In this document: piece after piece, positions 1 through 49,223 of the stretch | Layout of the letters: each line of letters starts with the position of its first letter | Position numbering within the stretch: the stretch's first letter is position 1 | Sequence record: NC_103567.1 | Length of the DNA stretch: 49,223 nucleotides | DNA from: a phage | Strand: one strand, 5' to 3' | Translations under genes and position numbers: made by a program | Notes under the pieces: generated by a model | What the model saw: only the letters and a program-made list of their open reading frames with translations | What the model was told of the DNA's origin: nothing | Databases searched by the model: none

Positions 1-137
1 AGATTTTGTGATTGAAATTGATTTGATTTGATTAGATTTGAGTAGTGAGAGAGCAGAAATAATCACACCTTGCCGATCAGAGAAAACTTTTCCCGCAAAA
101 CATCACTCCAGGCTCCGCGCTGTTATCTTCCGTTCAT

Positions 138-235
138 GGGTGTTCACAAATCTACCCGGCGTAGTTCTCCGACGGTTCTATGTGTTAGCCACACAAAAAG
201 AACAAAATAAAACTCTATATAATAATAATTAAAAC
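138..235 (+). repeat. copy A of a duplicated ~100-bp control-region element (GGTGTTCACAA...CCGGCGTAG...ACAAAAAGAACAAA...CTATATAATA)
   Basis: Aligns by eye with 28578-28675 at roughly 75 percent identity, followed in both places by TATATA-rich then GT-rich sequence. Confidence 0.7.
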
Positions 236-522
236 AGTAAGTTATCTATATATATGTATTTATTTGTTTCTATACTGTTTCTAATGTTCCATATGGTTAG
301 TGGTGGGTGATATATTGTTGATGGTGGTATTTGGTTAATATTTAGCCTATTGCGCCTGGTCTAGTGGTGGATTGAGAAAAATATATTTATATATAGGAAT
401 CCGCGAAAATTCATGAACGCATGAACAGCCAAAGAACGCGTTTTCAATTTCAAGTAAAACATTAACTTACGCTGAAAATTTGTTCCACTATAGGTATGGA
501 ACGTAAGCACACAAAAAACTAC

Positions 523-550
523 TTGACGAGAACAAATGGCGGCGATAATA
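523..550 (+). promoter_or_regulatory. sigma70-like early promoter (TTGACG-N16-ATAATA); -10 sits in the loop of inverted repeat GGCGGCG / GCCGCC
   Basis: Near-consensus -35 and -10 with proper spacing about 40 bp upstream of the ATG at 588. Confidence 0.6.
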
Positions 551-587
551 TGCCGCCACGAACTAACCAACAGGAGGATAACCAATC

Positions 588-1040
588 ATGGCAACTACCA
601 AAGAGTTTTGCGACAGCTTGCGTGAACTGGCGAAGAAGTTAGCAAGCGGAGAGCTTGATAATTACATCATTGCCGATGCTCTTATCGAGGACAATCTCGA
701 CGAGCAAGACAGGAAGAAGGTTAACGCCTCATACATTCGCACGATCATGAATCGCGTCCCTGACGTGAAGGAGATCGGAACGGTTTCAATTACTCGCACT
801 GATCCGGTTGAGGAAGCGCCAGGGTTTAAGGTGGCAATCAACCGCGAGGCAAAGCGACAGGTATTCACAAAAAATGATATTCCGGCACTGGAAAAGAGGA
901 TCGGTGAGCGAATCGCCAAGCGACTGCTAAACACAATGCCAAATATCACGGATCTGGAAGGTGAACAACTCCAGGGCGCGGCAATCGGAATTAAGCGTTA
1001 TCAGGATCTGATTAAGTCAATGGTTGAGCAAGGGGAATAA
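588..1040 (+). CDS. hypothetical early protein, first gene of the rightward early block
   Basis: 150-aa ORF; AGGAGG about 11 nt upstream of ATG; directly downstream of the promoter at 523-550. Confidence 0.75.
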   Translation: MATTKEFCDSLRELAKKLASGELDNYIIADALIEDNLDEQDRKKVNASYIRTIMNRVPDVKEIGTVSITRTDPVEEAPGFKVAINREAKRQVFTKNDIPALEKRIGERIAKRLLNTMPNITDLEGEQLQGAAIGIKRYQDLIKSMVEQGE

Positions 1041-1042
1041 TC

Positions 1043-1276
1043 ATGTTTTGTCCGATCCGTTTTAATGGTGTAGACCTGCTGAAAGAATCCAGGATGTGTA
1101 CAACTGCAATTGTTAATCGCCTATATCTAAGAAGTGGCGGCAACATAGTAAAGCTGGAATATCGTTCCGGTCGCATAATCCGCACAGACACCGGAAGATG
1201 GATAGAAACAAATGAATTGCTATGGCACAACGCAAAAGGCCGCTTATACTTCAAAACGTTTGAGGATATCCGCTAA
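1043..1276 (+). CDS. hypothetical protein
   Basis: 77-aa ORF starting 3 nt after the previous stop; stop overlaps the next start (TAATG). Confidence 0.55.
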   Translation: MFCPIRFNGVDLLKESRMCTTAIVNRLYLRSGGNIVKLEYRSGRIIRTDTGRWIETNELLWHNAKGRLYFKTFEDIR

Positions 1277-1389
1277 TGAATACGAAATATATTGAGTTAT
1301 GTTTATGCTTGCTTATCCTTGCGATTGCGGCAACTTTCGGATCGCTTGCATTCCTGGTTTTTGCTGACGCTATCGGGAGACTTCAATGA
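1276..1389 (+). CDS. small hydrophobic single-pass membrane peptide (37 aa), first of three translationally coupled peptides
   Basis: Hand translation MNTKYIELCLCLLILAIAATFGSLAFLVFADAIGRLQ; start overlaps upstream stop; not in ORF track because under 60 aa. Confidence 0.5.
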   Translation: MNTKYIELCLCLLILAIAATFGSLAFLVFADAIGRLQ

Positions 1390-1493
1390 AAACATTCGCA
1401 TTTGTCGCTGCAATGTGGTGCGTTGCAATCGGTCATCCTGGCGTGGCGCTTGTTGTTCTTGGTTTGATATTGTTGGGGGCGTTTGATGAATAA
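1386..1493 (+). CDS. small hydrophobic membrane peptide (about 34 aa), second of three
   Basis: Hand translation MKTFAFVAAMWCVAIGHPGVALVVLGLILLGAFDE; ATGA start/stop overlap with the previous peptide. Confidence 0.5.
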   Translation: MKTFAFVAAMWCVAIGHPGVALVVLGLILLGAFDE

Positions 1494-1599
1494 GAAACTT
1501 TTAGATCATGCCGTGGTGTTCTTTATCGCTGCTGCTGGATTTTCGCTGTTGTCAATTGCTTTTTCAATCCTTGCTTTTGCCGTGTCAATGCTGAAATGA
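1486..1599 (+). CDS. small hydrophobic membrane peptide (about 37 aa), third of three
   Basis: Hand translation MNKKLLDHAVVFFIAAAGFSLLSIAFSILAFAVSMLK; start overlaps previous stop. Confidence 0.5.
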   Translation: MNKKLLDHAVVFFIAAAGFSLLSIAFSILAFAVSMLK

Positions 1600-1620
1600 C
1601 GGATTACATCCTGATTGGCA

Positions 1621-1641
1621 AATAGCACTTTTTGTTAAAAC
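1621..1641 (+). promoter_or_regulatory. 21-bp early-promoter-associated motif, class I (AATAGCACTTTTTGTTAAAAC)
   Basis: Matches the dispersed motif; TGG-CATAAT extended -10-like element about 22 bp downstream; gene follows. Confidence 0.6.
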
Positions 1642-1696
1642 TCGATTGGGGTAGTTTGGCATAATTACCACATCGAAACGAAACGAGGAAAACACA

Positions 1697-1855
1697 ATGA
1701 CTACCTTAATCACCTGGGAACACGAAACAAGCCAGCCAGTAACCCGCGAGTTTGAAACTCTTAGCCAGGCTTATCTGCTTGCTGCTAACGGTGGTTATTA
1801 CAAGGCGCAAGTTGTTGATGAAATGGGAGTGATTGTTTATGAGTTCCATGCATAA
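1697..1855 (+). CDS. hypothetical small protein (about 52 aa)
   Basis: ATG preceded by GAGGA; hand translation MTTLITWEHETSQPVTREFETLSQAYLLAANGGYYKAQVVDEMGVIVYEFHA; coordinates approximate. Confidence 0.4.
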   Translation: MTTLITWEHETSQPVTREFETLSQAYLLAANGGYYKAQVVDEMGVIVYEFHA

Positions 1856-2120
1856 TTTCCGCAGCTACACGCAGGAAGTGGATTTTGATGGGATCAAGTT
1901 ACCAATTCCTAACATATACCGCTATATCACTCGTGATGAATACGGATTTATAAACGCCTGGAGAGATAAGCCCAAAAAGGTTGGCAATGAATACGGCGAC
2001 GGCTCAGAGATGCCGATCACGTTAGGTCATCAAACTGGCGAGAATGTAGCGGCTGTAATGCGCAAATATCGCCGCAGCCGCACAAACTCATTAATTTCTA
2101 TCTTTGGCATACCGGAGTAA
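1839..2120 (+). CDS. hypothetical protein
   Basis: ORF track 1833-2120; first ATG at 1839 has GGAGTG about 8 nt upstream. Confidence 0.6.
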   Translation: MSSMHNFRSYTQEVDFDGIKLPIPNIYRYITRDEYGFINAWRDKPKKVGNEYGDGSEMPITLGHQTGENVAAVMRKYRRSRTNSLISIFGIPE

Positions 2121-2125
2121 TAAAA

Positions 2126-2383
2126 ATGTTTGAACTGAAACGCGTAACTGTTGAGATCCTGAATGATGGCTCTTACGATGGAATGAAACACTTAACCTTC
2201 CCGATCCGCATTGAGAATTGCATTGATTACGGTATTGAAGTTGGCATGGTTGACGTTCCTCTTGATGCACTTATCGCGGCTGGCTATGACAAAGAGAAAG
2301 GCCAATGTGCTGATATACCGGATAGCTATGAAAGCGACACACATTTCCCGTTCACCTATGGCGAATGCCGGATTGTTGATTGA
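2126..2383 (+). CDS. hypothetical protein
   Basis: 85-aa ORF immediately after the previous gene, same strand. Confidence 0.6.
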   Translation: MFELKRVTVEILNDGSYDGMKHLTFPIRIENCIDYGIEVGMVDVPLDALIAAGYDKEKGQCADIPDSYESDTHFPFTYGECRIVD

Positions 2384-2455
2384 GGTGATAAAGTGAGCAG
2401 TTGGCACAATGAGCACGTAATGCAATTCTACCGACACAGAATAAAAAAAATGATC

Positions 2456-2476
2456 AATAGCACGAATTGCTAAAAC
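2456..2476 (+). promoter_or_regulatory. 21-bp motif, class II (AATAGCACGAATTGCTAAAAC)
   Basis: Motif followed by inverted repeat GGGCTT...AAGCCC with TATAGT in its loop; gene at 2533. Confidence 0.6.
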
Positions 2477-2532
2477 AGAATTTTGGGCTTGCGGTATAGT
2501 AAGCCCATACCAAACAACGAGAGGATCACAAA

Positions 2533-2859
2533 ATGGAATTAGCACGCAACGCGGTTTATGGATTACACCTTAAAGGCGGCAAAGGCTCAACTTATGCGCA
2601 CCTGTTTCATGTTAACGAGCGCGGTCAAATTGATATTGCAATGTTTGTTGACCAAAGGGTTAAGAAAGGCGGTGAGGGTGATTGTGATACATTCCGACCG
2701 GATTTGGTTGAATACGATCACACATACAGTCATGATCACTGGATTGGTCACGGTCGCAAGTTTGTAATGGTTAATAGCCACGTTACCGACACAAGCAAAA
2801 TCACTGCATCGCAGTATAAGCGCATGGCTCGCAAGGTTATGAAGTTAGAAGCGCAATAG
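2533..2859 (+). CDS. hypothetical protein
   Basis: 108-aa ORF downstream of a motif copy; GAGAGGA-like RBS. Confidence 0.6.
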   Translation: MELARNAVYGLHLKGGKGSTYAHLFHVNERGQIDIAMFVDQRVKKGGEGDCDTFRPDLVEYDHTYSHDHWIGHGRKFVMVNSHVTDTSKITASQYKRMARKVMKLEAQ

Positions 2860-2931
2860 CACAAAATGTTAAGCGGTCATGTGTGCTGATGGGTATAATG
2901 ACCGCATCAACCAACCAAAGGAGAAGTAAAA

Positions 2932-3039
2932 ATGTCTAAAGAGTCTATCAAGCAGTTTCTGAAATACGGTTCTATGATTGTGCTCGCTACCGTTGTGCTG
3001 GCTGGCATCGCGTATAGCATTATTGAGTTTGCGGGGTAA
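2932..3039 (+). CDS. small membrane peptide (35 aa)
   Basis: AAGGAGAAG RBS, ATG, hand translation MSKESIKQFLKYGSMIVLATVVLAGIAYSIIEFAG; TATAAT-containing promoter-like sequence about 40 bp upstream. Confidence 0.5.
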   Translation: MSKESIKQFLKYGSMIVLATVVLAGIAYSIIEFAG

Positions 3040-3042
3040 TTG

Positions 3043-3606
3043 ATGTTTACGATCAACTTGTGGGGAAGGGATTATGTTAATCCATATGTTGCGACAAAAC
3101 AGCGTTTCGTTATTTTCGACCTAGACGGCACATTGTCAAATGGTGAGCACCGCTTGCACCTGTTGCCAACTGTTGATTTGCATCTTACTGAAAGCTGGAG
3201 TGAGTTTAATCGCGCCGCAAAGGATGATTCACCATTCAGCAATAACATTTCCGTGTGCAACGCCATGTTTGACGCCGGATACCTGGTTATCATCCTAACA
3301 GGACGTAGTGATGAAGTTGAAGCAGAAACGCGAGCCTGGTTAGCTGAAAACGGCGTTTCTTTCGATTGGCTAATTATGCGCCGCGCGGAGGACAACCGGA
3401 AAGATACAGTAATCAAAGAGGAAGTTTTACGGACTATCGGACTAGATCGCATTGTCGCATGTTGGGATGACTCGCCAAACGTTATTGCACACCTTCGCGG
3501 CCTGGGCTTGACTGTTTACCAGGTAATTGACTACGGCGAGCAGTTACACGATCACTTAAAATCTCACGGCGTGGAGGAATTGAGCGATGACAGCAAAGCT
3601 AATTGA
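3043..3606 (+). CDS. HAD-superfamily phosphatase (nucleotidase or polynucleotide 3-phosphatase-like)
   Basis: N-terminal FVIFDLDGTLS matches HAD motif I (DxDGT); 187 aa. Confidence 0.7.
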   Translation: MFTINLWGRDYVNPYVATKQRFVIFDLDGTLSNGEHRLHLLPTVDLHLTESWSEFNRAAKDDSPFSNNISVCNAMFDAGYLVIILTGRSDEVEAETRAWLAENGVSFDWLIMRRAEDNRKDTVIKEEVLRTIGLDRIVACWDDSPNVIAHLRGLGLTVYQVIDYGEQLHDHLKSHGVEELSDDSKAN

Positions 3607-3775
3607 AGATCGGCATGGTGATAACGTGCTTATTTACATCGAAGGGAAATCGGTGTGGATTGACTGCAAATATGAGGATGACACACATTTGCAGTTTCGC
3701 GGAATTTTTGACAAGAAAGGCGCATTGGAGTTAGCGGAACACATCAAGCGTCTTGCTGAAGAATTACCGGAATAG
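3587..3775 (+). CDS. hypothetical protein
   Basis: 62-aa ORF overlapping the end of the phosphatase gene. Confidence 0.5.
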   Translation: MTAKLIEDRHGDNVLIYIEGKSVWIDCKYEDDTHLQFRGIFDKKGALELAEHIKRLAEELPE

Positions 3776-3785
3776 AGGATTTATT

Positions 3786-3971
3786 ATGTTGACTTTTATC
3801 TTGATCGCTATCGTTTTAATTCTGTATGTTTGCGGCGCTTTCCTGATGCGAGCACTACTAAAAGAGGCTGACGCTGATGATAAGGATAGTTGGAAGCCGA
3901 TTCTTTTATGGCCTGGTTATATCATCGTGCCAATTTACGAGCTAATCCGCGATGGTGAGTTTAAATGGTAA
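3786..3971 (+). CDS. small membrane protein
   Basis: ORF track 3753-3971; internal ATG at 3786 with AGAGGA RBS; N-terminal hydrophobic helix LTFILIAIVLILYVCGAFLM. Confidence 0.55.
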   Translation: MLTFILIAIVLILYVCGAFLMRALLKEADADDKDSWKPILLWPGYIIVPIYELIRDGEFKW

Positions 3972-3991
3972 ATAGCACTTTTTGCTAAAAC
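3971..3991 (+). promoter_or_regulatory. 21-bp motif, class I
   Basis: AATAGCACTTTTTGCTAAAAC then inverted repeat GGCACA...TGTGCC enclosing TGATAAAGT. Confidence 0.6.
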
Positions 3992-4048
3992 TTGCTAAGG
4001 CACATTTGATAAAGTGTGCCTTGTCGAGACAAGCAAGGAGAATGACAA

Positions 4049-4360
4049 ATGAAAGTATTTACCACTGTTGGATTTAGAACTAACCATTATTACATTGTTA
4101 ACGATGACGGCGTTATTTTTGCCTCACAAAAACCGTTCTTTGATGGTGATAATTTTTTCAAGAGCGTATTTCAATCGCCTGGTGTTTTGGTAAGTATGTG
4201 CAATCGTGGCTCGTTAGCGCCTTACAACAAAGAGGCTAAGGATTTTGTTAATAAGGCAAACGGCATCAAGAGAAAGCGAGAAATGAATAAACACGTTATC
4301 GCCGTTATTGTTTGTGTGGCAATTGCCGTTGGTTCTATTTTCATGGGGGTTTGGTCATGA
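4049..4360 (+). CDS. hypothetical protein with C-terminal transmembrane anchor
   Basis: 103-aa ORF; AAGGAGAA RBS; C-terminal VIAVIVCVAIAVGSIFMGVW. Confidence 0.6.
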   Translation: MKVFTTVGFRTNHYYIVNDDGVIFASQKPFFDGDNFFKSVFQSPGVLVSMCNRGSLAPYNKEAKDFVNKANGIKRKREMNKHVIAVIVCVAIAVGSIFMGVWS

Positions 4361-4539
4361 CGCTTGATAATAAATTAGAAACGCAAAAGACGATCAACTA
4401 TTTACTCGCTCTTGCTGATGCACTTGAAAAAGGCGAGGCAGCATTAAACGATGTTTGCATTGAGTCTAGAAATCAAGGGTGGAGTCAGATCGAAGAAACG
4501 TTAACGGTGCAATATTTTAAGGTGAACAAAGATGGCTAA
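4357..4539 (+). CDS. hypothetical protein
   Basis: ORF track 4312-4539; likely start at internal ATG 4357 (MTLDNK...). Confidence 0.45.
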   Translation: MTLDNKLETQKTINYLLALADALEKGEAALNDVCIESRNQGWSQIEETLTVQYFKVNKDG

Positions 4540-5107
4540 AATTATTATCCTCAACGCGCCGCCTGGTGCTGGCAAAGATACGATTGGCAAGATGATTTCT
4601 GTCTATTCGCCTGGTAAGCAATGCCGAATCATTAGCTTTAAAGAGCCAATGTTTGATATTGCATTAGCTATCCTGGGCAAAGAGAACTATCAGCGTTTCA
4701 TGCTGGCTTACGATTACAGAGAGCAGAAAGAAAGGCCGCAAACATTCCTGATGGGTATGTCACCGCGCGAGTTCATGATCTGGATTAGCGAGGATGTGAT
4801 CAAGCCTAAATTCGGTAAGGATTATTTCGGCGTAAGGTTTAATCAGAAAGTAAAAGAGTGTGATGCTCCTGTTGTTTGCACTGATGGCGGTTTTCCAGAT
4901 GAAATTATAGCGCTAATCAATGCTGGTAATGAGGTGAAGTTATGCCGCTTGCACCGCGACGGGTTCACGTTTGCAGGTGATAGCCGCAACTACATTCGAA
5001 TAAATCCATACTACCAGAAAAACGGATATAGCGAGCACGATTATAAATTGGTTGATAAACAACCAAATGTAACGGTAAAGGAAATCATTCGCGATCACCT
5101 TAAATAG
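4532..5107 (+). CDS. P-loop nucleotide kinase (deoxynucleoside monophosphate kinase-like)
   Basis: N-terminal IIILNAPPGAGKDT Walker A in the arrangement seen in phage dNMP kinases; 191 aa. Confidence 0.7.
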   Translation: MAKIIILNAPPGAGKDTIGKMISVYSPGKQCRIISFKEPMFDIALAILGKENYQRFMLAYDYREQKERPQTFLMGMSPREFMIWISEDVIKPKFGKDYFGVRFNQKVKECDAPVVCTDGGFPDEIIALINAGNEVKLCRLHRDGFTFAGDSRNYIRINPYYQKNGYSEHDYKLVDKQPNVTVKEIIRDHLK

Positions 5108-5123
5108 CACGAATTGCTAAAAC
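5103..5123 (+). promoter_or_regulatory. 21-bp motif, class II
   Basis: AATAGCACGAATTGCTAAAAC then AAGGCC...GGCCTT enclosing TGTTATAGT. Confidence 0.6.
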
Positions 5124-5187
5124 TTGCGCAAGGCCATTTGTTATAGTGGCCTTATTCAAGAGAAGCAACCAATCAGAGGAATAAACG

Positions 5188-5385
5188 ATGAAAATCAAAT
5201 GCACCAAATCAAACACAATGAATCTGACAGTTGGCGCGATTTACCATATGGAAGAAGGTGTAAACGGGTTTAGCCCAACTGTTACGCATGAGTACGGCGG
5301 TCACTTCTTCTTAAACGGTAAAGACGGATTATCTGTAAATGTTGGCTCTTTCGTTCTGGCAGAATTTGAGATCGTGGAGGAATAA
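5188..5385 (+). CDS. hypothetical protein
   Basis: 65-aa ORF with GAGGAA RBS. Confidence 0.55.
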   Translation: MKIKCTKSNTMNLTVGAIYHMEEGVNGFSPTVTHEYGGHFFLNGKDGLSVNVGSFVLAEFEIVEE

Positions 5386-5387
5386 AA

Positions 5388-5552
5388 ATGTTCTGGATTC
5401 ATTCGCCGCAAGGTTTGCTTTATGTGCCTGGCGTTGAATTTGAAGAACGACGCGACGGCGACACGGTAAACATCATAACTAAGGATTCAAAAGGCCACAC
5501 TCTTAAAACGTATGTTTTAAACACTCCGGTTAAGGTCGAAAAAGATGATTAA
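5388..5552 (+). CDS. hypothetical small protein (about 54 aa)
   Basis: GGAGGAA RBS and ATG directly after previous stop; hand-translated; coordinates approximate. Confidence 0.4.
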   Translation: MFWIHSPQGLLYVPGVEFEERRDGDTVNIITKDSKGHTLKTYVLNTPVKVEKDD

Positions 5553-5727
5553 ATTTATTGGTTTTGTGGCATTGCTTGTGTGCGGCATATGGCTTACTGA
5601 CAATGACACTTGGCAAAGTGCTGTTGGAGGATTACTTATTTTTCTTGCTGGTGGCATGGTTGGCAGTGATGACGCAACAAATAAGAACAAACTTTCGGAT
5701 CATTTACGCAGAGAGACAAAACGATGA
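5545..5727 (+). CDS. small membrane protein (two predicted helices)
   Basis: 60-aa ORF, hydrophobic segments FIGFVALLVCGIWL and LLIFLAGGMVG. Confidence 0.5.
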   Translation: MIKFIGFVALLVCGIWLTDNDTWQSAVGGLLIFLAGGMVGSDDATNKNKLSDHLRRETKR

Positions 5728-5969
5728 ATAGAAAAATGCTGGTACGCGCCTTTGCTAAGATTGCTAAAAGGTGGGGAGACTCTAACAAATCGCCTTACAC
5801 GTTTAGCCGCTACGGTTATAAAAATGCTCGCGACTGGGGTCGCTGCATTGCGGATAACTACAACTCCGAAATTCTGGAAGATTTCGCAAAGTGGATTGAT
5901 ACGCCTTTGAAGGATTGGTGTCAATTTGACTATGACTATTTCGCAGAAGAAGAAATTTCTTGTTTGTAA
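5724..5969 (+). CDS. hypothetical protein
   Basis: 81-aa ORF overlapping previous stop. Confidence 0.55.
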   Translation: MNRKMLVRAFAKIAKRWGDSNKSPYTFSRYGYKNARDWGRCIADNYNSEILEDFAKWIDTPLKDWCQFDYDYFAEEEISCL

Positions 5970-5981
5970 GGAGAATAAAAT

Positions 5982-6494
5982 ATGAAAGCTAAAAATGATT
6001 TTTATAACTACCTGACAAAAGGCCGCGACTATACCGTTTTGAATAGCATAGATACTCTTTACCTGGTTGTTGCTGATAATGGCGTTAGAGTTTGGCTTGA
6101 TAAAACTCTTTTCGAAAGCGAGCACCTAAGCAATGCAAAGCGGATCGCAGATGAAGCAAGTGCATTAGCAGAGCGTGAAAGAATTCGCGATATCGTTGCG
6201 GAGCAGGTGAGAAATTCATGTTCGCCTGGTGGCGATATCTTCAAATCAATGCGCGGTGAAATGACTGTTGGAATTCAAGATCGCGTAATTGCAAAATCAG
6301 TTGATTCTGTAATTGAGAATGCGAAATTCAATGCGTTGATTAACTCAGAGCCTAACGAATACGTCAAAGTGTTAGAGCAACTGCGTGAAGTGCTGAGAGT
6401 GCCGGAAGGTGAGAATATAGTGACTCATGCAAAGGTTGTAAGGACGTTGGCTGATGCTTTGCTTGACGTTTACCCAGGAATGAAGTGCAAATAG
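5982..6494 (+). CDS. hypothetical protein
   Basis: 170-aa ORF, AAGGAGAA RBS. Confidence 0.65.
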   Translation: MKAKNDFYNYLTKGRDYTVLNSIDTLYLVVADNGVRVWLDKTLFESEHLSNAKRIADEASALAERERIRDIVAEQVRNSCSPGGDIFKSMRGEMTVGIQDRVIAKSVDSVIENAKFNALINSEPNEYVKVLEQLREVLRVPEGENIVTHAKVVRTLADALLDVYPGMKCK

Positions 6495-6510
6495 CACTTT
6501 TTGTTAAAAC
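6490..6510 (+). promoter_or_regulatory. 21-bp motif, class I
   Basis: AATAGCACTTTTTGTTAAAAC then GAGGGCA...GTCCTC enclosing TGTTAAAGT. Confidence 0.6.
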
Positions 6511-6568
6511 TTCCGCGAGGGCATTTGTTAAAGTGTCCTCATTGAAGCGAAACACGGAGATTTAGAAA

Positions 6569-6772
6569 ATGGCTGTATACACTGGCAAGATGTTTGAAAG
6601 CGAAAACCCGATTTACGGCGGCACTTATGAGCTAATCATTGATGAAGATCGCGTTATCCTGGCTGATGACGACAGCGAGGAATATTATGAAGTAGAGGCC
6701 GACAAATGGGATAACGACGTTATGTTTCTTGTTGATAACAACCGCATCAAGTTTTACGCAGTGGAGGAATAA
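6569..6772 (+). CDS. small strongly acidic protein
   Basis: 67-aa ORF with about 30 percent Asp+Glu (DEDRVILADDDSEEYYEVEADKWDND); ACGGAGA RBS. Confidence 0.6.
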   Translation: MAVYTGKMFESENPIYGGTYELIIDEDRVILADDDSEEYYEVEADKWDNDVMFLVDNNRIKFYAVEE

Positions 6773-6775
6773 CAG

Positions 6776-7027
6776 ATGATCGCAATCAACCTATCAGAAG
6801 AACAAGCGAAATCGTTGCTAAATAGCTTGGGATGGCGTTATGGCTCTGGTGAATATGAGCGATTGGATGTTAAAAGCGATGTTGCAAAAGAGGTTTTCAT
6901 CCAGCTTGAGCAGCAATTAATGCCACGCTCAACAAGTGCGGCAGAGTTAGCAGTGTGGCGGCACGAAAACGGATTGAACGAAATGGATGTTGAAAAGTGG
7001 AAGCGTAAAAACGAGGTGTTAGCATGA
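6776..7027 (+). CDS. hypothetical protein
   Basis: 83-aa ORF tightly packed after previous gene. Confidence 0.55.
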   Translation: MIAINLSEEQAKSLLNSLGWRYGSGEYERLDVKSDVAKEVFIQLEQQLMPRSTSAAELAVWRHENGLNEMDVEKWKRKNEVLA

Positions 7028-7338
7028 TTTACATTCACTCTTACGGAGTTGGCAAGTTTGGCAGCAAGCAGATCAGAAACATTCACGACACGTTAGAAGA
7101 AGCGCAAGCACAGCAACGCGTTTTAGGTGGAGTTGTTCAGGCTTTTGAATCGGTTGAGAATTTAGGCATTAACGAGCAGATAAAGGAAATCGTTGTTGAT
7201 GAAGTAGCATGTATCATTGACGATTTCAGCACGAAAGCGCCAGGTTCGGCGCGTGAGCTTGAGCCAGGTTCTATCGAGTGGGATTTATACAAGGTTGGAG
7301 TGCTAAACCGCCTCCGCGAGCTACTCGCAGAAATTTAA
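7024..7338 (+). CDS. hypothetical acidic protein
   Basis: 104-aa ORF with start overlapping previous stop. Confidence 0.6.
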   Translation: MIYIHSYGVGKFGSKQIRNIHDTLEEAQAQQRVLGGVVQAFESVENLGINEQIKEIVVDEVACIIDDFSTKAPGSARELEPGSIEWDLYKVGVLNRLRELLAEI

Positions 7339-7359
7339 CGAATTTGCATCGATTTTAAT

Positions 7360-7393
7360 CGCCTCCAGACGAATTCTAAGAGGCGAATTTTTT
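7360..7393 (+). terminator. rho-independent terminator
   Basis: CGCCTC...GAGGCG hairpin followed by a T-run. Confidence 0.6.
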
Positions 7394-7407
7394 AGGAAGG
7401 TGATTCT

Positions 7408-7536
7408 ATGCCTGAATACATAAAACCGTCGCAGTGGTGCGCACATAAGCAAGAAGAAGCATTAGAGCGCGGCGACACTGACACAGCATTGCACTACTTT
7501 GAAATGTTTCAACTTTGGAAATCAAGAGGACTTTAA
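7408..7536 (+). CDS. hypothetical small protein (about 42 aa)
   Basis: AAGGTGA RBS and ATG after the terminator; hand translation MPEYIKPSQWCAHKQEEALERGDTDTALHYFEMFQLWKSRGL; coordinates approximate. Confidence 0.35.
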   Translation: MPEYIKPSQWCAHKQEEALERGDTDTALHYFEMFQLWKSRGL

Positions 7537-7537
7537 A

Positions 7538-7765
7538 ATGTTTGGACTTAATGAGGCTGAATACAACATTGTTAAACGCGCTGCAAAAGAGTGCATGAAG
7601 GATCTGAAAGTTGAAGTTACGAGCGGCAACAAATACGATCATATTGCGGCTGGCATTATCACCAAACATCACACGCCAATTTCTACCTTAATCACTCGCA
7701 CAAAGTTTGTATGGCTTGCTGGTTATATAGCTGGTCGATGGGGTAAGCCTGGCGAGTATGAATAA
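7538..7765 (+). CDS. hypothetical protein
   Basis: ORF track 7499-7765; internal ATG 7538 with AAGAGGA RBS. Confidence 0.5.
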   Translation: MFGLNEAEYNIVKRAAKECMKDLKVEVTSGNKYDHIAAGIITKHHTPISTLITRTKFVWLAGYIAGRWGKPGEYE

Positions 7766-7787
7766 TAAGCACTTGAATCAATGAAGG

Positions 7788-7816
7788 TTGACGGCGTGTT
7801 GTCTGATTGGTAGATT
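7788..7816 (+). promoter_or_regulatory. sigma70-like promoter (TTGACG-N17-TAGATT) flanked by inverted repeat ACGGCG / CGCCGT
   Basis: Consensus-like -35 with 17-bp spacer; followed by a ~130-nt GC-rich leader before the ATG near 7948. Confidence 0.5.
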
Positions 7817-7947
7817 AAACGCCGTGAACATAAGAGGCTCAATAGAGCAAAGCGCGGCGCGTTAGCCGTAAAACCTAATCGGATGGGATTGCATAGCAAA
7901 CGACCATCGCGGGAACCGTAACCCGCAACCATTCAGGAGAATTCACG

Positions 7948-8109
7948 ATGCAAAACAAAGAAATCGCAAAGGTAACTATCATCGTCGAGCGTGACGGAAA
8001 GAAAACGCGATACAAGAAGCGATTTAAACAAGGTGAGGCGATGTTAGGCCGGATCGGTGATTTCATGGTGAAATTGCAAGAGGATAAACCGGATGAAATT
8101 CAAGGTTAA
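7948..8109 (+). CDS. hypothetical small basic protein (about 53 aa)
   Basis: CAGGAGAA RBS then ATG; hand-translated; not in ORF track because under 60 aa. Confidence 0.45.
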   Translation: MQNKEIAKVTIIVERDGKKTRYKKRFKQGEAMLGRIGDFMVKLQEDKPDEIQG

Positions 8110-8275
8110 GCTAACTATCCGGCGCATGGGTCGCAATTGCGGATCATGTAAACAAGATTTCGAATGCGAGGTTGAAGCGCTAAACACTGTTGATGCGGTT
8201 AAATGCGCTAAAGTTCTTTCAGGTGCTAACCCTGAAACACACCAATTTTCAATCAATTATGTGAGGGCTATATAA
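8093..8275 (+). CDS. hypothetical Cys-containing small protein
   Basis: 60-aa ORF overlapping the previous gene end. Confidence 0.45.
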   Translation: MKFKVKLTIRRMGRNCGSCKQDFECEVEALNTVDAVKCAKVLSGANPETHQFSINYVRAI

Positions 8276-8505
8276 TGCTGATGTTCATTGCTGGTTTTGG
8301 TTTTTGTGCGATTATCTGTTTCTTTCTCTATCTTTGTTTTTCGTGGGGTGTGCAGCGTTGCGTAAAAGACAACGAATTAGTGATCGCCATTTACGAAAAC
8401 AAAGCTGATAAATGGAAGATTACTAAAAACTTTGAAAAGATTGCTGATGAAATTGCATTCCGTCGCAAGTTTGGCAAGCCTGGAAGCATCAAGTATATTG
8501 ATTGA
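8275..8505 (+). CDS. small membrane protein
   Basis: 76-aa ORF with N-terminal hydrophobic helix MLMFIAGFGFCAIICFFLYLCF. Confidence 0.55.
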   Translation: MLMFIAGFGFCAIICFFLYLCFSWGVQRCVKDNELVIAIYENKADKWKITKNFEKIADEIAFRRKFGKPGSIKYID

Positions 8506-8522
8506 TTCAACGAAAAAAAGAC

Positions 8523-8547
8523 AACCCGCCTTGCGCGGGTTTTTTTG
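8523..8547 (+). terminator. rho-independent terminator followed by a TATAAT-containing late-promoter-like sequence
   Basis: CCCGCCTTGCGCGGG hairpin plus T7 run; TATAAT about 20 bp downstream. Confidence 0.65.
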
Positions 8548-8593
8548 TGTCTGCAATTTAGCTATAATCACGCCTCAACAGGAGGATTTTATT

Positions 8594-9118
8594 ATGGCTA
8601 AAAAAACAGAAGCGCCAGCGGCGGAAAGTCTAAACTTTAAAAAGTTATGGAATAAGCGATATTCCGATCTGGTAGGTATTGAGATTGATAAACGCGCAAC
8701 GCTAACGCCGGAACAAGTCATGAACCTGATTGTTCAGTATTTTGAGTGGGCGGAGCTAAACGCCATTAAAGCAGGTGAGACTACATCCTTTCAGGGTCGA
8801 GTGTATCAGGATACGATTCACAAGCCGCGTATTTTTACATGGGAAGGGTTAAAGCTGTTTTGCGGTTTTTCAGGCACAGCACTAGCAAAGTGGAAACTTA
8901 AACCAGGCTATGATGTTGTTATTGAGTTTGCGGAATCGGTAATCAAAGAACAAAAATACCAGTTAGCTGCAAACGGAATGATTAACAGCACCATGATCGC
9001 AAAAGAGCTTGGCATTGATAAAGGCGACACGTTCAATATTAGCGCCAATGCTGAAACGGAAGTTAACACGGAAGAAGCAATGAAAAACGCCGTCGCAAGC
9101 GTTCTAAGTAAAATTTAA
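8594..9118 (+). CDS. terS: terminase small subunit (putative)
   Basis: About 174-aa ORF immediately upstream of the large terminase; CAGGAGGA RBS; position-based call. Confidence 0.6.
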   Translation: MAKKTEAPAAESLNFKKLWNKRYSDLVGIEIDKRATLTPEQVMNLIVQYFEWAELNAIKAGETTSFQGRVYQDTIHKPRIFTWEGLKLFCGFSGTALAKWKLKPGYDVVIEFAESVIKEQKYQLAANGMINSTMIAKELGIDKGDTFNISANAETEVNTEEAMKNAVASVLSKI

Positions 9119-9129
9119 GGGTGAATGCT

Positions 9130-10701
9130 ATGTTGATATGGGAAGATTTAAGCAAGTTAGAAAAGCTGGCTATTAAAGAATTGAGTACACACGATTTTGA
9201 TACTTTCGTTAAAATCTGGTTCCCGATCCAGCAAGGGGAAAAATGGATTCCTAACTGGCATCACCTTTATATCGCAAGAGCGATTGATGAAATTATTGAA
9301 GGTACGCGGAAAGATACGATCTTTAATGTAACTCCAGGCTCAGGTAAGACGGAATTACTTTCTATCCATTTCCCTCCGTATTCTTATTTAAAACTTAATA
9401 AGGTGCGGAACCTAAATATTTCATTTGCCGATACGCTTGTTAAACGAAACAGTAAGCGTGTGCGTGATCTGGTTAATTCGCGAGAATGGCAAGAGCTTTT
9501 CCCTGCAAAAACTGGTACAAGCAAAGATGATGAATTTCAGGTTTTAAATGACGCTGGCAAAGTTCGACTTGAAATGATTAGTAAATCAATGGGCGGTCAA
9601 ATTACTGGTAGCCGTGGCGGTTATATCACTCCTGGTATTTATTCCGGTTGCGTTACGCTTGACGATCCAGAAAAGCCCGATGATATGTTTTCGAAGGTGA
9701 AGCGTGAGCGCGGTCAGATGATAGCGAAGAACACCATTCGATCACGTCGCGCACATTCAGAAACGCCAATTATCGTTATCCAGCAGCGTTTACATGCGCA
9801 GGATATGACATGGTTTCTGATGAATGGCGGAATGGGTATTGAATTTGATCAGATATCAATTCCGGCTATGGTTACAGAGGAGTACGGGAAATCACTTCCT
9901 GATTGGTTGCAGCCGCACTTTGAAAAGGATGTGCTTTCGTCTGAATACATCGTTATTGACGGCGTGAAGTATTATTCTTTTTGGCCTAGCAAGGAAAGCA
10001 TTCATGACTTGAAAGCGCTACGCGATGCGGATTTGTACACGTTCCTTTCTCAGTATCAGCAAGATCCAATTGCTCTTGGAGGTAACGCAATTAACGTTGG
10101 ATGGTTCCAGTATTACGGAACCGGAGAAAAATCAACTATGCCAAAACCGGATCGCTTTGATTATACGTTTATTACAGCAGATACCGCTCAGAAAGAAGGT
10201 GAGCTAAACGACTACAGCGTTTTATGTTATTGGGGCATGTTCAAAGGCCGTATATATTTTATTGACGGTGTGCGCGGAAAATGGGAAGCGCCAATGTTAG
10301 AAACGCAGTTTAAAGCGTTTGTTAAACAGTGCTGGAACCGTAACAAAGAATGCGGAAACTTGCGTAAAATTTACGTGGAAGATAAAGCGAGCGGTACAGG
10401 TTTGATCCAGAATTGCCGCAAAGCATTTCCGATAGAAATTACGCCAGTGCAACGCGATAAAGACAAAGTAACGCGCTGCATGGACGCTCAGCCAGTGATC
10501 AAGAATGGTTATGTTGTATTGCCTGAATCGCATCACATGCTTGCTGAATTTCTGGCAGAGGCGGCGGCATTCACTTATGATGATAGCCATCCTCATGATG
10601 ATATTATGGATAACCTTTTTGATGCGGTTAATATTGAGCTTAACCTTGCTGATAATGCGGTTGATAGAATGAAGCGTTTAGCTGGATTAGCGAAGCGTTA
10701 A
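9130..10701 (+). CDS. terL: terminase large subunit
   Basis: About 523 aa with Walker A-like PGSGKT and the size and position expected for a TerL ATPase-nuclease. Confidence 0.85.
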   Translation: MLIWEDLSKLEKLAIKELSTHDFDTFVKIWFPIQQGEKWIPNWHHLYIARAIDEIIEGTRKDTIFNVTPGSGKTELLSIHFPPYSYLKLNKVRNLNISFADTLVKRNSKRVRDLVNSREWQELFPAKTGTSKDDEFQVLNDAGKVRLEMISKSMGGQITGSRGGYITPGIYSGCVTLDDPEKPDDMFSKVKRERGQMIAKNTIRSRRAHSETPIIVIQQRLHAQDMTWFLMNGGMGIEFDQISIPAMVTEEYGKSLPDWLQPHFEKDVLSSEYIVIDGVKYYSFWPSKESIHDLKALRDADLYTFLSQYQQDPIALGGNAINVGWFQYYGTGEKSTMPKPDRFDYTFITADTAQKEGELNDYSVLCYWGMFKGRIYFIDGVRGKWEAPMLETQFKAFVKQCWNRNKECGNLRKIYVEDKASGTGLIQNCRKAFPIEITPVQRDKDKVTRCMDAQPVIKNGYVVLPESHHMLAEFLAEAAAFTYDDSHPHDDIMDNLFDAVNIELNLADNAVDRMKRLAGLAKR

Positions 10702-10715
10702 TGTGTAAAATCAAA

Positions 10716-10740
10716 GGCTGGAATATTCCGGCCTTTTTTA
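10716..10740 (+). terminator. palindromic hairpin plus T-run (AGGCTGGAATATTCCGGCCT); near-identical to the element at 14331
   Basis: GC-rich stem, AATATT loop, T6; lies between terminase and portal genes. Confidence 0.5.
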
Positions 10741-10754
10741 TTATGGGGGTATTT

Positions 10755-12050
10755 ATGAGCGACAAGGTAAAGGCCATTACTAAAGAAGATGGTTACAACG
10801 AAATTTTCGGATCTAAAGATGGAACGTTTAGGCCAAATGCTTTTTACATGCAAAGTGCGGCATTTAAAACGTTATCGCAATTTTATGAAGAAGATGGAAT
10901 GGCGCGGCGCATTGTCGATGTTATTCCAGAAGAAATGGTGACGCCTGGTTTTAAAGTTGACGGCGTGAAAAATGAAAAGTCTTTTAAATCGCGCTGGGAT
11001 GAATTGCGATTAAACGCTAAAATTATTGATGCGCTTTCATGGTCGCGTTTATTTGGCGGTTCTGCAATTCTTGCTGTTGTTGCTGATAACAGAATGCTGA
11101 AATCACCTGTAAAGCCTGGTGCACAACTTGAAGATATTCGCGTATATGATCGCTATCAGATCACCATTCAGGAACGTGAAACTAATGCGCGGAGTGTTCG
11201 TTACGGTGAGCCGAAACTTTATAAGATCTCACCTGGCGGAGATATACCGGAATTCTTTGTTCATTACTCGCGTATTTGCATCATTGATGGTGAGCGAGTA
11301 TCGAATGAAAAACGCCGTCAAAATGATGGTTGGGGCGCAAGCATTTTAAACAAGCGTTTGATTGAGGCGATTGTTGATTATAACTATTGCCAGGAATTAG
11401 CAACGCAATTGCTACGCCGAAAACAACAAGCAGTATGGAAAGCGCGTGATCTGGCTTTGATGTGCGACGATGAAGAAGGGCGCTACGCGGCGCGTTTGCG
11501 TTTGGCTCAGGTTGATGACGAAAGCGGAGTTGGTAAGGCAATTGGTATTGATGCCACAGATGAAGAATATGAGGTTCTCAATTCTGACGTTTCCGGCGTT
11601 CCAGAGTTCTTACAGGAAAAGATTGATCGAATTGTTGCCCTAACTGGCATTCATGAAATCATCCTTAAAAATAAGAACACTGGCGGAGTTTCAGCGAGTC
11701 AAAACACGGCGCTAGAGACTTTCTATAAGTTGATTGATCGCAAGCGCGTAGAGGATTACAAGCCGATTCTTGAATTCCTTTTGCCGTTCATGATCTCAGA
11801 ATCCGAATGGTCTATTGAATTCGAACCGTTAAGCGTTCCGAGCGATAAGGACAAAGCTGAAATTATGGCTAAGAACGTTGAATCTGTTGTAAAATTGAAA
11901 GCTGAACAGGCAATTAATCTCAAAGAAACAAGAGACACTTTGCGATCCATTTGTCCAGATCTTAAAATCATGGACAATGACAACATTGAATTGCCAGAGC
12001 CGGAAGATTTAGATCCAGAGCCAGGGCAAGAGGGGGGATTGAATAAATGA
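10755..12050 (+). CDS. portal protein
   Basis: About 431 aa directly after TerL in canonical order. Confidence 0.8.
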   Translation: MSDKVKAITKEDGYNEIFGSKDGTFRPNAFYMQSAAFKTLSQFYEEDGMARRIVDVIPEEMVTPGFKVDGVKNEKSFKSRWDELRLNAKIIDALSWSRLFGGSAILAVVADNRMLKSPVKPGAQLEDIRVYDRYQITIQERETNARSVRYGEPKLYKISPGGDIPEFFVHYSRICIIDGERVSNEKRRQNDGWGASILNKRLIEAIVDYNYCQELATQLLRRKQQAVWKARDLALMCDDEEGRYAARLRLAQVDDESGVGKAIGIDATDEEYEVLNSDVSGVPEFLQEKIDRIVALTGIHEIILKNKNTGGVSASQNTALETFYKLIDRKRVEDYKPILEFLLPFMISESEWSIEFEPLSVPSDKDKAEIMAKNVESVVKLKAEQAINLKETRDTLRSICPDLKIMDNDNIELPEPEDLDPEPGQEGGLNK

Positions 12051-12718
12051 TGTTTCCCGATATGACAGAGAGCGACGTTGAAAAGGCGCTTAATGATCTG
12101 GCGGTTGATATCACTGAAAACAATGCTGATGTAGAGGCGGCAATTGCCGCCTTTATGTTGCTGGTTTACGGGTTCGCCGTTAGTGCATACAAATACCACA
12201 CTCGCCAATTTATCAGAATGGCAAAGCAAACAGGAGGTGCAAATAATCGATCCGTTATCCTTCTGATTGGTGGCGTTTACGGAAATATGAATGAACGTTG
12301 GTTCAATTCAAAATACATAACCTGGCGATCACTTATTGAGGCATCAGTAAGTAAATTTGCGTATAATGTGCTTGATGATTGGGAAGTACAACAGCGTTTA
12401 AATGAGTTACGCGAGCAAGCAGAAACAAGAGCGCAGATCCGAAAGCGCCTAAGAAAATATAAGGCGTGGGCTAAAAATAGGGCGTCTGGTTTTGTTGGTT
12501 CGTGGTATTCCGTGTTAATGTATCAACGCGTGGTTGATACCGGAGTTACCCATTATATTTGGCGCACTCAGGAAGATAACAGGGTTAGACCTGAACACGC
12601 TAAATTGGATATGAAACGGATCTCATTGGCAATAAAGCACATATTCCCAGGGCAGGAATATAATTGTCGCTGTTGGGCGCAACCGGATTGGGAAACAGAG
12701 CAAGAGGTATATTTATGA
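12047..12718 (+). CDS. head morphogenesis protein (SPP1 gp7-like minor head protein)
   Basis: 223-aa ORF overlapping the portal stop; canonical position after portal. Confidence 0.65.
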   Translation: MMFPDMTESDVEKALNDLAVDITENNADVEAAIAAFMLLVYGFAVSAYKYHTRQFIRMAKQTGGANNRSVILLIGGVYGNMNERWFNSKYITWRSLIEASVSKFAYNVLDDWEVQQRLNELREQAETRAQIRKRLRKYKAWAKNRASGFVGSWYSVLMYQRVVDTGVTHYIWRTQEDNRVRPEHAKLDMKRISLAIKHIFPGQEYNCRCWAQPDWETEQEVYL

Positions 12719-13824
12719 AGAAGGTGCAACGTTTTGATAGTGTCAGAGTAAAGGCGCATTTTGATGAACACGGCTTTTTAGTGGATCGTCCTATTGTGGC
12801 GCGAATTGGTTTGCAGATTTATCAAACGCCATACGGCGAGCGCAGAGAATTCAGGCCAGCAAGTGAAGTGTTTAAAGCTGATAGCCTGGCGACTTACGCA
12901 GGTAAACCAATCACAGTAGGTCACGTCACCGTAACGCCGGAAAATGCGCGTGATGTTGTAGTTGGTACTTGTTCAGGCGCTGGCATTCCAAATGGGATCG
13001 GAGTTGAAGCGCCTTTGAATATTTACGCAAAGGATGCAATTGAAAGCGCGAAGAAAAAACAAACGGCTGAAATCAGCGTTGGCTATACTTCAATTGATAT
13101 TGATAAGCCAGGTTGGGGGTCTAATGAAACGGGCGAATACATCTTTGAAGAAGATCTAAAAGATGGTGAGCAGCCGCCGAAAGATTGGGTTAAGTTTGAT
13201 GCGCTACAAACAAACATTAGCGTAAACCATATCGCGCTTGTTTTTAAAGGTCGTGCCGGAATTGCAAAATTGAATCTTGATAGCGAGCAGGAATTCCCGT
13301 ATGATACTGACGTTAAATTAAATAAAGAGGACGAAGTTATGACCGTTAAAATTAAACTGGATGGTGCTGTTGAATTTGACGTACCAAAAGAGGTTGCTAC
13401 CTTTATCGAAACCGTAAAGGCAGATGCTGAAAAAGCCAAAACCAAAGCCGACAGCCTGGAGGCAGAGCGTGACGCGCTACAGTCGAAAGTTGACGGCATT
13501 CCGGCGCAGATTGAAGAAGCAGTGAAAAAAGCAAAAGCTGACGCTGATGAACATGCCGCACTGGTCGCTACCGCTTCCGAAGTTGGCGTAAAATGCGACG
13601 GACTAACAGCCAAAGAAATTAAGATCGCATATGTGAAAGAGGTCATGGGTAATGACATTAGCGCAAAGGCTGATGCATATATTGATACCGCTTTTGATAT
13701 CGCGAAAGAATCTGATAAAATGGCGGCTCAACGTATTGCACTGAAAGGCGATTCAGCAAAAGAAAAAGAAGATGGCGCGGATTCTGTTTTAAATCCTTCC
13801 GCGCGTCTGAACAAAGCTAAATAA
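12715..13824 (+). CDS. scaffolding protein, possibly fused to a prohead protease domain
   Basis: C-terminal half is Ala/Lys/Glu-rich predicted coiled coil (AEKAKTKADSLEAERDALQSKV...); located between portal and capsid genes. Confidence 0.6.
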   Translation: MKKVQRFDSVRVKAHFDEHGFLVDRPIVARIGLQIYQTPYGERREFRPASEVFKADSLATYAGKPITVGHVTVTPENARDVVVGTCSGAGIPNGIGVEAPLNIYAKDAIESAKKKQTAEISVGYTSIDIDKPGWGSNETGEYIFEEDLKDGEQPPKDWVKFDALQTNISVNHIALVFKGRAGIAKLNLDSEQEFPYDTDVKLNKEDEVMTVKIKLDGAVEFDVPKEVATFIETVKADAEKAKTKADSLEAERDALQSKVDGIPAQIEEAVKKAKADADEHAALVATASEVGVKCDGLTAKEIKIAYVKEVMGNDISAKADAYIDTAFDIAKESDKMAAQRIALKGDSAKEKEDGADSVLNPSARLNKAK

Positions 13825-13836
13825 GGAGAAAATATT

Positions 13837-14325
13837 ATGGCTCAGATTTCAGCAAGTTATCATGTTGCAATGGCTCGCGCCTTGCCTGGTCAAGTTTCCG
13901 ACACTTCCGCGTATAACATCGACGGAGCTTGTGTTCTTGAGAATGCAGCAGGCAATCAGAATAAGCCTGTTTTTGTTGGTGTGGCGGTCCAGCATGGCGG
14001 CGTTGATGCCATGGGCAATAAGCTGATTAAGCCGATGGCGGCAAGCGGCAAGGCTTACGGCGTTGCTATTCGATCCAACTTCCAGACCACATCTAAAGAT
14101 GGTCGCATGGTTTATGAAGCTGGTAGCGGAATTAACGTAATGACTAAAGGGCGCGTTTGGATGTTATCTGTAGAGTCGGAAGCGCCAGCATTCAAAACAG
14201 CTATCAAACTTGATGATTCAGGACAGGTTGATTTAACGTCTGGATTAATTGAAACCACTTGGATCGCAACTGGAGACTTTACGGAATTCCAAGGTCTAAA
14301 ACTCGTTGAGGTTCAACTGGTATAA
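13837..14325 (+). CDS. head protein, paralog A of a tandem pair
   Basis: 162 aa; shares AYNIDGA, YGVAIRS, INVMTKGRVWM and a C-terminal EVQL with the next ORF. Confidence 0.6.
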   Translation: MAQISASYHVAMARALPGQVSDTSAYNIDGACVLENAAGNQNKPVFVGVAVQHGGVDAMGNKLIKPMAASGKAYGVAIRSNFQTTSKDGRMVYEAGSGINVMTKGRVWMLSVESEAPAFKTAIKLDDSGQVDLTSGLIETTWIATGDFTEFQGLKLVEVQLV

Positions 14326-14330
14326 TAATA

Positions 14331-14354
14331 AGGCCGGATTATTCCGGCCTTTTA
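14331..14354 (+). terminator. palindromic hairpin plus T-run (AGGCCGGATTATTCCGGCCT)
   Basis: Near-identical to the 10716-10740 element. Confidence 0.5.
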
Positions 14355-14368
14355 TATATGGTGGTTTT

Positions 14369-14809
14369 ATGTCTGATTACGGTTCTATAATAGGTATAGT
14401 TGAAAATGGGTGCTTGGTAGATTCAAGCCTTTATAATATAGATGGCTCGCCAGTTATGGATGTTTCAGCCGTGATAGGTAAGGCCGTATGTGTTGATCGC
14501 ATATCTTGCGGTTACAAAATAATCAGCCACAATTTTAATGAAAACTCAAAGCATTACGGAATCGTTACGCGTGATTATATGGATTTTTGCAAAGAATATT
14601 ACGACGCCGGAGATCCTGTTAACGTAATAACTCATGGTCGAATTTGGGTAATCACTCAGGACGAACATGATATTCCATCGTATAAAGATCCTGTTTTTGT
14701 TAAAGACAATGGCTCTATATCAACAAGTGGATTTCCTACTAGTTGGTTTTTTACTGGCGAATACGTAAGATATTCACACGGATATATTTTACTATCAGTT
14801 CAGTTGTAG
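14369..14809 (+). CDS. head protein, paralog B of the tandem pair
   Basis: About 146 aa; motifs LYNIDGS, YGIVTRD, VNVITHGRIWV, C-terminal SVQL match paralog A. Confidence 0.6.
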   Translation: MSDYGSIIGIVENGCLVDSSLYNIDGSPVMDVSAVIGKAVCVDRISCGYKIISHNFNENSKHYGIVTRDYMDFCKEYYDAGDPVNVITHGRIWVITQDEHDIPSYKDPVFVKDNGSISTSGFPTSWFFTGEYVRYSHGYILLSVQL

Positions 14810-14858
14810 CGTGCTAACACAAAAAACACTTGAACGTTTAACAAAAAATGCTATATTA

Positions 14859-14883
14859 AAGCCGTTATTGTGACGGCTTTTCT
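14859..14883 (+). terminator. hairpin plus short T-run upstream of the capsid gene
   Basis: AAAGCCGTTATTGTGACGGCTTTT. Confidence 0.4.
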
Positions 14884-14898
14884 ATGAGGGGAAATATT

Positions 14899-15876
14899 AT
14901 GTCTAAAGAAAAAATTAAATTTGATGAATTTGAAGCGTCTGTGATTTCTAATCACCTGCAACTGCAAGGCGCTAAAAACGATGCGTCTGATATGGGGATT
15001 TGGACGGCTCAAGAGCTACACAAAATTAAGTCTCAGGCTTATGAGAAAGAATATCCGGCAGGTTCCGCACTGCGTGTATTCCCTGTAACGTCCGAGCTTT
15101 CCGATACTGATAAAACTTTTGAATACCAGACTTTCGACAAAGTAGGTCACGCAAAAATCATCGCTGATTATACTGATGATCTGCCAACTGTTGACGCGAT
15201 GATGACTTCTGAATTTGGTAAAGTGTTCCGACTTGGTAATGCGTTCCTGATTTCCATTGACGAAATCAAAGCAGGTCAACGCACTGGCAAGAGCCTTTCC
15301 ACTCGCAAGGCAAACGCCGCACAGAATGCGCATGATCAGCTTGTCAATCACCTGGTTTTCAAAGGCTCTAAGCCGCACAAAATTATCAGTGTGTTTGAAC
15401 ATCCGAACATCACAACTATCAACTCCGCAGGTTGGAACAACGCCGCAGGTACTGGTAAAAAGCCGGAAACAGCACAGGATGAATTAGAGCAAGCGATTGA
15501 AAAAATCGAAACGCTGACCAACGGGCAGCACCGCGCTACTCACATTCTGATCCCGCCGTCAATGCGTAAGGTTTTGAGCGTTCGTATGCCGGAAACCACC
15601 ATGAGCTATCTTGATTACTTCAAGCAGCAGAATGGAGGTATCACTATCGAATCCATTTCCGAGCTTGAAGATATTGACGGCGCAGGGACTAAAGCGGCGC
15701 TGGTTTACGAAAAAGATCCGATGAACATGAGCATTGAGATTCCAGAAGCGTTTAACATGCTGACCGCGCAACCTAAAGACCTGCATTTCAAAGTGCCTTG
15801 CACCTCTAAATGTACTGGCCTGACGATTTACCGTCCGTTGACGCTGGTTCTGATTAAAGGTCTTGTAGTAGGCTGA
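14899..15876 (+). CDS. major capsid protein
   Basis: About 325-aa ORF with GAGGGG RBS, bracketed by terminator hairpins, in the canonical position. Confidence 0.8.
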   Translation: MSKEKIKFDEFEASVISNHLQLQGAKNDASDMGIWTAQELHKIKSQAYEKEYPAGSALRVFPVTSELSDTDKTFEYQTFDKVGHAKIIADYTDDLPTVDAMMTSEFGKVFRLGNAFLISIDEIKAGQRTGKSLSTRKANAAQNAHDQLVNHLVFKGSKPHKIISVFEHPNITTINSAGWNNAAGTGKKPETAQDELEQAIEKIETLTNGQHRATHILIPPSMRKVLSVRMPETTMSYLDYFKQQNGGITIESISELEDIDGAGTKAALVYEKDPMNMSIEIPEAFNMLTAQPKDLHFKVPCTSKCTGLTIYRPLTLVLIKGLVVG

Positions 15877-15892
15877 TAATTCAATTAATATA

Positions 15893-15919
15893 GGGAACCG
15901 TTAAAAGGTTCCCTTTTTT
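15893..15919 (+). terminator. rho-independent terminator
   Basis: GGGAACC...GGTTCCC hairpin plus T6. Confidence 0.7.
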
Positions 15920-15937
15920 ATATATGGAGAAAAACAA

Positions 15938-16210
15938 ATGGCTAAAGAAAAAGAAATTACACTGGTTAACACTGGCGTTGCACTGATTATTATTGATCGC
16001 GTTGACGTTATGCCAGGTAAAGAAATTACCGTTGCGGAAAGCGTGTTAGAGCGGCAAGGCACTAAAGCACTTATGGCAGAAGGTAAGCTAACAATCAAAG
16101 ATAACAGCGATCTCAATGCTGAAATCGTTGAAGCGTTTAAGAGCAAGCGCAAAAAAGATCCGAACGAAGGCAAGACAAAAAAAGAGCTTGAGGACGGCGG
16201 CGAGTATTAA
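15938..16210 (+). CDS. hypothetical head-associated protein
   Basis: 90-aa ORF between two terminators in the late block. Confidence 0.55.
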   Translation: MAKEKEITLVNTGVALIIIDRVDVMPGKEITVAESVLERQGTKALMAEGKLTIKDNSDLNAEIVEAFKSKRKKDPNEGKTKKELEDGGEY

Positions 16211-16216
16211 TTAATA

Positions 16217-16242
16217 AAGGCGCTTATTTAGCGCCTTTTTTA
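16217..16242 (+). terminator. rho-independent terminator
   Basis: AAGGCGCTTATTTAGCGCCTT plus T-run. Confidence 0.7.
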
Positions 16243-16255
16243 TTGGGGGTAAATC

Positions 16256-16660
16256 ATGAATGATATTGAGATCTTAGAGCAGATTTATAAACTTGCTCCA
16301 GCATTTAAAAAAGTAGATCCTGAATTGATTCAGGCATGGATCGAATTAGCAAAAGATTTCGTTTGCGTTAACCACTTCAAAGACAAGTACAATCGCGCTG
16401 TTGCTCTTTATACGTTGCACCTGATGACTCTTGACGGCGCAATGAAACAGGAAGGTGAAAGCGTAGAAAGCTACTCGCATCGTATAGCGTCATTTTCCCT
16501 GACTGGTGAGTTTTCTCAGACATTCAGCAAAGTTAGTGACGACACAAGCGGTAACACGTTGCGCCAAACGCCGTGGGGTAAAATGTATGAAGTTCTTAAC
16601 AAGAAAAAAGGCGGCGGATTTGGCCTTACAACTGCCTTTCGTCGGAGGTGCTCACGATGA
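16256..16660 (+). CDS. head-tail connector/adaptor protein (putative)
   Basis: 134-aa ORF in the connector region. Confidence 0.55.
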
Positions 16661-17028
16661 ATTATGAACAAATCAGATCTATGGCATCGGCTGGAATTAA
16701 TTTTTTTAGCGATGGAACTGGTGAATTTGATTGCATTACTCAGCCTGGAAGCGTTGAAATTGTTGGCGGTATTGAGGTTGAAAAACCTGAAATAAAGGTG
16801 AAGATTAAAGGTCTTGTGAGAGCACCACGGACGCGAGAAGTTGACGGAGAGACAATTAGAGTTACCGACAAGTTAGGCGTTTTTAATGCTGATGTAGAGC
16901 TTAAAAACGGATATCAGATTGATATCGACGGCGAGCGTTATGTTATGGTTGAAACAAGACCAATCAGACCAACAAGCATTACCGTTGCTTACCGTCCAAT
17001 AATGCGGAGGGTTGCGGTTCATGGCTGA
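16657..17028 (+). CDS. head closure / neck protein (putative)
   Basis: About 123-aa ORF overlapping neighbours. Confidence 0.5.
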
Positions 17029-17461
17029 TTATTCGATCCGAGAATTTCATGGCAATGTTGATAAATGGATCGAGCAAGTAGAAAGCGGATTGAATGACGT
17101 GATTCAGATTTTTGGTGAAAAGGTTCACGGCGCATTAGTTGATATTGCGCCAGTGGATACAGGACGATTCAAAGCCAATATGCAGATCACAGCAAACAAG
17201 CCGCCTCTTTACGCGCTCAATCAATATGATCCTGATGGTGAGAAAACAAAAGCTGAAGGTCGCAGGGCGCTTTATGCTTTATTGCATGGCGGCGGCGCTA
17301 TTAAATCAATATACTTTTCCAATATGCTGATTTACGCTAATGCTCTTGAATATGGTCATTCAAAGCAAGCGCCAGCTGGGGTATTTGGTATCGTTGCGAT
17401 CCGGTTGCGCTCTTACATGGCGGAAGCGATAAGGGAGGCGAGAAAGAAAAATGCACTATGA
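17021..17461 (+). CDS. HK97 gp10-like tail component (putative)
   Basis: About 146-aa ORF; VDIAPVDTGRFKANMQ resembles the gp10-family PxDTGxL motif. Confidence 0.55.
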   Translation: MADYSIREFHGNVDKWIEQVESGLNDVIQIFGEKVHGALVDIAPVDTGRFKANMQITANKPPLYALNQYDPDGEKTKAEGRRALYALLHGGGAIKSIYFSNMLIYANALEYGHSKQAPAGVFGIVAIRLRSYMAEAIREARKKNAL

Positions 17462-17843
17462 ATTATCTGTTGCGGCAAGAATGGCGCTGGCTCAAGAATA
17501 CGAAAGCGAATATATGATAGCTTATGAAAACGTTGAATTTACGCCACCAAAAGGCGGAGGCATTTGGCTTAAATATGACTACAAAGAAGCAGATACAATA
17601 ATTCATGATCTGAAAAGGAAATGCATTAGCTATATTGGAATGGTTCAGATCGGAATTGAATTCCCGCCAGGTTCAGGAATTGATAAGGCTCGCAAGCTGG
17701 CAAAAAATATTGCTGATTTCTTTGAAGATGGTAAAATGCTTTCGAATGGCTATATTTCAGAAGGTGCAAAAGTGCATCAAGTTCAGAAATCAGAATCAGG
17801 CTGGTTTTATCCAGTACGTTTTTATGTTCGTTATGATGGTTAA
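17451..17843 (+). CDS. tail terminator / completion protein (putative)
   Basis: 130-aa ORF immediately upstream of the tail tube gene. Confidence 0.5.
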   Translation: MHYELSVAARMALAQEYESEYMIAYENVEFTPPKGGGIWLKYDYKEADTIIHDLKRKCISYIGMVQIGIEFPPGSGIDKARKLAKNIADFFEDGKMLSNGYISEGAKVHQVQKSESGWFYPVRFYVRYDG

Positions 17844-17857
17844 TAAAGGGGGCTATT

Positions 17858-18520
17858 ATGCACTTACCTAACGGAGCACAGATTTTTATTGAGAATACTC
17901 GCGCACAGGCAGTAAGCGCAACCAACGTTAGCAACGCTGAAAAACCGGAGTTCACTGTTGCAAGTGGCGGAACTGACTTTAAAAAGGGTGATTACATTAT
18001 CGTTACCGCCTCAAGTTGGGGTAAATTGCTTGATCGCGTTCTGCGTGTGACGGCGGCTGAAGAAACTAAGGTTACTGTTGAAGGTATCGACACAACCGAT
18101 ACTAACGTTTTCCCGGCTGGCGCTGTAACTGCGAGCTTTGCGAAAATCAACGGTTGGACAGAGATCCCATGCGTACAGGACTTGGGGCAGGACGGAGGCG
18201 AGCAACAGTATTACAATTACCAGTGCTTGAGCGATGACCAGGAGCAGCAGTTACCAACCTATAAAAGCGCGGTATCACTGACTTACACATTTGCGCATGA
18301 ATACGATAACCCGATTTATCCGCTATTGCGTAAGGCTGACGAATCCGGCGACGTTAAAGCATTGCGCATGTATGTACCAAAAGCGAAAGAAATGCGCCTT
18401 TGGGCTGGTGTGCTTTCTTTCAACGAGATCCCACAAACGGCGGTAAACGAAATGGAAACCGTTTCTTTGTCGGTATCCCTGAAAGGTCGCTTTACTTTCC
18501 TCCCTGCTAACCAGGATTAA
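17858..18520 (+). CDS. major tail (tube) protein
   Basis: 220-aa ORF with AAGGGGG RBS, followed by a terminator and the chaperone/tape-measure genes. Confidence 0.7.
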   Translation: MHLPNGAQIFIENTRAQAVSATNVSNAEKPEFTVASGGTDFKKGDYIIVTASSWGKLLDRVLRVTAAEETKVTVEGIDTTDTNVFPAGAVTASFAKINGWTEIPCVQDLGQDGGEQQYYNYQCLSDDQEQQLPTYKSAVSLTYTFAHEYDNPIYPLLRKADESGDVKALRMYVPKAKEMRLWAGVLSFNEIPQTAVNEMETVSLSVSLKGRFTFLPANQD

Positions 18521-18526
18521 TATTAA

Positions 18527-18549
18527 GGGGCGCATTGCGTCCCTTTTTT
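18527..18549 (+). terminator. rho-independent terminator
   Basis: GGGGCGCATTGCGTCCC plus T6. Confidence 0.65.
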
Positions 18550-18591
18550 ATTTGATGTAATATCACCTCAATATTTAACCACTCAGGAGAA

Positions 18592-18912
18592 ATGACAATG
18601 GCTAAAATGAAATTGACTCTTGCCCCGCTTCCAGATTTCAAACTTCCAGTTAAATTTGTATTGCCGGATGGTAACGAGCAAAAAATTGTGTTTACCGTTA
18701 AGCATAAAAAGGCCAGCGAGATTCAAGAGCTTTACCAGAAAGAAGGTATTAAAGATCCTGAATTCATCATGAATGTTGCCGTGGGTTGGGATCTGGAGGA
18801 AGAATTCAACGAAGAAAACGCGCAACTGTTAGTTGATTATTATCCTGGCGCGGCGCTGGCTCTTATGGGATCTTATTTAAGTGCGCTGGCAGGGCAACGC
18901 GTAAAAAACTAA
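18592..18912 (+). CDS. tail assembly chaperone (lambda G-like)
   Basis: 106-aa ORF upstream of the tape measure gene; ends just after an A_AAA_AAC heptamer. Confidence 0.7.
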   Translation: MTMAKMKLTLAPLPDFKLPVKFVLPDGNEQKIVFTVKHKKASEIQELYQKEGIKDPEFIMNVAVGWDLEEEFNEENAQLLVDYYPGAALALMGSYLSALAGQRVKN

Positions 18913-19229
18913 AACGGGCGGTTTATCTGTATTATCAGAAACCGCCGACAGATGCAGAATTGCAAGCCGTAGGATTAACCCGCGCAGACTATGAAGGAGA
19001 AGATCCGCCAGAGGTCATATTTGATGAAAGTATGATGCAATCATGGGATATATTTTGCGCGATGGGTACACAGTGGCGTAGTGCTGGCGCTGGTGCTTAC
19101 GGTTTTGATTATAATGTTTTGCCTATGTTATTCAGAATCTATAAAATAGAAGATGAAGAAATGGCCTTAAATGACTTGCGCATCATGGAACAAAAAGCAC
19201 TGGAAATGATGCAAGCAAATAACAAATAA
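18592..19229 (+). CDS. tail assembly chaperone -1 frameshift product (lambda GT-like)
   Basis: -1 frame is open from about 18837 through 19229; slippery heptamer at 18903-18909 sits 1 nt before the zero-frame stop. Confidence 0.55.
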
Positions 19230-19252
19230 AGCGCCTACGGGCGCTTTTTTTT
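19229..19252 (+). terminator. rho-independent terminator / attenuator before the tape measure gene
   Basis: AAGCGCCTACGGGCGCTT plus T8. Confidence 0.6.
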
Positions 19253-19267
19253 ATGAGGGTAAAATAT

Positions 19268-22177
19268 ATGGCTGAACAATTTGCAGGTTTAACACTTGGC
19301 GTGAACGTCGAGCAGTTAAACAAAGCTGTTAAGTCGTTACAGGACTTTAAAAAAGCCAACGACGAAGCAAAGAAAGGCGTTGAGAGCTTTGTTAACGAGG
19401 AAGAAGTTGCAAAGCAAAAGGCTAAACAGTTAGCCGATGAATTAGCGAAACAGAGCCGTGAATTTAAGAGAATTCAGGATACAGTTGATCCGACAGCGGC
19501 AAAAATGCGCAAGCTGTCACAGGCAGCAAGTGATCTTGATAAGCTATGGCAAAAAGGGATTGTACCTGATGAAACATTCTTCCAATTAGGGAGCATGTTG
19601 GAAACTCAGATCAGTAAATTGGAGCGCAACAAAAAGGCTCTTACGGAAGAAGGCCGCGCAGCGTTGGAAGAATCACGCGCCAAAGAGAAAGCAGCGGCAG
19701 CAGGAAAGAGCTTCCTTGCGGATCTAGAATCACAGGCGGCGGCTCTTGGAAAAACCAAATCTGAATTACTGGAAATGAAAGCCGCGCAACTTGGCGTAAG
19801 TGCTCAGGCCGCGCCATTCATTGCACAGCTTAAAGCGCAAGAGCGCCAGATGAAATTAACCGGAATTAGCGCGGGGCAATATAACCAGGCAATGCGACAA
19901 CTTCCGGCTCAGATCACTGACGTTGTAACGTCGCTGGCTTCCGGCATGCCTGTTTGGTTGGTTGCAATCCAGCAGGGTGGGCAGATTAAAGATTCTTTCG
20001 GCGGCGTTGGTAATACGTTTAAAGTGCTGTTGTCGTTTCTTAATCCGGTAAACGTTGGCCTTGCCGCATTAGCCGTTTCAATGGGTGCTCTTGTTAAGGC
20101 TGGTTATGATGCGTATAAGTCGCAACGTGACTTGCAAGAGGCGTTGGTGCTGACTGGTGGCTATGCTGGCACAAGCGGCGCACAGTTCGATAAGCTGGCG
20201 CAGGACATTAATAACAGCACTGATGCGACGATAGGAAACATCCGATCCATCGCAACAGAGCTTGCAAAATCCGGCAAATTCACGATTGATCAGATTAAAT
20301 CGATCACAAAGACTACCGCTCAGTGGTCAACGGTAACGGGTGAATCAAGCGACAAGATAACCGATTACTTTAATAAGATTGCTGGCGATCCGGTTAAAGG
20401 TCTTGCAGAGCTAAACGAGCAATTCAACTTTTTAAGCGAAGGGCAGTTAACTTATATTGCAGACCTGGAGAAAACGAAAGGAAAAACGGAAGCAGTGACG
20501 GCGGCGACAAAGTTATTTGCTGATGTTATGGATAAGAGATTAGCTAAACTGGCAGACTCCGCAACGCCATTAGAAAAGATGTGGACGAACATTAAAAAAT
20601 GGGCGTCAGATGCTTGGGGATGGGTTGGAGATCACACGCTGGCGGCGCTTAACCTGATTATCGACGTTGTAGCCGGAACTGTTGAGCAGGTTAGATACTT
20701 GCTTAATCAGGGTGATATTCTCATTGGTGAATTTATTGTGTCGGCAACTAAGACGATGCAAAAAATCCCAGGTCTTGATAATGTTGGCAATTCTGTAATT
20801 TCGCAACAACAGAAGATCATTAATAACGCCAAAGAGAACAACAAGGAGCTATTAAAATCAATTGCAGAACGTAACGAGCGAGTCAAAAAAGGCGAGCAGG
20901 GTTACATTGACATGATGAAAAATCGTGCGGCGGTTGAACAGCAATATGCTACTAAAACAAAGGAGAATATCAGGAAGGAAGCCGAGGAATTAGCCAAACG
21001 CGATAAAAAGCAAAAGGCTGAAAAAGTTAAGGTATCGGCTGGCGATAAGCTGGAAGAACAATATCAGCGTGATATCCTGGCGTTAGAAACTCAATTAAGA
21101 GTTTTGAAAGAGCACAAGACGATCACAGATACCATAAGCCAGCAACGTAAATCTTTATGGGCTGAACAAGCTAAAATTCAGATTCTGCAAGAGGCCTCAA
21201 CAAAACGGCAACTTACTGATGAAGAAAAAAGCATTTTAGCAAACAAAGATAAGATCCTGGCGATGGCTGAACAAAAAGCTATTTTAGGAGATCAGATTGT
21301 TGCACAAACGCGACTTAATCAGTTGCAAGATAGCTCAATCAAGTTTATCCAGCAGCAGAAAGCAGCAACAGAAGCACTAGCCAAAACCAGAGGGTTAAGC
21401 GAGCGTGAAGCAGCAAGAGCGGCTGAACGTGCAAAGGTTGAGGCTGATTATCTTGCCAAAGGAGGTAAGGAAGGAGATCCGCAACTCACCGCCATGATGG
21501 ATGAATTAGACAACCGCTATAAAGAGGAAGATGCTAAACGTGCTGATTGGTTATCTGGTGCAAAACATGCCTTTGCGGAGTACGGCGAAGAAGCAATGAA
21601 CATGTATGATAATATCGGCAACATTGCGAGCCAGGCGTTAAACGGCCTATCTCAACAAATGGCTGATTTCTTGACTACTGGACAAGCAAACTTCAAAGAC
21701 TTTGCAAAATCGATCATTAGCCTTATTGTTCAGATGATCACAAAGATGGTTATCTTCAATAGCATTTCCGGCATGATGGGCGGCTCAACCTGGACACTTG
21801 GAAGCCTTTTAAGCGGTGCTGGTTTTGCTGGCGGCGGTTATACTGGCGACGGTGGCAAATATGATCCGGCTGGCGTTGTTCATAAGGGTGAGTTTGTTTT
21901 CACCAAAGAGGCAACGCAAAGAATCGGAGCTAAAAACCTGTATCGCATGATGCGAGGTTATGCAAACGGCGGTCAAGTAGGAAGCGTGACAACTGGCGGC
22001 GCTGGCATCAATCGCGGTGCATCGCAATTTGCATTTGGTGATATCAACGTTAACATTGACAACGGTCAAGATCCAAAAGGGATGGAAACTGGTATCAAGA
22101 TGATTTTCACTGAAATGATTCAACGGTCATGCTCGCAAGGTGGCGAGGTTTATAATTTTGTTCATGGGAGGGCTTAA
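19268..22177 (+). CDS. tail tape measure protein
   Basis: About 969 aa, long Ala/Lys/Glu/Gln-rich predicted coiled coil, C-terminal Gly-rich segment. Confidence 0.85.
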   Translation: MAEQFAGLTLGVNVEQLNKAVKSLQDFKKANDEAKKGVESFVNEEEVAKQKAKQLADELAKQSREFKRIQDTVDPTAAKMRKLSQAASDLDKLWQKGIVPDETFFQLGSMLETQISKLERNKKALTEEGRAALEESRAKEKAAAAGKSFLADLESQAAALGKTKSELLEMKAAQLGVSAQAAPFIAQLKAQERQMKLTGISAGQYNQAMRQLPAQITDVVTSLASGMPVWLVAIQQGGQIKDSFGGVGNTFKVLLSFLNPVNVGLAALAVSMGALVKAGYDAYKSQRDLQEALVLTGGYAGTSGAQFDKLAQDINNSTDATIGNIRSIATELAKSGKFTIDQIKSITKTTAQWSTVTGESSDKITDYFNKIAGDPVKGLAELNEQFNFLSEGQLTYIADLEKTKGKTEAVTAATKLFADVMDKRLAKLADSATPLEKMWTNIKKWASDAWGWVGDHTLAALNLIIDVVAGTVEQVRYLLNQGDILIGEFIVSATKTMQKIPGLDNVGNSVISQQQKIINNAKENNKELLKSIAERNERVKKGEQGYIDMMKNRAAVEQQYATKTKENIRKEAEELAKRDKKQKAEKVKVSAGDKLEEQYQRDILALETQLRVLKEHKTITDTISQQRKSLWAEQAKIQILQEASTKRQLTDEEKSILANKDKILAMAEQKAILGDQIVAQTRLNQLQDSSIKFIQQQKAATEALAKTRGLSEREAARAAERAKVEADYLAKGGKEGDPQLTAMMDELDNRYKEEDAKRADWLSGAKHAFAEYGEEAMNMYDNIGNIASQALNGLSQQMADFLTTGQANFKDFAKSIISLIVQMITKMVIFNSISGMMGGSTWTLGSLLSGAGFAGGGYTGDGGKYDPAGVVHKGEFVFTKEATQRIGAKNLYRMMRGYANGGQVGSVTTGGAGINRGASQFAFGDINVNIDNGQDPKGMETGIKMIFTEMIQRSCSQGGEVYNFVHGRA

Positions 22178-22524
22178 TGTTAGATGAATTTACCTGGTGT
22201 ACGCAGATTCAGAGCGGCGGCGGTGTAATGACAACTACCAATAACGACAGGGAAGTTGTTTTTGGTAACGGCTATCGCCAAAAGGCATCTTCTGGATTTA
22301 ACACGGAAAGGAGGGAGTTTTCTATTGTATATGTTGGCAATGATTATAAGGCTGTTAAAGCATTTATGACGGATCACAGGTTAAAGCCTTTCTTGTGGAA
22401 AACTCCAGACGGTAGTTTTGGGTTGTTTACCGTAAAAGCCGGAACGGTTGGACTAACGCCAATTAGCCGAACCGCTCAGGAAGTCAAAGCAACTTTTACG
22501 GAAGAATTTACATCAATGCGATAA
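22177..22524 (+). CDS. minor tail protein (lambda M-like)
   Basis: 115-aa ORF overlapping the tape measure stop. Confidence 0.6.
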   Translation: MLDEFTWCTQIQSGGGVMTTTNNDREVVFGNGYRQKASSGFNTERREFSIVYVGNDYKAVKAFMTDHRLKPFLWKTPDGSFGLFTVKAGTVGLTPISRTAQEVKATFTEEFTSMR

Positions 22525-22528
22525 ATCA

Positions 22529-22551
22529 AAGCCGCCTTGTGCGGCTTTTTT
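22529..22551 (+). terminator. rho-independent terminator followed by a TATAAT late-promoter-like element
   Basis: AAGCCGCCTTGTGCGGCTT plus T-run, then TGTGTCTATAATGG. Confidence 0.6.
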
Positions 22552-22590
22552 ATTGTGTCTATAATGGTGCTTTATTGGAGGGCATAAAAT

Positions 22591-23349
22591 ATGGATGAAA
22601 AACAGATCAAAAAGACTTTTGAAAATTGTCTGCAATCGCTTTTTCCTGGTGAGATTATTACTCTTGTCGAGGTTGACGGCACAAAATTTGGTGCTCAGGT
22701 TTACCGCTTTCATGCTGAAAATATCGCGTACACGCCAGAGGAATTAATGCAAGCGCGTGAAACTGGAATATTGCCGCCTAAAGACATTAAATTCCGTGGT
22801 GAGGTTTACGGGGCGCGGCCTTTTGGGATTACTGGCATAGGATTTACAAGTAACGGAAAGGCAGAGAAACCACAATTAGCGCTTTCAAATTTAGATAGCC
22901 GCGTATCTGCATTAATCAGATCATATAATGGCATGATGCAAGCCAAAGTAACAATTTGGGTTACATCGGCTGATTTAATTGATGATGAAGGTAATGTGGA
23001 GGACGGCGCATATAGAAAACTGGTTTATTATATTGAGCGTCCAAATTTTGTTAATCAGACGGTTGCACGTTTTGAATTAACATCACCTTATGATATGGAT
23101 GGAATTATGATCCCGCCACGACTTACGCAAAGCGTTTGTTATTGGGCGCAACGTGGATGGTATAGAAGCGGTAAAGGTTGCGGATATAACGGATCTGCAA
23201 TGTTCGATAAAGATAATAATCCTGTAACAGATCCGAGTAAGGATTATTGCGCCGGAACGGTAACAGCTTGCAAATTGCGTTTTGGTCCTGAAAATGAATT
23301 AGATTTCGGCGGAGCGGCTGTTGCTTCACTGTTGAGGAAAAACCAATGA
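22591..23349 (+). CDS. minor tail protein (lambda L-like)
   Basis: 252-aa ORF with Cys-containing C-terminal region, canonical position. Confidence 0.6.
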   Translation: MDEKQIKKTFENCLQSLFPGEIITLVEVDGTKFGAQVYRFHAENIAYTPEELMQARETGILPPKDIKFRGEVYGARPFGITGIGFTSNGKAEKPQLALSNLDSRVSALIRSYNGMMQAKVTIWVTSADLIDDEGNVEDGAYRKLVYYIERPNFVNQTVARFELTSPYDMDGIMIPPRLTQSVCYWAQRGWYRSGKGCGYNGSAMFDKDNNPVTDPSKDYCAGTVTACKLRFGPENELDFGGAAVASLLRKNQ

Positions 23350-24068
23350 TTAATGCAAAAATTAAACTTGAAATTATGCGACACGCTAATGATGTTTATC
23401 CTAATGAATGTTGCGGCCTGGTAACTCAAAAATCACGCGTCCAGAAATATCACCGGATCGATAACGTAAGCAAAGAGCAGGAAAAGCATTTTGAAATGGA
23501 CGCGACACAATACGCAGAGGTTGAGGATAGCGGCGCGGATATTATCGCCATAGTTCACAGCCACACAGGGGAAGGGGCAACCACAATCCCTAGCGCACAC
23601 GATTTGTGCATGTGTGATGAAACTGGTGTTTCTTGGGTTATCGTTTCGATACCAGAAGGAGACATGAGAATCATAGAGCCACAATCACGGCCTTTGATTG
23701 GTCGCCCCTGGTCGCTTGGTGCTTATGATTGTTGGGGTCTTATTATGGCATGGCATAAAGAGCAAGGCGTGATCCTGAATGATTTCCGTAAGCCGTATGA
23801 ATGGTGGAAGCCGGAACATGGTGAAAACCTTTATCAAGATAATTACTTGAAAGAAGGTTTTATAGAAACAGGAGAGCCACCAAAGCCAGGTGATATGATC
23901 ATAATGCAGTTGCAAGCGCCAGTATGGAACCACGCAGGAATTTATTTAGGCAACAATCAACTATTGCATCATGCATTCGGCAAGTTGTCGCGAGTTGATT
24001 TATATTCTGGATGGTATCAGGAACACACAACAATGATTTGCAGACATAAGGATCTGAAAAATGAATAA
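23346..24068 (+). CDS. tail assembly protein (lambda K-like, MPN/JAB plus NlpC/P60 domains)
   Basis: HSHTGEGATTIPSAHD resembles a JAMM motif; YDCWGL resembles the NlpC/P60 catalytic Cys. Confidence 0.7.
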   Translation: MINAKIKLEIMRHANDVYPNECCGLVTQKSRVQKYHRIDNVSKEQEKHFEMDATQYAEVEDSGADIIAIVHSHTGEGATTIPSAHDLCMCDETGVSWVIVSIPEGDMRIIEPQSRPLIGRPWSLGAYDCWGLIMAWHKEQGVILNDFRKPYEWWKPEHGENLYQDNYLKEGFIETGEPPKPGDMIIMQLQAPVWNHAGIYLGNNQLLHHAFGKLSRVDLYSGWYQEHTTMICRHKDLKNE

Positions 24069-24660
24069 GGTTATCAACGTAAAATTATCAGGCTCATTAG
24101 GTCGCCGCTTTGGTGTTTTCCATAAATACGCCGTTGAGAGTTGGCCTGAATGCGTAAGGGCATTATCAAGCCAGGTTGAAGGATTCAAAGAATTTATGCA
24201 AAGTGAAATCGGATCAAAGATGAAATTTGCAATTTTCGTTGATGGTAAAAATGTTGGCTTGAATAATGATAGCGCATGGCGTTGCGCTCGCGAGGTTCGA
24301 ATTGTTCCGGTTCCAACAGGTTCAAAAAGCGGCGGTTTATTTCAGGTTGTATTGGGTGCTGTTATTATGGTCACTGCGTTTTTCACTGGTGGTGCATCGC
24401 TGGCGGCTATGGGTGCTTTTTCATCGGCTGCATTTATGATGGGTGGTGCAATGGCTCTTGGCGGAGTAATGCAGATGATTAGCCCACAACAAGGAGGAAT
24501 GAGAATGGAAAGCCAGAGCGCAGCTAACAAGCCGTCTTATGCGTTTGGCGGTGCTGTTAATACCACGGCGGCAGGTTATCCGGTTCCGTTGCCTTATGGT
24601 TATAGAACGGTTGGCGGCGCTATATTTAGTGCTGGATCATACGCAGAAGATAAACTCTAA
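24061..24660 (+). CDS. tail assembly protein (lambda I-like)
   Basis: 199-aa ORF with Gly/Ala-rich hydrophobic C-terminal half. Confidence 0.6.
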   Translation: MNKVINVKLSGSLGRRFGVFHKYAVESWPECVRALSSQVEGFKEFMQSEIGSKMKFAIFVDGKNVGLNNDSAWRCAREVRIVPVPTGSKSGGLFQVVLGAVIMVTAFFTGGASLAAMGAFSSAAFMMGGAMALGGVMQMISPQQGGMRMESQSAANKPSYAFGGAVNTTAAGYPVPLPYGYRTVGGAIFSAGSYAEDKL

Positions 24661-24668
24661 TTATATTA

Positions 24669-24691
24669 ACCCGCCGTTGCGCGGGTTTTTT
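24669..24691 (+). terminator. rho-independent terminator
   Basis: ACCCGCCGTTGCGCGGGT plus T6. Confidence 0.65.
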
Positions 24692-24740
24692 GTTACATGT
24701 ACAATGACAGCACGTTAAATAGCAAGAAAGGTTAAACGCT

Positions 24741-27700
24741 ATGGTTAAAAATATGATAACTGGCAGTAAGGGCGGTTCATCTAAACCGCACACACCTGTT
24801 GAAATGGAAGATAACTTGATTTCAATTAACAGGATCAGAATTCTTTTAGCTGTTTCTGATGGTGAAGTTGATCCAGACTTTTCATTAAAAGATTTATATT
24901 TTGATGACGTTCCGGTTATGAATCAGGACGGGTCACTAAACTTTCAGAATGTTAAAGCCGAATTCAGACCAGGATCACAAACGCAAGATTATATTCAGGG
25001 ATTCACTGACACGGCGAGTGAGATTACTGTTGCTCGCGATCTGACGGCTGCAACTCCTTATATTATTTCCGTGACTAATAAAAACCTTTCCGCGATCCGT
25101 ATTAAAATTTTAATGCCGCGAGGGTTTACGCAGGAGGATAACGGAGATTTAACAGGCGTTCGCGTTGAATATGCTGTTGATATGGCTGTTGATGGTGCTG
25201 AATATAAAGAGGTTTTGTATGATGTAATTGAAGGTAAAACAATGAGCGGTTACGACAGAAGCCGCCGAATTGATTTACCTGCTTTCAATGAGCGTGTTTT
25301 ATTGCGCGTCCGTCGCCTGACAGATAGCACGTCAGCAAGGGTAACGGATCTGATTAAAATGCAAAGCTATGCTGAAGTTGTAGACGCTAAATTTCGTTAC
25401 CCACTGACTGGTTTAGTATATGTTGAGTTTGACAGCGAATTATTCCCTAATGCGTTGCCGAATATCAGCATTAAGAAAAAATGGAAAATCATTAATGTTC
25501 CGTCAAATTATGATCCTATTTCCCGCACTTACTCAGGGTCATGGGATGGAACCTGGAAAAAGGCATGGAGTAATAACCCTGCTTTTGTTCTGTATGATTT
25601 GATTACCAATCAGCGTTACGGACTCGATCAAAGAGAATTAGGCATCGCGCTTGATAAATGGAGCATTTACGAATGTGCGCAGTATTGCGATCAGATGGTT
25701 CCAGACGGTAAAGGCGGAACAGAGCCGCGCTATCTTTGCGACGTTGTGATCCAGAGCCAGGTAGAAGCGTATCAGCTTGTCCGTGATATTTGCTCAATCT
25801 TTCGAGGAATGAGTTTTTGGAACGGTGAAAGCCTTTCAATTGTGATCGATAAGCCGCGCGATGCGTCATACATCTTTACCAATGACAACGTGGTTAATGG
25901 TGAGTTTACTTACACGTTTGCCAGCGAGAAAAGCATGTACACGCAATGTAACGTGACTTTCGACGACGAACAAAACATGTATCAACAGGATGTTGAGGGA
26001 GTTTTCGAAACGGAGGCGGCGTTACGCTTTGGATATAACAGCACGTCAATAACTGCTATCGGTTGCACTCGACGTAGTGAGGCTAATCGCCGTGGGCGCT
26101 GGATTCTGAAAACCAACGTCAAGAGCACAACAGTAAACTTTGCTACTGGCCTGGAAGGTATGATCCCAACGGTAGGCGATGTAATTGTTGTTTCGGATAA
26201 CTTCTGGTCAAGCGCTTTGACGCTGAATCTATCAGGTCGATTGATGGAGGTTAACGGGTTGCAGGTGTTCACGCCGTTTAAGGTTGACGCAAGAGCGGGT
26301 GATCGCATTCTGGTAAATAAGCCGGATGGTAAGCCAGTTGGTCGAACCATTGCGCGTGTGAGCGATGACGGCAAAACGCTAACGCTAAACACAACGTTTG
26401 GCTTTGACGTTAAGCCGGATGCGGTTTTTGCAATTGAGCGCACAGATATAGCCCAGCAACGCTATGTAGTAACAGGAATAACTAAAGGTGATGGTGATGA
26501 AGAATTTGTATACAACATCACGGCTGTTGAATACGACGCTAACAAGTACGATGAAATTGATTATGGTGTGAACATTGATGATCGCCCTACTTCCATTGTG
26601 CAGCCTGACATTCTGCCAGCACCTGAAAACGTCAAGATCGAATCTTATTCGCGAGTTGTTCAGGGCGCGAGCGTGGAAACAATGCACGTTTCATGGGATA
26701 AAGTTGAATACGCAAGTCTGTATGAAATGCAGTGGCGAAAAGACAATGGCAACTGGAACAATACGCCGCGAACCGCGAACAAGGAAACGGAAGTTGAAGG
26801 TATTTATGCGGGTAACTATCACGTAAGGGTTAGATCTGTTGCGGCTAATGGTTCAGCGTCTGGATGGTCTGCAATAGTAAGCGCAGGATTAACCGGAAAA
26901 GTGGGAGAGCCGGAAAAGCCAATTAACCTTACAGCGTCAGATAATGAGGTTTTCGGAATTCGCGTAAAATGGGGTATGCCGGAGGGAAGCGGAGACACGG
27001 CCTATATAGAGTTGCATCAAGCGCCAAACGGTGCTGATGGTCATCCTATAGTTGACGAAGCAACGCTATTAACGCTTGTTCCGTTCCCGCAATATGAGTA
27101 TTGGCATTCAATACTGCCAGCGGGTCATGTTGTCTGGTACAAGGCAAGGGCAGTTGACAAAATCGGGAATGTGTCTGATTGGACTGACTTTGTGCGCGGC
27201 ATGGCTTCCGACGATACGAGCATTATCACGGATCATATTAAGGTCGATATTGAAAATTCTGATGGATATAAGTGGTTACAGGAAAACGCAATAAAGGCCA
27301 ATGATAAGATCCACAGCACAGCGGAATCAGTGATTGAAAACGCATTAGCGAATGATAAAGATGTGCGACGTATGCGAGTTGAAAACGGCAAGCGTAAAGC
27401 GGAGTTCTTGCAATCGCTGAAACTCATTGCAGACGAAACAGAAGCAAGGGTAACGCAGGTCACTCAAATGAGTGCGCAATTTGACGAGAAATTAACGGCT
27501 CAAAATAGCGAATTGAGAGAGGTAATTGCTAACAGCACTGAAACCATTAGCCAAAGGATTGATCAGCTTACAGCTACGTTTGAGAGCGAAATTGATGGTG
27601 TTAAGCAGGATATCAAAGCACAGATAACTGATGTTAACAAGGCAATCACCAATGAAGCGGAAGCGCGAGCGTCAGCGGATAGGGCGTTATCAACTCAAAT

Positions 27701-28517
27701 TGGTGATACCCAATCAGCGGTTAACCAGAAACTTGATTCTTGGGTTAATGCCGATAGCGTAGGCGCGATGTACGGCGTTAAGTTGGGGTTACGTTACAAC
27801 GGGCAGGAATATAGCGCTGGTATGGCTCTTTCCCTTGTTGGTGACGGATCAGGAGTTAAATCACAATTCCTGTTTGATGCTGGACGATTTGCGATCATAA
27901 ACAACCAACAGAGCGGAGGTTTTACACTACCGTTTGTTGTTGAGAATAATCAGGTGTTTATCAACAGCTTGCTTGTGAAAAATGGCTCTATTGGTAACGC
28001 TCAGATTGCGGATCAGATTAACTCTAACAACTGGAGCAGCGGCGCGGCTGGATGGATGATTAATAAGAATGGTTATGCTGAATTTAACCAGATAACGGTA
28101 AGGGGTACAGTGTACGCAAACGCCGGATCATTCACTGGTAACGTTTACGCTACTGATGGTTGGTTTAGGGGTACTGTTTACGCTGAAAAAATCGAGGGCG
28201 ACGTTGCAAAGGCTGTTGTGCTTGGGTTTAACGGATCGGTTCACATTCCGGCAGTAAACTACGACAGACACCTTGTGATTCCTTATGTTGGTTTGCATGG
28301 CTATACCTATTCAGGCGGTACGTGGGGCGGTGGTACTGTTTGGGTTGATTCATCATATGGCGGTCGCTTGGCTAACGTTCAAGCTACGGCTATGCATGGC
28401 GGTTCAAGTGGATACCTTCTGTTACCAGCGGGTAACGCAACAACGCTTTCATATGGTGGCAACCTGAACCACGCTAACGCGGTTCCAGTATTAACAATAC
28501 TGCTATTCAAAGCATAA
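24741..28517 (+). CDS. tail tip / host specificity protein (lambda J-like central fibre)
   Basis: 1258-aa ORF at the end of the tail block. Confidence 0.8.
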   Translation: MVKNMITGSKGGSSKPHTPVEMEDNLISINRIRILLAVSDGEVDPDFSLKDLYFDDVPVMNQDGSLNFQNVKAEFRPGSQTQDYIQGFTDTASEITVARDLTAATPYIISVTNKNLSAIRIKILMPRGFTQEDNGDLTGVRVEYAVDMAVDGAEYKEVLYDVIEGKTMSGYDRSRRIDLPAFNERVLLRVRRLTDSTSARVTDLIKMQSYAEVVDAKFRYPLTGLVYVEFDSELFPNALPNISIKKKWKIINVPSNYDPISRTYSGSWDGTWKKAWSNNPAFVLYDLITNQRYGLDQRELGIALDKWSIYECAQYCDQMVPDGKGGTEPRYLCDVVIQSQVEAYQLVRDICSIFRGMSFWNGESLSIVIDKPRDASYIFTNDNVVNGEFTYTFASEKSMYTQCNVTFDDEQNMYQQDVEGVFETEAALRFGYNSTSITAIGCTRRSEANRRGRWILKTNVKSTTVNFATGLEGMIPTVGDVIVVSDNFWSSALTLNLSGRLMEVNGLQVFTPFKVDARAGDRILVNKPDGKPVGRTIARVSDDGKTLTLNTTFGFDVKPDAVFAIERTDIAQQRYVVTGITKGDGDEEFVYNITAVEYDANKYDEIDYGVNIDDRPTSIVQPDILPAPENVKIESYSRVVQGASVETMHVSWDKVEYASLYEMQWRKDNGNWNNTPRTANKETEVEGIYAGNYHVRVRSVAANGSASGWSAIVSAGLTGKVGEPEKPINLTASDNEVFGIRVKWGMPEGSGDTAYIELHQAPNGADGHPIVDEATLLTLVPFPQYEYWHSILPAGHVVWYKARAVDKIGNVSDWTDFVRGMASDDTSIITDHIKVDIENSDGYKWLQENAIKANDKIHSTAESVIENALANDKDVRRMRVENGKRKAEFLQSLKLIADETEARVTQVTQMSAQFDEKLTAQNSELREVIANSTETISQRIDQLTATFESEIDGVKQDIKAQITDVNKAITNEAEARASADRALSTQIGDTQSAVNQKLDSWVNADSVGAMYGVKLGLRYNGQEYSAGMALSLVGDGSGVKSQFLFDAGRFAIINNQQSGGFTLPFVVENNQVFINSLLVKNGSIGNAQIADQINSNNWSSGAAGWMINKNGYAEFNQITVRGTVYANAGSFTGNVYATDGWFRGTVYAEKIEGDVAKAVVLGFNGSVHIPAVNYDRHLVIPYVGLHGYTYSGGTWGGGTVWVDSSYGGRLANVQATAMHGGSSGYLLLPAGNATTLSYGGNLNHANAVPVLTILLFKA

Positions 28518-28531
28518 AAGGAGGTAAATCA

Positions 28532-28570
28532 ATGCCCTGGCTTAACGGTCGGGGCATTTTGTTTTCTTTT
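28532..28570 (+). terminator. terminator-like hairpin with long loop plus T-rich tail after the J-like gene
   Basis: ATGCCC...GGGCAT stem followed by TTTTGTTTTCTTTT. Confidence 0.45.
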
Positions 28571-28577
28571 GTTCTAC

Positions 28578-28675
28578 GGTGTTCACAACTTAATCCGGCG
28601 TAGAATTGAGAACGTTATGACAACAAAAAGAACAAATTAAATATCTATATAATACATACACTTAGAGTTTAATTA
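28578..28675 (+). repeat. copy B of the duplicated ~100-bp control-region element
   Basis: Aligns with 138-235 and is followed by similar TATATA-rich and GT-rich blocks. Confidence 0.7.
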
Positions 28676-28921
28676 TTATTATATATATCTATTTGTATCC
28701 TTCTTGTTTCCATTGTTCTCTATGGTTTGTAGTGGTTGTGTGTTTTGTGTTGGTTGATGGTTATATATCACATGGTATGTATTTATATATGGTATGCGGC
28801 GTAAATGCGTGAACAATGGAACACAAAAACAACAATTAGTAAAATCATAAACTTACGATGTGATTTTGTTGTCAATGCTAGTTGTAAACGTATTCAAAAC
28901 AAAAAGAACACTTAAATGGTA

Positions 28922-28949
28922 TTGACTACATGAAACATTCACATATAAT
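28922..28949 (+). promoter_or_regulatory. strong sigma70-like early promoter (TTGACT-N16-TATAAT)
   Basis: Near-consensus hexamers about 30 bp upstream of the exonuclease gene. Confidence 0.65.
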
Positions 28950-28977
28950 GCAGACATACCAACGAGAGGATGAATAA

Positions 28978-30033
28978 ATGAGCGATTTTAAAGTTTACAC
29001 CTTTGACCAGTTAACCAACGGTGAATATCACGATCCGAAAGGCTGGGCGGCTGAATACGTTAGCGGTTCAAGCCTGGCAGAAATCTTTGCAAGTTGTCCG
29101 GCAGCGTGGAAATACAGACCACGCGAGGAAAGCAAAGCGCTTGTTTTCGGTACGCAGTCACACACAAACTTCCAGAGTAGTGAGCTATTCGCAAAAGAGT
29201 ACCGCAGAGCGCCAGCGCCGGAAGATTATGAAAACCTGATTACGAGCCAGGCAGCATTGGCAGCGAAATTAAAATCTTTTGGCCTGACTGGTACAAGCGG
29301 GAAAACGTATCCAGATCTGATTAAGATGATGGTTGATTGTGGTGAGGATCTAAATGTGCAATGGCTCATTGAAATGATCGCAGAAAGCCAGGCGCGAGCG
29401 GATAACGTTGAATTGGTTCCGGCTAAAGATTACGACGCTTGCGTTACCATGCGCCGCGTACTGGAAAGCATACCTGAACACAACGCTTGCATGAATAGCC
29501 CAACAGCACAACGCGAGCTATCAATTTTCGGAACTATCAAAGGCGTGAAAGTCAAAGTAAGGCTTGACCATGTTGATATTTGCAAAGATGTGCTTGCAAC
29601 GGTGATTTCCGGTTATGATGGTGAAGGTAATCCGGTATATGAAACAACGCGATTTGATGAAGCGATTGTGATCACGGATTATAAAACAACGTCAAGCGCT
29701 AACCCGTCAGAGTTTGCAAGGCTGGCATTCAATCACGGCTACTACTTGAAAATGGCATTGCAACATGACTTATTCAAGAAAGCGTATCCAGAAGAAACGC
29801 GCCCCGTAGTAGTCAGATTGCTGGCGCAGGAAAAGAAAGAGCCTTATTTACCGATTGCATACCGCATGACGGATGAACAATTGAAGATCGGACGACTTCA
29901 ATACATGAGCGTGATAAACCAGTTTGCAGAATGCCAGGTAAATGACGTTTGGCCTTCATACGCAAACGGAGAGCCGGAAATTGACCTTCAAACGCCTGAT
30001 TGGGTTCGTCGTCAATACAAAGGTTTTTTATAA
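28978..30033 (+). CDS. recombination exonuclease (PD-(D/E)xK, RecE/RecB-family-like)
   Basis: 351 aa; RLDHVD ... VITDYKTT fits a D...(D/E)xK nuclease core; GAGAGGA RBS; first gene of the exo-annealase-SSB module. Confidence 0.7.
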   Translation: MSDFKVYTFDQLTNGEYHDPKGWAAEYVSGSSLAEIFASCPAAWKYRPREESKALVFGTQSHTNFQSSELFAKEYRRAPAPEDYENLITSQAALAAKLKSFGLTGTSGKTYPDLIKMMVDCGEDLNVQWLIEMIAESQARADNVELVPAKDYDACVTMRRVLESIPEHNACMNSPTAQRELSIFGTIKGVKVKVRLDHVDICKDVLATVISGYDGEGNPVYETTRFDEAIVITDYKTTSSANPSEFARLAFNHGYYLKMALQHDLFKKAYPEETRPVVVRLLAQEKKEPYLPIAYRMTDEQLKIGRLQYMSVINQFAECQVNDVWPSYANGEPEIDLQTPDWVRRQYKGFL

Positions 30034-30053
30034 ATAGCACTTTTTGCTAAAAC
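30033..30053 (+). promoter_or_regulatory. 21-bp motif, class I
   Basis: AATAGCACTTTTTGCTAAAAC then 8-bp inverted repeat GATGCGTG...CACGCATC enclosing TGGTATACT. Confidence 0.6.
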
Positions 30054-30110
30054 TGCCATTCGATGCGTGGTATACTACACGCATCAACCAACGAGAGAGA
30101 GGAAACAAAA

Positions 30111-30401
30111 ATGGAACAGCAATTCAATGAGCAAGACATTCAAGATGTGCGCGATCACGTAGGCGGATTTGTAAACGCATTAGGAATTATGCAACGCCAG
30201 TTCTTGCGCGTAATTGATCCAAGCGAATCACCGGAAACTCTTGAATATGTTCGCAAGGTTGCATATTCGATTGATAACGTTGTGTTAACGGTTCTTCAAA
30301 TGGAAAATAACGAAGAACACCGCAAGATGATTAATCAGGCAAGTGAAATCATGATCCAGAATTTGATTGATTATCACAACGATAACGAAGAAAAGCATTA
30401 A
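30111..30401 (+). CDS. hypothetical acidic protein
   Basis: ORF track 30063-30401; internal ATG 30111 has GAGAGAGAGG RBS. Confidence 0.55.
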   Translation: MEQQFNEQDIQDVRDHVGGFVNALGIMQRQFLRVIDPSESPETLEYVRKVAYSIDNVVLTVLQMENNEEHRKMINQASEIMIQNLIDYHNDNEEKH

Positions 30402-30447
30402 TTAACACGGCGGCGCAAGCCGCCATTATTAAACCGGAGTCAATGAA

Positions 30448-31110
30448 ATGAAATTATCAGATCAAAACGCAAACGTAATTAAGGCATTGTTTGAGGCGCG
30501 TCAGTTATTCACAAAAGTAAAAAAGGATAAGCAAAATACGCACCTTAAAAATAAATATGCAACGCTTGACAGTGTTCTTGATGCAATTATGCCTGGGCTT
30601 ACTGATAAGGGTTTATTCCTGACGCAAGATCAGAAAGTCAGTGAAGATCTTAAATCAATGACTGTATTCACGCGATTCATTCATGTTGAATCAAATGAAT
30701 GGGTTGAATATAGTTTCACGTTGCCAATGCAGAAATTAGATCCACAAGGCGGCGGCTCAACAAACAGCTATGCGAGACGTTATGCTCTTTGCACGGCTCT
30801 TGGCCTGGCAACGGCTGACGATGACGCAAATCTTGCCACCAAAAACGCGCAGGATTGGAAAAAAGATCTTGATGTTTGCGATAACCTTACAGACTTGCAA
30901 GAAACGTTTAAAACGGCTTACAAGCAATCTGACGCGGCTAACAGGAGAATCATTAAAGAGCATTACGACAAGCTAAAAGCAAAAATGGAAATCGGAAAGG
31001 CTCGCGGTTTTAATCCGGCAGCGCCAGCGGCTAATGTTGCGAAGAAGGAAAATGTTGAAAACGAGCCGCAACAGGAAGTAAAATCTCAATCTATCACAGA
31101 CTTTGAATAA
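30448..31110 (+). CDS. erf: Erf-family single-strand annealing protein
   Basis: 220 aa; HLKNKYATLDSVL...KGLFLT and GGSTNSYARRYALCTALGLATADDD resemble conserved Erf segments recalled from P22 Erf. Confidence 0.7.
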   Translation: MKLSDQNANVIKALFEARQLFTKVKKDKQNTHLKNKYATLDSVLDAIMPGLTDKGLFLTQDQKVSEDLKSMTVFTRFIHVESNEWVEYSFTLPMQKLDPQGGGSTNSYARRYALCTALGLATADDDANLATKNAQDWKKDLDVCDNLTDLQETFKTAYKQSDAANRRIIKEHYDKLKAKMEIGKARGFNPAAPAANVAKKENVENEPQQEVKSQSITDFE

Positions 31111-31148
31111 ATTAACGTGGGGCGGTAACGCCCCAATAAGGATTAAGA

Positions 31149-31574
31149 ATGCACGTAATCACCGGAGAAATTCGCAAAGAGCCATTTGTAAAGCAAGGCG
31201 CAAACGGCACATTATACATCGTTGAGCTTTCGGAGTCATTTAAAGATCGTGAAGGTAATCGACAATACACCAATTACAAATTCTTCTTTAATGCTAAAAG
31301 CGACGGCATGAATAATTGGTATCGTGAAGCATTTCAGCAGGGTAAAGTTATTTCTGTATCATGCGATCAGTTACGCATTGATAGCCAGGAATACAACGGG
31401 CAGATTTATAACACATTGACGGCGGCGGGTTTTCCTAATCTTTTATTCAGTCAACGCGGAGAAGGGCAAGCGCCACAACAGCAGCAACCTCGACAGCAAC
31501 AACAAGCGCCACGCCAGCAAGCGCCTCAAAACAACGAGCCGCCTATGGATTTTGATGATGATATCCCATTCTGA
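31149..31574 (+). CDS. ssb: single-stranded DNA-binding protein
   Basis: 141 aa with Gln/Pro-rich linker and C-terminal acidic tail DFDDDIPF. Confidence 0.8.
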   Translation: MHVITGEIRKEPFVKQGANGTLYIVELSESFKDREGNRQYTNYKFFFNAKSDGMNNWYREAFQQGKVISVSCDQLRIDSQEYNGQIYNTLTAAGFPNLLFSQRGEGQAPQQQQPRQQQQAPRQQAPQNNEPPMDFDDDIPF

Positions 31575-31575
31575 T

Positions 31576-31606
31576 AAAAGAAAAGGAGCCGAAAGGCTCC
31601 TTTTTT
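31576..31606. terminator. bidirectional rho-independent terminator between convergent ssb and tail fibre genes
   Basis: GGAGCCGAAAGGCTCC hairpin flanked by an A-run upstream and a T-run downstream. Confidence 0.7.
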
Positions 31607-31607
31607 A

Positions 31608-33980
31608 TTACTTAGCAATCTGAATAAACATTGATTGCATTTCCTCGATCATCTTTTTCATTTCTGCTACTTCATTTTTTAGCTCATTGATTTCATCTTG
31701 TTGCTTCTGAATGGTTTCATTCTGCTTATCTGAATCATCAATCATTTCATTAATTGCGTTAACCAAAAGAGCAGTTACACCGCCATAGCTAACGCCTAAA
31801 ATTTCAGAATCAGATACCTTGTAAACCGCTTCCGGCAAAACAGTCTGAACATCTTGAGCTATTACGCCAGCTTCCTCAGAGTAGAAAGAATTTTCATCTT
31901 CTTCTAGGCTATTGCGCTTAAAGTAAGTGTATCCCTTAATTGATTTAACTTTATCTTTGGCGCTTTTAATCTCCTTTAGATTTGCCTTTAGTCGAATATC
32001 AGATGTATTAACCCATTGAACAGCGCTTGCATAACCAGCATCATTAAAAGTGTATGATGTACCTCTTACGTTTAGGTGAGCTTCGCAACCTCCAGCGCCA
32101 TATCTGGCAACATCTATACCAAAAACCCAATCATAACCCCACCTTACAACCTTAACAACGTTAACGGCTACATCATCGCCTGGAAGTTCAACAAGCATAC
32201 CAGCGGCGCGATCACGCCATGCAGTAAAAGCACCACCCTCAACATGCCCACCTATAAAGCAATTCGCACCACCCCTCCTAACACCTTCAACATAAGCAAA
32301 ACGTGCATCTTCTGGAGCAAATGATTGAATAGTTCTGTATGCAACATTGCCACTCTTTGTAAATGCAAACATCACTTGATTATCAGCAATAGCTTGAAGA
32401 ATGCCATCTCCATTTTGCCTAAATCCAGTATCAGTATCTCCAATTACTATAGAGTTACTACCAAGAGCATTACCAATCCCCCTACCGATTGTTATTGAGT
32501 TGTAATTCAGCGCGTTGCCACTTTCATCAAACTGATAATAGTTTGTGTCGCCACCTTCTCTAGTTACTTGAATAGTTGCCTTTGCAATCCCACCCTGAAT
32601 TTCGTTGTAAACCCTTGAATACGAAATCTGTACTCCTTCTGCATTTTTGTTTAACAAATAAAGTATGCCGGAGTTTGCAGAGTTTTTTTCTGTTAGGCTT
32701 ATTCCTCTAAAAACAGGAATGTCAGTTTCACCAATGCCAAAATTACTCCTTGCTTGCCCTATGCTTTGAGCGCCAGTGCCTCCTCGTTCGATGTGTAATG
32801 GTTTGATGTTTCCATAATCATCTTGAACACCCCACACACCATTGTTAGCTACAAGCATATTTAGTTTTCCATCAGGTGATTTTATGGAGTTAAAATCTCC
32901 TGGTGTTTCGCTAGTAATGCAAAAAACACCTTGCACACGAAAGTTTTTTCTTGCACCTTCAATATTTTCCGCACCAGTGCCGCCAGCACCAACAGAAAGA
33001 GCGGATGTGCTGTTATCGCTATTTCTTGCAACTCGCCACTCGCCGTTGTTTGCGATCCGTAATTCATAAGTCCATGCAGGGTTACGAAATGAGTTATAAT
33101 CACCTGGATTTTGCCCCTTAACTGAATTAACAGCCTCAACTTTCAGCGCCTCCCTTGCTAAATCTTTATTAGCAAGATCATTAAGATTCTGATCCTTATG
33201 CAGAAGGTTTTCAGGGTTAACTTGTTGTGCCCATTGGCGAGCTTCATCACGCGCAGTTTCAGCTCCAGCCTTTGCAGAGTCGGCGGCAATCTTTGATTGT
33301 TCAGCGGCAAGTTGTGATTCCTTTGCTGCATCGCGAGCATTAACAGCCTCGTTTTTAATTGATCCAATTTCAGCAACGGCGCTATCTTTTATTTGTTGCG
33401 TCTGCGTTTTTATTGCGTCAGTGTCTGCCTTAATCTGATTGGTTTCATAAACAGCAGCATCCTTAATCCGTTGAGTTTCTGCAATCGCAGTATCTTTAAT
33501 TTGCGTAGTCTCAGAAACAGCGGCATCCTTAATAGCTTGCGTGTCGTTTTTTAATTGCTCAGTTGCGGCGCGATCTGCATCCGTTTTTTGTGCGGAAGAC
33601 TCAGCGCGAGCAACAAGATCCTGTAATGTTTTAAGGTCAAAGTTTTTGAAGAATTCAATTGCTTCCTCAATAACCGTTTCTTTACTTTGGTAATATCTCA
33701 GCGTTTCCGCTACATCTTGCGCCATTCCATCGACAGTTAGCGAGTCATTCAACAGGATTACATAATTTCCGTTTGCTACTGGCTCGCCGTCAGTCTGGAT
33801 CGCTTTCATTTCCGTGTCGCTTACAATATCGCTGATAACCGCCAGCTTTAAAGGCGTGGTTAAAAAAACGATTGTTGCGCCAGTGCGAATAAGAGAAAGC
33901 GGCTCACGCCATTTTGTGCCAGTACCAGTGATAACGCCTTGTGCGTCCATTGCAGCCGTACCAGTGCGATATAAAGCCAT
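31608..33980 (-). CDS. tail fibre with C-terminal intramolecular chaperone (peptidase S74-like) domain
   Basis: 790 aa; internal ~11-aa repeats (IKDAAVSETTQIKDTAIAETQRIKDAAV...); C-terminal SDIRLKANLKEI...coiled coil resembles the auto-cleaving chaperone domain. Confidence 0.7.
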   Translation of the reverse strand: MALYRTGTAAMDAQGVITGTGTKWREPLSLIRTGATIVFLTTPLKLAVISDIVSDTEMKAIQTDGEPVANGNYVILLNDSLTVDGMAQDVAETLRYYQSKETVIEEAIEFFKNFDLKTLQDLVARAESSAQKTDADRAATEQLKNDTQAIKDAAVSETTQIKDTAIAETQRIKDAAVYETNQIKADTDAIKTQTQQIKDSAVAEIGSIKNEAVNARDAAKESQLAAEQSKIAADSAKAGAETARDEARQWAQQVNPENLLHKDQNLNDLANKDLAREALKVEAVNSVKGQNPGDYNSFRNPAWTYELRIANNGEWRVARNSDNSTSALSVGAGGTGAENIEGARKNFRVQGVFCITSETPGDFNSIKSPDGKLNMLVANNGVWGVQDDYGNIKPLHIERGGTGAQSIGQARSNFGIGETDIPVFRGISLTEKNSANSGILYLLNKNAEGVQISYSRVYNEIQGGIAKATIQVTREGGDTNYYQFDESGNALNYNSITIGRGIGNALGSNSIVIGDTDTGFRQNGDGILQAIADNQVMFAFTKSGNVAYRTIQSFAPEDARFAYVEGVRRGGANCFIGGHVEGGAFTAWRDRAAGMLVELPGDDVAVNVVKVVRWGYDWVFGIDVARYGAGGCEAHLNVRGTSYTFNDAGYASAVQWVNTSDIRLKANLKEIKSAKDKVKSIKGYTYFKRNSLEEDENSFYSEEAGVIAQDVQTVLPEAVYKVSDSEILGVSYGGVTALLVNAINEMIDDSDKQNETIQKQQDEINELKNEVAEMKKMIEEMQSMFIQIAK

Positions 33981-33991
33981 AATTTCACCTC

Positions 33992-34011
33992 ATAGCATTT
34001 TTTGTTAAAAT
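33992..34011 (+). promoter_or_regulatory. 21-bp motif variant (ATAGCATTTTTTGTTAAAAT), orphan copy pointing antisense to the primase gene
   Basis: Plus-strand orientation between two minus-strand genes; followed by CCATTTGTTACATG and GC hairpin CCCCGCCGAAGCGGGG. Confidence 0.45.
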
Positions 34012-34050
34012 AGGTCATGTAATTATGCTACAGCCATTTGTTACATGCAA

Positions 34051-34073
34051 TAAAAAACCCCGCCGAAGCGGGG
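34051..34073 (-). terminator. rho-independent terminator for the primase transcript
   Basis: On the minus strand CCCCGCTTCGGCGGGG followed by T6. Confidence 0.65.
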
Positions 34074-34140
34074 CATCGTTAACGACAACGAGAAGTCAAT
34101 GAAACAGATTCATCGAAAAGTGTTAGTAGCAGGATGAATA

Positions 34141-35067
34141 TTATAATAAGTCACTTGCCTTGTAAAGCCTCCGCTCTATTCCATTTTTGAATTTACCGTT
34201 AATTGGTAACATTACGTCTAATTCGCGATCATCAGCAGCAATCAAAGTATCGCGATCATTAGCATGGCACACAACGCGCATTTTGCGATCACCTTTGTAG
34301 CGATACGCTACTATTTCAAGATTCGACGCAGAGAAGCAAGCCCATACTTCTTGTCCCGTAGCTAGGTGGATATGTTGCGCATCAATCCAATCAACGCAAA
34401 GGTAAATTGTTTTGTCAGTCTTGCCAGTTACCGCAACGGAGCCGCGCGTGTAATCCTTAGCGTAAAAACTGCTTTGACCTTCCTCATTGACGAAAAGAAT
34501 ATTACACATTTCATCATCCAGTTCATCGCTATGCACCAAGTGGCAAGGAATTGCGTGTATATGCTCGCAATATCCATTGTCATGAGTTTTTACTCCAACT
34601 TGATACGATTCGCCGTCTAATGGATAAAACGCCTCAAAAACGCTTAGATTTGTTATTTCCATGCGTTCAGTTTTATCCATCACCTCAACACATTTTTCAT
34701 GTGGTGCTTGCGATCCGAAATTGTAACCTGAGTCACGTTTTGCCGCTTTGTTGGCCTTGTTGACAACCTCAACCGGAACCAGGTTTAACCATTCTCCTAG
34801 AGTGTCGATTGCTTCACTGTAATTTTCACCACGTATGCGCATGAATAATCCGATCCCTGAATCATTCCCGCATTGGTTGCAAATGTTTCCGCCGTCGCCT
34901 TTCTCGTTGATTTTGTCAGTCCAACGAAAGCGATCTTTACCGCCGCAATAAGGGCAAGGCTGATGCTTTCCGTTAAAGGTTAATTGAGGAATATCGCAAA
35001 GTTTCATCAATGCCGCTTGCCACATGCCGCGCATCTTTGGGATTACTTCTTCTTTTTGATAATGCAT
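34141..35067 (-). CDS. DNA primase (zinc-ribbon plus Toprim-like)
   Basis: 308 aa; CPYCGGKDRFRW...CNQCG matches the primase zinc-ribbon pattern CPxCGGxDRF...CxxCG. Confidence 0.7.
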   Translation of the reverse strand: MHYQKEEVIPKMRGMWQAALMKLCDIPQLTFNGKHQPCPYCGGKDRFRWTDKINEKGDGGNICNQCGNDSGIGLFMRIRGENYSEAIDTLGEWLNLVPVEVVNKANKAAKRDSGYNFGSQAPHEKCVEVMDKTERMEITNLSVFEAFYPLDGESYQVGVKTHDNGYCEHIHAIPCHLVHSDELDDEMCNILFVNEEGQSSFYAKDYTRGSVAVTGKTDKTIYLCVDWIDAQHIHLATGQEVWACFSASNLEIVAYRYKGDRKMRVVCHANDRDTLIAADDRELDVMLPINGKFKNGIERRLYKASDLL

Positions 35068-35082
35068 TTCTCAACATCCAAA

Positions 35083-35116
35083 TAAAAAAAACTGGCACGA
35101 TGATAAACCATGCCAG
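35083..35116 (-). terminator. rho-independent terminator between the HTH gene and the primase gene
   Basis: On the minus strand CTGGCATGG...CGTGCCAG hairpin followed by a long T-run. Confidence 0.6.
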
Positions 35117-35126
35117 GCCGGAATTT

Positions 35127-35735
35127 TTAGCAATCAGTGCTATCGACGGAAATCACAACGCGTTTCTTCTGATTGGCTTCCTTTGCTTTGCGCCGTTCTT
35201 CTTTCGCCTTGTCTCGTTCAGCCTTGCGCCGCGCTTTCTCCTTCTCGCGTTCTTCTGGACTCATAGACCGCAACGGATCGTAAGGACGCACAAATCCTCT
35301 TGCTTCCGCTTCCTCTTTGGTTACAAATCGCATGAGCTTTCTGTTGCTGCAACGATTCTCTAATGGCTTGCCGTTGTTGTCAAAGCGCAAATCTGGACGG
35401 CAATATGAAGCGCGGAAGCCGTTAAAACCTTTGCGGCGGTAATCCTTTTGGATCAGTTCAGCGCCTTTAGCTGAAATCATGCCGCGCTCTTTCCATCCCC
35501 ACACTGTTTTAAGGTTAACGCCAATCTCACGCGCCAACGCAGCACAGCCGCCATAAGCGCTAACCACCTCATCAAGCCTCGCTTTTAATCCTGCCCTTAC
35601 TTCTTCCTTTAGTACCAGATAACCGCTAACAGGTGCGCGGCGCTTCCGGTCTTTACCACGCCTTACGCCGTTGTTACCATTGATTGTGCGTTTGTCGATT
35701 TCGCCCGTTGAGGCCGCAATTTTGATTTCGCTCAT
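35127..35735 (-). CDS. DNA-binding protein with predicted helix-turn-helix and highly basic C-terminal tail
   Basis: 202 aa; GCAALAREIGVNLKTVWGWKERG looks like an HTH; C-terminus KEKARRKAERDKAKEERRKAKEANQKK. Confidence 0.6.
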   Translation of the reverse strand: MSEIKIAASTGEIDKRTINGNNGVRRGKDRKRRAPVSGYLVLKEEVRAGLKARLDEVVSAYGGCAALAREIGVNLKTVWGWKERGMISAKGAELIQKDYRRKGFNGFRASYCRPDLRFDNNGKPLENRCSNRKLMRFVTKEEAEARGFVRPYDPLRSMSPEEREKEKARRKAERDKAKEERRKAKEANQKKRVVISVDSTDC

Positions 35736-35745
35736 ATTTTCACCT

Positions 35746-35767
35746 ATAGCACTTTTTGCTAAAAAAC
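35746..35767 (+). promoter_or_regulatory. 21-bp motif, class I variant
   Basis: TATAGCACTTTTTGCTAAAAAAC, then TGTGTATGAT -10-like element; helicase gene follows. Confidence 0.55.
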
Positions 35768-35823
35768 TTGATTAAGTTTGTGTATGATATGCCGCAAATG
35801 GCATTTAGTCAAAAGGATAAAAA

Positions 35824-37797
35824 ATGATTCCTAACATTGAAAAGCAGATTGCAGATCTGGGAGAGGAAAGGATTAAGGCAATCCAGAAGCGTTTCACGGT
35901 TGGTGAGATTGTCCCGTATGAATACCAATGCGTTGCTTACGCTGAAATTGCAAAGCGCTTGAGTAAGTATGTTGATCCGTTTTTCGTTAAAGCGGCGGTG
36001 TCGGCAGGTAAAACAATCATCTTTGCTATGGTTGCGGCTCAGTGCAGGAAAATGGGATTGAAAGCGTTATTTCTGGCGCGTCAATCTGAAATTGTGGATC
36101 AGGATTCAAAAGAGATTAGCGCCTTTGGTGTTCCGAATTCCGTTTATTGCGCTGGCCTGAATACCAAAAGCGCTTATTTCCCGATTGTTGTAGGATCGGA
36201 AGGTACTGTAATTGGCGGATTGAATAAGGCGTTAGGTGATTACGTCCCACAGGTTTTAGGTATAGATGAATGTCATCAAGTCAACTGGAATGATATTGTT
36301 GAAGCCGAGGAAAACGGCGAAAGCATAGAGCAAATGATGACACCGAAAGGTGAACCAGTTGAAGGCAATCCGTTGCTGATTGGTTCAGGCCGCGCACAAT
36401 ACACCATTATCATTGCAGAAATGCGCCGCCGTTGTCTTGAGACTTACGGTCATCAGTTGCGTATATTTGGAATGACAGGATCGGAATATCGCGGAATTGA
36501 GCCGATACTTGTCGAAGATAAAAGAATTCCTGGGTTTTGGCGTGAGCAGATCACAAACATTGATACTGATTACCTGGTAAAATTTGGTTCAGTTGTTCCC
36601 ACTTATTTTGGCAATGTTGGTGATTTGGGTTACGACTTATCAGAATTTACGCCAGTGAATGAATTTGGCGTTGCTGATTATGACCAGAAGCAATTAAAGG
36701 CCATGAGTGACAAGATTCACCAATCAGGAACCATGACGCAGAAAATAATGCAGATGGTTCACGAGGTGATGAAAAACCGCTTGTGCGCTCTTGTTACTTG
36801 CGCTGACGAAAGGCACTGCAAAGAGGCAGCGGCGGCGCTTCCTCCTGGCACGAAATATCACATTATTACCGGAAAAACTGGAGAGAAACAGAGGCGCTTA
36901 TGGCTTGAGGATGCTTATGAAGGCAGGGTGAAATATATTTTTCAGGTTCAGGCGCTAACAACTGGCGTGAACGTGCCGCCGTGGGATACTTCTGTTATTT
37001 TGCGTAAGATCGGAAGTCTCACGCTATTAACTCAGCTTTTGGGGCGTGGTATGCGTCAATTAAAAACATACCATAAAGAAGTATTGGGGATGCACAAAAC
37101 GGATCACCTTGTTTTGGATTTTTCAGGCACGATGTTTGAAATGGGTAATTTGTATTTCGATCCGATGTTAGAGCAAGCGCAATTCCAGTTACGTAAATCA
37201 CAGGACAAAGATCCGAAATATTGCCCGATTTGCGGTACAGAAAATTCATTCTATGCTCGCCGTTGCATTAATGAGGATGAAAACGGAAATCGTTGTGAAC
37301 ATTTCTGGACGTTCCAGGAATGTGAGGATCAGATTGATGACCGCACAAAGAAAGTTATTGTAAAAGGTTGCGGCGCAAAAAATGACGTTGCGGCGCGTGT
37401 ATGCCGTTGCTGTAATGTTCAGTTACGCGATCCAAATGATAACTTATCCGGCAAGATGTACCGTAAAAACGATTGGTGCGACGTGTTAGATTTTAATGTG
37501 ACGCTGACAAAAAACCAGGCTGGCGTAATATTCTGCTACACGTTACGTGATAGTGGCGGCGTAGAATTCAGGGCATACGAAAAATATTTCCCTGAATCAG
37601 AACACAAGATATGTAAAACGCTTTGGACAAAGGCGGTTAGAACACATGTTATAGATCGCCAAGCCGCAAACTTTATGATCGCTTGCCGCAATGCAATTAA
37701 GATCATGAGTTATGCGGGGCAAATATTGCCGCCAAAACGTGTTACCCATCGCAAGAACACAAAGAAAGAAGATTTGATCGCACAGAAGGAGTTTTAA
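35824..37797 (+). CDS. superfamily-2 ATP-dependent helicase with C-terminal zinc-ribbon motifs
   Basis: 657 aa; Walker A VSAGKT, DExH-like LGIDECHQV; C-terminal CPICG...C..C and CGAKN...CRCC pairs. Confidence 0.8.
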   Translation: MIPNIEKQIADLGEERIKAIQKRFTVGEIVPYEYQCVAYAEIAKRLSKYVDPFFVKAAVSAGKTIIFAMVAAQCRKMGLKALFLARQSEIVDQDSKEISAFGVPNSVYCAGLNTKSAYFPIVVGSEGTVIGGLNKALGDYVPQVLGIDECHQVNWNDIVEAEENGESIEQMMTPKGEPVEGNPLLIGSGRAQYTIIIAEMRRRCLETYGHQLRIFGMTGSEYRGIEPILVEDKRIPGFWREQITNIDTDYLVKFGSVVPTYFGNVGDLGYDLSEFTPVNEFGVADYDQKQLKAMSDKIHQSGTMTQKIMQMVHEVMKNRLCALVTCADERHCKEAAAALPPGTKYHIITGKTGEKQRRLWLEDAYEGRVKYIFQVQALTTGVNVPPWDTSVILRKIGSLTLLTQLLGRGMRQLKTYHKEVLGMHKTDHLVLDFSGTMFEMGNLYFDPMLEQAQFQLRKSQDKDPKYCPICGTENSFYARRCINEDENGNRCEHFWTFQECEDQIDDRTKKVIVKGCGAKNDVAARVCRCCNVQLRDPNDNLSGKMYRKNDWCDVLDFNVTLTKNQAGVIFCYTLRDSGGVEFRAYEKYFPESEHKICKTLWTKAVRTHVIDRQAANFMIACRNAIKIMSYAGQILPPKRVTHRKNTKKEDLIAQKEF

Positions 37798-37799
37798 AA

Positions 37800-38207
37800 A
37801 TGGTTACTGATAAAGGCGATTATCTGGAGTATTACGACAAATCAGATCCAGATGACAGAAAAGAGGAAGCGCACCAGGTTGATTCTTATTCATGGTTAAC
37901 ATATGAGTTTCCAATGTGGCTTGTTTGGCACACTAAAAACGAAGGGAAGAAAACAATAGGCACAGCAGTAAAGGATCAGCAAGCAGGTGTAAAAAAAGGA
38001 GTAAGCGACATTCTAATCCTGACTGGTTTTATTGGCTGCAAATATGCATTCATTGCAATTGAGCTTAAACGAGCCAACAAGAAAGGAACTAAAGTAAGCC
38101 AGGAACAAAGGGAATTCTTGCGCCGCGTTAGGGAATGCGGAGGATTTGCCGCAGTATGCTATGGTGTAGATCAAGTAAAATTGGCTATCGCAGACGCTAC
38201 AAAATAG
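37800..38207 (+). CDS. VRR-NUC-like PD-(D/E)xK nuclease
   Basis: 135 aa; DILILTGF...IAIELKRAN fits a D...ExK core; immediately follows the helicase. Confidence 0.6.
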   Translation: MVTDKGDYLEYYDKSDPDDRKEEAHQVDSYSWLTYEFPMWLVWHTKNEGKKTIGTAVKDQQAGVKKGVSDILILTGFIGCKYAFIAIELKRANKKGTKVSQEQREFLRRVRECGGFAAVCYGVDQVKLAIADATK

Positions 38208-38223
38208 CACTTTTTGTTAAAAC
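38203..38223 (+). promoter_or_regulatory. 21-bp motif, class I
   Basis: AATAGCACTTTTTGTTAAAAC then GGCGC...GCGCC and CATAAT. Confidence 0.6.
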
Positions 38224-38278
38224 AGGCGCGACGGAATGCGCCATAATGCACACATCAGAACGAAACGGAGAATTAACC

Positions 38279-38557
38279 ATGAAAAAGATGTTATCAGTAG
38301 TTGCTTTATCACTTGCCATTGTTGGTTGCATGGATAAACCAAAAACATATATTTGCGGAAATGAAGCGTTTGAGGTTACAAGCGAATATATGAAAGTTGT
38401 GCAAGGTAAAAGCACAGGCGTTGTAATGGATAATATCAGCAAAAATCAATATAAGCTGTTTACGCCAATTGGAACGGCTTTTTACACTGTTAACGATAGC
38501 ACCATTGATATTAAAGTTGGCGTTTATCAGAACACTCTAACTTGCGAGGTAAAATAA
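38279..38557 (+). CDS. lipoprotein (possible superinfection-exclusion protein)
   Basis: ORF track 38135-38557; internal start gives MKKMLSVVALSLAIVGC with lipobox; GGAGAA RBS. Confidence 0.6.
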   Translation: MKKMLSVVALSLAIVGCMDKPKTYICGNEAFEVTSEYMKVVQGKSTGVVMDNISKNQYKLFTPIGTAFYTVNDSTIDIKVGVYQNTLTCEVK

Positions 38558-38558
38558 A

Positions 38559-39299
38559 ATGGCTAAGGATTTTCAGGACAAAGCAACCATTGATACTTTT
38601 GAGCCGGAAATGGATTTTCATGAACTGCAACACGGCAGATATTCAGATATTGCTTTACGTTCAGGCGGTCATTATCAGCCAGTTAGAGAAAACCCATTAT
38701 TTAAGGTTAGCGGCAACCGTTATGCAGGAAGTAAAACGCCGGACGTAGTGCGCGACTTGTGGGAAACTCCAGATGAAATTGTTGAATACCTTGCTGAACG
38801 TTACGGCAAATATGATCTTGACGCAGCAGCAACGGAAGATAATAAAAAATGCGATAAATTTTACAGCAAAGAAACAAACTGCTTAAAGCGTTGGTGGGGT
38901 AGCAATAAGCACGTTTGGTTAAATCCACCATACAGCAATCCAGATCCATTTATCAAAAAAGCAATTGAGCAGATGGAACACGGAAACCAGATTGATATTT
39001 TACTTCCGGCTGATAATTCAACTGCATGGTTTAGTGACGCACAAAAACATGCGGCAGAAATTATCTGGATTACTGGTGAAACCTGGAAGGATGAAGAAGG
39101 TCGCGAATATTCCAGAACTGGTCGAGTGGCGTTTATTTCTGGCATGACAGGTGAGCCAGTTAGCGGAAACAATAAAGGTAGTGTAATTTTTATCATGCGC
39201 CAATTGGAAGAAGGTGAGCAACAGCAAACGCACTATGTGAAGATTAGCGACATTTGCCCTTCCGTAAAAAATAAACGAGCCAAAGCGCGGAGTATTTAA
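38559..39299 (+). CDS. dam: DNA N6-adenine methyltransferase (phage Dam-like)
   Basis: 246 aa; VWLNPPYS carries the (D/N)PPY catalytic motif of N6-adenine methyltransferases. Confidence 0.8.
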   Translation: MAKDFQDKATIDTFEPEMDFHELQHGRYSDIALRSGGHYQPVRENPLFKVSGNRYAGSKTPDVVRDLWETPDEIVEYLAERYGKYDLDAAATEDNKKCDKFYSKETNCLKRWWGSNKHVWLNPPYSNPDPFIKKAIEQMEHGNQIDILLPADNSTAWFSDAQKHAAEIIWITGETWKDEEGREYSRTGRVAFISGMTGEPVSGNNKGSVIFIMRQLEEGEQQQTHYVKISDICPSVKNKRAKARSI

Positions 39300-39300
39300 A

Positions 39301-39531
39301 ATGAGCATTCGATTAGCCGATCACATGAAATGGGATTTATTTGTCGGTATGACAATTCGCTTACTTGATAAGCATGGTTATAACGATGATAAAATGGAGT
39401 TGATAAACTGCCTGGATATGACATTTGACGAAATCAAAGTTGCGCCTTTGTACATGTGGGAAAGAAAAATTGAGCACGACCTGATACAATACAAACGCAG
39501 AGAGGGCGCACGATTTTTCAATGTGAAATAG
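39301..39531 (+). CDS. hypothetical protein
   Basis: 76-aa ORF directly after dam. Confidence 0.55.
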   Translation: MSIRLADHMKWDLFVGMTIRLLDKHGYNDDKMELINCLDMTFDEIKVAPLYMWERKIEHDLIQYKRREGARFFNVK

Positions 39532-39547
39532 CACTTTTTGTTAAAAC
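39527..39547 (+). promoter_or_regulatory. 21-bp motif, class I
   Basis: AATAGCACTTTTTGTTAAAAC then CCCGC...GCGGG and TATTAT. Confidence 0.6.
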
Positions 39548-39602
39548 CCGCTACGGCGGGTTTTGTATTATGTGCTTAACGGAAAACAAGAGGATTTCAA
39601 AA

Positions 39603-39767
39603 ATGAAAATCGTAAACGTCGAATACTTCAAAGATGCGCAATGGCTGGCTAAAGAATCATTGTTTATGCTTGATCGCAAAAATCCAAAGGTTATTGCACA
39701 AATACTTTGGAATGACGCAATGGAGTTACTTAAAAAGGCTTACGGTTATGAAAGTGAAGAAAGGTAA
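39603..39767 (+). CDS. hypothetical small protein
   Basis: ORF track 39570-39767; internal ATG 39603 has AAGAGGA RBS. Confidence 0.5.
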   Translation: MKIVNVEYFKDAQWLAKESLFMLDRKNPKVIAQILWNDAMELLKKAYGYESEER

Positions 39768-39990
39768 AAAGGAAACTTGGGAGCTTGCTAAAAAAGGCGG
39801 TCTTGATGAAGGGATCGCCAAAATAGCAAAGTATTTCGATATTAAAGACGTGTGCGTTATTGTTGGTGACGAAATGGCGTATGTTGAAGAAAAGCCGCGA
39901 CGTGTTCACCGTGTTCCAGCAATACCAACAACAATCGACTATAAAGAAGTTATTAACAAAACCAAAGAGCAGAAGAAATATTACAAATGA
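39748..39990 (+). CDS. hypothetical protein
   Basis: ORF track 39634-39990; likely start at internal ATG 39748 (MKVKKGKK...). Confidence 0.4.
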   Translation: MKVKKGKKETWELAKKGGLDEGIAKIAKYFDIKDVCVIVGDEMAYVEEKPRRVHRVPAIPTTIDYKEVINKTKEQKKYYK

Positions 39991-40073
39991 GATACATTTC
40001 TGTTATTTTGTTGCCGCCTGTTATCGCTTGGGTTATTATGTACGCCGTTGTTATGAATTAAGAGGATGTTAAA

Positions 40074-41189
40074 ATGAGTTTAAAAAAGATTACCGACGAG
40101 CAATTGATCGCTGAACGTGAGGCGGGTTTAAAACTGCGTGAGATTGCGGAAAAATACGGAATGAGCTTGCGCCAGGTTGAGCACCGCCACAGCAAATTAG
40201 CAAAGCGTGGCGAGATCTCAACTATCGGATCACCTGGCTTTGCGGTAATTGGCGAGTCAAAGTTAGTTGATAAAAACGGCAATACTAAACTAACCTGGAT
40301 TAAGACGCACAAAGATAAAGACCAGTTAGAGGCAATAATGCAAGCGGCTATGGCTGCATTTTCTGACGAGTTGCCACGCCTGGAACCACAGCCGGAAAAG
40401 ATTACTGACTATTCGAAAACCCTTGCGCTATATCCGATCTTTGATATTCATATTGGTGCAATGGCTCATAAGCATGAAAGCGGAGAGAATTACGACACAG
40501 CAACGGCAGAAAAGATCATGAATGAATTCTTTGATTATGCCGTCGATAAAGCACCGAATAGCGAAAAGGCTGTATTGCTGATTGGTGGTGATATGATTCA
40601 CAGCGACGGCCTGGAGGCTGTAACACCTGCAAGCGGTCACGTTTTGGATCAGGATTCGCGATATGCGAAACTTGTTTATGTTGCCATTCGAGCCACGCGC
40701 AGAGCAGTAAGCAGAATGCTGGAAAAACATAAAGAGGTTGAATTGCAGATCATTGAAGGTAATCACGACCAATCAGGAATGATCTGGCTACGTGCTGCAA
40801 TGGCGGCGGCGTATGAGAATGAGCCACGCGTAAAGGTTGATGTTTCTCCGCGCGTCGTGCATCACACTCAATATGGTAAAACTTTCCTGGCTTATCATCA
40901 TGGTCACACTGTACGCAAGCCAGAAACGCTTTTAATGATGTGTGCAGCGGATTGGCGGGAAGATTTCGGAAACTCCAATTCAATGTATGCGCATGTAGGG
41001 CATTGGCATCACCAGACTGTTACAGAAACGAGCCTTGGCATTGTTGAGGTGCATAGCACTATGGCAGCAAAAGACGCTTACGCCGCGCGTGGTGGCTGGC
41101 GTTCACGTCGCAGGGCGGCGGTAATTATTTATGATAAGGAATATGGCGAAATAGGGCGGTTTATGTTTTACCCTGAAATGATTGCTTAA
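40074..41189 (+). CDS. HTH domain fused to a calcineurin-like metallophosphoesterase
   Basis: 371 aa; N-terminal LKLREIAEKYGMSLRQVEHRH; then DIH, GGDMIHSD, EGNHDQ, HHGH, GHWHH in the order of metallophosphoesterase motifs; AGAGGA RBS. Confidence 0.65.
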   Translation: MSLKKITDEQLIAEREAGLKLREIAEKYGMSLRQVEHRHSKLAKRGEISTIGSPGFAVIGESKLVDKNGNTKLTWIKTHKDKDQLEAIMQAAMAAFSDELPRLEPQPEKITDYSKTLALYPIFDIHIGAMAHKHESGENYDTATAEKIMNEFFDYAVDKAPNSEKAVLLIGGDMIHSDGLEAVTPASGHVLDQDSRYAKLVYVAIRATRRAVSRMLEKHKEVELQIIEGNHDQSGMIWLRAAMAAAYENEPRVKVDVSPRVVHHTQYGKTFLAYHHGHTVRKPETLLMMCAADWREDFGNSNSMYAHVGHWHHQTVTETSLGIVEVHSTMAAKDAYAARGGWRSRRRAAVIIYDKEYGEIGRFMFYPEMIA

Positions 41190-41207
41190 TTAAATTATCA
41201 AGAAAAA

Positions 41208-41237
41208 GGCTGGCTAAGTGCTGGCCTTTTTTTGTTT
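41208..41237 (+). terminator. terminator-like hairpin plus T-run before the lysis cassette
   Basis: AAGGC...GCCTT stem followed by T7. Confidence 0.45.
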
Positions 41238-41300
41238 TTGTGGTTAACATATTCACACTAATTTTGGCATTGACATTTTAATTTAATTGAGGATCAGATT

Positions 41301-41525
41301 ATGAGAGACTTTCTTTTAATGGCGCAAAACTCTTTCGGAGGTGCAACGGTAGTTGGATCTTTTACTGGTGAGTTTTTGCTTGCACTTGCTACGTTTATTT
41401 TGTTCGCTATTTTCGGCTGTTGGGGCGCATGGCTGAAATGGCGTGATAGTAAAGCGATCCGAGAGGCTTTAGATTCAGGGGATTTAAAAACGGCGCTTAA
41501 TCTACGGCAGAAAGAGAGGGTGTAA
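41301..41525 (+). CDS. holin (pinholin-like, two transmembrane helices)
   Basis: 74 aa with two hydrophobic helices and a charged C-terminus; immediately upstream of the endolysin. Confidence 0.7.
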
Positions 41526-42016
41526 TGACAATCAAGAAAGGTATAGCCGCCACCGTCACAGGGGCGGCTTTAATGTTGGCATCGCCTTTGATTGAAGAAA
41601 TTGAGGGCGTAAAGTATAAGCCTTACAAGGATATTGCTGGAATCTGGACGGTATGCCACGGCATTACCGGAAAGGATGTGATTCTTGGAAAGGAATATAC
41701 CAGGCGAGAATGTGACGCGCTATTAGCAAAACACATGAAAGTAGCGGCTGACGCTGTTGATAAGGCGGTTAAGGTTGAAATTCCTTTATCAATGCGAGCG
41801 GCTCTATACTCATTCACTTTTAATGCTGGTACTGGCGCGTTTCGTAAGTCAACCATGCTGAAAAAGATCAACAATGGTGATCTATGGGGCGGTTGTGGTG
41901 AGCTATGGAACTGGACATATTACCGGAACCCTAAAACTGGTAAAAAGGAAAAATCAAGAGGATTGAAGAACCGCCGCGCCGTCGAATATAAATATTGCGT
42001 AAGGGATCTTAAATGA
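41525..42016 (+). CDS. SAR endolysin (lysozyme)
   Basis: 163 aa; N-terminal weakly hydrophobic [18 protein letters not shown] then [24 protein letters not shown], resembling phage P21-type SAR lysozymes. Confidence 0.8.
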
Positions 42017-42402
42017 AAAAGAAATTAATGGCTGTTTTGATGTGCGTTATGCTTTCCGGTTGTTCTGCGTCGAGCTTGTTACCTGGCCTGATTGGTAGCA
42101 AGCCCGATATAACAGCACAGGCAGGATCTGAAAATGTGAAACAAACTGTTGGTGTAACTGCAAAGCATGATACATCAAGCAAGCAGGAAACCACATTTAA
42201 AGAATCGGCTGTTGGAAAGGTTGACACGTCGAATAAAAAACAGGTGAGCACTTCAAGCATTAAGGCAGATAACATCACAGCGGAAAGAATAGAGATCCGA
42301 AATAATGATGGTCTTAATGTTCCGGCAATCGCAATGGGTATATTGATGTTTATTGCGGGTATGCTGGCAGGGTGGGCACTTAAACGTAACAAGGCGGCAT
42401 AA
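42013..42402 (+). CDS. unimolecular spanin
   Basis: 129 aa; N-terminal lipoprotein signal [17 protein letters not shown] and C-terminal helix [18 protein letters not shown], the architecture described for the T1 unimolecular spanin. Confidence 0.7.
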
Positions 42403-42418
42403 GCCGCCTTTTCTTTTA
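42391..42418 (+). terminator. rho-independent terminator after the lysis cassette
   Basis: AAGGCGGCATAAGCCGCCTT followed by a T-rich run. Confidence 0.6.
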
Positions 42419-42637
42419 AAAAATATTGTTCATTAAGTCTTGGAAACTATTACCGCTATAATCCTTTTCCTCAATAATGTGAGCGCCTTTCTTTTTTATA
42501 TCCCACAGCATTTTTTCATATTCGCAGCGGTTAATGCCAAACGTACTACCATCATCAACATATGCGGTTCCTTTGTTGTTGAAAACGTCAAATGTAACAT
42601 TAACAACGCGAATTGTTTTGATAGTGCATTTTAACAT
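42416..42637 (-). CDS. hypothetical protein
   Basis: 73-aa ORF; AAAGGA RBS on the minus strand; motif copy at 42698 upstream. Confidence 0.55.
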   Translation of the reverse strand: MLKCTIKTIRVVNVTFDVFNNKGTAYVDDGSTFGINRCEYEKMLWDIKKKGAHIIEEKDYSGNSFQDLMNNIF

Positions 42638-42697
42638 TTTGTTTTCCTTTTGTTGCTACGTTTCGTTAAAACAAATATACCCGATACAAGATCGGGT

Positions 42698-42718
42698 GTT
42701 TTAACAAAAAGTGCTATT
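42698..42718 (-). promoter_or_regulatory. 21-bp motif, class I (reverse complement)
   Basis: GTTTTAACAAAAAGTGCTATT on the plus strand; an inverted repeat lies downstream in the direction of transcription. Confidence 0.6.
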
Positions 42719-42834
42719 CAAAGCGCCTGACGTGAATTAGTAGTTCACCGTCATCATTTGTTAACTGGTGCTCATTATCTTCAAACGCTCGCATATCACT
42801 GTAAAGCAACAACATTAGTGCATAGACAAAATCA

Positions 42835-43227
42835 TCATGCGAAATTTGCATTGCTGAACTTTCTTTCAAAATAAGATCTATCAAATGCTGGCTTGCTGAA
42901 TAATTCTTCATCGCTCATTTTCTCAATGTTCATCATCTCCCACACATAACGATTGGAATCACCTTCCAGGCTATGCAACTCAAAATTAAACGGCCTTTTC
43001 ATCTTGTTTTTGCACCAGTACACGCAATGAACGCCGTCAAGATATCCATAACCCATCATTCGCGCTATAAACTCTTTGCTTGAGCTTGAAGCGAAATAGC
43101 GGGGCGTTACCCCCGCATTTTTGGCGAGCCTTTCACATTCACGGTGACGGAATATAAATCTTGCTAACTCTTGGCGGTTGAATTTCTCGCGAGACTCGCA
43201 AAAGCGATACAGATCTAATAAGAACAT
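42835..43227 (-). CDS. hypothetical protein, translationally coupled to the upstream P-loop ATPase gene
   Basis: 130-aa ORF starting 2-3 nt after the stop of the 526-aa gene. Confidence 0.55.
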   Translation of the reverse strand: MFLLDLYRFCESREKFNRQELARFIFRHRECERLAKNAGVTPRYFASSSSKEFIARMMGYGYLDGVHCVYWCKNKMKRPFNFELHSLEGDSNRYVWEMMNIEKMSDEELFSKPAFDRSYFERKFSNANFA

Positions 43228-43229
43228 GA

Positions 43230-44810
43230 TTACCCCATTAACGCCGGATTTACATAAACAAATTTACCAACGCTGCAAACATAATTCTTTTCTTCAAGCA
43301 TTGGCAATAATTGTTCCTCAATTCGTTTCATCACTCCTGATTGACCTGTAAACGGCTTAACCTTACGCGCACTTTCATAGATAGCTCTTGCATTGGTAAC
43401 GCCTTTATTTTGACGTGAGATCTTAATGATTATTTCAATTAACTTGCTCATTTCTGCATCATCTCCAGCGTGACCGGAAGCATTCGCGGCGTTGATATAT
43501 GTTTTGCTTAATTCGCTGAACATCACCAAAGCCTCTTGCATTGTCTCAACTTCAATTTCTCGCGACTTTTGCGGCGTACCGTTTGGATTAAACCAATTGC
43601 GGATCGTGTGCAATACTGACGCAATGCGGATCACTTGCTTATCCATTTTACCCAAAGCACCACGCAACATTGTATGTGAATATTTCCCGCCGTCTGCTAA
43701 ATCTGGCTCTAATTGCTGGCGAGCAATATTAAGAACACGCATTGCAGAACGTGACGGCTTCAATACCACATTTTGTTCAGTCATGATGTTATGAATCAAC
43801 TGGAAATATTGCGCCTTTAATTCTTTATCAACTGGCGTGTAATCAAGATCACCATTTTCATCAATAAATACACGCTCGCCTAACATTGTTTTTTCACGTA
43901 CAAGCAAGAAACGTTCACTAACACCGATACCACGCGCCCCTGCATCCATGATCCCTTTTATCGTTTCATCCTGGGCAATTACGCTCATGCAGCCCAACGC
44001 AACAAAACTCATATTGTTTTCAGAGTTGGCGCGAGCTATTGAAACGTGTCCGGCGTCCCATGCTTTTAGAACCAATTCGCTGTTAGTCTTGCGATCACTA
44101 TTAGCGTAAGTCAATCCGAGTAAGCTGTTGATGCTTGTTGCTTCATCGGAAATGACAGCAAAGTTACCCTGGCGATTGTTGATCTTTGCTAACCCTTCCG
44201 GCGTGGTGTCTGATACCGGAAAAACGATATCGCACATTTTTTCTAACTTTTCCTCTAATTCCTCCTTTTCCTCAAACAGCGCCGCTAACTCAGTGCCGGA
44301 ACGTTCAGCTTTCAATTCCTTTTCAACGCCTTTTAATTTCGCTGCGATCTTCTTTCGCTCTTTCTTGCGTTGTTCGTTGATGCGCTCAACTTCACAGACC
44401 ATTGGCGCAATAGCCAGGCTGTTGATTGCTGATTTACCAGTTGATGGCGGCTGACTGGTTACAACATAAAGCGCCGTTGGTTGTTCAGTGCCGTGGTACT
44501 CAACTTGGAAGCGTCCAACCATAGCGGCGGAAACGCAACCAATGAAATGCATATAGGCCGATGATTCAGGAAATTGAACAGATTGCGCAATGCTACGTGA
44601 CAGTTTACCCACAACATCAACATCATTACCCAAAGAGATCACAGGATAGCGGTCATTAGCGCCGTTGATATCCTTTACAGGTTCCCAAAAGCTGGACGAT
44701 TGGCGGTAGCCGTTAGACTGAATAGCAACGCGAAGCGGCGATGTTCCCTGCGATTCTGCAATGGCTATAACTTGTTGAGGTGTCAATTTGTTGGTGTCAA
44801 AGTCAAACAT
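43230..44810 (-). CDS. P-loop NTPase, possibly a replicative-helicase or primase-associated ATPase
   Basis: 526 aa; Walker A-like SQPPSTGKSA, charged coiled-coil stretch, Walker B-like FAVISDE; own motif-type promoter. Confidence 0.55.
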   Translation of the reverse strand: MFDFDTNKLTPQQVIAIAESQGTSPLRVAIQSNGYRQSSSFWEPVKDINGANDRYPVISLGNDVDVVGKLSRSIAQSVQFPESSAYMHFIGCVSAAMVGRFQVEYHGTEQPTALYVVTSQPPSTGKSAINSLAIAPMVCEVERINEQRKKERKKIAAKLKGVEKELKAERSGTELAALFEEKEELEEKLEKMCDIVFPVSDTTPEGLAKINNRQGNFAVISDEATSINSLLGLTYANSDRKTNSELVLKAWDAGHVSIARANSENNMSFVALGCMSVIAQDETIKGIMDAGARGIGVSERFLLVREKTMLGERVFIDENGDLDYTPVDKELKAQYFQLIHNIMTEQNVVLKPSRSAMRVLNIARQQLEPDLADGGKYSHTMLRGALGKMDKQVIRIASVLHTIRNWFNPNGTPQKSREIEVETMQEALVMFSELSKTYINAANASGHAGDDAEMSKLIEIIIKISRQNKGVTNARAIYESARKVKPFTGQSGVMKRIEEQLLPMLEEKNYVCSVGKFVYVNPALMG

Positions 44811-44861
44811 CTAAAAATCTCCTTCTTGTTGCCGCTAATTATAACGGCAACATTCTACAGC

Positions 44862-44882
44862 CTTTTAGCAATTCGTGCTATT
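44862..44882 (-). promoter_or_regulatory. 21-bp motif, class II (reverse complement)
   Basis: CTTTTAGCAATTCGTGCTATT on the plus strand upstream of the 526-aa gene. Confidence 0.6.
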
Positions 44883-45126
44883 TGATCGGCTCAACCCTGG
44901 CTAATAACCTTCCATCTATAATGCTATGACATTCAAGAGTTTTAGGATCGAATGCAAGCGAACGATGGAACGTATGACCAATCAGCAAATATGAATGCTT
45001 ATCCCTGATGCGATAGACCGTTTCACCTTCCTTTAATGACGATATCGCACTAAAAACAACCTTGTAACGATATTTTTGCATAGCCTCAGAACGGTGAGGC
45101 GTATAGTCTTTTTCTGGTAAACTCAT
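44878..45126 (-). CDS. hypothetical protein
   Basis: 82-aa ORF overlapping the upstream gene stop. Confidence 0.5.
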   Translation of the reverse strand: MSLPEKDYTPHRSEAMQKYRYKVVFSAISSLKEGETVYRIRDKHSYLLIGHTFHRSLAFDPKTLECHSIIDGRLLARVEPIK

Positions 45127-45485
45127 GAGTATTTGGCCTCAAACAGATAAGCACCGCCAGCGGCTGAAAATCCAACTTCTTCACGATACAGCGTGAAACG
45201 GTCGCCGTTTTCGTCGAACACGTATCCAGCAACAGCACCTAACACGCGGCCTTGTTCGATCTGGTAACGCTTATCGGCTTTGAAAGTTTTCTTGATCTGC
45301 ATGGAGTGGTTTACCCATGTGCATTTAATGGTTTTGGTCTTAACATTTCGGAATGTTAATCCGGTTAAGTTGGCGTGAATCCATTTCCCATCTAACTTAA
45401 CGAAAGTATCATCATTTTCGTCTACCCGCGCTTTGTATAGGCGGTTATCAGATCCGATAAGTTTGATTGATTTGAATTTAGCCAT
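45123..45485 (-). CDS. hypothetical protein
   Basis: 120-aa ORF; AAAGGAGA RBS on the minus strand; motif copy upstream. Confidence 0.6.
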   Translation of the reverse strand: MAKFKSIKLIGSDNRLYKARVDENDDTFVKLDGKWIHANLTGLTFRNVKTKTIKCTWVNHSMQIKKTFKADKRYQIEQGRVLGAVAGYVFDENGDRFTLYREEVGFSAAGGAYLFEAKYS

Positions 45486-45541
45486 TTGATTTATCTCCTT
45501 TTGTTTTCGTTGAAAGCATTATGCCGGATACGTGATCCGGC

Positions 45542-45562
45542 GTTTTAACAAAAAGTGCTATT
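45542..45562 (-). promoter_or_regulatory. 21-bp motif, class I (reverse complement)
   Basis: GTTTTAACAAAAAGTGCTATT on the plus strand. Confidence 0.6.
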
Positions 45563-46253
45563 TCTGATTTGCCAGGCATACAGCAAGCGCAAAGCCGCGC
45601 GGAGTGAGTGAGCGGATCAGCTTTGTTCGCTTAGACTTGCCGCCGAGCTTTTGCCAGCCTGGATTGTTGTTCCCTGTTTGCAATACTGCGTTTGTATCCG
45701 GCATTACAAAGCCGTTACCCGTCCAAAGACAAGTTTTTTTGGTGTACGCATCGCGAGCGGGAATGATTTCAGGAAAGTGAGGATGTTTATCATCTTCCGG
45801 CAACAGACCTCCAAACGCGCAAGGATGAAAGATAAAATCAGGTTGCCGCCACATTGACGACAGAACACTAACAGGATTCTCAATCATGTATGGAACGTTA
45901 AACCGATCCGCAATATTGGCAGCAATCTTTGCCGTTTCAACCGCCTTTTTCTGGAAGTCTGGATCACGTTCACGCTTTGCTGCAAAGTGACGCGATCCGC
46001 TAACAGCTAAATCAGTGCATGGAGGGAATGCAATAATAAAATCTGGAGTGCCAAAGACGCGCATCATTGCGTTATGCTGGAATGATAATCCGATCCACTC
46101 ATTCAAATAAACTATGTTGGGATGAGTCACGCGCACTGATTGGTAATCACCATGATCAGCACCGTCGAAATTAAAGCACAGCACTTTGTGACCACGTTCA
46201 GCCCACGGCAACGCAGCATAACCAGAACCATCAAATAGTGAGAAAATAAGCAT
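45558..46253 (-). CDS. truncated C5-cytosine-methyltransferase-like protein (motifs I, IV, VI present; no recognisable target-recognition domain)
   Basis: 231 aa; SLFDGSGYA (motif I FxGxG-like), FPPCTDLAVSG (motif IV, catalytic Pro-Cys), MIENPVS (motif VI ENV-like), spaced as in C5-MTases. Confidence 0.5.
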   Translation of the reverse strand: MLIFSLFDGSGYAALPWAERGHKVLCFNFDGADHGDYQSVRVTHPNIVYLNEWIGLSFQHNAMMRVFGTPDFIIAFPPCTDLAVSGSRHFAAKRERDPDFQKKAVETAKIAANIADRFNVPYMIENPVSVLSSMWRQPDFIFHPCAFGGLLPEDDKHPHFPEIIPARDAYTKKTCLWTGNGFVMPDTNAVLQTGNNNPGWQKLGGKSKRTKLIRSLTPRGFALAVCLANQK

Positions 46254-46361
46254 GTTTAAATCCTTTCTGTATTACCTTGCAAGGCATTTTGTTTGTAGGT
46301 GTGACAATCGTATTAGTTACGGCCTGAAATCGCGACATAATGCGAAACAGGCCTCTATTTT

Positions 46362-46439
46362 TTACTTACAGAATGGGCATGTTGTTTTATCCCCGCTTCC
46401 GCCGTGTTTTGGACAGCAAATTTTTTCGATAGGTGTCAT
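46362..46439 (-). CDS. 25-aa zinc-ribbon-like micropeptide
   Basis: AAGGAG RBS overlapping the upstream stop; hand translation MTPIEKICCPKHGGSGDKTTCPFCK; coordinates approximate. Confidence 0.35.
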   Translation of the reverse strand: MTPIEKICCPKHGGSGDKTTCPFCK

Positions 46440-46451
46440 TTTAAATACTCC

Positions 46452-46694
46452 TTAGAATGGGAAACAACGCTTGCAAGATGGATCGAAGTTACAACCGCAA
46501 TCATTGATTATTGCGTTAGGATCAGCAAGCATCACGCTACTTTCTTGATCCATATCCATAGCGCCTAATGCGTCATCAAGCGTTATTTCAAGATAGGCAA
46601 CTTTAAGCGCCCATTCCTTGTTGAGTCCAGCCGCCTCCGCTTCATGTAGGCGAGCAAAGAAAGCATCTTGAACCATATCAACCCCACTTCTCAA
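46452..46694 (-). CDS. hypothetical protein with C-terminal Cys cluster
   Basis: 80-aa ORF ending CGCNFDPSCKRCFPF; overlaps the upstream gene. Confidence 0.5.
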   Translation of the reverse strand: MRSGVDMVQDAFFARLHEAEAAGLNKEWALKVAYLEITLDDALGAMDMDQESSVMLADPNAIINDCGCNFDPSCKRCFPF

Positions 46695-46899
46695 TAAACA
46701 TGCTCATTTCGTCAATCATCGCGTAAGCATCGCTTTCAGTCATGCGACGTATTCTTCCGCCTGGGTGTTCGCCAACAGCGTAACCAGTTTTTACGCGGGT
46801 AATCGTTAACTGATGGAATCCAGAATCGCGATCCATTTTCAAAACTACTTTCCCGTGAGCTTTGACAATGTTCATGATGGATTCAGTTTTCAGTTTCAT
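46678..46899 (-). CDS. hypothetical protein
   Basis: 73-aa ORF; GGAGAA RBS on the minus strand; motif copy upstream. Confidence 0.55.
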   Translation of the reverse strand: MKLKTESIMNIVKAHGKVVLKMDRDSGFHQLTITRVKTGYAVGEHPGGRIRRMTESDAYAMIDEMSMFIEKWG

Positions 46900-46953
46900 T
46901 TTTGATTCTCCATTTTGTTTGTGTGAAAGTATGATACCAGTCAGAGCGATATC

Positions 46954-46975
46954 GTTTTTAGCAATTCGTGCTGTT
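46954..46975 (-). promoter_or_regulatory. 21-bp motif, class II variant (reverse complement)
   Basis: GTTTTTAGCAATTCGTGCTGTT on the plus strand. Confidence 0.5.
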
Positions 46976-47121
46976 TACGGCGATAAACGGATAGCCTGTT
47001 AAATCTGCATTTCTATAACGTGCAGACCTAACCCAACAGCCTCCTTTGCTCATAATTAAAGCGTTTTTATGACGCAGGTTCACGCGGTAAATTCTTCCGG
47101 TTTTTATATTTTTGAAGTAGG

Positions 47122-47367
47122 TCATAATTTAACCTCATGATATTCTATGAATTCTTGCACATATGCGCATTCGCGCGGCGACTCTTGGCCTTTTAGCACT
47201 TCACAGCCACTATTAAACAGATAGCAGTGCTGGCAAAGGTTGCCGCCTACGTTTTCCTCAGCGATCTGAATTCCGGTACACAAGCCGCCGCCAAACCTAT
47301 GAACGAAATGATAAGCGGAACACCTGCAATTAATTTGCCTACGCTTTCTTTTTGCCGTGGTTTTCAT
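47122..47367 (-). CDS. hypothetical Cys-rich protein (uncertain)
   Basis: 81-aa ORF with 8 Cys; overlaps the 3-prime end of the HNH gene by about 29 nt. Confidence 0.35.
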   Translation of the reverse strand: MKTTAKRKRRQINCRCSAYHFVHRFGGGLCTGIQIAEENVGGNLCQHCYLFNSGCEVLKGQESPRECAYVQEFIEYHEVKL

Positions 47368-47851
47368 GAAAACCCCTGTTTATTTTTTCTCTCTCAATAG
47401 CCATGCTAGCTAATTCAGGAGAATCAAAAAGACCAATATGGATTTCTTTTCCTTCTACTTTTAATCTTGCTCTCCATTTTTTAGCTACGGAATGCCACGA
47501 AACACCGTTAAACCCTGATTTATTTGCTTTGCAATATGATTGATTTTTACCGTTTTCATTTGCACTAACAAGGCGTAGGTTTTCTATCCTGTTATCAATT
47601 CTGTCGTGGTTTATATGATCAATCTGCATTCCTTCTGGAATTTTGCCATTATGCATTTCCCAAACGATTCGATGCGCAAGATAACTTTTATCATTCAATG
47701 TTATCTCTATGTATCCATCATTTCTAATGCTTCCTGCAACTTTTCCAGCCCACTTTTTATTCCATGCAGAATCTCTATATGATCTTATGTTTGTGCGCGG
47801 CTTTCTTATAAGATTACCGCAATCATATATAAAAAAGTCGTGCCAATTCAT
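47339..47851 (-). CDS. HNH homing endonuclease with AP2-like DNA-binding domain
   Basis: 170 aa; YLAHRIVWEMHNG...DHINHDRIDNRIENLRLVSANEN is an HNH motif; C-terminal FNGVSWHSVAKKWRARLKVEGKEIHIGLF looks like an AP2 domain. Confidence 0.75.
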   Translation of the reverse strand: MNWHDFFIYDCGNLIRKPRTNIRSYRDSAWNKKWAGKVAGSIRNDGYIEITLNDKSYLAHRIVWEMHNGKIPEGMQIDHINHDRIDNRIENLRLVSANENGKNQSYCKANKSGFNGVSWHSVAKKWRARLKVEGKEIHIGLFDSPELASMAIEREKINRGFHENHGKKKA

Positions 47852-47905
47852 TTTAAATTCTCCGGTTCGTTTCGATGAATGTATTATGCCAAAACAAACC
47901 GGATC

Positions 47906-47926
47906 GCTTTTAACAAAAAGTGCTAT
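47906..47926 (-). promoter_or_regulatory. 21-bp motif, class I (reverse complement)
   Basis: CTTTTAACAAAAAGTGCTATT on the plus strand upstream of the HNH gene. Confidence 0.6.
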
Positions 47927-48027
47927 TTAATTAAAATACGAATACCTTTTCGCACGCTTTCCGTCGCCTCCGTAATGGTCATTAGCAACAGCAAGAATCC
48001 AAGCGTTAGGAATAAAAAATAGCTCCA

Positions 48028-48222
48028 TCAATCACTCTCCATGACAATTACAGGCTCAAGGCGCTCAAGCACCACTTTGAAATCGGAGTAAAAAGTAGGG
48101 CGACGTTTTGTTAATTCCTCATATGTATCAGTTGCCAGGCAAGCGCGATCACCTTCATAGCACACAACTCGCTTACCATTTGCGCGACTGATTGCAACGA
48201 CGCGATAAGTATTATTGATCAT
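48028..48222 (-). CDS. hypothetical protein
   Basis: 64-aa ORF overlapping the upstream gene stop. Confidence 0.5.
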   Translation of the reverse strand: MINNTYRVVAISRANGKRVVCYEGDRACLATDTYEELTKRRPTFYSDFKVVLERLEPVIVMESD

Positions 48223-48455
48223 TTCATCACCTCAATTGAATAAATACTTTCAACGCCTGGCGCGTATAACCGCTTTCCATCTTCAGTTATGCAAAGACAA
48301 AGGGCAAGGCCGCGATTGTCTGAAATATGCAAGTCATTTTGTCTATCCATCAAAATTTCATATTCGCGATCTTCATCAAAGCGCCAAACTCTTAACATGC
48401 ACTTTCCAGATGATTTAACTTTTACTTTCTTTCCGATGAAATTTAAACGACTCAT
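48219..48455 (-). CDS. hypothetical protein
   Basis: 78-aa ORF overlapping neighbours in operon-like packing. Confidence 0.5.
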   Translation of the reverse strand: MSRLNFIGKKVKVKSSGKCMLRVWRFDEDREYEILMDRQNDLHISDNRGLALCLCITEDGKRLYAPGVESIYSIEVMK

Positions 48456-48670
48456 TGTGCAGCCTCCACAGTTTCAAATACGGTATTGAATGCCAGAAGT
48501 TTAAATTTCTTGCCTGGCTCAACAACCTGAATATTCCAGGTAATGCCGCCGTGATATGCAACCATATCATCAATATCAACAGTAACCTCAGTACCTTTTT
48601 TGAACAATCCTTTTTCGTGGCTCGCATCGCGTACAGTAACCACAGTTTCGAATTGAGTTTGAATTTCCAT
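48452..48670 (-). CDS. hypothetical protein
   Basis: 72-aa ORF; AGGAG RBS on the minus strand; motif copy upstream. Confidence 0.6.
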   Translation of the reverse strand: MEIQTQFETVVTVRDASHEKGLFKKGTEVTVDIDDMVAYHGGITWNIQVVEPGKKFKLLAFNTVFETVEAAQ

Positions 48671-48724
48671 CGTTAATCTCCTGATTGGTTTCGATGGGGC
48701 AACTATATCAAGATACCCCGATCC

Positions 48725-48746
48725 TTTTTTAGCAATTCGTGCTATT
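48725..48746 (-). promoter_or_regulatory. 21-bp motif, class II (reverse complement)
   Basis: TTTTTTAGCAATTCGTGCTATT on the plus strand. Confidence 0.6.
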
Positions 48747-49029
48747 AGCCAAACGCTTTAATTTCGAAATCTTCTTCTGCCTGATTAGCAACCGCCGTGA
48801 ACATTTGCTCAAGAGTTTCAAAGCCGAAATGTTTAGCGATCTCATAAGCCGCTTTACCTTCCGTCTGCATGTTTAGCGCTTCGCAATAGTGCATTTCCAG
48901 ATTGTTCAGGTATTTGTTGCCAGTTGGGATTGCTGCGTCGATTTTGTCCCACACGATCCAAAAGTTTGTTTTGTCAGCCGCTGCGAGTACAAAGTTTGTC
49001 TTGTCTACTGCAATCACTAAGTTTTCCAT
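48745..49029 (-). CDS. hypothetical protein with internal short duplication
   Basis: ORF track 48745-49065; likely start at internal ATG 49029 with GAGGA RBS; contains VIAVDKTNFVLAAADKTNFWIVW. Confidence 0.55.
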   Translation of the reverse strand: MENLVIAVDKTNFVLAAADKTNFWIVWDKIDAAIPTGNKYLNNLEMHYCEALNMQTEGKAAYEIAKHFGFETLEQMFTAVANQAEEDFEIKAFG

Positions 49030-49062
49030 CGTGTAATCCTCAGTTCGTTTCGTTGAGGTAAT

Positions 49063-49080
49063 CATAGCAATTCGTGACTG
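49063..49080 (-). promoter_or_regulatory. 21-bp motif, degenerate class II copy, in tandem with the next copy
   Basis: CATAGCAATTCGTGACTG on the plus strand. Confidence 0.4.
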
Positions 49081-49084
49081 ATTG

Positions 49085-49105
49085 GTTTTAACAAAAAGTG
49101 CTATT
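49085..49105 (-). promoter_or_regulatory. 21-bp motif, class I (reverse complement)
   Basis: GTTTTAACAAAAAGTGCTATT on the plus strand; outermost leftward promoter candidate. Confidence 0.6.
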
Positions 49106-49223
49106 CATGCAGTATCAGCAAAATTACCAACGTTCATCTTAACGAACAATCAGTTCGACGTATCGACCAGGCTCATGATCCTGTTATGTGATCGTTATAT
49201 GATCAGATGATGATTGATGTGTG

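Follow-up and report, generated by a model that had tools for sequence, protein, structure and literature searches.

The gene considered here closes a rightward block of DNA-metabolism genes in the window, by which we mean the whole stretch of phage DNA that was analysed, 49,223 nucleotides in length. Megablast with the gene and comparison with related annotated genomes identify the window as the genome of a T1-like siphovirus (Drexlerviridae, Tempevirinae, Tlsvirus). The open reading frame was confirmed exactly where the first-pass annotation had put it and consists of 371 codons and a stop (Table 1). Judging from its sequence, it is an intact and genuine gene in which a predicted DNA-binding domain, a helix-turn-helix (HTH), is joined to a predicted metal-dependent phosphoesterase of the metallophosphoesterase (MPE) superfamily. 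The gene had been described as lying next to Dam; it is near Dam but does not adjoin it, as three small ORFs intervene. Downstream of the gene come a terminator and then the holin (start 41301), endolysin and spanin genes. The gene thus does stand just before the lysis genes, with a strong terminator in between; the record of Citrobacter phage Stevie annotates the same feature as a terminator. The position upstream of holin-endolysin-spanin is conserved across the Drexlerviridae (PMC13164509) and looks like conserved synteny rather than a demonstrated functional link. Elsewhere in its genome the window phage carries PNK and dNMP kinase genes, and a near-identical annotated genome encodes RecE-like and Erf recombination proteins.

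Table 1. Coordinates of the HTH-MPE gene, its parts and other features of the window, with one gene pair from another locus
Feature	Coordinates	Strand	Basis or remark
SF2 helicase (ResIII/Helicase_C)	35824-37797	+	
VRR-NUC nuclease	37800-38207	+	
Small ORF, putative lipoprotein, between VRR-NUC and Dam genes	38279-38557	+	
Dam	38559-39299	+	
Promoter-region palindrome copy ATAGCAC-N4-TGYTAAAA	39528..39546	+	1 of 20
Shine-Dalgarno AAGAGGA	40060..40066	+	ATG 7 nt downstream
CDS of HTH-metallophosphoesterase	40074..41189	+	371 aa, PHROG 704
Tri-helical HTH, aa 8-45	40095..40208	+	sigma-70 region 4 / LuxR-GerE / Lrp-like kind; family scans, predicted structure
Conserved beta-hairpin, aa 56-80, and long helix, aa 80-99	40239..40370	+	alignment, predicted structure
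Calcineurin-like MPE core, aa 114-365	40413..41168	+	predicted structure, fold searches, family Pfam scan
MPE motif I, D124-I-H126 (DIH, aa 124-126)	40443..40451	+	alignments
MPE motif II, GGDMIHSD, aa 171-178	40584..40607	+	G172, D173 invariant; H176, D178 at least 90%
Strongly conserved loop particular to the family, VTPxSGHxLDxDxRxxK, aa 183-199, after motif II and before motif III	40620..40670	+	low model confidence
MPE motif III, EGNHDQ, aa 228-233	40755..40772	+	N230, H231 invariant
MPE motif IV, HHGH, aa 275-278	40896..40907	+	H276 invariant
MPE motif V, GHWHH, aa 309-313	40998..41012	+	H310 at least 90%; H312 invariant
Intrinsic terminator, between HTH-MPE gene and holin	41201..41233	+	14-bp stem and T-run
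Palindrome copies (examples)	1622-1640, 3972-3990, 30034-30052, 35746-35764, 38204-38222, 39528-39546	+	
Palindrome copies (examples)	42699-42717, 44863-44881, 47908-47926, 49086-49104	-	
HAD-type 3'-phosphatase / dNMP-kinase-like pair, locus L003	L003 5223-6281		

The transcription unit containing the HTH-MPE gene is headed by one of 20 copies of a palindrome, ATAGCAC-N4-TGYTAAAA (TAGCA/TGCTA dyad), of which 0.41 copies would be expected by chance; a terminator-like hairpin (39542-39565) overlaps this copy. Most of the copies checked are co-oriented with the neighbouring genes and lie in intergenic promoter-like regions. The palindrome is common to other Drexlerviridae loci, is annotated merely as 'repeat_region' in the Stevie record, and looks like an operator or promoter element of T1-like phages. 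As a general target of the HTH it was rejected, though not rigorously, because it is absent within ~5 kb of the homologue in IMG/VR lambdoid-prophage loci and distant lineages, while the recognition helices of the T1-like proteins and of their 67-69%-identical relatives in our alignment of 51 homologues are very similar.

Several other features of the window may be recorded here. The small ORF separating the VRR-NUC gene from Dam follows closely on a copy of the promoter motif and starts MKKMLSVVALSLAIVGC, a lipobox-containing lipoprotein signal peptide; a Pfam scan gave it no match, and it may encode a superinfection-exclusion-type lipoprotein. Two paralogous AT-rich non-coding segments of ~330 nt each, with conserved blocks of ~65-70% identity, are found at the window start (100-470) and between the large tail-tip gene (ends 28517) and the RecE-like exonuclease gene (starts 28978), at 28540-28870; they could represent a duplicated regulatory, origin or pac-type region. 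Finally, three tandem 33-nt units, 66-76% identical, lie at 33430-33545 inside the minus-strand tail-fibre gene, which would therefore encode an 11-residue protein repeat.

A helix-turn-helix joined to a complete metallophosphoesterase

The domain assignments rest on family-level scans and structure prediction. Searched singly against Pfam, NCBIfam and PDB sequences, the window protein returned only sub-threshold HTH matches (HTH_23 E=0.005 and HTH_24 E=0.024 in Pfam, aa 14-46) and no Metallophos match, neither PF00149 nor PF12850. The picture is fuller for the family. An alignment of 51 homologues that share 34-82% identity with the query (A1) served as input to AlphaFold2. The resulting model is confident (pLDDT 83.6, pTM 0.72): helices 8-16, 21-28 and 32-44 come first, then a beta-hairpin with strands 56-65 and 71-80, then a long helix (82-97), and residues 114 to 365 form an alpha/beta core. 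The modelled core has the beta-sandwich MPE fold.

The N-terminal residues had been read as a helix-turn-helix from a string, LKLREIAEKYGMSLRQVEHRH, that corresponds to aa 19-39. The tri-helical fold is present in the model, with aa 32-44 as the putative recognition helix, and a Pfam scan of 121 family representatives matched HTH_1 in 30, HTH_8 in 18, HTH_50 in 16, Sigma70_r4_2 in 11 (best 1.5e-9) and GerE in 5 (best 2.4e-8). The HTH is still detectable (HTH_28, HTH_1) in a distant relative from a Rhodobacter Casjensviridae phage. Domain analysis therefore finds a fold of DNA-binding type at the N-terminus, the absence of which had been named as grounds for abandoning the two-domain reading. 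Residues S62, G69 and W75 of the beta-hairpin are invariant in A1; the hairpin and helix segment (aa 56-99) is a linker module or a possible wing.

All of the metallophosphoesterase strings singled out in the first-pass annotation are present and in superfamily order, DxH / GD / GNH[DE] / H / GHxH: D124xH126, G172D173, G229N230H231D232, H276 and G309H310xH312. They are not chance strings, because D124, H126, G172, D173, N230, H231, H276 and H312 are invariant across 121 representatives with only 29-57% identity to the query (alignment A4), and H176, D178, G229, D232, G277, G309 and H310 are at least 90% conserved. PF00149 (Metallophos) matches 28 of the 121 representatives (best 2.7e-5) and PF12850 (Metallophos_2) matches 16. 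The full ligand set of a binuclear metallophosphoesterase is present together with the catalytic histidine of motif III, and from this invariant set we predict that the enzyme is almost certainly active. The two-domain reading is thus borne out by alignments, family scans and the AlphaFold2 model.

Family, prevalence and gene neighbourhoods

How unusual is the fusion? The protein matches PHROG 704, 'DNA repair exonuclease', at E=5.6e-152 and almost end to end, with aa 4-370 aligned to positions 2-389 of the 390 in the profile. The second match, PHROG 284 'exonuclease' (E=8e-23), is a related family, and PHROG 836 'late transcriptional activator' matches weakly (E=0.0086). The gene is 100% identical to those of Salmonella phages phSE-2 (gp51), phSE-5 and vB_SeTS_UALMA_PCST1, and 99.4-99.7% identical to those of Stevie (gp37) and its relatives, by megablast; an identical protein is already present in GenBank/RefSeq. 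In length, HTH+MPE layout and genome position, phSE-2 gp51 and Stevie gp37 match the window protein, which is an ordinary member of PHROG 704, a family known as a 'putative phosphoesterase' in T1-like and Jersey-like phages and in many others. By tblastn, 2038 of 50,697 phage records carry homologues, 1941 of them covering at least 80% of the query, and these phages infect, among others, Escherichia, Klebsiella, Salmonella, Vibrio, Campylobacter, Flavobacterium and Rhodobacter. When 1.84 billion cluster representatives (clusters at 50% identity) were searched with a profile, 6331 clusters passed E<=1e-3, of which 2390 also passed E<=1e-30. Among the best 150 of the 6331, the best match starts within the first 45 profile positions in 133, with proteins of ~350-480 aa; roughly twelve are extended or divergent at the N-terminus, a few are fragments, and a ~385-aa layout is common to most of the best-scoring homologues. 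Within the Drexlerviridae, 508 of 522 genomes carry the gene as a persistent core gene, and all of its families are classed as persistent (PMC13164509). HTH+MPE is thus how members of PHROG 704 are normally built, and the very large size of this phage family and its shared layout show that the fusion was wrongly called unusual: the gene is already known, catalogued and annotated. Deposited copies are labelled 'DNA repair exonuclease', 'phosphoesterase' or 'hypothetical protein', and the first of these names is an annotation resting only on fold-level similarity. As an aside, T1-like genomes that are close over the gene carry the deposited names 'Streptococcus phage MBBL140' (96% protein identity) and also the name of a Pseudomonas phage, which probably reflects host mislabelling or laboratory contamination by a T1-like phage.

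We clustered the neighbours of the gene in 85 loci from 16 lineages, drawn from 80 IMG/VR loci together with phage loci. The clustering revealed no universally conserved partner gene in this set; it recovered only the T1-like synteny and a recurrent, non-universal adjacency to PNK/dNMP-kinase genes. The adjacency is seen in lineages that are unrelated to one another: genes for a HAD-type polynucleotide 3'-phosphatase and a dNMP-kinase-like P-loop protein lie directly downstream of the homologue in Klebsiella T1-like phages (e.g. L045, L057) and in Yersinia phage vB_YenM_27, and one ORF further downstream in the IMG/VR locus L067, while in L065 a PNK-like ORF lies directly upstream. Likewise, in Drexlerviridae that lack the SH3 gene, PNK and dNMP kinase are the commonest genes after the 'exonuclease', and the kinases have been interpreted as nucleotide-supply genes (PMC13164509). 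The trio of HTH-MPE, 3'-phosphatase and dNMP-kinase-like genes may serve nucleic-acid end-processing or nucleotide salvage.

A different neighbourhood is found in temperate elements. Among 5426 complete E. coli genomes, 35 carry a homologue of 65-68% identity inside a lambdoid prophage, where it is flanked by an O-like initiator (with an Ant-like gene) and a DnaB-type helicase; NinB, Erf and SSB are close by. In other lineages the gene adjoins a Holliday-junction resolvase and a PNK-like ORF; in further lineages it adjoins DNA polymerase I, primase-helicase or terminase genes, identities that were read from the sequences by eye. In several unrelated phages the homologue is close to lysis genes. 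We also note that the copy in E. coli UMNK88 (L088, chromosome 1615160-1630278) belongs to a compact element adjoining ogt/fnr, with the order Erf-SSB ... CI-like repressor, O-like initiator, Ant, HTH-MPE, DnaB, NinB, integrase. Because its integrase is unusually close to the replication module, this element is possibly a satellite, or else a prophage that is small or degraded.

Comparison with known metallophosphoesterases

The predicted fold is clearly that of a metallophosphoesterase. In fold searches the nearest neighbours of the catalytic domain are Mre11/SbcD, PolD-DP1 and the MJ0936/YfcE-type phosphodiesterases, and the PPP protein phosphatases are far away. Profile and structure searches, which had been suggested as a way to tell the subfamilies apart, thus set the modelled domain apart from the protein phosphatases and place it nearest the nuclease/phosphodiesterase branch, but within that branch the fold scores fail to distinguish nucleases from small phosphodiesterases.

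Strict membership in the Mre11/SbcD family is ruled out by the sequence profile, the missing capping domain and the missing Rad50 partner. Pfam and NCBIfam scans contain no Mre11/SbcD-type match apart from TIGR00024 'SbcD_rel_arch', whose score of 12.5 bits (E=0.087) falls well short of the cutoff of 115. The A1 profile finds Mre11/SbcD in the PDB only at E 0.9-2.4, and hhalign of the family profile with E. coli SbcD is uninformative (probability 0.4%). The MPE core reaches residue 365 of 371, and no capping domain follows it. Neither the near-identical annotated genome nor the surroundings of the gene in the 16 lineages contain a Rad50/SbcC SMC-like ATPase; the P-loop protein near the gene is a DUF3987 protein and not Rad50. 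In place of these features, which characterize Mre11/SbcD enzymes (phage T4 gp47 and the SbcD-like protein of T5 among them), the window protein has its N-terminal HTH and hairpin.

The other relatives differ as well. The PolD small subunit DP1, considered together with the B-subunits of eukaryotic replicative polymerases, contains an OB fold and partners the catalytic subunit DP2, and the annotated gene lists examined for the window phage contain no DNA polymerase gene. The Pseudomonas putida MPE, PdeM (TIGR04123), is a ligase/Lhr-associated, stand-alone, Mn-dependent DNA endonuclease; it has no HTH and a different gene neighbourhood, and the window protein scores 18.2 bits against the curated NCBIfam cutoff of 150. 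MJ0936 and YfcE (COG0622) are single-domain proteins of ~165-185 aa with no DNA-binding domain, whereas the window protein is twice as long and has family-specific inserts. Finally, neither the PPP signatures GDxHG / GDxVDRG / GNHE nor a close PPP fold, as in lambda PPase/NinI, are found in the window protein.

Candidate functions

What does the HTH-metallophosphoesterase do? The full-text literature holds no biochemical or genetic data that we could find on any member of the family, and the mentions found were confined to genome announcements and one synteny analysis (PMC13164509). We infer its DNA substrate, nuclease chemistry, DNA binding and biological role as follows. With a probability that we put at roughly one half, it is a Rad50-independent, HTH-tethered, binuclear-metal (Mn-type) nuclease/phosphodiesterase that acts on DNA in phage replication/recombination. 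This reading is supported by the fold neighbours, the intact GDxxH and GNHD site, the DNA-binding domain, and the replication/recombination neighbourhoods of the gene in virulent and temperate phages alike. The matches to PHROG 704 and PHROG 284 and the core-gene status within the Drexlerviridae (PMC13164509) count in its favour too. The N-terminal sigma-r4/LuxR-like HTH (aa 8-45), perhaps helped by the beta-hairpin, would hold the enzyme on duplex DNA. The metal site would be built from D124/H126 (motif I), D173 (II), N230 (III), H276 (IV) and H310/H312 (V), with H231 as the transition-state or leaving-group histidine. Hydrolysis of DNA phosphodiesters would proceed in the style of Mre11/SbcD, by 3'-5' exonuclease and/or endonuclease action on ends, hairpins or single-strand regions. 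The enzyme would work alone, without a Rad50/SbcC-type ATPase, in the processing of ends or intermediates within the phage replication/recombination programme. Counting against a nuclease are the sequence profiles, the lack of a capping domain and of a Rad50-like partner, and the presence already of RecE-like and Erf proteins, which makes the need for a further nuclease less obvious.

Two narrower roles were considered and set aside. Host-DNA degradation, by analogy with T4 gp46/47, is weakened as a general role by the occurrence of the gene in the replication modules of temperate lambdoid prophages. A small-terminase-like role, prompted by the HTH, fits poorly with the near-identical annotated genome, which has separate TerS and TerL genes.

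The recurrent PNK adjacency brings up the best of the competing explanations, which we nevertheless consider improbable. Bacterial Pnkp contains a calcineurin-type phosphatase module. By analogy, the HTH-MPE protein might be an end-healing phosphoesterase that removes 2',3'-cyclic/3'-phosphate or other blocked ends from DNA or RNA, together with the phage HAD-type polynucleotide 3'-phosphatase and P-loop kinase. The 3'-phosphatase and kinase genes downstream of the homologue in many relatives, the upstream PNK-like ORF of L065, the gene order of the SH3-less Drexlerviridae and the PNK and dNMP kinase genes elsewhere in the window phage are all consistent with this. However, the adjacency is not universal, being missing in the window and in the prophage lineage; there is no associated ligase gene; the published reading of the kinases is nucleotide supply (PMC13164509); and the fold neighbours are nucleases and phosphodiesterases rather than lambda-phosphatase-like enzymes.

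A small-molecule nucleotide phosphodiesterase with a counter-defence or metabolic role is less probable still, with cyclic oligonucleotides, cyclic NMPs, Ap4A and NAD-derived signals as candidate substrates. The retention of the HTH in most relatives and the conserved hairpin would be hard to explain in such an enzyme, and PADLOC anti-phage defence models gave 0 families at E<=1. The calcineurin-like effectors of the m6dAMP-sensing defence literature are host-encoded and distinct from the window protein. Anti-defence genes are usually accessory. The HTH-MPE gene, by contrast, lies in the replication modules of virulent and temperate phages and not in variable anti-defence islands, and is a persistent core gene (PMC13164509).

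The HTH itself, of sigma-r4/LuxR type, and the weak PHROG 836 match could suggest a transcription factor for late or lysis genes in which the MPE domain is a sensor or accessory, as could the conserved place upstream of the lysis cassette in the Drexlerviridae (PMC13164509) and the vicinity of lysis genes in unrelated phages. We regard this as very unlikely: the fully invariant catalytic site argues for an enzyme, the gene and the lysis cassette have a strong terminator between them, prophage relatives carry the gene in the replication module, far from lysis genes, and the Drexlerviridae promoter palindrome is absent from non-Drexlerviridae homologue loci. Slightest of all is the chance of a DNA-tethered Ser/Thr/Tyr protein phosphatase like lambda NinI/PPase, which shares the superfamily, and lambdoid phages do carry an MPE-type protein phosphatase, but against which both the motif signatures and the fold ranking speak. 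The first-pass annotation had left nuclease, signalling-nucleotide phosphodiesterase and protein phosphatase side by side as functions of a DNA-targeted phosphoesterase; a DNA-directed phosphoesterase is the best supported, the nuclease option is favoured among the three, and the phosphatase option is disfavoured.

Beyond a DNA-directed nuclease/phosphodiesterase, we tentatively suggest, as an idea less likely than not to hold, that the family forms a distinct class of Rad50-independent nucleases in which a sigma-r4/LuxR-like HTH replaces the Rad50 clamp for DNA targeting, and which carries out an essential, conserved step of replication/recombination. Candidate steps would be the processing of replication intermediates or concatemer junctions and the opening of hairpins, in T1-like virulent phages and lambdoid prophages. 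If true, this would assign a role to a core gene that ranks among the most widespread uncharacterised ones in the Drexlerviridae, a persistent gene that occurs in ~4% of all phage genomes deposited. T1-like phages often contaminate laboratories and are also therapy candidates. Proof for or against a stand-alone, HTH-guided nuclease would confirm or correct thousands of annotations, and could clarify how replication and recombination intermediates are processed in phages without a polymerase and a Rad50 of their own.

Follow-up and report, generated by a model that had tools for sequence, protein, structure and literature searches.

This study analysed a phage genome of 49,223 nucleotides (sequence record NC_103567.1), which is referred to here as the window, and we observed that three consecutive genes on its + strand, between positions 41301 and 42402, very probably make up the cassette for three-step lysis of a T1-like phage (Tlsvirus, Drexlerviridae). 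The first gene (41301..41525) encodes a holin of 74 aa belonging to the T1 gp13 family (PHROG 2877), a putative class II pinholin that was recognized from its ORF, its PHROG match, its identity to T1 gp13 and its hydropathy. The second (41525..42016) encodes a candidate R21-type SAR endolysin of 163 aa, a GH24 / T4-type lysozyme according to PF00959, PDB 3HDE and its identities to T1 gp12 and RrrD, and the third (42013..42402) encodes a unimolecular spanin of 129 aa from the T1 gp11 family, assigned on PHROG 1804, its identity to T1 gp11 and its sequence features. The gene structure, the homology and all the sequence hallmarks of such a cassette are present in this phage. A sequence-only reading of the same DNA had proposed a lysis cassette of these three genes, and its ORFs, at exactly the coordinates above, and all the sequence details that it quoted were recovered in our analysis.

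Organization and boundaries of the cassette

The three ORFs are translationally coupled, with overlapping junctions of TAATG between holin and endolysin and of ATGA between endolysin and spanin. Homologues of the holin were found in 824 phage records and those of the spanin in 1170; on these counts, together with the Pfam and PHROG matches, the three ORFs are judged to be real genes and not chance occurrences. Pfam gave no match for the holin or for the flanking small genes, and the NCBIfam search returned below-threshold matches only. Membrane and signal features were judged by Kyte-Doolittle hydropathy (KD) and by rule-based checks.

The probable limits of the cassette are two intrinsic terminators detected in a terminator scan. 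At the 5' boundary, a 14-pair stem followed by a T-run (41201..41233, + strand) is predicted to end the exonuclease (T1 gp16-like) gene that precedes the cassette, and an equivalent terminator is annotated in the record of Citrobacter phage Stevie. At the 3' boundary, a predicted bidirectional terminator (42391..42410, both strands) holds the spanin stop codon in its loop, and a counterpart is recorded for both strands in Stevie and for the minus strand in T1. A putative Shine-Dalgarno sequence, GAGGA, can be read at 41291..41295 (+ strand), 5 nt before the holin ATG, and the Stevie and Sazh records give a ribosome-binding site in the matching place. Scanning the + strand from the upstream terminator to the holin gene detected no sigma-70 promoter; a perfect TTGACA occurs at 41270-41275, without a usable -10 element.

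Besides the spanin gene, the + strand of the cassette showed no second ORF with a lipobox, and lipobox pattern matches on the minus strand were confined to an unconserved antisense ORF of 127 aa (42009-42392) lying across the spanin gene. This ORF was rejected as a real gene and is regarded as a chance ORF, since it is broken in TLS and Stevie, where at most 67 aa remain.

Relationship to Tlsvirus and T1

Nucleotide identity and synteny place the window among the genomes of Tlsvirus (T1-like, Drexlerviridae). For positions 1-25000, alignments covering 89-96% of the query show 92-97% identity to Sazh, phSE-5, TLS and PCST1, so that the T1-like lineage suggested from the sequence alone is supported. 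The synteny is of the T1 type: a gp16-like exonuclease gene precedes the cassette, and gp10/gp09-like genes follow it on the opposite strand. The same reading had considered the spanin to be the strongest argument for this lineage. While the lineage itself stood, the spanin alone is not diagnostic of it, because gp11-type spanins also occur in Autographiviridae; the lineage is better marked by the holin family and by synteny.

The cassette is already known: the identical sequence is present in deposited genomes, and at least three papers describe it. Its DNA is 100% identical to that of Salmonella phage vB_SeTS_UALMA_PCST1 (PQ374047) and 95.6% identical to that of Stevie, whose record and paper name the genes pinholin, R21-like SAR endolysin and unimolecular spanin (PMC4319613), and a matching description has been published for TLS (PMC11447400). 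Genes, gene order, overlaps and terminators are all alike in the Tlsvirus cassettes (TLS gp67-69, Stevie gp38-40, Sazh 069-071 and PCST1 00011-00013). Compared with Sazh, 74/74 residues of the holin, 162/163 of the endolysin and 129/129 of the spanin are identical; compared with TLS and Stevie, the spanin differs at 11-12 of its 129 residues and nothing else differs substantially.

The T1 cassette, composed of gp13 (holin), gp12 (SAR endolysin) and gp11 (u-spanin), has the same three-gene architecture and order, with identities of 55%, 61% and 39%, respectively, to the proteins described here. In T1, as in many other Drexlerviridae, the holin gene is immediately preceded by a small gene with an SH3 fold (gp14, DUF7244, E=8.8e-29; PMC13164509), whereas the corresponding position in this phage is no more than a 111-bp gap that includes the terminator. 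A tblastn search of the whole window for a homologue of T1 gp14/DUF7244 gave chance-level matches only, and the best of these (E=0.01, 23207-23269) was rejected, as it lies antisense inside tail genes at 22591-24068.

The holin and the pinholin question

The holin matches PHROG 2877 with E=1.7e-35, covering residues 1-71 of 71. It displays a weak, Gly-rich hydrophobic segment at aa 4-23 (KD 1.08 for residues 4-21) and a strong TMD at aa 25-47 (KD 2.27 for residues 25-42), with only about 2 residues (G23-E24) between them, and ends in a basic C-terminal tail that is predicted to be cytoplasmic. Pinholins are defined as holins forming nanometre-scale holes too small for the folded endolysin (PMC6116005). 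It is plausible that the present holin is a pinholin, considering its weak first segment and the SAR endolysin gene next door, an arrangement of gp13-type holin followed by SAR-like endolysin that was observed in 16/16 cassettes sampled across Drexlerviridae from the 824 records. Of the earlier proposal that this two-helix protein fits a pinholin, the two hydrophobic segments were upheld, and published annotation agrees with it; similarity to S21 was not found, and the T1 gp13 curated record notes a single TMD.

In comparison with the S21 pinholin (PF04971; DLP12 EssD), the holin is of similar size (74 aa here vs 71 aa), and the two have in common a weak Gly-rich segment 1, a strong TMD2 and a basic cytoplasmic tail; both genes also possess two Met starts in the same frame and are directly followed by a gene for a SAR endolysin. 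They differ in the inter-helix loop, which is about 10 residues long in S21 and about 2 here, and their sequence similarity is undetectable: the holin gave no Pfam match at E<=0.1 and could not be aligned to EssD by BLASTP at E<=100, whereas EssD itself, used as a positive control, matched PF04971 at 2e-35. The label "pinholin" rests on analogy for this reason.

The main alternative, which we consider rather unlikely although it keeps appreciable weight, is that the protein is a class II holin of the canonical, large-hole kind, or that it has a single TMD (N-out, C-in) and a Gly-rich N-terminus that stays in the periplasm throughout; in either case, depolarisation would still trigger the SAR endolysin. 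The missing homology to S21 and PF04971 agrees with this, as do the summed Hessa insertion energy of the first segment (about +6.3 kcal/mol, poor for a TMD), its closeness to TMD2, and the entry "1 transmembrane domain, N-out C-in" in the T1 record. Moreover, pairing with a SAR endolysin is no proof of a pinholin, because P1 combines its SAR endolysin with a canonical holin (PMC6116005). On the other hand, the validated SAR TMD1 of EssD, which is of the S21 type and comparably Gly-rich, is even less hydrophobic (KD 0.41) than segment 1 of the present holin. The Gly-rich segment with G19xxxG23 is conserved across the whole holin family, a soluble endolysin was never seen beside a member of that family in the 16 cassettes, and the published annotations of the Young/CPT group all say class II pinholin. 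A literature search found no experiments on a T1 gp13-type holin.

A second in-frame Met is present at codon 7 of the holin, and the dual start M1RDFLLM7 noted in the published description of TLS matches this cassette. Met7 is absent outside Tlsvirus, including T1, and its Shine-Dalgarno sequence is weak; a fold of 41262-41345 gave no sdi-like RNA structure at the two starts better than shuffled sequences (z=+1.14). Regulation of the holin through the M1/M7 dual start is thus unsupported.

The SAR endolysin

The endolysin matches PF00959 with E=1.1e-35 and its PHROG with E=9e-53. The homology search that the sequence-only reading had advised for SAR lysozymes was run with phmmer and matched PDB 3HDE, the phage 21 SAR endolysin, with E=5.4e-45 over residues 3-159, the SAR segment included; posterior probabilities are high where residues 3-22 align to 5-24 of 3HDE, and the catalytic domain is 52% identical to RrrD. 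The predicted SAR segment, recognized by composition and by the R21 alignment, occupies aa 6-23 (41540..41593, + strand) behind K4 and K5. These 18 residues have a KD of 1.72, consist of 56% Gly/Ala/Ser/Thr and contain no Cys; the corresponding values are KD 2.27 and 61% for the RrrD segment, and the genuine TMDs of this cassette reach 33-39% of the same residues. Since the segment is without Cys, the enzyme is assigned to the R21 type and not to the disulfide types of P1 Lyz and Lyz103. The putative catalytic triad region, E27-x8-D36-x5-T42 (41603..41650, + strand), was identified through a regex match and by alignment to E35/D44/T50 of R21/RrrD. SAR behaviour has been established experimentally for R21 (PMC6116005), and the homology to R21 across the SAR segment, the composition, the N-terminal basic residues and the triad together bear out the proposal of a SAR endolysin.

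With R21 of phage 21 and RrrD of DLP12 (PDB 3HDE, 3HDF, 4ZPU) the enzyme shares the GH24 fold family, the E-x8-D-x5-T triad and the Gly/Ala-rich, Cys-free SAR segment. It departs from them in the linker that joins the SAR segment to the catalytic Glu, which leaves Glu27 only 3 residues from the anchor compared with 9 in R21/RrrD and is likewise 6 residues shorter in every T1-type enzyme examined, in a 6-residue insertion near the C-terminus, and in its spanin partner, which is unimolecular here and an Rz/Rz1 pair with R21/RrrD. A single-sequence AlphaFold2 model of the endolysin (mean pLDDT 41.6, pTM 0.34) was too poor for interpretation.

An endolysin that is not SAR-regulated, being either soluble in the cytoplasm and dependent on holes made by the holin or secreted with a cleavable Sec signal peptide, is very improbable. 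The Sazh protein, identical at all but one residue, is annotated "putative soluble endolysin", but its N-terminal segment is identical to that of the window, so that the label reflects a difference in annotation and not in sequence. As for cleavage, small-residue sites satisfying the (-3,-1) rule do exist after residues 12-15; however, all lie within the hydrophobic core, none occurs from residue 16 to Glu27, where Pro21 comes after Ala19-Ser20, and cleavage at the existing sites would put the catalytic Glu a few residues from the new N-terminus. The rule itself discriminates poorly, because RrrD has many such sites. Besides the alignment with the experimentally established SAR domain of R21, a segment of this hydropathy behind two lysines at the N-terminus would be unexpected in a cytoplasmic lysozyme.

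Public records label this one protein variously as "SAR", "soluble", "lysozyme RrrD" and "lysin".

The unimolecular spanin

The third protein matches PHROG 1804 (Rz-like spanin) with E=7.4e-51 over its full length. The advised comparison with the T1 spanin was likewise carried out, and BLASTP gave 39% identity to T1 gp11 (E=5e-29, 98% of the length), a value just below the 40% clustering cut-off of PMC6139136, with intermediates at 50-64% linking the two proteins. T1 gp11 is the experimentally validated prototype u-spanin and complements lambda Rz/Rz1 (PMC6139136). Its LSGC lipobox, identical to the one found here, was mutated experimentally in the same work (PMC6139136).

Reading of the sequence and the family alignment point to a lipoprotein signal peptide at 42013..42063 (+ strand), with the lipobox L14-S-G-C17 and Ser at +2. 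A Ser at this position, as opposed to Asp, is an outer-membrane sorting signal. All 15 family members examined (15/15) have a lipobox of the form L[ST]GC or VSGC, and the +2 residue is Ser or Ala in the relatives scanned, being Ser by inspection at the VSGC site of Ec_L1. At the other end, hydropathy predicts an inner-membrane anchor of 21 residues at aa 104-124 (42322..42384, + strand), with a KD of 2.14 for residues 106-123, followed by the tail KRNKAA with three basic residues. The C-terminal TMD and basic tail are kept in 15/15 members examined, and TMHMM puts the helix at residues 101-123 in the TLS ortholog, which is identical at 117/129 residues (PMC11447400). The predicted periplasmic domain of 86-88 residues contains no Cys, as in 15/15 members examined, and this pattern of lipobox, +2 residue, TMD and Cys agrees with the family traits described in PMC6139136. 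On its + strand, the cassette showed no o-spanin gene, neither as an ORF of its own nor embedded in another. The claim of a single-molecule spanin in place of an i/o-spanin pair accordingly held for the lipobox, the C-terminal helix, the lack of a + strand o-spanin gene and the homology to T1 gp11.

Lambda Rz/Rz1 have the same role and likewise close the lysis cassette, and in both systems a single TMD and a single lipoyl anchor connect the inner membrane with the outer one. The lambda spanin consists of two polypeptides, whereas here there is one, without an embedded gene and without periplasmic Cys. For T1 gp11 and TLS gp69, the periplasmic domain has been reported to be beta-rich and not coiled-coil (PMC6139136, PMC11447400).

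That the 129-aa protein is a Cor-like superinfection-exclusion protein or another envelope lipoprotein is hardly credible, for the weak matches to PHROG 1119 (Cor; E=2.6e-4, residues 1-54) and to a TraV lipoprotein cover essentially the signal peptide, while the full-length PHROG 1804 match, the identity to a protein that complements lambda Rz/Rz1, the C-terminal TMD that defines u-spanins, and the position as last cassette gene, translationally coupled to the endolysin and with no other spanin candidate, all speak for a spanin.

Proposed mechanism of lysis

Lysis would proceed in three steps; for this phage, the dynamics of each of them, the topology of the holin and the size of the pinholes are all inferred. 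In the first step, the host Sec system would export the 163-aa GH24 lysozyme, and its uncleaved, weakly hydrophobic SAR segment would keep the enzyme inactive at the periplasmic face of the inner membrane. In the second step, the 74-aa holin would build up in the inner membrane and trigger at a set time, its lesions, most likely small "pinholes", collapsing the proton-motive force; the SAR segment would then exit the bilayer, and the enzyme would refold and degrade the peptidoglycan. In the third step, the u-spanin, predicted to be lipoylated at Cys17 and thereby tethered to the outer membrane with its C-terminal helix in the inner membrane, would be set free once the peptidoglycan mesh is gone and would disrupt the outer membrane, probably by fusing both membranes.

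An unlikely but conceivable extension is that gp13-type holins represent a mechanistically distinct class of pinholin with an origin independent of S21, acting either as a near-loopless helical hairpin or as a single-TMD protein that is constitutively N-out and carries a conserved Gly-zipper in the periplasm. In Tlsvirus, this would be joined by an M1/M7 holin/antiholin control of its own, working without the SH3 (DUF7244) accessory protein, whose gene most other Drexlerviridae retain beside the cassette.

Significance

The finding matters little beyond correct annotation, although it confirms the identification of the window as a Tlsvirus phage. The conflicting labels in public records matter for endolysin mining and for therapeutic phage engineering. 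The remaining biology, namely that of the gp13-type holin, of fusion by the u-spanin and of the SH3 accessory gene, which is absent here, is generic to all T1-like phages.

Results

The lysis cassette lies on the plus strand at 41301-42402 of the window and consists of three head-to-tail ORFs, encoding a holin of 74 aa (41301-41525), an endolysin of 163 aa (41525-42016) and a spanin of 129 aa (42013-42402), found at exactly the coordinates which the sequence-only reading had assigned to a pinholin, an endolysin of the signal-anchor-release (SAR) type and a unimolecular spanin. The ORFs are joined by the stop/start overlaps TAATG and ATGA, read from the sequence, an arrangement usual for translational coupling. 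A Shine-Dalgarno GAGGA, also read from the sequence, stands 5 nt 5' of the holin ATG. The terminator scan disclosed an intrinsic terminator at 41201-41233, 3' of the upstream exonuclease-like gene, and a bidirectional one serving both strands at 42391-42410, whose stem is made of the last spanin codons with the TAA stop codon in the loop; the convergent minus-strand gene at 42416-42637 is also served by it. No sigma-70-type promoter was predicted in 41234-41300, from the upstream terminator to the first codon of the holin, and a perfect TTGACA at 41270-41275 is without a matching -10 element. Terminator read-through or a phage-specific promoter may be the candidate routes of cassette transcription. 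A 127-aa antisense ORF spanning the spanin gene (42009-42392, minus strand) was discarded as an apparent chance ORF, because it is interrupted in phages TLS and Stevie, where the open stretch is at most 67 aa. Downstream of the cassette lie two small minus-strand hypothetical genes (42714-42911 and 42835-43227) that share 77 nt, each in its own frame; the Stevie and Sazh records annotate both, and neither has a Pfam match.

In T1 and many other Drexlerviridae, a small SH3-fold gene (gp14; DUF7244, E=8.8e-29) occupies the exonuclease-to-holin interval, adjoining the holin; a recent proposal makes it an accessory component of lysis (PMC13164509). In contrast, the same position here (41190-41300, 111 bp) contains the terminator and the ribosome-binding site only, and no gp14/DUF7244 homolog was detected elsewhere in the window. 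This absence is not new either, since the gene has already been called 'widespread, though non-universal' (PMC13164509).

The endolysin matched PF00959 (E=1.1e-35), and its top PDB match was the 165-residue phage 21 lysozyme R21 (3HDE, E=5.4e-45), followed by RrrD of the DLP12 prophage (4ZPU). The SAR endolysin claim was borne out, with activity as a prediction: the 3HDE alignment covers residues 3 to 159, the N-terminal SAR segment included, and the triad E27-x8-D36-x5-T42 aligns with E35/D44/T50. The Gly/Ala-rich N-terminus described earlier is present ahead of the catalytic region: residues 6-23, directly preceded by Lys4 and Lys5, have a mean Kyte-Doolittle (KD) value of 1.72 and 56% Gly/Ala/Ser/Thr, against 2.27 and 61% in RrrD; the genuine membrane helices of the cassette contain 33-39% of these residues. 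The enzyme is of the R21 type and not of the P1 Lyz or disulfide-caged type, because its SAR segment (residues 6-23) is without Cys. By a rule-based scan, which is not a proper prediction, (-3,-1)-compatible signal peptidase I positions were confined to the hydrophobic core, with none in the stretch from residue 16 to Glu27, where Ala19-Ser20 is followed by Pro21, which argues against cleavage of the SAR segment by signal peptidase I. Unlike R21, with a linker of 9 residues between anchor and catalytic Glu, all T1-type enzymes examined have one of 3 residues. The Sazh endolysin (stretch L003, 1126-1617) is labelled 'putative soluble endolysin', while the near-identical protein of Stevie (stretch L002, 1826-2320), from the same sequencing programme and identical in its N-terminal segment, is a 'SAR endolysin'; other records use 'lysozyme RrrD', 'lysin' or 'endolysin'. 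The 'soluble' label is an annotation inconsistency and not a biological difference, because the Sazh protein differs from that of the window by one residue only, far from the N-terminus.

A match to PHROG 1804 (Rz-like spanin; E=7e-51) covers the entire 129-aa protein, and the proposal of a unimolecular spanin stands as a function predicted by homology, all the defining features being seen. The lipobox L-S-G-C17, as had been noted, is the LSGC of T1, and Cys17 is followed by Ser at +2, a residue that sends lipoproteins to the outer membrane. The C-terminal hydrophobic helix, likewise noted before, covers residues 106-123 (KD 2.14) and precedes KRNKAA, and the periplasmic domain of 86-88 residues has no cysteines. 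The lipobox, the +2 residue, the helix and the Cys-free domain were kept in 15/15 family members extracted, from Tempevirinae, Tunavirinae, Braunvirinae, Rogunavirinae, Webervirus, Eclunavirus, an unclassified Yersinia phage and two Autographiviridae. The plus strand of the cassette contains no further embedded ORF with a lipobox. Weak matches to Cor and TraV lipoproteins covered the signal peptide only and were rejected. T1 gp11, the u-spanin prototype, shown to complement the lambda Rz/Rz1 defect (PMC6139136), aligns over nearly the whole length (39% identity, E=5e-29).

The 74-aa protein matched PHROG 2877 (holin, E=1.7e-35) and shares 55% identity with T1 gp13. Its residues 25-47 form a strongly hydrophobic helix (KD 2.27, summed Hessa scale -2.2) followed by a basic cytoplasmic tail, and residues 4-23 are Gly-rich and weakly hydrophobic (KD 1.08, summed Hessa scale +6.3). 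This first segment, including the G19xxxG23 motif, is conserved across the gp13-type family; the experimentally established SAR-type TMD1 of EssD, of the S21 pinholin family, is lower still, at KD 0.41. An endolysin with a SAR-like N-terminus lies directly after the gp13-type holin in 16/16 cassettes sampled, so that each supplies the partner which a pinholin requires. Even so, 'pinholin' is a label that we infer, because no similarity to S21 or PF04971 was detectable (the positive control matched), the hydrophobic segments lie only about two residues apart, T1's curated record, named 'pinholin class 2', gives '1 transmembrane domain, N-out C-in', a SAR endolysin can be served by a canonical holin, P1 being an example (PMC6116005), and our literature search found no experimental paper on the gp13-type family. 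Tlsvirus holins alone have another in-frame Met, at codon 7 (MRDFLLM, 41301-41321), where other family members have Ala or Thr. Dual-start regulation is speculative, since the Shine-Dalgarno of Met7 is weak and RNA structure around the 5' region did not exceed chance (z=+1.14).

Several public records of relatives deserve caution. The enterobacterial Drexlerviridae cassette occurs in OR786094.1 (Streptococcus phage MBBL140; 94% identity over the cassette, 92.8% over 25 kb) and in 21 records titled 'Campylobacter phage', MG065665.1 and MG065681.1 among them; for all of these, a mislabelled host or contamination is probable. Three further cases are apparent start-site or gene-call errors: the Rtp spanin (L008, 1501-1890) is called from an internal Met just 7 residues before the lipobox Cys, and starting from an upstream GTG recovers MLKWIAALVMCVALSGC; in DELF2, the holin (L011, 792-1007) is annotated 17 codons short; and the holin of Klebsiella phage K50_evo28 (L018, 1601-1840) is annotated as two fragments, yet its ORF is unbroken over 79 aa, with 8 residues of the tail duplicated.

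Discussion

The standard pathway of pinholin, SAR endolysin and u-spanin is the best-supported account of this cassette, whose gene structure, homologies and hallmarks were observed directly. Sec would export the endolysin, with the SAR segment keeping it inactive on the periplasmic side of the inner membrane. Holin triggering would depolarise the membrane, upon which the SAR segment would exit the bilayer and the released enzyme refold and digest peptidoglycan. The u-spanin, attached to both membranes and confined by the mesh, would then be freed and disrupt the outer membrane, probably by fusion with the inner membrane. How R21 and T1 gp11 (PMC6139136) behave has been demonstrated in the literature; for this phage we infer every dynamic step, as well as the size of the holin lesion.

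Published accounts of this cassette already exist, for sequences that are identical or nearly so. Positions 41200-42450 are 100% identical to Salmonella phage vB_SeTS_UALMA_PCST1, 99.9% to phSE-2 and phSE-5, 99.1% and 95.6% to the Citrobacter phages Sazh and Stevie, respectively, and 90.5% to phage TLS; each of these belongs to Tlsvirus (Drexlerviridae, Tempevirinae). In the record and the paper of Stevie (PMC4319613), the three genes already go by the names pinholin, R21-like SAR endolysin and unimolecular spanin. The 2024 re-annotation of TLS also gave a pinholin, a SAR endolysin and a unimolecular spanin, with the double start M1RDFLLM2, a spanin lipobox identical to that of T1 and, by TMHMM, a helix spanning residues 101-123 (PMC11447400). 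As the window's first 25 kb match the same genomes at 92-97%, the window can be assigned to a Tlsvirus genome, though not to the PCST1 isolate throughout.

The spanin had been taken as the strongest argument for a T1-like lineage. The lineage itself is upheld by the 25-kb identity, but the spanin alone is not diagnostic, because gp11-type u-spanins are also present in Autographiviridae, for example in Klebsiella phage fHeKpn01 (Drulisvirus; L009, 1801-3041) and Pantoea phage LIMEzero (L012, 1774-3222), where the order is spanin, holin, endolysin and the holins are unrelated. The gp13-type holin was found in 824 records, those listed being 43-57 kb genomes save one 1.6 kb fragment. The gp13-type holin is the tighter lineage marker, and the spanin module has passed from one phage family to another separately from the other cassette genes.

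Follow-up and report, generated by a model that had tools for sequence, protein, structure and literature searches.

A DUF3987-family helicase gene and its small conserved neighbour in a T1-like phage genome

The phage genome NC_103567.1 (49,223 nucleotides, referred to here as the window) encodes a protein of 526 aa, gp58, which belongs to the DUF3987 family, a group of divergent MCM-like SF6 helicases of phages and mobile elements. This protein, encoded at 43230..44810 on the minus strand, is very probably the replicative DNA helicase of the phage. Directly downstream on the same strand lies gp57 (42835..43227, 130 aa), and gp58 is conserved together with this small partner throughout the T1-like phages. 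A first-pass annotation of the nucleotide sequence had described both open reading frames, which were found again here, and had suggested that the larger product might be something unusual. The latter suggestion was not borne out, as gp58 is an annotated and widely conserved DUF3987 helicase.

Family assignment and predicted architecture of gp58

The profile search proposed in the first-pass annotation gave a confident assignment to a replicative helicase family. gp58 matches Pfam DUF3987 (PF13148) over residues 81-432 with E=5.9e-43 and 147.9 bits (cutoff 27 bits), and the match covers model positions 3-352 of 364. DUF3987 is also matched by all 29 aligned relatives of gp58. In addition, gp58 matches PHROG 2373, annotated as 'DNA helicase', from end to end (E=4e-253), and its RefSeq product is likewise named 'DNA helicase'. 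An exhaustive phmmer search of a 50%-identity representative library (1.84 billion representative proteins) yielded 2511 clusters of relatives at E<=0.001, and gp58 was found by tblastn in 919 phage records. With relatives in such numbers, the open reading frame is not a chance occurrence. It is preceded by the sequence AAGGAG 8 nt 5' of the ATG and ends with a TAA stop codon at 43232-43230. Longer relatives of gp58 carry replication domains at their N-terminus: one protein combines a DnaG CHC2 zinc finger with DUF3987 and is 35% identical across the entire gp58 query (P0181), and two further fusions join DUF3987 to DnaB_N (P0248) and to PriCT_2 (P0280).

The predicted layout of gp58 begins with an N-terminal helical region (residues ~1-97), continues with the AAA+ core (residues ~98-325) and a lid containing K388 (residues ~326-448), and ends in a C-terminal winged helix (residues ~449-526). 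Within the core, the Walker A motif (Q120-PPSTG-K126-S) is followed by a coiled-coil hairpin (residues ~138-191), the segment T203-P-E205, the Walker B motif (I220-S-D-E223), a pre-sensor-1 hairpin with R260 (residues 255-270), and finally Q280 and the segment S298-E-R300-F. The string SQPPSTGKSA, which had been singled out as Walker A-like, occupies residues 119-128, and its lysine K126 is invariant in an alignment of diverse relatives (136/136). The same holds for E223, R260, R300, and K388, and Q280 is kept in 135 of the 136 sequences. The description of VISDE (residues 219-223) as Walker B-like is sound for the glutamate E223 but not for the preceding position, since D222 is variable and an aspartate occurs there in only 53 of the 136 relatives. 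The serine in front of this position is kept in 126/136. The charged coiled-coil stretch had also been recognised correctly: 56% of residues 138-191 are charged, and in the AlphaFold2 model the helices 126-168 and 172-191 form a helical hairpin over this stretch. The insert is a family-wide feature, with a distance from K126 to T203 of 48-86 residues (median 78).

The AlphaFold2 model of gp58, calculated from the 29-sequence alignment, is confident (pLDDT 89.2, pTM 0.87). The predicted AAA+ fold is most similar to that of MCM and includes a winged helix at the C-terminus, and the link to MCM rests on this prediction together with a published HHsearch result. Searches with the single sequence and with the 29-sequence profile retrieved no related PDB structure, and a scan of 29 family members gave no match to Pfam MCM (PF00493), Mg-chelatase or AAA at E<=10. 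As neither search connects it to MCM, gp58 is best described as MCM-like by its modelled fold and not as a member of the MCM family. The features of SF4 DnaB-like helicases, namely a RecA-type core and the DnaB_C signature, were not found in gp58. In the model, the sensor-1 strand (273-279) comes after two strands at 255-258 and 267-270. From this order of secondary-structure elements, not from superposition, R260 would belong to the pre-sensor-1 hairpin, Q280 would occupy the sensor-1 position, R300 in S-E-R-F (compare S-R-F in MCM) would be the putative arginine finger, and K388 would be the lid (sensor-2) residue.

MCM proteins move 3'->5'. Compared with archaeal and eukaryotic MCM (8ouw chain 7, 3f8t, 4r7z), gp58 shows 12-17% identity and no HMMER-level similarity. 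Unlike MCM, it lacks the N-terminal OB-fold/zinc domain and has a long coiled-coil hairpin after the Walker A helix, and in much of the DUF3987 family the Walker B motif reads S-x-E instead of D-E. A helix-2 insert is also not evident, as the DSSP string of gp58 contains helix 204-214 alone between strand beta-2 and the Walker B strand. The protein resembles the DUF3987 helicases (PF13148) in its Walker A and B residues, its C-terminal winged helix, and the coiled-coil insert between Walker A and strand beta-2. Its length corresponds to the stand-alone form of the family, which has ~520 aa.

Phage DUF3987 proteins have been described as divergent SF6 helicases that are distant from MCM. [quoted passage not shown] 2016, PMC4889955). 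In a later list of ATPase domains found in primase fusions, DUF3987 appears as one of those that take the place of MCM, RepA or DnaB (Kazlauskas et al. 2018, PMC5862659). [quoted passage not shown] AgaPH is the only DUF3987 protein for which ATP-dependent DNA unwinding is documented, and it moves 5'->3' (PMC11724360). AgaPH has an N-terminal PriCT and is encoded directly after an AEP primase-polymerase (PMC11724360), whereas gp58 has a small helical region at its N-terminus and the primase of its phage is of the zinc-ribbon type and encoded ~8 kb away. In the Drexlerviridae, gp49, an ortholog of gp58, was already called a putative DUF3987 helicase (PMC8004638). The literature searched contained no biochemistry or genetics for gp58 or any Drexlerviridae ortholog, and nothing usable on T1 replication genetics, host dna-gene requirements or defence-escape mutations in the helicase gene.

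Gene order in relatives and the other replication genes

The region 42300-45600 of the window is 100% identical to Salmonella phage phSE-2 (KX015770 / NC_031026), which is assigned to Drexlerviridae, Tempevirinae, Tlsvirus. Many Tlsvirus phages of Citrobacter, Escherichia, and Salmonella are 95-99% identical in this region. The gene pair is present in the same order in T1, where ST9 is 59% identical to gp58 and the downstream gene product ST10 is 53% identical to gp57.

A sister group is formed by phages of ~46-48 kb, such as Salmonella phage STGO-35-1 (Caminolopintovirus) and Klebsiella phage VLCpiS13a, the helicases of which are 35-41% identical to gp58. In all evaluable loci of this group (28/28), a zinc-ribbon primase that is 34-37% identical to gp42 of the window is encoded 221-817 nt downstream of the helicase gene in convergent orientation. 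After the primase follow an SF2 helicase, a VRR-NUC-like gene, and exonuclease VIII. The replication genes of the sister group thus form one cluster, whereas the same genes lie apart in the Drexlerviridae. In the window, the genes between them include a DNA methyltransferase, a repair exonuclease, and the lysis cassette. The earlier remark that gp58 is not adjacent to the primase or the SF2 helicase is accurate, as these genes are ~8 kb and ~5.4 kb away from gp58/gp57. The distance to the primase reflects a lineage-specific rearrangement and gives no sign of an unrelated function.

The primase gp42 (34141..35067, minus strand) has a zinc ribbon of the T7 gp4 / P4 alpha type (Pfam Zn_Ribbon_Prim, E=1.4e-13) and is the presumed functional partner of gp58. 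The SF2 helicase (35824-37797, plus strand) contains ResIII/Helicase_C and resembles RadD, with an NCBIfam match of E=1.2e-48 that lies below the equivalog cutoff. A VRR-NUC gene follows it, and this arrangement suggests a module for repair or recombination rather than fork unwinding. The phage also encodes an SSB (31149..31574, plus strand), which was recognised from its translation and an NCBIfam match to the SSB C-terminus. The protein ends in PPMDFDDDIPF, and this tip corresponds to the C-terminal region in the profile of E. coli-type SSB. The annotation of the phage genome contains no DNA polymerase. Together with the host-type tip of the SSB, this suggests that helicase, primase, and SSB are provided by the phage itself and that synthesis relies on the Pol III holoenzyme of the host. 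Classical T1 genetics identified phage genes that are needed for DNA synthesis, as well as a dependence on host elongation functions.

The partner gp57 and its transcription unit

The first-pass annotation placed the 130-aa open reading frame 2-3 nt after the stop codon of the 526-aa frame, and the gap is indeed 2 nt: the TAA of gp58 is followed by 'tc' and then by the ATG of gp57 at 43227. A GGGG run resembling a Shine-Dalgarno sequence is found just 5' of this ATG. Given the 2-nt gap, translation of gp57 may be coupled to that of gp58.

The predicted fold of gp57 is a winged helix, in which a helix-turn-helix is followed by a beta-hairpin wing. This domain (residues ~1-80) is basic, with a pI of 9.7, and the C-terminal part is acidic, with a pI of 4.7. 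The acidic part includes the conserved segment M-S-D-E-E-L-F (104-110), in which D106, L109, and F110 are invariant. Some homologs of gp57 end immediately after this segment. The protein is assigned to phrog_2794, which has no assigned function, and is hypothetical in RefSeq. Searches for gp57 in Pfam, NCBIfam, and PADLOC returned no match. In searches of 5.8 billion proteins, 49 clusters were obtained with the single sequence and 174 clusters with a profile. Among the matches listed, those with source names or long contigs come from ~50-kb genomes of T1-like phages or from assemblies in which such genomes are included. By tblastn, gp57 was found in 834 phage records. A set of 80 IMG/VR loci with helicases 64-100% identical to gp58 was examined for gene order, and gp57 follows gp58 on the same strand in 79 of them. 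The remaining locus ends 73 nt past the helicase and is not evaluable, so that the pair is found in 79/79 evaluable loci.

No homolog of gp57 turned up in the sister-group loci up to 8 kb from the helicase, so that DUF3987 helicases do not generally require this protein. The small genes located 3' of the sister-group helicase were considered as homologs and rejected (hhalign probability <=0.2%); one of them encodes an ASCH/DUF3850 protein. An origin of gp57 as a duplicate of the C-terminal winged helix of gp58 was likewise dismissed, with an hhalign probability of 0.1%. The UniProt entry 'Helicase' of Vibrio phage Vc1 (345 aa) has the appearance of a fusion between helicase and partner. However, its helicase segment is duplicated and its partner part is out of frame, and it was set aside as a sequence or assembly artefact. 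It is concluded that gp57 is a lineage-specific winged-helix protein that is specific to the Drexlerviridae.

A small open reading frame, gp56, overlaps the 3' end of gp57. Counted from its first ATG it encodes 65 aa (42714..42911, minus strand), while RefSeq lists a 45-aa form with its start at 42851. Residues 2-65 of the long form are matched by phrog_9539. gp56 is the final gene ahead of the next copy of a 17-nt promoter-like motif (42699-42715) and a terminator-like hairpin (42679-42697). Together, this motif and hairpin (42679..42715, minus strand) mark the downstream boundary of the gp58-gp57-gp56 unit. At the upstream end, a perfect copy of the motif, AGCACGAATTGCTAAAA, is located 5' of gp58 at 44863..44879 on the minus strand and corresponds to the motif-type promoter that the first-pass annotation placed at 44862. 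The motif AGCACNWWTTGYTAAAA occurs in 20 copies in the window, compared with 0.75 expected, and most copies are co-oriented with their flanking genes. In a comparison across phages, 18 copies were counted in the window, 16 in T1, and 675 in 1.29 Mb of Drexlerviridae loci versus 0 in 0.41 Mb of sister-group loci. In Citrobacter phage Stevie, equivalent sites are annotated as repeat_region. A TATAAT hexamer (44843-44838) is found 22 nt past the TTGCTA of the copy upstream of gp58, inside the loop of a GTTGCCG/CGGCAAC hairpin (44851-44828). In four copies that were inspected, TTGYTA and TATAAT are always 22 nt apart, which is a non-canonical spacing. A scan with the sigma-70 consensus detected no site 5' of gp58, and regional sites were fewer than expected from shuffles. 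Near gp58 and gp57, no iterons or origin-like repeat array were found. TRF matches at 44247-44338 were considered as origin repeats and discarded, as they reflect the repetitive codons of the coiled coil.

The most likely function of gp57 is that of a helicase accessory that recognises DNA or an origin or takes part in loading, and its tight coupling to gp58 favours such a role with the helicase. A more specific form of this proposal, based on analogy and rather unlikely as it stands, is that gp57 would be a dedicated loader or adaptor of the MCM-like helicase. Its winged helix would bind DNA or the winged helix of gp58, comparable to Cdt1 and MCM, and the acidic M-S-D-E-E-L-F segment would tether the complex to a further component of the replisome. 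Cdt1 is a winged-helix chaperone of MCM and illustrates that winged-helix proteins can escort MCM-type rings. In phage SPP1, the gene of the ring helicase G40P adjoins a ~130-aa gene encoding the loader G39P, and the host polymerase is used (PMC3561973). The comparison is an analogy only: unlike gp58 and gp57, G40P is a DnaB-type helicase with a RecA fold and G39P is not a winged helix, and gp57 has no sequence or specific fold match to either G39P or Cdt1.

The main competing explanation regards gp57 as a transcription factor that, for example, recognises the 17-nt promoter-like motif, with the adjacency to the helicase reflecting shared expression timing only. This reading is a serious alternative, albeit less likely than that of an accessory. 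The basic winged-helix fold resembles that of many transcription regulators, and gp57 gave weak hits to the activation domain of T4 MotA, although the fold as such is generic. The motif and gp57 also share their distribution, as both are present in the Drexlerviridae and were not found in the sister-group loci, and a purely regulatory role fits equally well with the lack of a homolog near the sister-group helicase. However, this correlation amounts to a single phylogenetic split, and other genes follow the same pattern, such as that of a 202-aa HTH protein at 35127-35735. Furthermore, gp57 starts 2 nt after the helicase gene and the two are adjacent in 79/79 loci; both observations speak for a stoichiometric partnership.

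Functional interpretation and significance

Two roles had been offered for gp58 in the first-pass annotation, and the one in agreement with the data is a replicative helicase working with the primase. It is supported by the DUF3987 assignment, the MCM-like fold, the fusions with primase and DnaB_N domains, the primase adjacency in the sister group, and the literature on the family (PMC4889955, PMC11724360). The other, a host-takeover or counter-defence ATPase unrelated to replication, could point to the position of gp58 within a run of small leftward genes without assigned function. It was dropped because PADLOC returned no match for gp58 or gp57. Gene context provides no sign of such a role, and family, fold, fusions, and sister-group synteny all indicate replication, which makes it highly improbable. 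Somewhat less remote, but still improbable, is a function of gp58 as an initiator or origin-melting ATPase, or as a recombination or restart helicase, with host DnaB or the phage SF2 helicase driving the forks. The winged helix at the C-terminus could serve in origin recognition, a second helicase is present in the phage, and the gp58 gene lies apart from the primase in the window. Against this, the resemblance of the SF2 enzyme to RadD and its pairing with a VRR-NUC nuclease are typical of repair. DUF3987 replaces DnaB, MCM or RepA domains in primase fusions (PMC5862659), one relative carries a DnaB N-terminal domain, and the assayed member of the family unwinds forked DNA (PMC11724360).

As a replicative helicase, gp58 would form a ring, probably a hexamer, and hydrolyse ATP at the subunit interfaces, where R300 of the 'SERF' segment would act in trans like the 'SRF' of MCM. 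The ring would move along one DNA strand by means of the pre-sensor-1 hairpin with R260 and thereby unwind the fork. The zinc-ribbon primase gp42 would lay primers, the host DNA polymerase III holoenzyme would perform synthesis, and gp57 would assist the helicase by recognising DNA or an origin or by helping to load the ring.

The first-pass annotation held that a confident profile match to a replicative helicase family, combined with conserved synteny in related phages, would make the protein ordinary. Both were observed. The finding is thus real but ordinary: gp58 is an annotated replication gene of a family that has already been discussed, and not a new system. A replicative role of the DUF3987 family was already predicted and has been partly characterised, and the window adds nothing unexpected to this picture. 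If gp57 were a loader, it would be the first one described for a DUF3987 helicase, and it would reveal the way in which an MCM-type ring is linked with the bacterial Pol III replisome. T1-like phages are easy to grow and to engineer, and they are therefore convenient for addressing the polarity of the helicase, the cooperation between the ring and host Pol III, and the contribution of the winged-helix partner.

Replication genes of the window and of the sister group

The sister-group phages, whose DUF3987 helicase is 35–41% identical to gp58, have genomes of about 46–48 kb. They include the Caminolopintovirus STGO-35-1, the Klebsiella phage VLCpiS13a, and many IMG/VR contigs (loci L003, L005, and L090–L116). 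Their replication genes form a single contiguous cluster encoding the DUF3987 helicase, a zinc-ribbon primase, an SF2 helicase, a VRR-NUC-like protein, and exonuclease VIII. The helicase and primase genes are separated by small ASCH/DUF3850 genes, and immediately beside the helicase start is a conserved 72-aa ORF.

In the window, the genes for the SF2 helicase and a VRR-NUC nuclease occupy 35824–38207(+), with the nuclease gene directly 3' of the helicase gene. The SF2 helicase (657 aa) is RadD/YejH-like, matching the NCBIfam model with an E-value of 1.2e-48 at a score below its cutoff. This gene pair is conserved beside the primase gene both in T1 and in the sister group.

A phage single-stranded DNA-binding protein (SSB) is encoded at 31149–31574(+). 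The last residues of this protein are PPMDFDDDIPF, and it shows a match to the C-terminal region of the E. coli-type SSB profile. Together, these two features suggest that the phage SSB recruits the SSB-binding replication and repair proteins of the host.

Surroundings of the gp58 helicase gene

Past the gene of gp57, the winged-helix partner of the helicase, lies the small ORF gp56 (42714–42911(-)), for which there are two possible start sites. In its longer version, of 65 aa, the ORF shares 77 nt with the partner gene, and phrog_9539 is matched along the entire length. RefSeq lists gp56 as a 45-aa protein that begins at 42851, whereas the annotation of Citrobacter phage Stevie gives the long form. 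On the other side, a GTTGCCG...CGGCAAC inverted repeat (44828–44851(-)) is located directly upstream of the helicase ribosome-binding site, and its loop contains a TATAAT-like hexamer.

In several relatives, HNH homing-endonuclease genes directly adjoin the helicase gene. Examples are T1, where the gene is ST8 (46085–46624 of locus L002), Citrobacter phage CF1, and Escherichia phage JMPW2. Unlike these three, the window has no HNH homing-endonuclease gene beside the helicase gene.

Doubtful public records

Nearly identical T1-like genomes appear in public databases with unlikely host names. One of them, Streptococcus phage MBBL140, shows 97.6% identity across the helicase region, and 14–21 "Campylobacter phage" records and Vibrio phage Vc1 belong to the same set. 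A Nitratidesulfovibrio liaohensis assembly contains a 46.7-kb T1-like contig (L006) with a 72% identical helicase. These records are probably contaminating coliphages or carry mislabelled hosts.

The Vc1 "Helicase" entry (UniProt A0A6M5CB08; P0112 among the protein relatives) comprises 345 aa. In it, a duplicated C-terminal segment of the helicase is joined to the first ~40 residues of the partner, after which the sequence runs out of frame. The entry is thus no natural helicase–partner fusion but an artefact of assembly or annotation.

The repeated 17-nt motif

The window contains 20 copies of the 17-nt motif AGCACNWWTTGYTAAAA, compared with 0.75 expected. Examples are located at 1624–1640(+), 35748–35764(+), 42699–42715(-), 44863–44879(-), and 49086–49102(-). 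Flanking genes are mostly co-oriented with the motif, and the upstream gene's stop codon is often overlapped by it. Each of the four copies examined has a TATAAT-like hexamer 22 nt past TTGYTA, a constant spacing that is non-canonical, and five leftward copies share extended similarity over ~63 nt. The 0.41 Mb of sister-group loci contains no copy. T1 has 16 copies, and the motif is present in every Drexlerviridae locus examined (675 copies in 1.29 Mb). The motif may be a promoter specific to the phage and dependent on a phage factor.

Follow-up and report, generated by a model that had tools for sequence, protein, structure and literature searches.

A compact phage DNA cytosine-C5 methyltransferase, probably complete without its small neighbours, and a conserved 25-codon micro-gene in a Tlsvirus genome

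Introduction

Can a protein of only 231 residues that carries the signature motifs of DNA cytosine-C5 methyltransferases (C5-MTases), and lacks the large target-recognition domain (TRD) of enzymes such as Escherichia coli Dcm, modify DNA by itself, or does it depend on the small genes encoded beside it? We addressed this question in a 49,223-bp stretch of phage DNA (GC 42.9%), the whole of which is referred to here as the window. An initial annotation had described the protein as a truncated enzyme, perhaps split and in need of small partner subunits, and as an unusual addition to a phage that already carries Dam. Our analysis points instead to a complete, self-sufficient, SAM-dependent DNA C5-MTase of the compact “phage Dcm” family (PHROG 757), an assignment that we consider very probable. 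The methyltransferase itself was already known, being an annotated member of a family that has been characterised through the phage K42 enzyme; the fresh item at this locus is a 25-codon micro-gene.

Genomic setting of the locus

The window is a Tlsvirus genome (Drexlerviridae, subfamily Tempevirinae). The region under study is 98-99% identical to the Tlsvirus phages phSE-2, PCST1, Stevie, and Sazh, and 93% identical to phage TLS. The window also encodes Dam (38559-39296, plus strand), with 98% identity to TLS Dam. The TLS annotation lists both dam and dcm, and the literature describes the encoding of Dam plus Dcm as common among, and typical of, the Drexlerviridae, so the presence of a cytosine enzyme beside Dam is not the oddity it had been taken for. 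An Rfam scan over the whole window gave no match.

The methyltransferase gene is the last of four genes that lie on one strand between two copies of a repeated motif (Table 1). All of the open reading frames and motifs listed in the initial annotation were recovered where it had placed them.

Table 1 Features of the four-gene cassette and its borders
Feature	Position in window	Strand	Basis and remarks
Repeated motif copy, ACAGCACGAATTGCTAAAA	46956-46974	(-)	ATAGCAC-N5-GYTAAAA; heads the four-gene cassette, upstream of the 73-aa ORF
73-aa protein, PHROG 4344 (function unknown)	46678-46899	(-)	PHROG E=6.8e-38
74-aa acidic protein, PHROG 9323 (function unknown)	46452-46676	(-)	PHROG E=1.4e-45, aligned from residue 7
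25-codon micro-gene, MTPIEKICCPKHGGSGDKTTCPFCK	46362-46439	(-)	Own AAGGAG Shine-Dalgarno sequence
Leader, micro-gene to methyltransferase start	46254-46361	(-)	108 nt; GGCCTG...CAGGCC hairpin; AAAGGA ribosome-binding site
231-aa compact DNA cytosine-C5 methyltransferase (“phage Dcm”, PHROG 757), predicted	45558-46253	(-)	ORF, motifs, PHROG match
Repeated motif, next copy, ATAGCACTTTTTGTTAAAA	45543-45561	(-)	Overlaps the methyltransferase TAG stop; a hairpin follows

The methyltransferase belongs to a large family of similarly short proteins

Residues 1-230 of the protein align with positions 15-219 of the 247-position profile of PHROG 757, annotated “DNA methyltransferase” (E=9.1e-87), and an identical sequence is deposited as QRV71276.1, [quoted passage not shown]. 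Among 5.8 billion proteins, the family comprises 5,404 clusters (90% identity; E≤0.001), the best 120 of which all measure 215-262 aa; a search of 50%-identity representatives yielded 1,202 clusters, mostly of similar length. By tblastn, homologs occur in 1,533 of 50,697 phage records, with carriers among the Drexlerviridae, Kagunavirus, Phapecoctavirus, rV5 relatives, Klebsiella Webervirus, and several large myoviruses, and for many of these homologs the existing annotation reads cytosine methyltransferase or Dcm. Taken together, the cluster, tblastn, and PHROG 757 data indicate that this very common phage family has a native size of about 230 aa, and the description of the protein as truncated cannot be maintained.

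The product of TLS dcm (PTLS_gp75, YP_001285564.1) is 86% identical to the window protein and sits in the same gene order. It is annotated as 259 aa from an upstream in-frame start, whereas in the window a stop codon closes this extension, so that the product is 231 aa. A 35-aa ORF that lies over the methyltransferase start (46231-46338) shows similarity that decays much faster than that of the methyltransferase and was treated as non-coding.

Pfam and NCBIfam scans of the 231-aa protein returned no match even at E≤1, and its score does not reach the gathering threshold of PF00145. Three family members that are 58-60% identical to it do pass PF00145, with 24.7-28.5 bits against a cut-off of 22 over profile positions 4-94 (motifs I-IV), and this model matches 5 of 79 diverse members of the family. 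Neither phmmer nor the family profile found a significant match among PDB sequences, where DNMT2 appeared at E=0.14 amid Rossmann-fold noise. The family has thus diverged too far to be picked up directly by Pfam or NCBIfam, or to be matched by sequence to solved structures.

Conserved motifs and predicted fold

Three segments of the protein correspond to motifs I, IV, and VI of C5-MTases: SLFDGSGYA (residues 5-13), FPPCTDLAVSG (residues 76-86), and MIENPVS (residues 123-129). Within motif I (F7-D8-G9-S10-G11), Ser10 and Gly11 are invariant across 57 homologs, while Phe7, Asp8, and Gly9 are at least 90% conserved. Pro78 and Cys79 of motif IV are invariant in the same 57 sequences and at least 90% conserved in a diverse set of 79. 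In motif VI (E125-N126-P127-V128), the Glu, Asn, and Pro are invariant in the 57 homologs, and Pro127 is also invariant in the 79. Motif I of the family aligns with that of DNMT2, and motif IV aligns with PPCQ in DNMT2 and with FPCQ in E. coli Dcm. Since all three motifs are invariant or nearly so across the 57 homologs, they are not chance matches. Also conserved is the strand K172-K173-T-C-L-W, the equivalent of which in the K42 enzyme is taken to bind the substrate. No canonical motif VIII (QxRxR) could be identified in the protein.

The initial annotation held that the protein left no room for a TRD or for motifs IX and X. The 57 homologs lend this view no support: they share a nearly invariant C-terminal block, GGKS-RTK-IRSLTPRGFA-AV, which may be the counterpart of motifs IX/X, together with a loop at residues ~186-205 that is short and variable. 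The closest solved fold, moreover, is that of DNMT3. DNMT3 enzymes, too, have a minimal TRD.

An AlphaFold2 model of the methyltransferase alone, computed with the 57 homologs (pLDDT 91.7, pTM 0.90), displays a class I SAM-methyltransferase fold with C5-MTase topology. Foldseek comparison with the PDB returned the catalytic domains of DNMT3A and DNMT3B and the CP-933R prophage methyltransferase 3g7u, all with a probability of 1.00, and in a viral structure library the model matches phage “DNA-cytosine methylases”. The model fold and the conservation across 57 homologs bear out the C5-MTase-like character first suggested by the motifs. The likeness to the DNMT3A/DNMT3B catalytic domains (e.g. 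6u8p, 5yx2) is one of structure at 13-19% sequence identity; the latter are ~285-aa domains that work as oligomers with DNMT3L. Two segments of the model have lower confidence, residues 81-90, which directly follow the Pro-Cys motif, and residues 191-210, which span the variable loop and then a basic stretch. These may be flexible loops that contact DNA and, if taken as such, they make it probable that a minimal DNA-recognition element exists within the 231 residues.

By the family chemistry, motif I would bind SAM, Cys79 of the Pro-Cys motif would attack C6 of a flipped-out cytosine, and Glu125 of the ENPV motif would protonate N3, after which the methyl group would pass to C5. DNA recognition would fall to the short variable loop and the basic GGKS-RTK-IRSLTPRGFA tail, with no large TRD involved.

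The very small size of the protein, its lack of a Pfam match, and the origin of its closest solved structures in DNMT3-DNMT3L complexes would also suit a catalytically inactive or regulatory protein that retains the methyltransferase fold for a non-enzymatic, DNMT3L-like role. Such a role appears extremely unlikely given that the SAM-binding glycines, the Pro-Cys pair, and the ENP residues are invariant or nearly so across the sets of 57 and 79 homologs, and that mutation of catalytic residues abolishes the function of the K42 enzyme (bioRxiv 10.1101/2023.08.16.553469).

Relationship to K42 Dcm and the retron Ec86/Eco1

The functional evidence for this family comes from phage K42, a 95%-identical relative of KarlJaspers/Bas06 (bioRxiv 10.1101/2023.08.16.553469). 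In that study, all four phages that escaped the retron Ec86 carried lesions in or just upstream of the 711-bp K42 dcm gene, and such a Dcm was present in 34 of 35 retron-sensitive phages (bioRxiv 10.1101/2023.08.16.553469). On its own, pBAD-expressed K42 Dcm was toxic to cells only if they carried Ec86, and it raised the level of 5mC in Ec86 msDNA, as measured by LC-MS; a C82A/E128A/K175A/K176A mutant was inert (bioRxiv 10.1101/2023.08.16.553469). The retron, Ec86/Eco1, is found in BL21(DE3) (bioRxiv 10.1101/2023.08.16.553469), and the activation of Eco1 by a phage cytosine methyltransferase has been restated in a 2026 paper.

We connected the window protein to K42 Dcm by way of the Hanrivervirus phage slyngel. 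The genes of phage Henu8 have best matches that include proteins of KarlJaspers together with those of slyngel and pSf-1, which points to KarlJaspers being of the Hanrivervirus type. In slyngel, the homolog is 711 bp long, contains all of C82, E128, K175, and K176, and shares 65% identity with the window protein over its full length, with C79, E125, K172, and K173 as the equivalent residues. From gene length, residue numbering, and phage relatedness we infer, with considerable strength, that the window protein is an ortholog of K42 Dcm. The two proteins (236 aa in K42, 231 aa in the window) would then be ~65% identical, a value obtained through slyngel. Both come from Tempevirinae, and they have in common the catalytic Cys, the ENP Glu, the KK pair, and a position upstream of a helicase module; the phages differ in genus, K42 being a Hanrivervirus and the window phage a Tlsvirus. 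The 25-codon micro-gene was not found in the 3.7-kb stretch of slyngel that was examined.

In the infected cell, the enzyme would likely methylate the phage DNA, with Dcm-type CCWGG as the probable target. Methylation of GATC by the phage Dam would add to this, and the two would jointly shield the genome from host restriction. The protection would come at a cost, as methyltransferase activity can be sensed by the retron Ec86/Eco1; carriage of a Dcm-like enzyme accordingly predicts that the window phage is sensitive to this retron.

Target specificity

The CCWGG specificity of the K42 enzyme is assumed from E. coli Dcm, and its sole support is that mutation of CCTGG in the msDNA abolishes K42-triggered defence (bioRxiv 10.1101/2023.08.16.553469). 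Because a dcm+ host does not by itself trigger the retron, the enzyme may in truth have another specificity or substrate preference. The possibility that the C5-MTase fold serves a different chemistry or substrate, for example carboxymethyl transfer, or action on RNA or single-stranded DNA, strikes us as improbable, and we retain DNA cytosine-C5 methylation as the preferred activity.

The site content of the window offers an indirect view of specificity. CCWGG is present at 109 sites, with an observed-to-expected ratio (O/E) of 1.10, and GATC has an O/E of 1.08, so that neither site is avoided. Three other sites are scarce: CCSGG occurs twice against 15.1 expected (O/E 0.13), GGWCC twice against 12.7 (O/E 0.16), and GGSCC not at all against 8.9 (O/E 0). 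Many 6-bp palindromes are wholly absent from the window. This pattern is circumstantial and would fit protective methylation at GATC and CCWGG, to which host Dcm could contribute.

E. coli Dcm and EcoRII-type enzymes resemble the window protein in their chemistry (SAM and a Pro-Cys nucleophile) and in the presumed CCWGG target, but E. coli Dcm is a 472-aa protein with a large TRD. Aligned by hhalign with MG1655 Dcm, the family profile matched over 31 columns at motif IV only (probability 0.5%, E=0.13). We therefore reject orthology with E. coli Dcm; the name “Dcm” is functional when applied to the phage family.

As an annotation, the methyltransferase is routine: a phage with Dam and a Dcm-like enzyme, for which protection from restriction at GATC and probably CCWGG is predicted. 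What interest remains lies in how a 231-aa enzyme with almost no TRD reads its site, in the true identity of that site, and in the 25-codon micro-gene.

Organisation of the cassette

The initial annotation proposed that the four genes are co-transcribed from a motif at about 46954. The motif does exist: the window contains 22 copies of ATAGCAC-N5-GYTAAAA, where 1.36 would be expected by chance. The copies are intergenic and, for those checked against the ORF list or the annotation of TLS, lie on the same strand as the flanking genes. The 17-mer near 46928-46944 that had originally been pointed to is not itself repeated, whereas the adjacent ATAGCAC-N5-GYTAAAA is. The copy at the head of the cassette is likely a promoter or regulatory element, and with the copy that overlaps the methyltransferase stop codon the cassette ends and the next unit begins. 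Tight spacing on one strand between consecutive copies of the motif is consistent with a single transcription unit for the four genes. Co-transcription is thus plausible, with the caveat that a generic scan for sigma-70 promoters and terminators gave no signal above chance. The leader ahead of the methyltransferase is conserved whether or not a phage carries the micro-gene and could contain a promoter of its own; its predicted folding is not significant (z-score -1.49).

The 73-aa protein has no Pfam or NCBIfam match, and in about 40 of 82 loci a homolog of it precedes the methyltransferase gene. The next gene was initially called as an 80-aa ORF ending in a Cys cluster (46452-46694, minus strand, TTG start). 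As the PHROG alignment begins only at residue 7 of this ORF and relatives annotate a gene of 225 nt, the real product is most likely the 74-aa protein that starts with the ATG at 46676, 1 nt past the stop codon of the 73-aa gene (TGAtATG). It combines a conserved helical N-terminal half with a C-terminal CxC-x5-CxxC motif, with conservation of at least 90% for the four Cys. Its AlphaFold model (pLDDT 61) was too poor for a fold search. The family comprises 68 clusters, and those with long contigs are on contigs of ~50 kb.

The small genes as candidate subunits

Several features of the locus are those to be expected if the protein were a truncated or split cytosine-modifying enzyme, with the Cys-rich small proteins or the micropeptide supplying the DNA-recognition or structural subunits that it needs. 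Between two copies of the motif, the genes are closely packed on a single strand, the order of the 74-aa gene followed by the methyltransferase is kept in ~38 Tempevirinae-type loci, and the methyltransferase has no large TRD. The micro-gene also adjoins the methyltransferase in several phages and on either side, lying downstream of it in L019, L027, and Klebsiella phage P-K7R.

The distribution of the genes nevertheless tells against obligate partnership. About half of 80 methyltransferase loci on viral contigs have no 73-aa or 74-aa homolog within 2.5 kb, the 68 clusters of the 74-aa family compare with more than 5,400 for the methyltransferase, and the micro-gene was detected by tblastn in 137 phage records against the 1,533 that hold a methyltransferase homolog. 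The reverse also occurs. Skatevirus Seszw_1 carries the micro-gene after an anti-restriction gene and a ParB-like gene, and a search of this phage found no methyltransferase homolog (best E 0.79). The context is equally unrelated in the T4-like phages RB43 and CfP1, where the micro-gene follows a NadR/Nudix-like gene, and in Tunavirus Sfin-1, where it sits among small genes of unknown function. Most methyltransferase homologs, in short, have none of the three small neighbours.

The limited spread of the neighbours and the in vivo activity of K42 Dcm expressed by itself (bioRxiv 10.1101/2023.08.16.553469) together rule against the split-enzyme model, which we regard as very improbable, and the proposal of small partner subunits is abandoned. 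The synteny within Tempevirinae is more simply explained by shared ancestry. With the 231-aa protein as a self-sufficient enzyme, the 73-aa, 74-aa, and 25-aa genes would be independent accessory genes that share its transcription unit. Judged by its varied genomic contexts and its presence in Seszw_1 without a methyltransferase, the micro-gene in particular is an independent and mobile unit.

A conserved 25-codon micro-gene

The micro-gene has largely escaped annotation. Most of the tblastn matches listed have no annotated feature beneath them, no model in Pfam or PHROGs matches the 25-aa peptide, and the exact sequence encoded in the window is absent from a collection of 15 billion proteins. 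The gene has been overlooked because gene callers skip ORFs of fewer than 30 codons.

Comparison of its DNA versions argues for a functional coding sequence. There are 12 distinct versions, each exactly 25 codons long, with a mean pS of 0.67 against a mean pN of 0.10 (pN/pS ~0.15). Their consensus is MTPIEK-x-x-C-x-x-HGGSG-x-x-x-x-CP[FY]C[KR], in which C9, H12, C21, and C24 are present in 12 of 12 versions. The gene is, moreover, a clean presence/absence indel of ~91 bp that comprises the ribosome-binding site and the ORF and is flanked by the 74-aa gene's stop codon and the conserved 108-nt methyltransferase leader. We consider it likely that the micro-gene is genuinely translated and under selection. 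Selection on the 25 codons, the PHROG matches of its neighbours, and the conserved Cys residues of the 74-aa protein uphold the view that the small ORFs of the cassette are real genes. The micro-gene represents a small but real annotation gap, being under strong purifying selection, present in at least four phage lineages, and missing from most of the GenBank records examined.

The peptide is probably a zinc knuckle of the Cys-His-Cys-Cys kind, formed by C9, H12, C21, and C24. Tentatively, we suggest that the micro-gene is an autonomous, horizontally mobile gene whose zinc-knuckle peptide acts on a host target, for example in an anti-defence or regulatory capacity, although we would not favour this over other functions at present. 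The anti-restriction protein Stp of T4 is also phage-encoded and, at 26 aa, similar in size, but it shows no evident sequence resemblance to the 25-aa peptide on inspection and lacks its Cys/His pattern; an anti-defence role for the peptide is speculation. As a separate observation, the window contains a homolog of Stp at 2393-2470.

Repeated motif and methyltransferase leader

The motif ATAGCAC-N5-GYTAAAA occurs 22 times in the window against 1.4 copies expected. Its copies are intergenic, those that were compared share the strand of the adjoining genes, and downstream of several lie a hairpin and a -10-like hexamer about 22 nt past TTG(C/T)TA. The motif is probably a phage promoter or regulatory signal that bounds transcription units. 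In three ORFs the 3′ end overlaps its GAATT variant, AAYAGCACGAATTGCTAA, and all three therefore terminate in ...NSTNC*.

The 108-nt leader upstream of the compact Dcm-like methyltransferase gene is kept in Tempevirinae-type loci with or without the micro-gene, the 25-codon ORF that probably encodes a zinc knuckle. Its sequence includes a hairpin, GGCCTG...CAGGCC, as well as the hexamer CATTAT, and its fold z-score is only -1.49. The leader may serve as a promoter of its own or act as a regulatory RNA.

Selected features of the window and micro-gene homologs in other phages (coordinates of the latter are internal to each fetched stretch)
Feature	Sequence	Position	Strand	Context
ATAGCAC-N5-GYTAAAA, examples from 22 sites	window	1622-1640, 3972-3990, 30034-30052, 38204-38222	+	
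ATAGCAC-N5-GYTAAAA, examples from 22 sites	window	42699-42717, 44863-44881, 45543-45561, 46956-46974, 47908-47926, 48727-48745, 49086-49104	-	
GAATT variant	window	2456-2478	+	3′ end of Stp-like peptide ORF
GAATT variant	window	46953-46975	-	3′ end of 55-aa ORF 46958-47125
GAATT variant	window	48724-48746	-	3′ end of 38-aa ORF 48729-48845
Stp-like ORF	window	2393-2470	+	
Methyltransferase leader	window	46254-46361	-	upstream of methyltransferase
73-aa protein	window	46678-46899	-	
HNH endonuclease	window	47339-47851	-	
Micro-gene homolog	Seszw_1, L084	2501-2575		directly after 'anti-restriction protein' gene and ParB-like gene
Micro-gene homolog	RB43, L083	2501-2575		after NadR/Nudix-like gene, before terminator
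Micro-gene homolog	CfP1, L089	1801-1875		after NadR/Nudix-like gene, before terminator
Micro-gene homolog	Sfin-1, L085	2501-2575		unannotated gap
Micro-gene homolog	P-K7R, L091	1801-1875		unannotated gap

Small proteins and their annotation

Homologs of the 25-aa micro-gene product occupy unannotated gaps in the genomes of unrelated phages. A second micropeptide gene of the window genome, the Stp-like ORF, encodes 26 residues with 92% identity to the 'stp' product of the related phage TLS, annotated there as activating the PrrC anticodon nuclease of the host.

Homologs of the 73-aa protein encoded upstream of the methyltransferase are named 'polyribonucleotide nucleotidyltransferase' in some GenBank records and 'DUF2543' in one metagenome-assembled record, and the neighboring 74-aa protein is labelled 'cytosine DNA methylase' in phage Motto. 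Pfam and PHROG scans gave no support for any of these names, which therefore look like annotation errors passed from record to record.

HNH endonuclease and restriction-site avoidance

The HNH homing-type endonuclease matches Pfam HNH_3 at E=5e-23 and has a weak AP2-like match; TLS also carries it, under the name endZ. The alignment of the closest relatives to the query ends at about 47300, and the gene appears to be absent from them.

Restriction sites are strongly avoided across the whole window. Many 6-bp palindromes do not occur at all (for example AAGCTT, CGATCG, CCGCGG, CTGCAG and CACGTG), and observed/expected ratios are low for GGCC (0.44), CTAG (0.34), GGSCC (0), CCSGG (0.13) and GGWCC (0.16); GATC (1.08) and CCWGG (1.10) are not avoided.

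Follow-up and report, generated by a model that had tools for sequence, protein, structure and literature searches.

Free-standing homing endonuclease genes (HEGs) are often promoter-less cassettes whose products cleave a conserved gene next to them, with co-conversion of the flanking DNA, and many of the seg and mob genes of T4 are cassettes of this promoter-less kind (PMC2988022). The free-standing HNH enzymes of the T4 type include MobE, while Hef and SegH replace mobE and mobC in relatives of T4 (PMC2790892, PMC2988022, Sandegren et al. 2005); cleavage and homing have been demonstrated for the enzymes of this type, and their nrd targets often lie hundreds of bp away. Another established homing-endonuclease family is that of the HNH-AP2 proteins (Magnani et al. 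2004, cited in PMC10448857), in which an N-terminal I-HmuI-like HNH_3 domain is joined to a C-terminal AP2 domain. The HNH_3+AP2 proteins of T1-like, T4-like (RB49) and Felix O1-like phages are likewise small free-standing ORFs of sporadic occurrence. In Skunavirus, a siphophage genus as is Tlsvirus, but one with a lactococcal host and from another phage family, I-HmuI-like HNH endonucleases vary in number and location and have been linked to marker exclusion, which was tested there, and to genome diversification (PMC12724721).

The locus described here belongs to a 49,223-nt stretch of phage DNA (sequence record NC_103567.1; hereafter the window), which corresponds to Escherichia phage U136B and was assigned by megablast to Tlsvirus (Drexlerviridae, Tempevirinae), and whose genome had been opened for synteny with Tls (PMC8104045). 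ORF calling places an ATG-initiated gene of 170 aa on the minus strand (47339-47851), between the intact genes of 64 and 33 aa and a Cys-rich gene, and its product is identical to QRV71281.1, "putative HNH endonuclease [Escherichia phage U136B]", and matches phrog_99 (HNH endonuclease; 5.9e-61) in the PHROG search. Given this identity, and the annotation of the Tls ortholog as endZ, the gene had already been annotated at the family level. The Cys-rich ORF (47122-47367, minus strand; 81 aa, 7 Cys; phrog_5016) overlaps the 3' end of the HNH ORF by 29 nt, and it is followed by an ATGA-coupled ORF of 55 aa (46958-47125, minus strand; phrog_16768), the own ATG of which overlaps the stop of the Cys-rich ORF, so that all three share the same orientation. 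As both small ORFs are present and annotated in every relative examined and belong to PHROG families, albeit families of unknown function, they are to be regarded as real genes. The earlier note on this DNA had described the 170-aa ORF with its HNH motif and the overlapping 81-aa Cys-rich ORF as they are found here, and it had also suspected the coupled ORF, which exists, although it comprises 55 aa at 46958-47125 rather than about 54 codons from 46961. No Rfam match, group I introns included, was obtained in 45000-49223, on which basis an intron or another RNA element at the locus was rejected, and no second HNH-family gene was found elsewhere in the window. The HNH gene is free-standing, inside neither an intron nor an intein.

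The catalytic domain is recognized directly in the protein, by a Pfam HNH_3 match of 81 bits (E 4.7e-23; cutoff 24.8) over residues 57-101, which corresponds to 47549-47683 on the minus strand, and the same domain was matched by 62 of the 62 aligned homologs. Across this alignment, little or no variation is seen at D78, H79, N87, N91, N100 and N103, with D78-H79, N87 and N91 located within the HNH_3 core and N100 and N103 thereafter, which points to an intact HNH (beta-beta-alpha-metal) catalytic motif in the U136B protein. The C-terminal part is less evident from the U136B sequence alone, where Pfam AP2 reached 19.3 bits over residues 113-151, below the cutoff of 33.3 bits; AP2 was matched, however, by 44 of the 62 homologs (best E 2.8e-9). 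In a wider search, 1,296 homologs of the HNH protein were retrieved at E values of up to 1e-5, mainly on phage-sized contigs of 45-50 kb, and many of them had been pre-annotated as HNH_3+AP2.

An AlphaFold (AF2) model made from the alignment of 62 homologs, with a mean pLDDT of 86.6, agrees with this domain organization. The C-terminal region was modelled as three strands and a helix (117-120, 125-132 and 135-142, followed by 145-158), and in Foldseek it superposes on the AP2 domains of AtERF1, TEM1 and WRI1 (WRINKLED1) at 1.6-1.9 A with a probability of approximately 1.0 (matches 1gcc, 7et5 and 7wq5). An AP2-type DNA-binding domain is thus predicted C-terminal to the nuclease, at residues ~113-158 (47378-47515, minus strand), as had been supposed beforehand, from the homologs and the model together with the sub-threshold Pfam match. 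The best PDB match of the whole model is I-HmuI of the Bacillus phage SPO1 (1u3e; E 8.6e-5, probability 1.00), with which the model shares the N-terminal beta-hairpin and the HNH core, while a sequence-only search of the PDB with phmmer returned no significant match (I-HmuI at E 0.36). I-HmuI differs in being encoded by an intron and in having a C-terminal DNA-binding module of the helix-turn-helix type instead of AP2. As I-HmuI is a strand-specific nicking enzyme, the U136B enzyme may also nick its substrate rather than make double-strand breaks.

Considered as a whole, the U136B gene is a typical member of a well-known class of elements, and both the gene and its family were annotated before. 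It may be set apart from its relatives in the HNH-AP2 family by the end of its ORF, which overlaps the downstream gene and re-initiates it, and by the sub-threshold score of its AP2 domain. As in the HEGs of the T4 type, the HNH gene is an intergenic cassette in the same orientation as its neighbours, which uses a promoter of the host genome and is swapped at a single slot, and its putative target would lie in a neighbouring conserved gene, with co-conversion of the flanking markers. On the other hand, the putative target in U136B abuts the insertion, whereas the nrd targets are often distant, and the alternative occupants of the slot are not nucleases, unlike those of the T4-type slots.

The occupation of this slot was compared among the Tls-like phages, in which approximately 45 distinct genomes stand behind 60 matching records. 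Of these 60 related records, Tls and FSL SP-126 alone contain a copy of the HNH gene with more than 95% identity. An unrelated ORF of 93 aa (phrog_6147) fills the slot at 95% identity or more in at least 27 records, with diverged versions in others, an unrelated ORF of 87 aa is found in CF1, and a further unrelated ORF of 82 aa is found in UTK0006, UTK0007 and MBBL140, so that the three non-HNH types together account for at least 35 genomes. The genomes that carry the HNH gene are the window, Tls, SP-126, L057, L058 and the group L060-L062, and an empty site, where a 63-aa gene directly abuts the Cys-rich gene, occurs in L047-L049 and L059, which are more distant relatives. In L060-L062, an 89%-identical HNH gene was placed precisely after the stop of the 63-aa gene (TAA-TT-ATG), without the promoter spacer. 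The upstream spacer, with its promoter motif and RBS, and the Cys-rich gene are common to all of the aligned relatives, and the alignment places the swap of occupants exactly between the RBS and the following gene. The rest of the window yielded no displaced 93-, 87- or 82-aa ORF. Scans of IMG/VR with the HNH and the Cys-rich proteins yielded no close HNH-bearing genomes beyond Tls and SP-126, and a metagenome scan anchored on the Cys-rich gene recovered only two contigs, both of them lacking the HNH gene. In other phages (L057, L059), paralogs of the HNH-AP2 type occupy different sites within this early region, and SP-126, LL5 and CF1 have distant paralogs elsewhere.

To judge from these alleles, the HNH gene is sporadic and dispensable in the Tls-like phages, and the slot is a hotspot of gene turnover, with a polymorphism of presence and absence at a fixed locus that is bounded by conserved flanks and segregates among close relatives. 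A free-standing HNH-AP2 endonuclease gene that behaves as a mobile element at such a hotspot was the central proposal of the earlier note, and it is borne out by the domains, the fold match and the lack of an intron or Rfam RNA nearby, by the three unrelated ORFs or empty junctions that replace the gene in all but a few relatives, and by the lateral exchange described below. That note had called for a comparison with related phages and had named conservation of the gene throughout the relatives and a lack of empty sites as the pattern that would speak against it; the comparison revealed instead HNH-less alleles with conserved flanks, a gene restricted to Tls and FSL SP-126 among the close relatives, and empty junctions. 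The expectation of an empty-site alternative holds for the distant relatives, although the close ones present the replacement of one gene by another. The textbook configuration of homing differs in this respect, given that the close relatives hold a different gene and not an empty site.

The spacer upstream of the HNH gene (47852-47935, minus strand), which is conserved both in genomes with the gene and in those without it, contains the 20-mer AATAGCACTTTTTGTTAAAA at 47908-47927. This repeat was found by self-BLAST and pattern search, and it has 12 copies in the genome with two mismatches or fewer, against an expectation of 0.01. Every copy has the same layout, being oriented with the downstream genes and followed by a 22-nt spacer, a (C/T)ATAAT-like -10 box, an RBS and an ATG, and the copy upstream of the HNH gene has a -10-like CATAAT at 47883-47888 and the RBS GGAG at 47860-47863. 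A scan of 44000-49223 with the sigma-70 consensus did not call this promoter, and its hits were below the shuffle expectation. The motif is also present in the HNH-less ElisaCorrea, as well as in Tls and SP-126, and it is missing upstream of the gene in L060-L062, where the HNH gene directly follows the upstream gene. The 20-mer is therefore predicted to be a genome-wide promoter-type element that belongs to the flank of the slot and drives whichever gene occupies it. As the motif stands in the conserved flank, precedes non-nuclease occupants too and is absent in the L060-type arrangement, the HNH gene may be described as a promoter-less cassette that relies on the slot promoter; the motif that had been taken for the promoter of the nuclease itself is real, but it is a property of the slot.

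Public assemblies contain 20 distinct sequences in the 90% cluster, mainly on contigs of ~49-50 kb. The history of the HNH segment was traced from its identity profile and by a site-by-site comparison of informative positions between the window and 18 relatives. The HNH gene (47851-47368) is 99.2% identical to the window in both L058 and L057, and the first 72 nt of the Cys-rich ORF (47367-47296) are 100% identical in both, against only 84.4% and 83.6%, respectively, in the upstream 64-aa gene (48222-48028). Downstream, identity is 90.8% in L058 and 97.1% in L057 over the adjacent segment (47295-47122), and 90.7% and 88.9% further on (46957-46678), that is, the fall is immediate in L058 (to ~91%) and takes place beyond ~46958 in L057 (to ~89%). 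In the comparison with Tls and SP-126, the HNH gene has ~96% identity, the upstream 64-aa gene 83-84%, and the downstream segments 87-99%. The HNH-less ElisaCorrea and ZerotoHero present the reverse pattern, with flanks that are 98-100% identical to the window and a segment at 47295-46958 that is only 93.7-95.7% identical.

Upstream of ~47927, the variants of the window are those of the Sazh group, including a shared insertion of 100 nt, and downstream of ~46826 the window again matches this group, while in between it has non-Sazh variants common to Tls and SP-126, for example at 47143, 47149, 47196, 47200, 47245, 47249 and 47882. Given this pattern of variants, U136B is a Sazh-like backbone that laterally acquired a tract of about 1 kb (46900-47926), which includes the 55-aa ORF, with crossovers between 47882 and 47927 on the upstream side and between ~46921 and 46826 on the downstream side. 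On its upstream side the HNH gene is flanked by only 31-75 nt of imported DNA, and on its downstream side by ~0.45 kb, an asymmetry that fits a break located towards the Cys-rich gene. In every case the exchange takes in the first ~24 codons of the Cys-rich gene as well, and across this block identity reaches 99-100%, against 84-91% in the flanks of the backbones that carry it. The 93-aa occupant, examined as a control, diverges in step with the backbone (95.4% versus 96-98%, and 79.9% versus 85-92%), while the 82-aa cassette is mildly over-conserved between UTK0006 and UTK0007 (99.6% versus 94-97% in the flanks). The whole early region is a mosaic. These comparisons demonstrate that the HNH gene has been exchanged laterally, as a block, between diverged Tls-like backbones, with co-conversion of flanking DNA, but this comparative evidence does not prove the nuclease to be the cause, since mosaicism extends over the region and the over-conservation is shared, mildly, by the 82-aa cassette.

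One other feature that distinguishes the HNH block is a divergent patch in the Cys-rich gene, which directly adjoins the insertion and covers codons 5-22 (47302-47355, minus strand). In the HNH-less genomes, the 5' end of this gene is nearly invariant across all three types of occupant, reading ATGAAACGTAAGCGG(C/A)ATCAAGCAACGTGCCGCTGCCAGGCTTACGATTTTCCT and then CATAGG, and the only exceptions are LL5 and CF1, in codons 2-4. The window, Tls, SP-126, L057 and L058, which are the close HNH-bearing genomes, have GCAAAAAGAAAGCGTAGGCAAATTAATTGCAGGTGTTCCGCTTATCATTTCGTT and then CATAGG, with a single C-to-A change in SP-126. The two versions differ at 25 of 54 nt (~46%), and an identity of at least 95% resumes after CATAGG. 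An HNH-less allele compared with another genus has fewer differences (16 of 51), and the diverged L060 lineage has a rewritten patch of its own, which departs from the HNH-less allele at 23 of 54 nt. The patch also alters residues that are conserved in all other homologs, from AYDFPH to AYHFVH (D to H and P to V). The 81-aa allele of the Cys-rich protein occurs only in HNH-bearing genomes, and alleles of 77-78 aa occur in the HNH-less ones; neither the patch allele without the HNH gene nor the HNH gene without the patch was seen in this small sample. A look-up of the exact 81-aa allele returned only contigs of one run series (SRR232316xx), which are not independent, as the gene order at their locus is the same as that of the window.

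In the HNH-bearing genomes, the start codon of the Cys-rich gene lies inside the conserved GFHENHG codons of the HNH gene, and the position of the old ATG is GCA. The overlap of the two ORFs was considered as a constraint that might have forced the patch and was rejected, given that only the first ~10 Cys-rich codons overlap the HNH ORF and the divergence runs for 13 codons further. An origin of the patch as the allele of another known genus was also rejected, as the outgroup alleles (L047-L050) resemble the HNH-less version. The patch would fit a destroyed or immune target site beside the insertion of a homing endonuclease, and the Cys-rich gene would then be the probable target gene. It could otherwise be donor flank DNA brought in from a distant lineage that has not been sampled. 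A divergence of ~46% exceeds what the few substitutions needed for immunity would require.

Alleles of the HNH gene that have decayed or recombined are also found, and two or three truncated ones are known. The gene of L057 has a nonsense change (GGA to TGA) at codon 74, just ahead of the catalytic D-H; P0135 is a second version of 96 aa, on another contig; and in P0128 the gene is truncated to 119 aa, while P0136 is chimeric, its N-terminal module being of another kind. The truncated alleles sit on apparently complete phage contigs of ~47-51 kb. Such alleles may be counted as signs of a selfish life cycle.

We consider it fairly probable that the U136B gene encodes a functional, free-standing homing-type endonuclease, which cuts the HNH-less 5' end of the Cys-rich gene and is copied in by the subsequent repair, that is, a selfish homing-type gene in which an I-HmuI-like HNH nuclease was fused to an AP2 domain, its activity and homing being inferred. 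The gene lies directly upstream of a conserved Cys-rich early gene of the Tls-like phages, which it overlaps. In a mixed infection, the enzyme would bind, through its AP2 domain, to the DNA of an HNH-less phage at the start of the Cys-rich gene, where the sequence is nearly invariant, and it would nick or cleave this DNA at a predicted site within or near ATGAAACGTAAGCGGCATCAAGCAACGTGCCGCTGCCAGGCTTACGATTTTCCT. Repair by recombination from the HNH-bearing genome would then copy the HNH gene and the adjacent markers, as in intronless homing or marker exclusion, whereas the HNH-bearing genomes themselves would be immune because the stretch of ~54 nt has been rewritten. What the comparisons show is that a Sazh-like genome gained the HNH gene and ~0.45 kb of downstream flank, giving rise to U136B, in which the gene relies on the promoter and RBS that the slot already had and supplies a new start codon for the downstream Cys-rich gene. 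A stronger version of this proposal, in which the gene is an active device of competition between phages that targets the invariant first ~54 nt of the Cys-rich gene, and the patch is an immunity allele selected through repeated cycles of invasion and resistance, is conceivable, and we put it forward only tentatively. The HNH gene would then be hard to delete, as the Cys-rich gene now starts within its conserved C-terminal GFHENHG codons, and U136B and Tls would gain a measurable advantage of exclusion over HNH-less Tls-like phages in mixed infections or cocktails.

Ordinary homologous recombination at the conserved arms, that is, the promoter and the Cys-rich gene, could also move the HNH gene without any nuclease, and it is on this that an account of the gene as passive cargo depends. 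The gene would be an interchangeable accessory cassette, exchanged by recombination between the promoter motif and the Cys-rich gene, and the nuclease, which may be inactive or act elsewhere, would play no part in its own spread. Such an account would readily accommodate the four or more unrelated occupants with the same flanks, the gene-sized jumps of identity in a mosaic region, of which the over-conserved 82-aa cassette is an example, the portable homology offered by the repeated 20-mer, and the persistence of truncated alleles in apparently complete phage contigs. We nevertheless regard it as unlikely, given that the HNH cassette is the only one that reaches ~70 nt into the Cys-rich gene, always with the rewritten patch, that its contrast of identity (99-100% versus 84-91%) far exceeds that of the other occupants, and that the catalytic residues are conserved across a family of the classical homing type.

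A nuclease that is domesticated or beneficial, and thus kept by selection rather than by drive, is still less probable in our view, whether its role were that of a weapon against co-infecting relatives that goes beyond its own propagation, of degradation or nicking of the host DNA, or of a stimulus to recombination or amplification of neighbouring early genes. Its retention would be favoured by the provision of the start codon of a downstream conserved gene, and its predicted expression from an early-region promoter motif points in the same direction, as do HEGs that are reported in recent papers to help phages compete or to amplify anti-defence loci (PMC11620839, PMC13096335). Most of the close relatives, however, are isolated, viable phages that lack the gene, some of its alleles are truncated or interrupted by a nonsense codon, and no conserved partner gene travels with it. 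A packaging-associated HNH protein, similar to gp74 of HK97 and assisting the terminase in the cleavage of DNA, would be in line with the frequency of such proteins in siphophages that is indicated in PMC3592412 and PMC10448857, but this role is extremely improbable here. It was rejected on position and distribution, given that the nearest terminase-type gene (GP3_package, 8432-9118, plus strand) is ~9.8 kb away and on the other strand, and that the HNH gene has no counterpart in most relatives, its absence from viable phages being an effective refutation; the U136B protein, moreover, is of the HNH_3/I-HmuI type with AP2 and not a Zn-ribbon protein of PF01844.

What is added here to the annotation of a known gene is the polymorphism of the slot, the mosaic origin of this region of U136B, null alleles that occur in nature, and a 54-nt patch that is a candidate for target and immunity. 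U136B is a model phage for work on evolutionary trade-offs and phage therapy, and the present analysis suggests that it is recombinant and harbours a selfish nuclease that is probably active. This is useful for the design of crosses, cocktails and engineered derivatives, and the nuclease could bias the inheritance of markers when U136B co-infects a host with related TolC phages, LL5 among them. For the HNH-AP2 family, which has been little studied, the locus offers a compact natural system in which to test intronless homing, with a defined insertion point, a candidate target of ~54 nt, and alleles from nature that are putatively susceptible, putatively resistant or interrupted by a nonsense codon.

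In the variable patch of the Cys-rich gene (47302-47355), the version carried by genomes without the HNH-AP2 endonuclease gene has a GC content of 57%, against 40% for the version found with the HNH gene and 43% for the genome. The HNH-less patch contains the sequence TGCCGCTGCC, which is absent from the patch of the HNH-bearing genomes and which is similar to the GCC-box, i.e., the site bound by the AP2/ERF domains of plants. Judging from this resemblance, TGCCGCTGCC is a candidate recognition site for the AP2 domain, and is offered here as a lead.

A second variable slot, at 47927-48031, directly adjoins the promoter spacer on its upstream side. An ORF of 33/34 aa (phrog_32259), carried on a segment of approximately 100 nt, occupies this slot in the window, the Sazh group, CF1, and contig L057. 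It is missing from Tls, SP-126, and contig L058, and a 61-aa ORF takes its place in UTK0006, UTK0007, MBBL140, and contig L063. The junction between the Cys-rich and 55-aa genes is a third variable position within the same operon, and an extra 65-aa ORF lies between these genes in YSP2 (L041, 2622-2819) and GJL01 (L056). Further along, a segment of about 92 nt (46359-46450) that separates the 80/74-aa ORF from the dcm-like methyltransferase gene in the window is missing from SP-126, CF1, and UTK0007, and the annotated starts of dcm vary among the relatives (696 vs. 780 nt). The MBBL140 record (OR786094.1, "Streptococcus phage MBBL140") is itself a Tlsvirus, with mostly 96-100% identity to the Salmonella phage UTK0006 in the region compared (89-91% in two genes), and its host label, Streptococcus agalactiae, looks doubtful.

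The 20-mer AATAGCACTTTTTGTTAAAA occurs in 12 copies in the window, where 0.01 would be expected, on the plus strand at 1621, 3971, 6490, 30033, 33991, 35745, 38203, and 39527, and on the minus strand at 42699, 45543, 47908, and 49086, always in the orientation of the genes downstream. Each copy is followed by a fixed 22-nt spacer, often with an inverted repeat inside, a (C/T)ATAAT-like -10 element, an RBS, and an ATG. The distance from TTGTTA to the -10 is non-canonical, and a sigma-70 consensus scan of 44000-49223 did not pick up the copies of that region. The element may represent a class of promoters or regulator sites specific to the Tls-like phages.

Additional HNH_3 genes are present elsewhere in the same early region of other Tls-like contigs (L057, 1664-2137 and 5512-6015; L059, 2501-3016), one of them an HNH-AP2 paralog of 54% identity, with the 74-aa gene on one side and dcm on the other. 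The protein P0136, from a 1680-bp ENA contig, is a chimeric HNH, in which an unrelated N-terminal module of about 50 aa precedes 113 C-terminal residues that differ from the window's protein by one change (E73 to D), and this chimeric structure suggests that modules are shuffled within the family. The early region of the Tls-like phages is a multi-site landing zone for nucleases of this family.

Follow-up and report, generated by a model that had tools for sequence, protein, structure and literature searches.

Phages of the genus Tlsvirus are T1-like siphophages of Citrobacter, Escherichia and Salmonella. The type phage TLS packages its DNA by the headful mechanism, and its virion DNA is GATC-methylated according to a restriction assay (PMC11447400). 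Digests of TLS DNA gave a submolar pac-HindIII fragment of ~6 kb (5,882 bp), diffuse headful-HindIII fragments of 5 and 4 kb, and a 2.7-kb EcoRV subfragment (PMC11447400). Position 1 of the TLS sequence was assigned to pac, the exact base being chosen because the AGATTT found there resembles the P22 pac consensus, and the same paper reported no iteron-like repeats anywhere in the genome and placed a concentration of GATC in the helicase gene (PMC11447400). A literature search for a base-level pac of T1 or other Drexlerviridae returned nothing beyond TLS; for SU57 the pac was given as 'not identified', and for 7WV and KanT1 PhageTerm reached no conclusion. The precedent for a Dam-regulated packaging start is phage P1, in which pac occupies 161 bp within pacA and contains seven hexamers (PMC10028697).

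The window, that is, the whole stretch of 49,223 nucleotides analysed here (NC_103567.1), is the complete genome of a T1-like Tlsvirus (Drexlerviridae, Tempevirinae), as judged by BLAST of both ends against GenBank phages, in which the left-hand end of the junction was 98.9% identical to Citrobacter phage ElisaCorrea and the right-hand end 98.7% identical to Mishu and Devorator. In Stevie (40476/40477), in Mishu (40725/40726) and also in ElisaCorrea, the first base of the window comes straight after its last, indicating that the window is a circular map cut at the junction and that the two halves are one feature. TLS 1-656 aligns with window 1-655, and the TLS end aligns with the final 164 bases of the window. 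Window position 1 is therefore TLS position 1, the window was opened at exactly the TLS convention, and its coordinate origin is not arbitrary but equals the published pac assignment of the type phage. The junction lies inside one noncoding region of ~745 bp (Table 1). A preliminary description made from the letters alone had supposed a single repeat-rich block across contiguous ends; the records of the relatives bear this out, with divergent early gene sets on either side.

Table 1. Features of the junction and of the genes discussed with it (window coordinates)
Feature	Coordinates	Strand	Basis or remark
Last leftward gene	48745-49029/49065	-	Left border of the ~745-bp noncoding region
21-nt Tlsvirus intergenic repeat copy (ATAGCACTTTTTGTTAAAA)	49086-49104	-	Left edge of the noncoding block
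Variable cassette	49114-49170		Between 21-nt repeat and GATC triple; alignment
Three GATC hexamers	TGATCC 49176-49181, TGATCG 49189-49194, TGATCA 49200-49205	+	Sequence
C-free run, left part	49206-49223	+	Run itself begins at 49205, last base of the TGATCA hexamer
C-free run, right part	1-53	+	10-bp tandem units
Conserved noncoding block right of array	54-124		Holds fourth GATC at 75-78
AT-rich stretches (~195-260 and ~375-400) around C-free G/T-rich run	195-400
Sigma-70-like promoter TTGACG-17-TAATAT	523-551	+	Serves first rightward gene
First rightward gene, TLS gp01 homologue, DUF7174	588-1040	+	Right border of the noncoding region
TerS, small terminase subunit, P22 gp3 family	8594-9118	+	Pfam PF16677, PHROG 606, PDB 3P9A
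TerL, large terminase subunit	9121-10701	+	Pfam Terminase_6C, PHROG 38
Phage Dam, GATC N6-adenine methyltransferase	38559-39299	+	Pfam PF05869, E 2e-62

A search of IMG/VR with gp01 matched only Stevie, Sazh and TLS. Record OR786094.1 goes under the name 'Streptococcus phage MBBL140' (host Streptococcus agalactiae). It is a Tlsvirus of the usual kind, has the same junction block and terS, and seems to bear a wrong host label. The small leftward early genes of the window include an HNH homing-endonuclease-like ORF of 170 aa (47339-47851, minus strand), a homologue of TLS endZ.

In the TLS sequence, a HindIII site at 5876 and an EcoRV site at 2733 reproduce both published fragments, which places the first cut, at the gel resolution of the TLS pac map, within ~+/-150 bp (gel error) of the block, with packaging heading rightward. 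The T1 RefSeq record likewise begins within a TGAT-rich block of homologous sequence (CACGATCATGATTGATCTCTAATGATGAGATGTGATT / GTTGC...GTTGATGTGATTGTTGC), and its annotation gives a terminal repeat of 2.8 kb starting at position 1. A packaging start at the junction, one of two roles suggested in the preliminary description, is the best reading of the locus and had already been published for TLS, so that the location of pac given here is mostly finer detail of a known feature.

The argument by which the exact base was chosen in TLS carries no weight, since AGATTT is common and is not conserved at that spot, and the best P22 pac match in the genome is at the shuffle level. The hexamer occurs 42 times in this genome (23 + 19), and the haplotype-B phages described below, half of the genus, read AGTTGATG at the site of the TLS position-1 AGATTT (window 1-8). 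Scanning the genome with the 22-bp P22 pac consensus GAAGATTTATCTGAAGTCGTTA (core AAGATTTATCTG) gave a best match of 15/22, with 10/12 in the core, which equals the shuffle level, and nothing better at the junction than elsewhere. A second AGATTT, at window 34-39, is near-invariant in 18 genomes, only ZerotoHero reading ATATTT.

The start points of sequence records were considered as a proxy for physical ends and rejected, Sazh having been 'opened to follow T1 and TLS' by convention. The records of GS71, GS166 and GS156 (PV090992/PV090993/PV153712) do not start at TLS position 1 but at the equivalent of window position 59, which is 5 bp past the right edge of the C-free array. They are described as a TLS-based arrangement with 'Mauve plus PhageTerm validation', without published PhageTerm coordinates, and their start could be either a true PhageTerm terminus or an alignment artefact. 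The records of YSP2 and KKP 3830 break at window position 90.

The sequence of the junction is as first described, with three GATC sites in the stated hexamers followed by GAT-rich sequence that continues across the junction. The GATC tetramers start at 49177, 49190 and 49201 (spacing 13 + 11 bp), and the triple contains an 11-nt direct repeat in tandem, GTTATGTGATC (49183-49193) and GTTATATGATC (49194-49204); a repeat search returned the left half of the array as the tandem 11-mer GTTAYGTGATC x2. GATGATGATTGATG (49206-49219) directly follows TGATCA, the window starts with AGATTTTGTGATTGAAATTGATTTGATTTGATTAGATTTGAG, and the string after the third hexamer, up to the window start AGATTTTGTGATTGAAATTGATTTGATTTGATTAGATTTGAG, is GATGATGATTGATGTGTG.

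Counted over the whole genome, GATC occurs 271 times, compared with 157.5 +/- 11 in dinucleotide-preserving shuffles, none of 100 of which reached 271; the TLS genome has 281. Many phages instead avoid GATC; the excess here is in keeping with a phage whose DNA is methylated by its own enzyme, and the Dam gene noted at the outset is confirmed (Table 1). Neither this genome nor that of TLS has another set of three GATC within <=40 bp. If 271 sites are placed at random, one nevertheless expects 2.5 triples spanning <=25 bp, with a probability of 0.91 for at least one, so the GATC triple by itself is not beyond chance. The ~745-bp intergenic region contains four GATC only, which is the genome average. 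In the genome-wide comparison proposed in the preliminary description, with a chance-expected triple in a region of average density, GATC density alone does not carry the case for a packaging site.

The three GATC sites are the left three members of one array of ~95 bp and not a separate element. Nine (T/C)GAT or TGAG motifs start at 49176, 49189, 49200, 49211, 49222, 9, 19, 29 and 39, with spacings of 13, 11, 11, 11, 10, 10, 10 and 10 bp. The left part of the C-free run carries TGAT at 49208, 49211 and 49215 and TGAG at 49222, and the right part is built from 10-bp units, TGAGATTTTG (49222-8), TGATTGAAAT (9-18), TGATTTGATT (19-28), TGATTAGATT (29-38) and TGAGTAGTGA (39-48), of which Tandem Repeats Finder reported window 9-45 as a 10-bp tandem repeat, TGATTAGATT x3.7. 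A 90-bp block with 13 GAT and 10 TGAT, all on the plus strand, is the genome maximum (genome mean 2.08 GAT per 90 bp; highest value in 200 shuffles 10), and no other run in the genome that is free of any single base is as long as the 72-nt C-free one (49205 to 53). No second site of such GAT density and freedom from C was found anywhere in the genome.

Eighteen Tlsvirus junctions were aligned by anchoring on the genus-invariant core GATGATTGATGTGTGAG, which runs from 49209 to position 2. The registers of the nine motifs are kept in all 18 genomes, the third site of phSE-2 aside, while the bases between the motifs vary. GATTTGATTAGATTTGAGTAG (24-44) is near-invariant, with 17 of the 18 identical and one substitution in ZerotoHero. 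By blastn, a block of ~285 bp (49060 to 120) is present in 48 Tlsvirus records at 77-96% identity and matched nothing outside Tlsvirus records. A chance stretch of low-complexity sequence without function would be compatible with the GATC triple taken alone, which is within chance expectation. It is hardly conceivable for the block as a whole, in which the GAT and TGAT density exceeds all 200 shuffles, the longest C-free run of the genome is found, and the reading is contradicted by conservation of the register in 18/18 relatives and of the block in 48 records.

Seventeen of the 18 Tlsvirus genomes retain the GATC cores at this spacing, phSE-2 having AATC at the third array site. The GATC part of the array occurs as haplotype A, caTGATCCtgttayGTGATCGttatrTGATCA, and haplotype B, caCGATCAcgttatrCGATCAcaatatGATCAyg, which differ at 10 of 25 non-GATC positions and at none of the 12 GATC positions. 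By the hypergeometric distribution, ten changes would all fall outside the 12 GATC bases with a probability of 0.009, although this signal rests essentially on two haplotypes and thus on one old divergence. Because the flanks differ and the cores do not, the conserved element is GATC itself and not a P1-type hexamer, half of the genus reading CGATCA at the first two sites. A fourth GATC, in the context CGATCA and 97 bp off, is kept in 13 and lost in 5 of the 18 relatives.

Outside the genus the GATC triple is absent. Warwickvirus has one or two GATC in the whole intergenic region and Henuseptimavirus none, Hanrivervirus has none in the gene-proximal 360 bp that were compared, STSR3 has two that are far apart, and T1 has two at the corresponding place, separated by 10 bp. 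All of these retain a related core (TGATGATTG / GATTGATGT / GATGTGATTG), which in Warwickvirus, Henuseptimavirus, STSR3 and T1 occupies the same place in the genome, and several of them have TGAT or AATCA motifs at 10-bp spacing. Across the family it is the TGAT array that is conserved, and the GATC triple is genus-specific.

The terminase is of the headful type, with a TerS of the gp3 family (PF16677, 41.3 bits against a cut-off of 29.4; PDB 3P9A, E 2.5e-13), the start codon of which was set by homology to TLS terS, and a Terminase_6C TerL. The terS gene lies 8.5 kb downstream (right) of the block, and its product is the presumed reader of the block. TerS sequences fall into identity groups (95-99% versus 82-87%) that do not track block haplotypes A and B, and no co-evolution signal was found between TerS allele and block haplotype. 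If TerS reads the block, its target is therefore what both haplotypes share.

A packaging start of the P1 kind, at which the terminase would bind the block but cut it only with the GATC sites fully methylated (or the reverse), so restricting the initiation of packaging series to one replication or methylation state, would account for the conservation of the GATC cores and of their 13 + 11 bp spacing in 17/18 genomes, for the ten changes that all miss GATC (P 0.009), for the position here of a GATC triple within <=40 bp that has no counterpart elsewhere in this genome or in that of TLS, and for the two GATC 10 bp apart at the equivalent place in T1. It would also agree with the phage-encoded Dam, the methylated GATC of TLS DNA and the P1 precedent (PMC10028697). 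This reading is nevertheless unlikely. The P1 hexamer TGATC(A/G), from which the preliminary description had argued, is not conserved, with CGATCA at two of the three sites in half of the genus. There is a single cluster, and the fourth GATC, at 75, is lost in 5/18. The site is outside terS, and the terminase is of the P22 gp3 family with no shown PacA relative. Warwickvirus, Henuseptimavirus, Hanrivervirus-type phages and STSR3 keep the TGAT core with 0-2 GATC. So tight a triple is expected by chance with 271 GATC, and the conservation signal amounts to about two haplotypes.

Since the GATC cores are conserved, a modulation by Dam that is limited to Tlsvirus, with GATC dispensable in the sister genera, is possible from the comparison of genomes. 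A more specific version, in which the nine-site TGAT array would be read by a gp3-type terminase and its left three sites would have been fixed as GATC for Dam-gated initiation, is quite unlikely. If true, packaging would have come under P1-like epigenetic control a second time, in an unrelated terminase family, and the phage-encoded Dam and the excess of GATC in T1-like phages would have an explanation.

The second role suggested in the preliminary description, an origin of replication, would make the repeats initiator iterons and the AT-rich stretch an unwinding element, with GATC serving as at oriC. It accords with the helically spaced direct repeats beside AT-rich DNA (13-17% GC in 60-bp windows), with the GATC cluster, with a cumulative GC skew that turns at the junction, and with the lack of an identified origin in TLS (PMC11447400). 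However, the skew changes sign at each change of gene orientation (~31.5, 35.9 and 42.9 kb), indicating that it reflects transcription direction and is uninformative on an origin. DnaA boxes are not clustered, with one 1-mismatch match in the region and a genome total below the shuffle level, no initiator gene is adjacent, the primase and helicase genes being at 34-38 kb, and the existing experimental mapping at the locus is of a packaging end and not of replication. An origin here thus found no independent support and is very unlikely.

The 21-nt repeat of which a copy marks the left edge of the noncoding block, ATAGCACnnnTTGnTAAAA, has 19 copies in the window where 0.45 would be expected (examples at 1622, 2457, 3972, 35125 (-), 35746 (+), 48727 (-) and 49086 (-)), and the copy at 49086-49104 is ~60-80 nt upstream of the leftward gene at 48745-49029/49065. 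The repeat is annotated as a repeat_region in the Stevie record and was described for TLS, where its role was left unassigned (PMC11447400). Nearly all copies point the way the local genes are transcribed; the first rightward gene (588) lacks one and has a sigma-70-like promoter instead. In most relatives the space between this repeat and the GATC triple contains two 14-bp palindromic units in tandem (GACCGATTGGTCTA / GACCGTTTGGTCTA), reported by Tandem Repeats Finder for Stevie as TAGACCGATTGGTC x2.1 (3165-3194 of the compared stretch), and these palindromes look operator-like. The window, ElisaCorrea and CF1 have instead an unrelated cassette of the same length with a small palindrome, CGAAC-N5-GTTCG, which appears to be a mosaic swap within an otherwise conserved noncoding block. 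A small ORF at 49082-49210 (+) was rejected as a gene, as it has a TTG start and is replaced by the unrelated cassette in most relatives. No terminator and no conserved ORF were found over the array, and a search of Rfam found no RNA family in the junction region of two relatives in which it is contiguous.

Closely spaced GATC sites are the kind of substrate that SeqA binds. Control of early-operon transcription, by a regulator (of the TLS gp57 type, SeqA, Fis or IHF) that would bind the array without any packaging role, is in keeping with this spacing, with the position of the block between the leftward early genes (repeat 49086-49104) and the rightward promoter at 523-551, and with the operator-like tandem palindromes directly left of the GATC triple in most relatives. 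A scan of both strands found no sigma-70-like promoter over the array, however, the nearest rightward one being ~470 bp off, and the packaging end mapped in TLS and T1 would be left unexplained, which makes this a decidedly improbable account of the block. Because the block is situated between divergent early operons and beside AT-rich DNA, a regulatory or origin role could coexist with packaging or replace it.

On the right-hand side of the array, the genus-wide conservation of nucleotides stops near position 120. The G/T-rich run at 291-345 (55 nt) is the second-longest C-free run in the genome, and TGGTGG motifs at 301, 322 and 365 are located in this run and just past it. G/T-rich runs are found at the same place in Warwickvirus, Henuseptimavirus and Hanrivervirus, and the AT-rich and G/T-rich layout is also found in T1 and other Tempevirinae. 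Three Chi-like octamers are present here on the plus strand (AGTGGTGG at 299, GATGGTGG at 320 and AGTGGTGG at 363), and 291-376 is bordered by imperfect AT-rich inverted repeats of ~25 nt. Over the genome TGGTGG occurs 14 times on the plus strand and 5 times on the minus strand, and the one true Chi (GCTGGTGG) is at 5647.

The packaging map of TLS, the layout of T1, the GAT maximum and other anatomy of the block, its conserved register and the headful-type terminase together make this block a candidate pac, and the block formed by 49176-49223 and 1-53 is probably the pac region of this headful-packaging phage. A ring-forming TerS of the P22 gp3 type would bind the nine-motif array, the motifs of which, about one helical turn apart, would lie on one face of ~95 bp of DNA. 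TerL would then open a packaging series by cutting within the array or close to it, and a few headfuls would be filled in the rightward direction, that of gene 1 and terS. The three GATC sites, Dam-methylated in Tlsvirus, may tune binding or cutting, with no family-wide requirement for them. The comparisons show how the block is built, how far it is conserved, to which family the terminase belongs, and that the locus fits the TLS and T1 maps; TerS as the reader of the array, the exact position of the cut and any role of methylation are inferred.

The weak argument from AGATTT can thus be replaced by a testable candidate recognition element, a phased TGAT array of ~95 bp with an invariant core, which is conserved across the genus and recognisable across Drexlerviridae. 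An element defined in this way is useful for mapping termini, for T1-like transducing or packaging vectors and for choosing the point at which Drexlerviridae genomes are opened. If a Dam-gated pac did exist outside P1, it would be moderately interesting; on present evidence it is a minority possibility.

Compared with the pac sites of TLS and T1, the block has homologous sequence at the same position between divergent clusters of small genes. The likeness to TLS extends to three GATC sites (TLS 49856, 49869 and 49880), the same invariant core and 10-bp repeats, and headful packaging rightward from the block. Unlike TLS, the window has a different cassette at 49114-49170, with no functional difference as far as can be told from the sequence, and the published TLS site consists of AGATTT only, the phased array and the GATC triple being undescribed.

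The resemblance to P1 is limited to clustered GATC motifs at a headful packaging start, a phage-encoded Dam, and two of the three hexamers of the window fitting TGATC(A/G), the first being TGATCC. The window has one cluster of three, whereas P1 has two clusters (of four and three) that flank the cut, and in Pfam and PDB the only relatives of TerS are P22 gp3. P22 and Sf6 are like this phage in having a gp3-homologous TerS and headful packaging in limited series from one site. Their pac sites and that of P1 are inside the small-terminase gene, whereas the site described here is intergenic and 8.5 kb upstream of terS, and the P22 pac is a single asymmetric element of 22 bp, in contrast with the candidate phased array of ~95 bp.

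In SPP1 and SF6, the DNA of the TerS boxes wraps round a ring of TerS DNA-binding domains. Pac sites of the SPP1/SF6 type share with this block multiple short repeats, approximately helical spacing and a length of ~100 bp, no homology being claimed, and by this analogy the array is compatible with wrapping round a TerS ring as in SPP1/SF6. A pacL/pacC/pacR sub-structure is not recognisable from the sequence of the block. What is added here to a known kind of element are details not described before: the phased array of nine sites, its invariant core and the conserved GATC triple.
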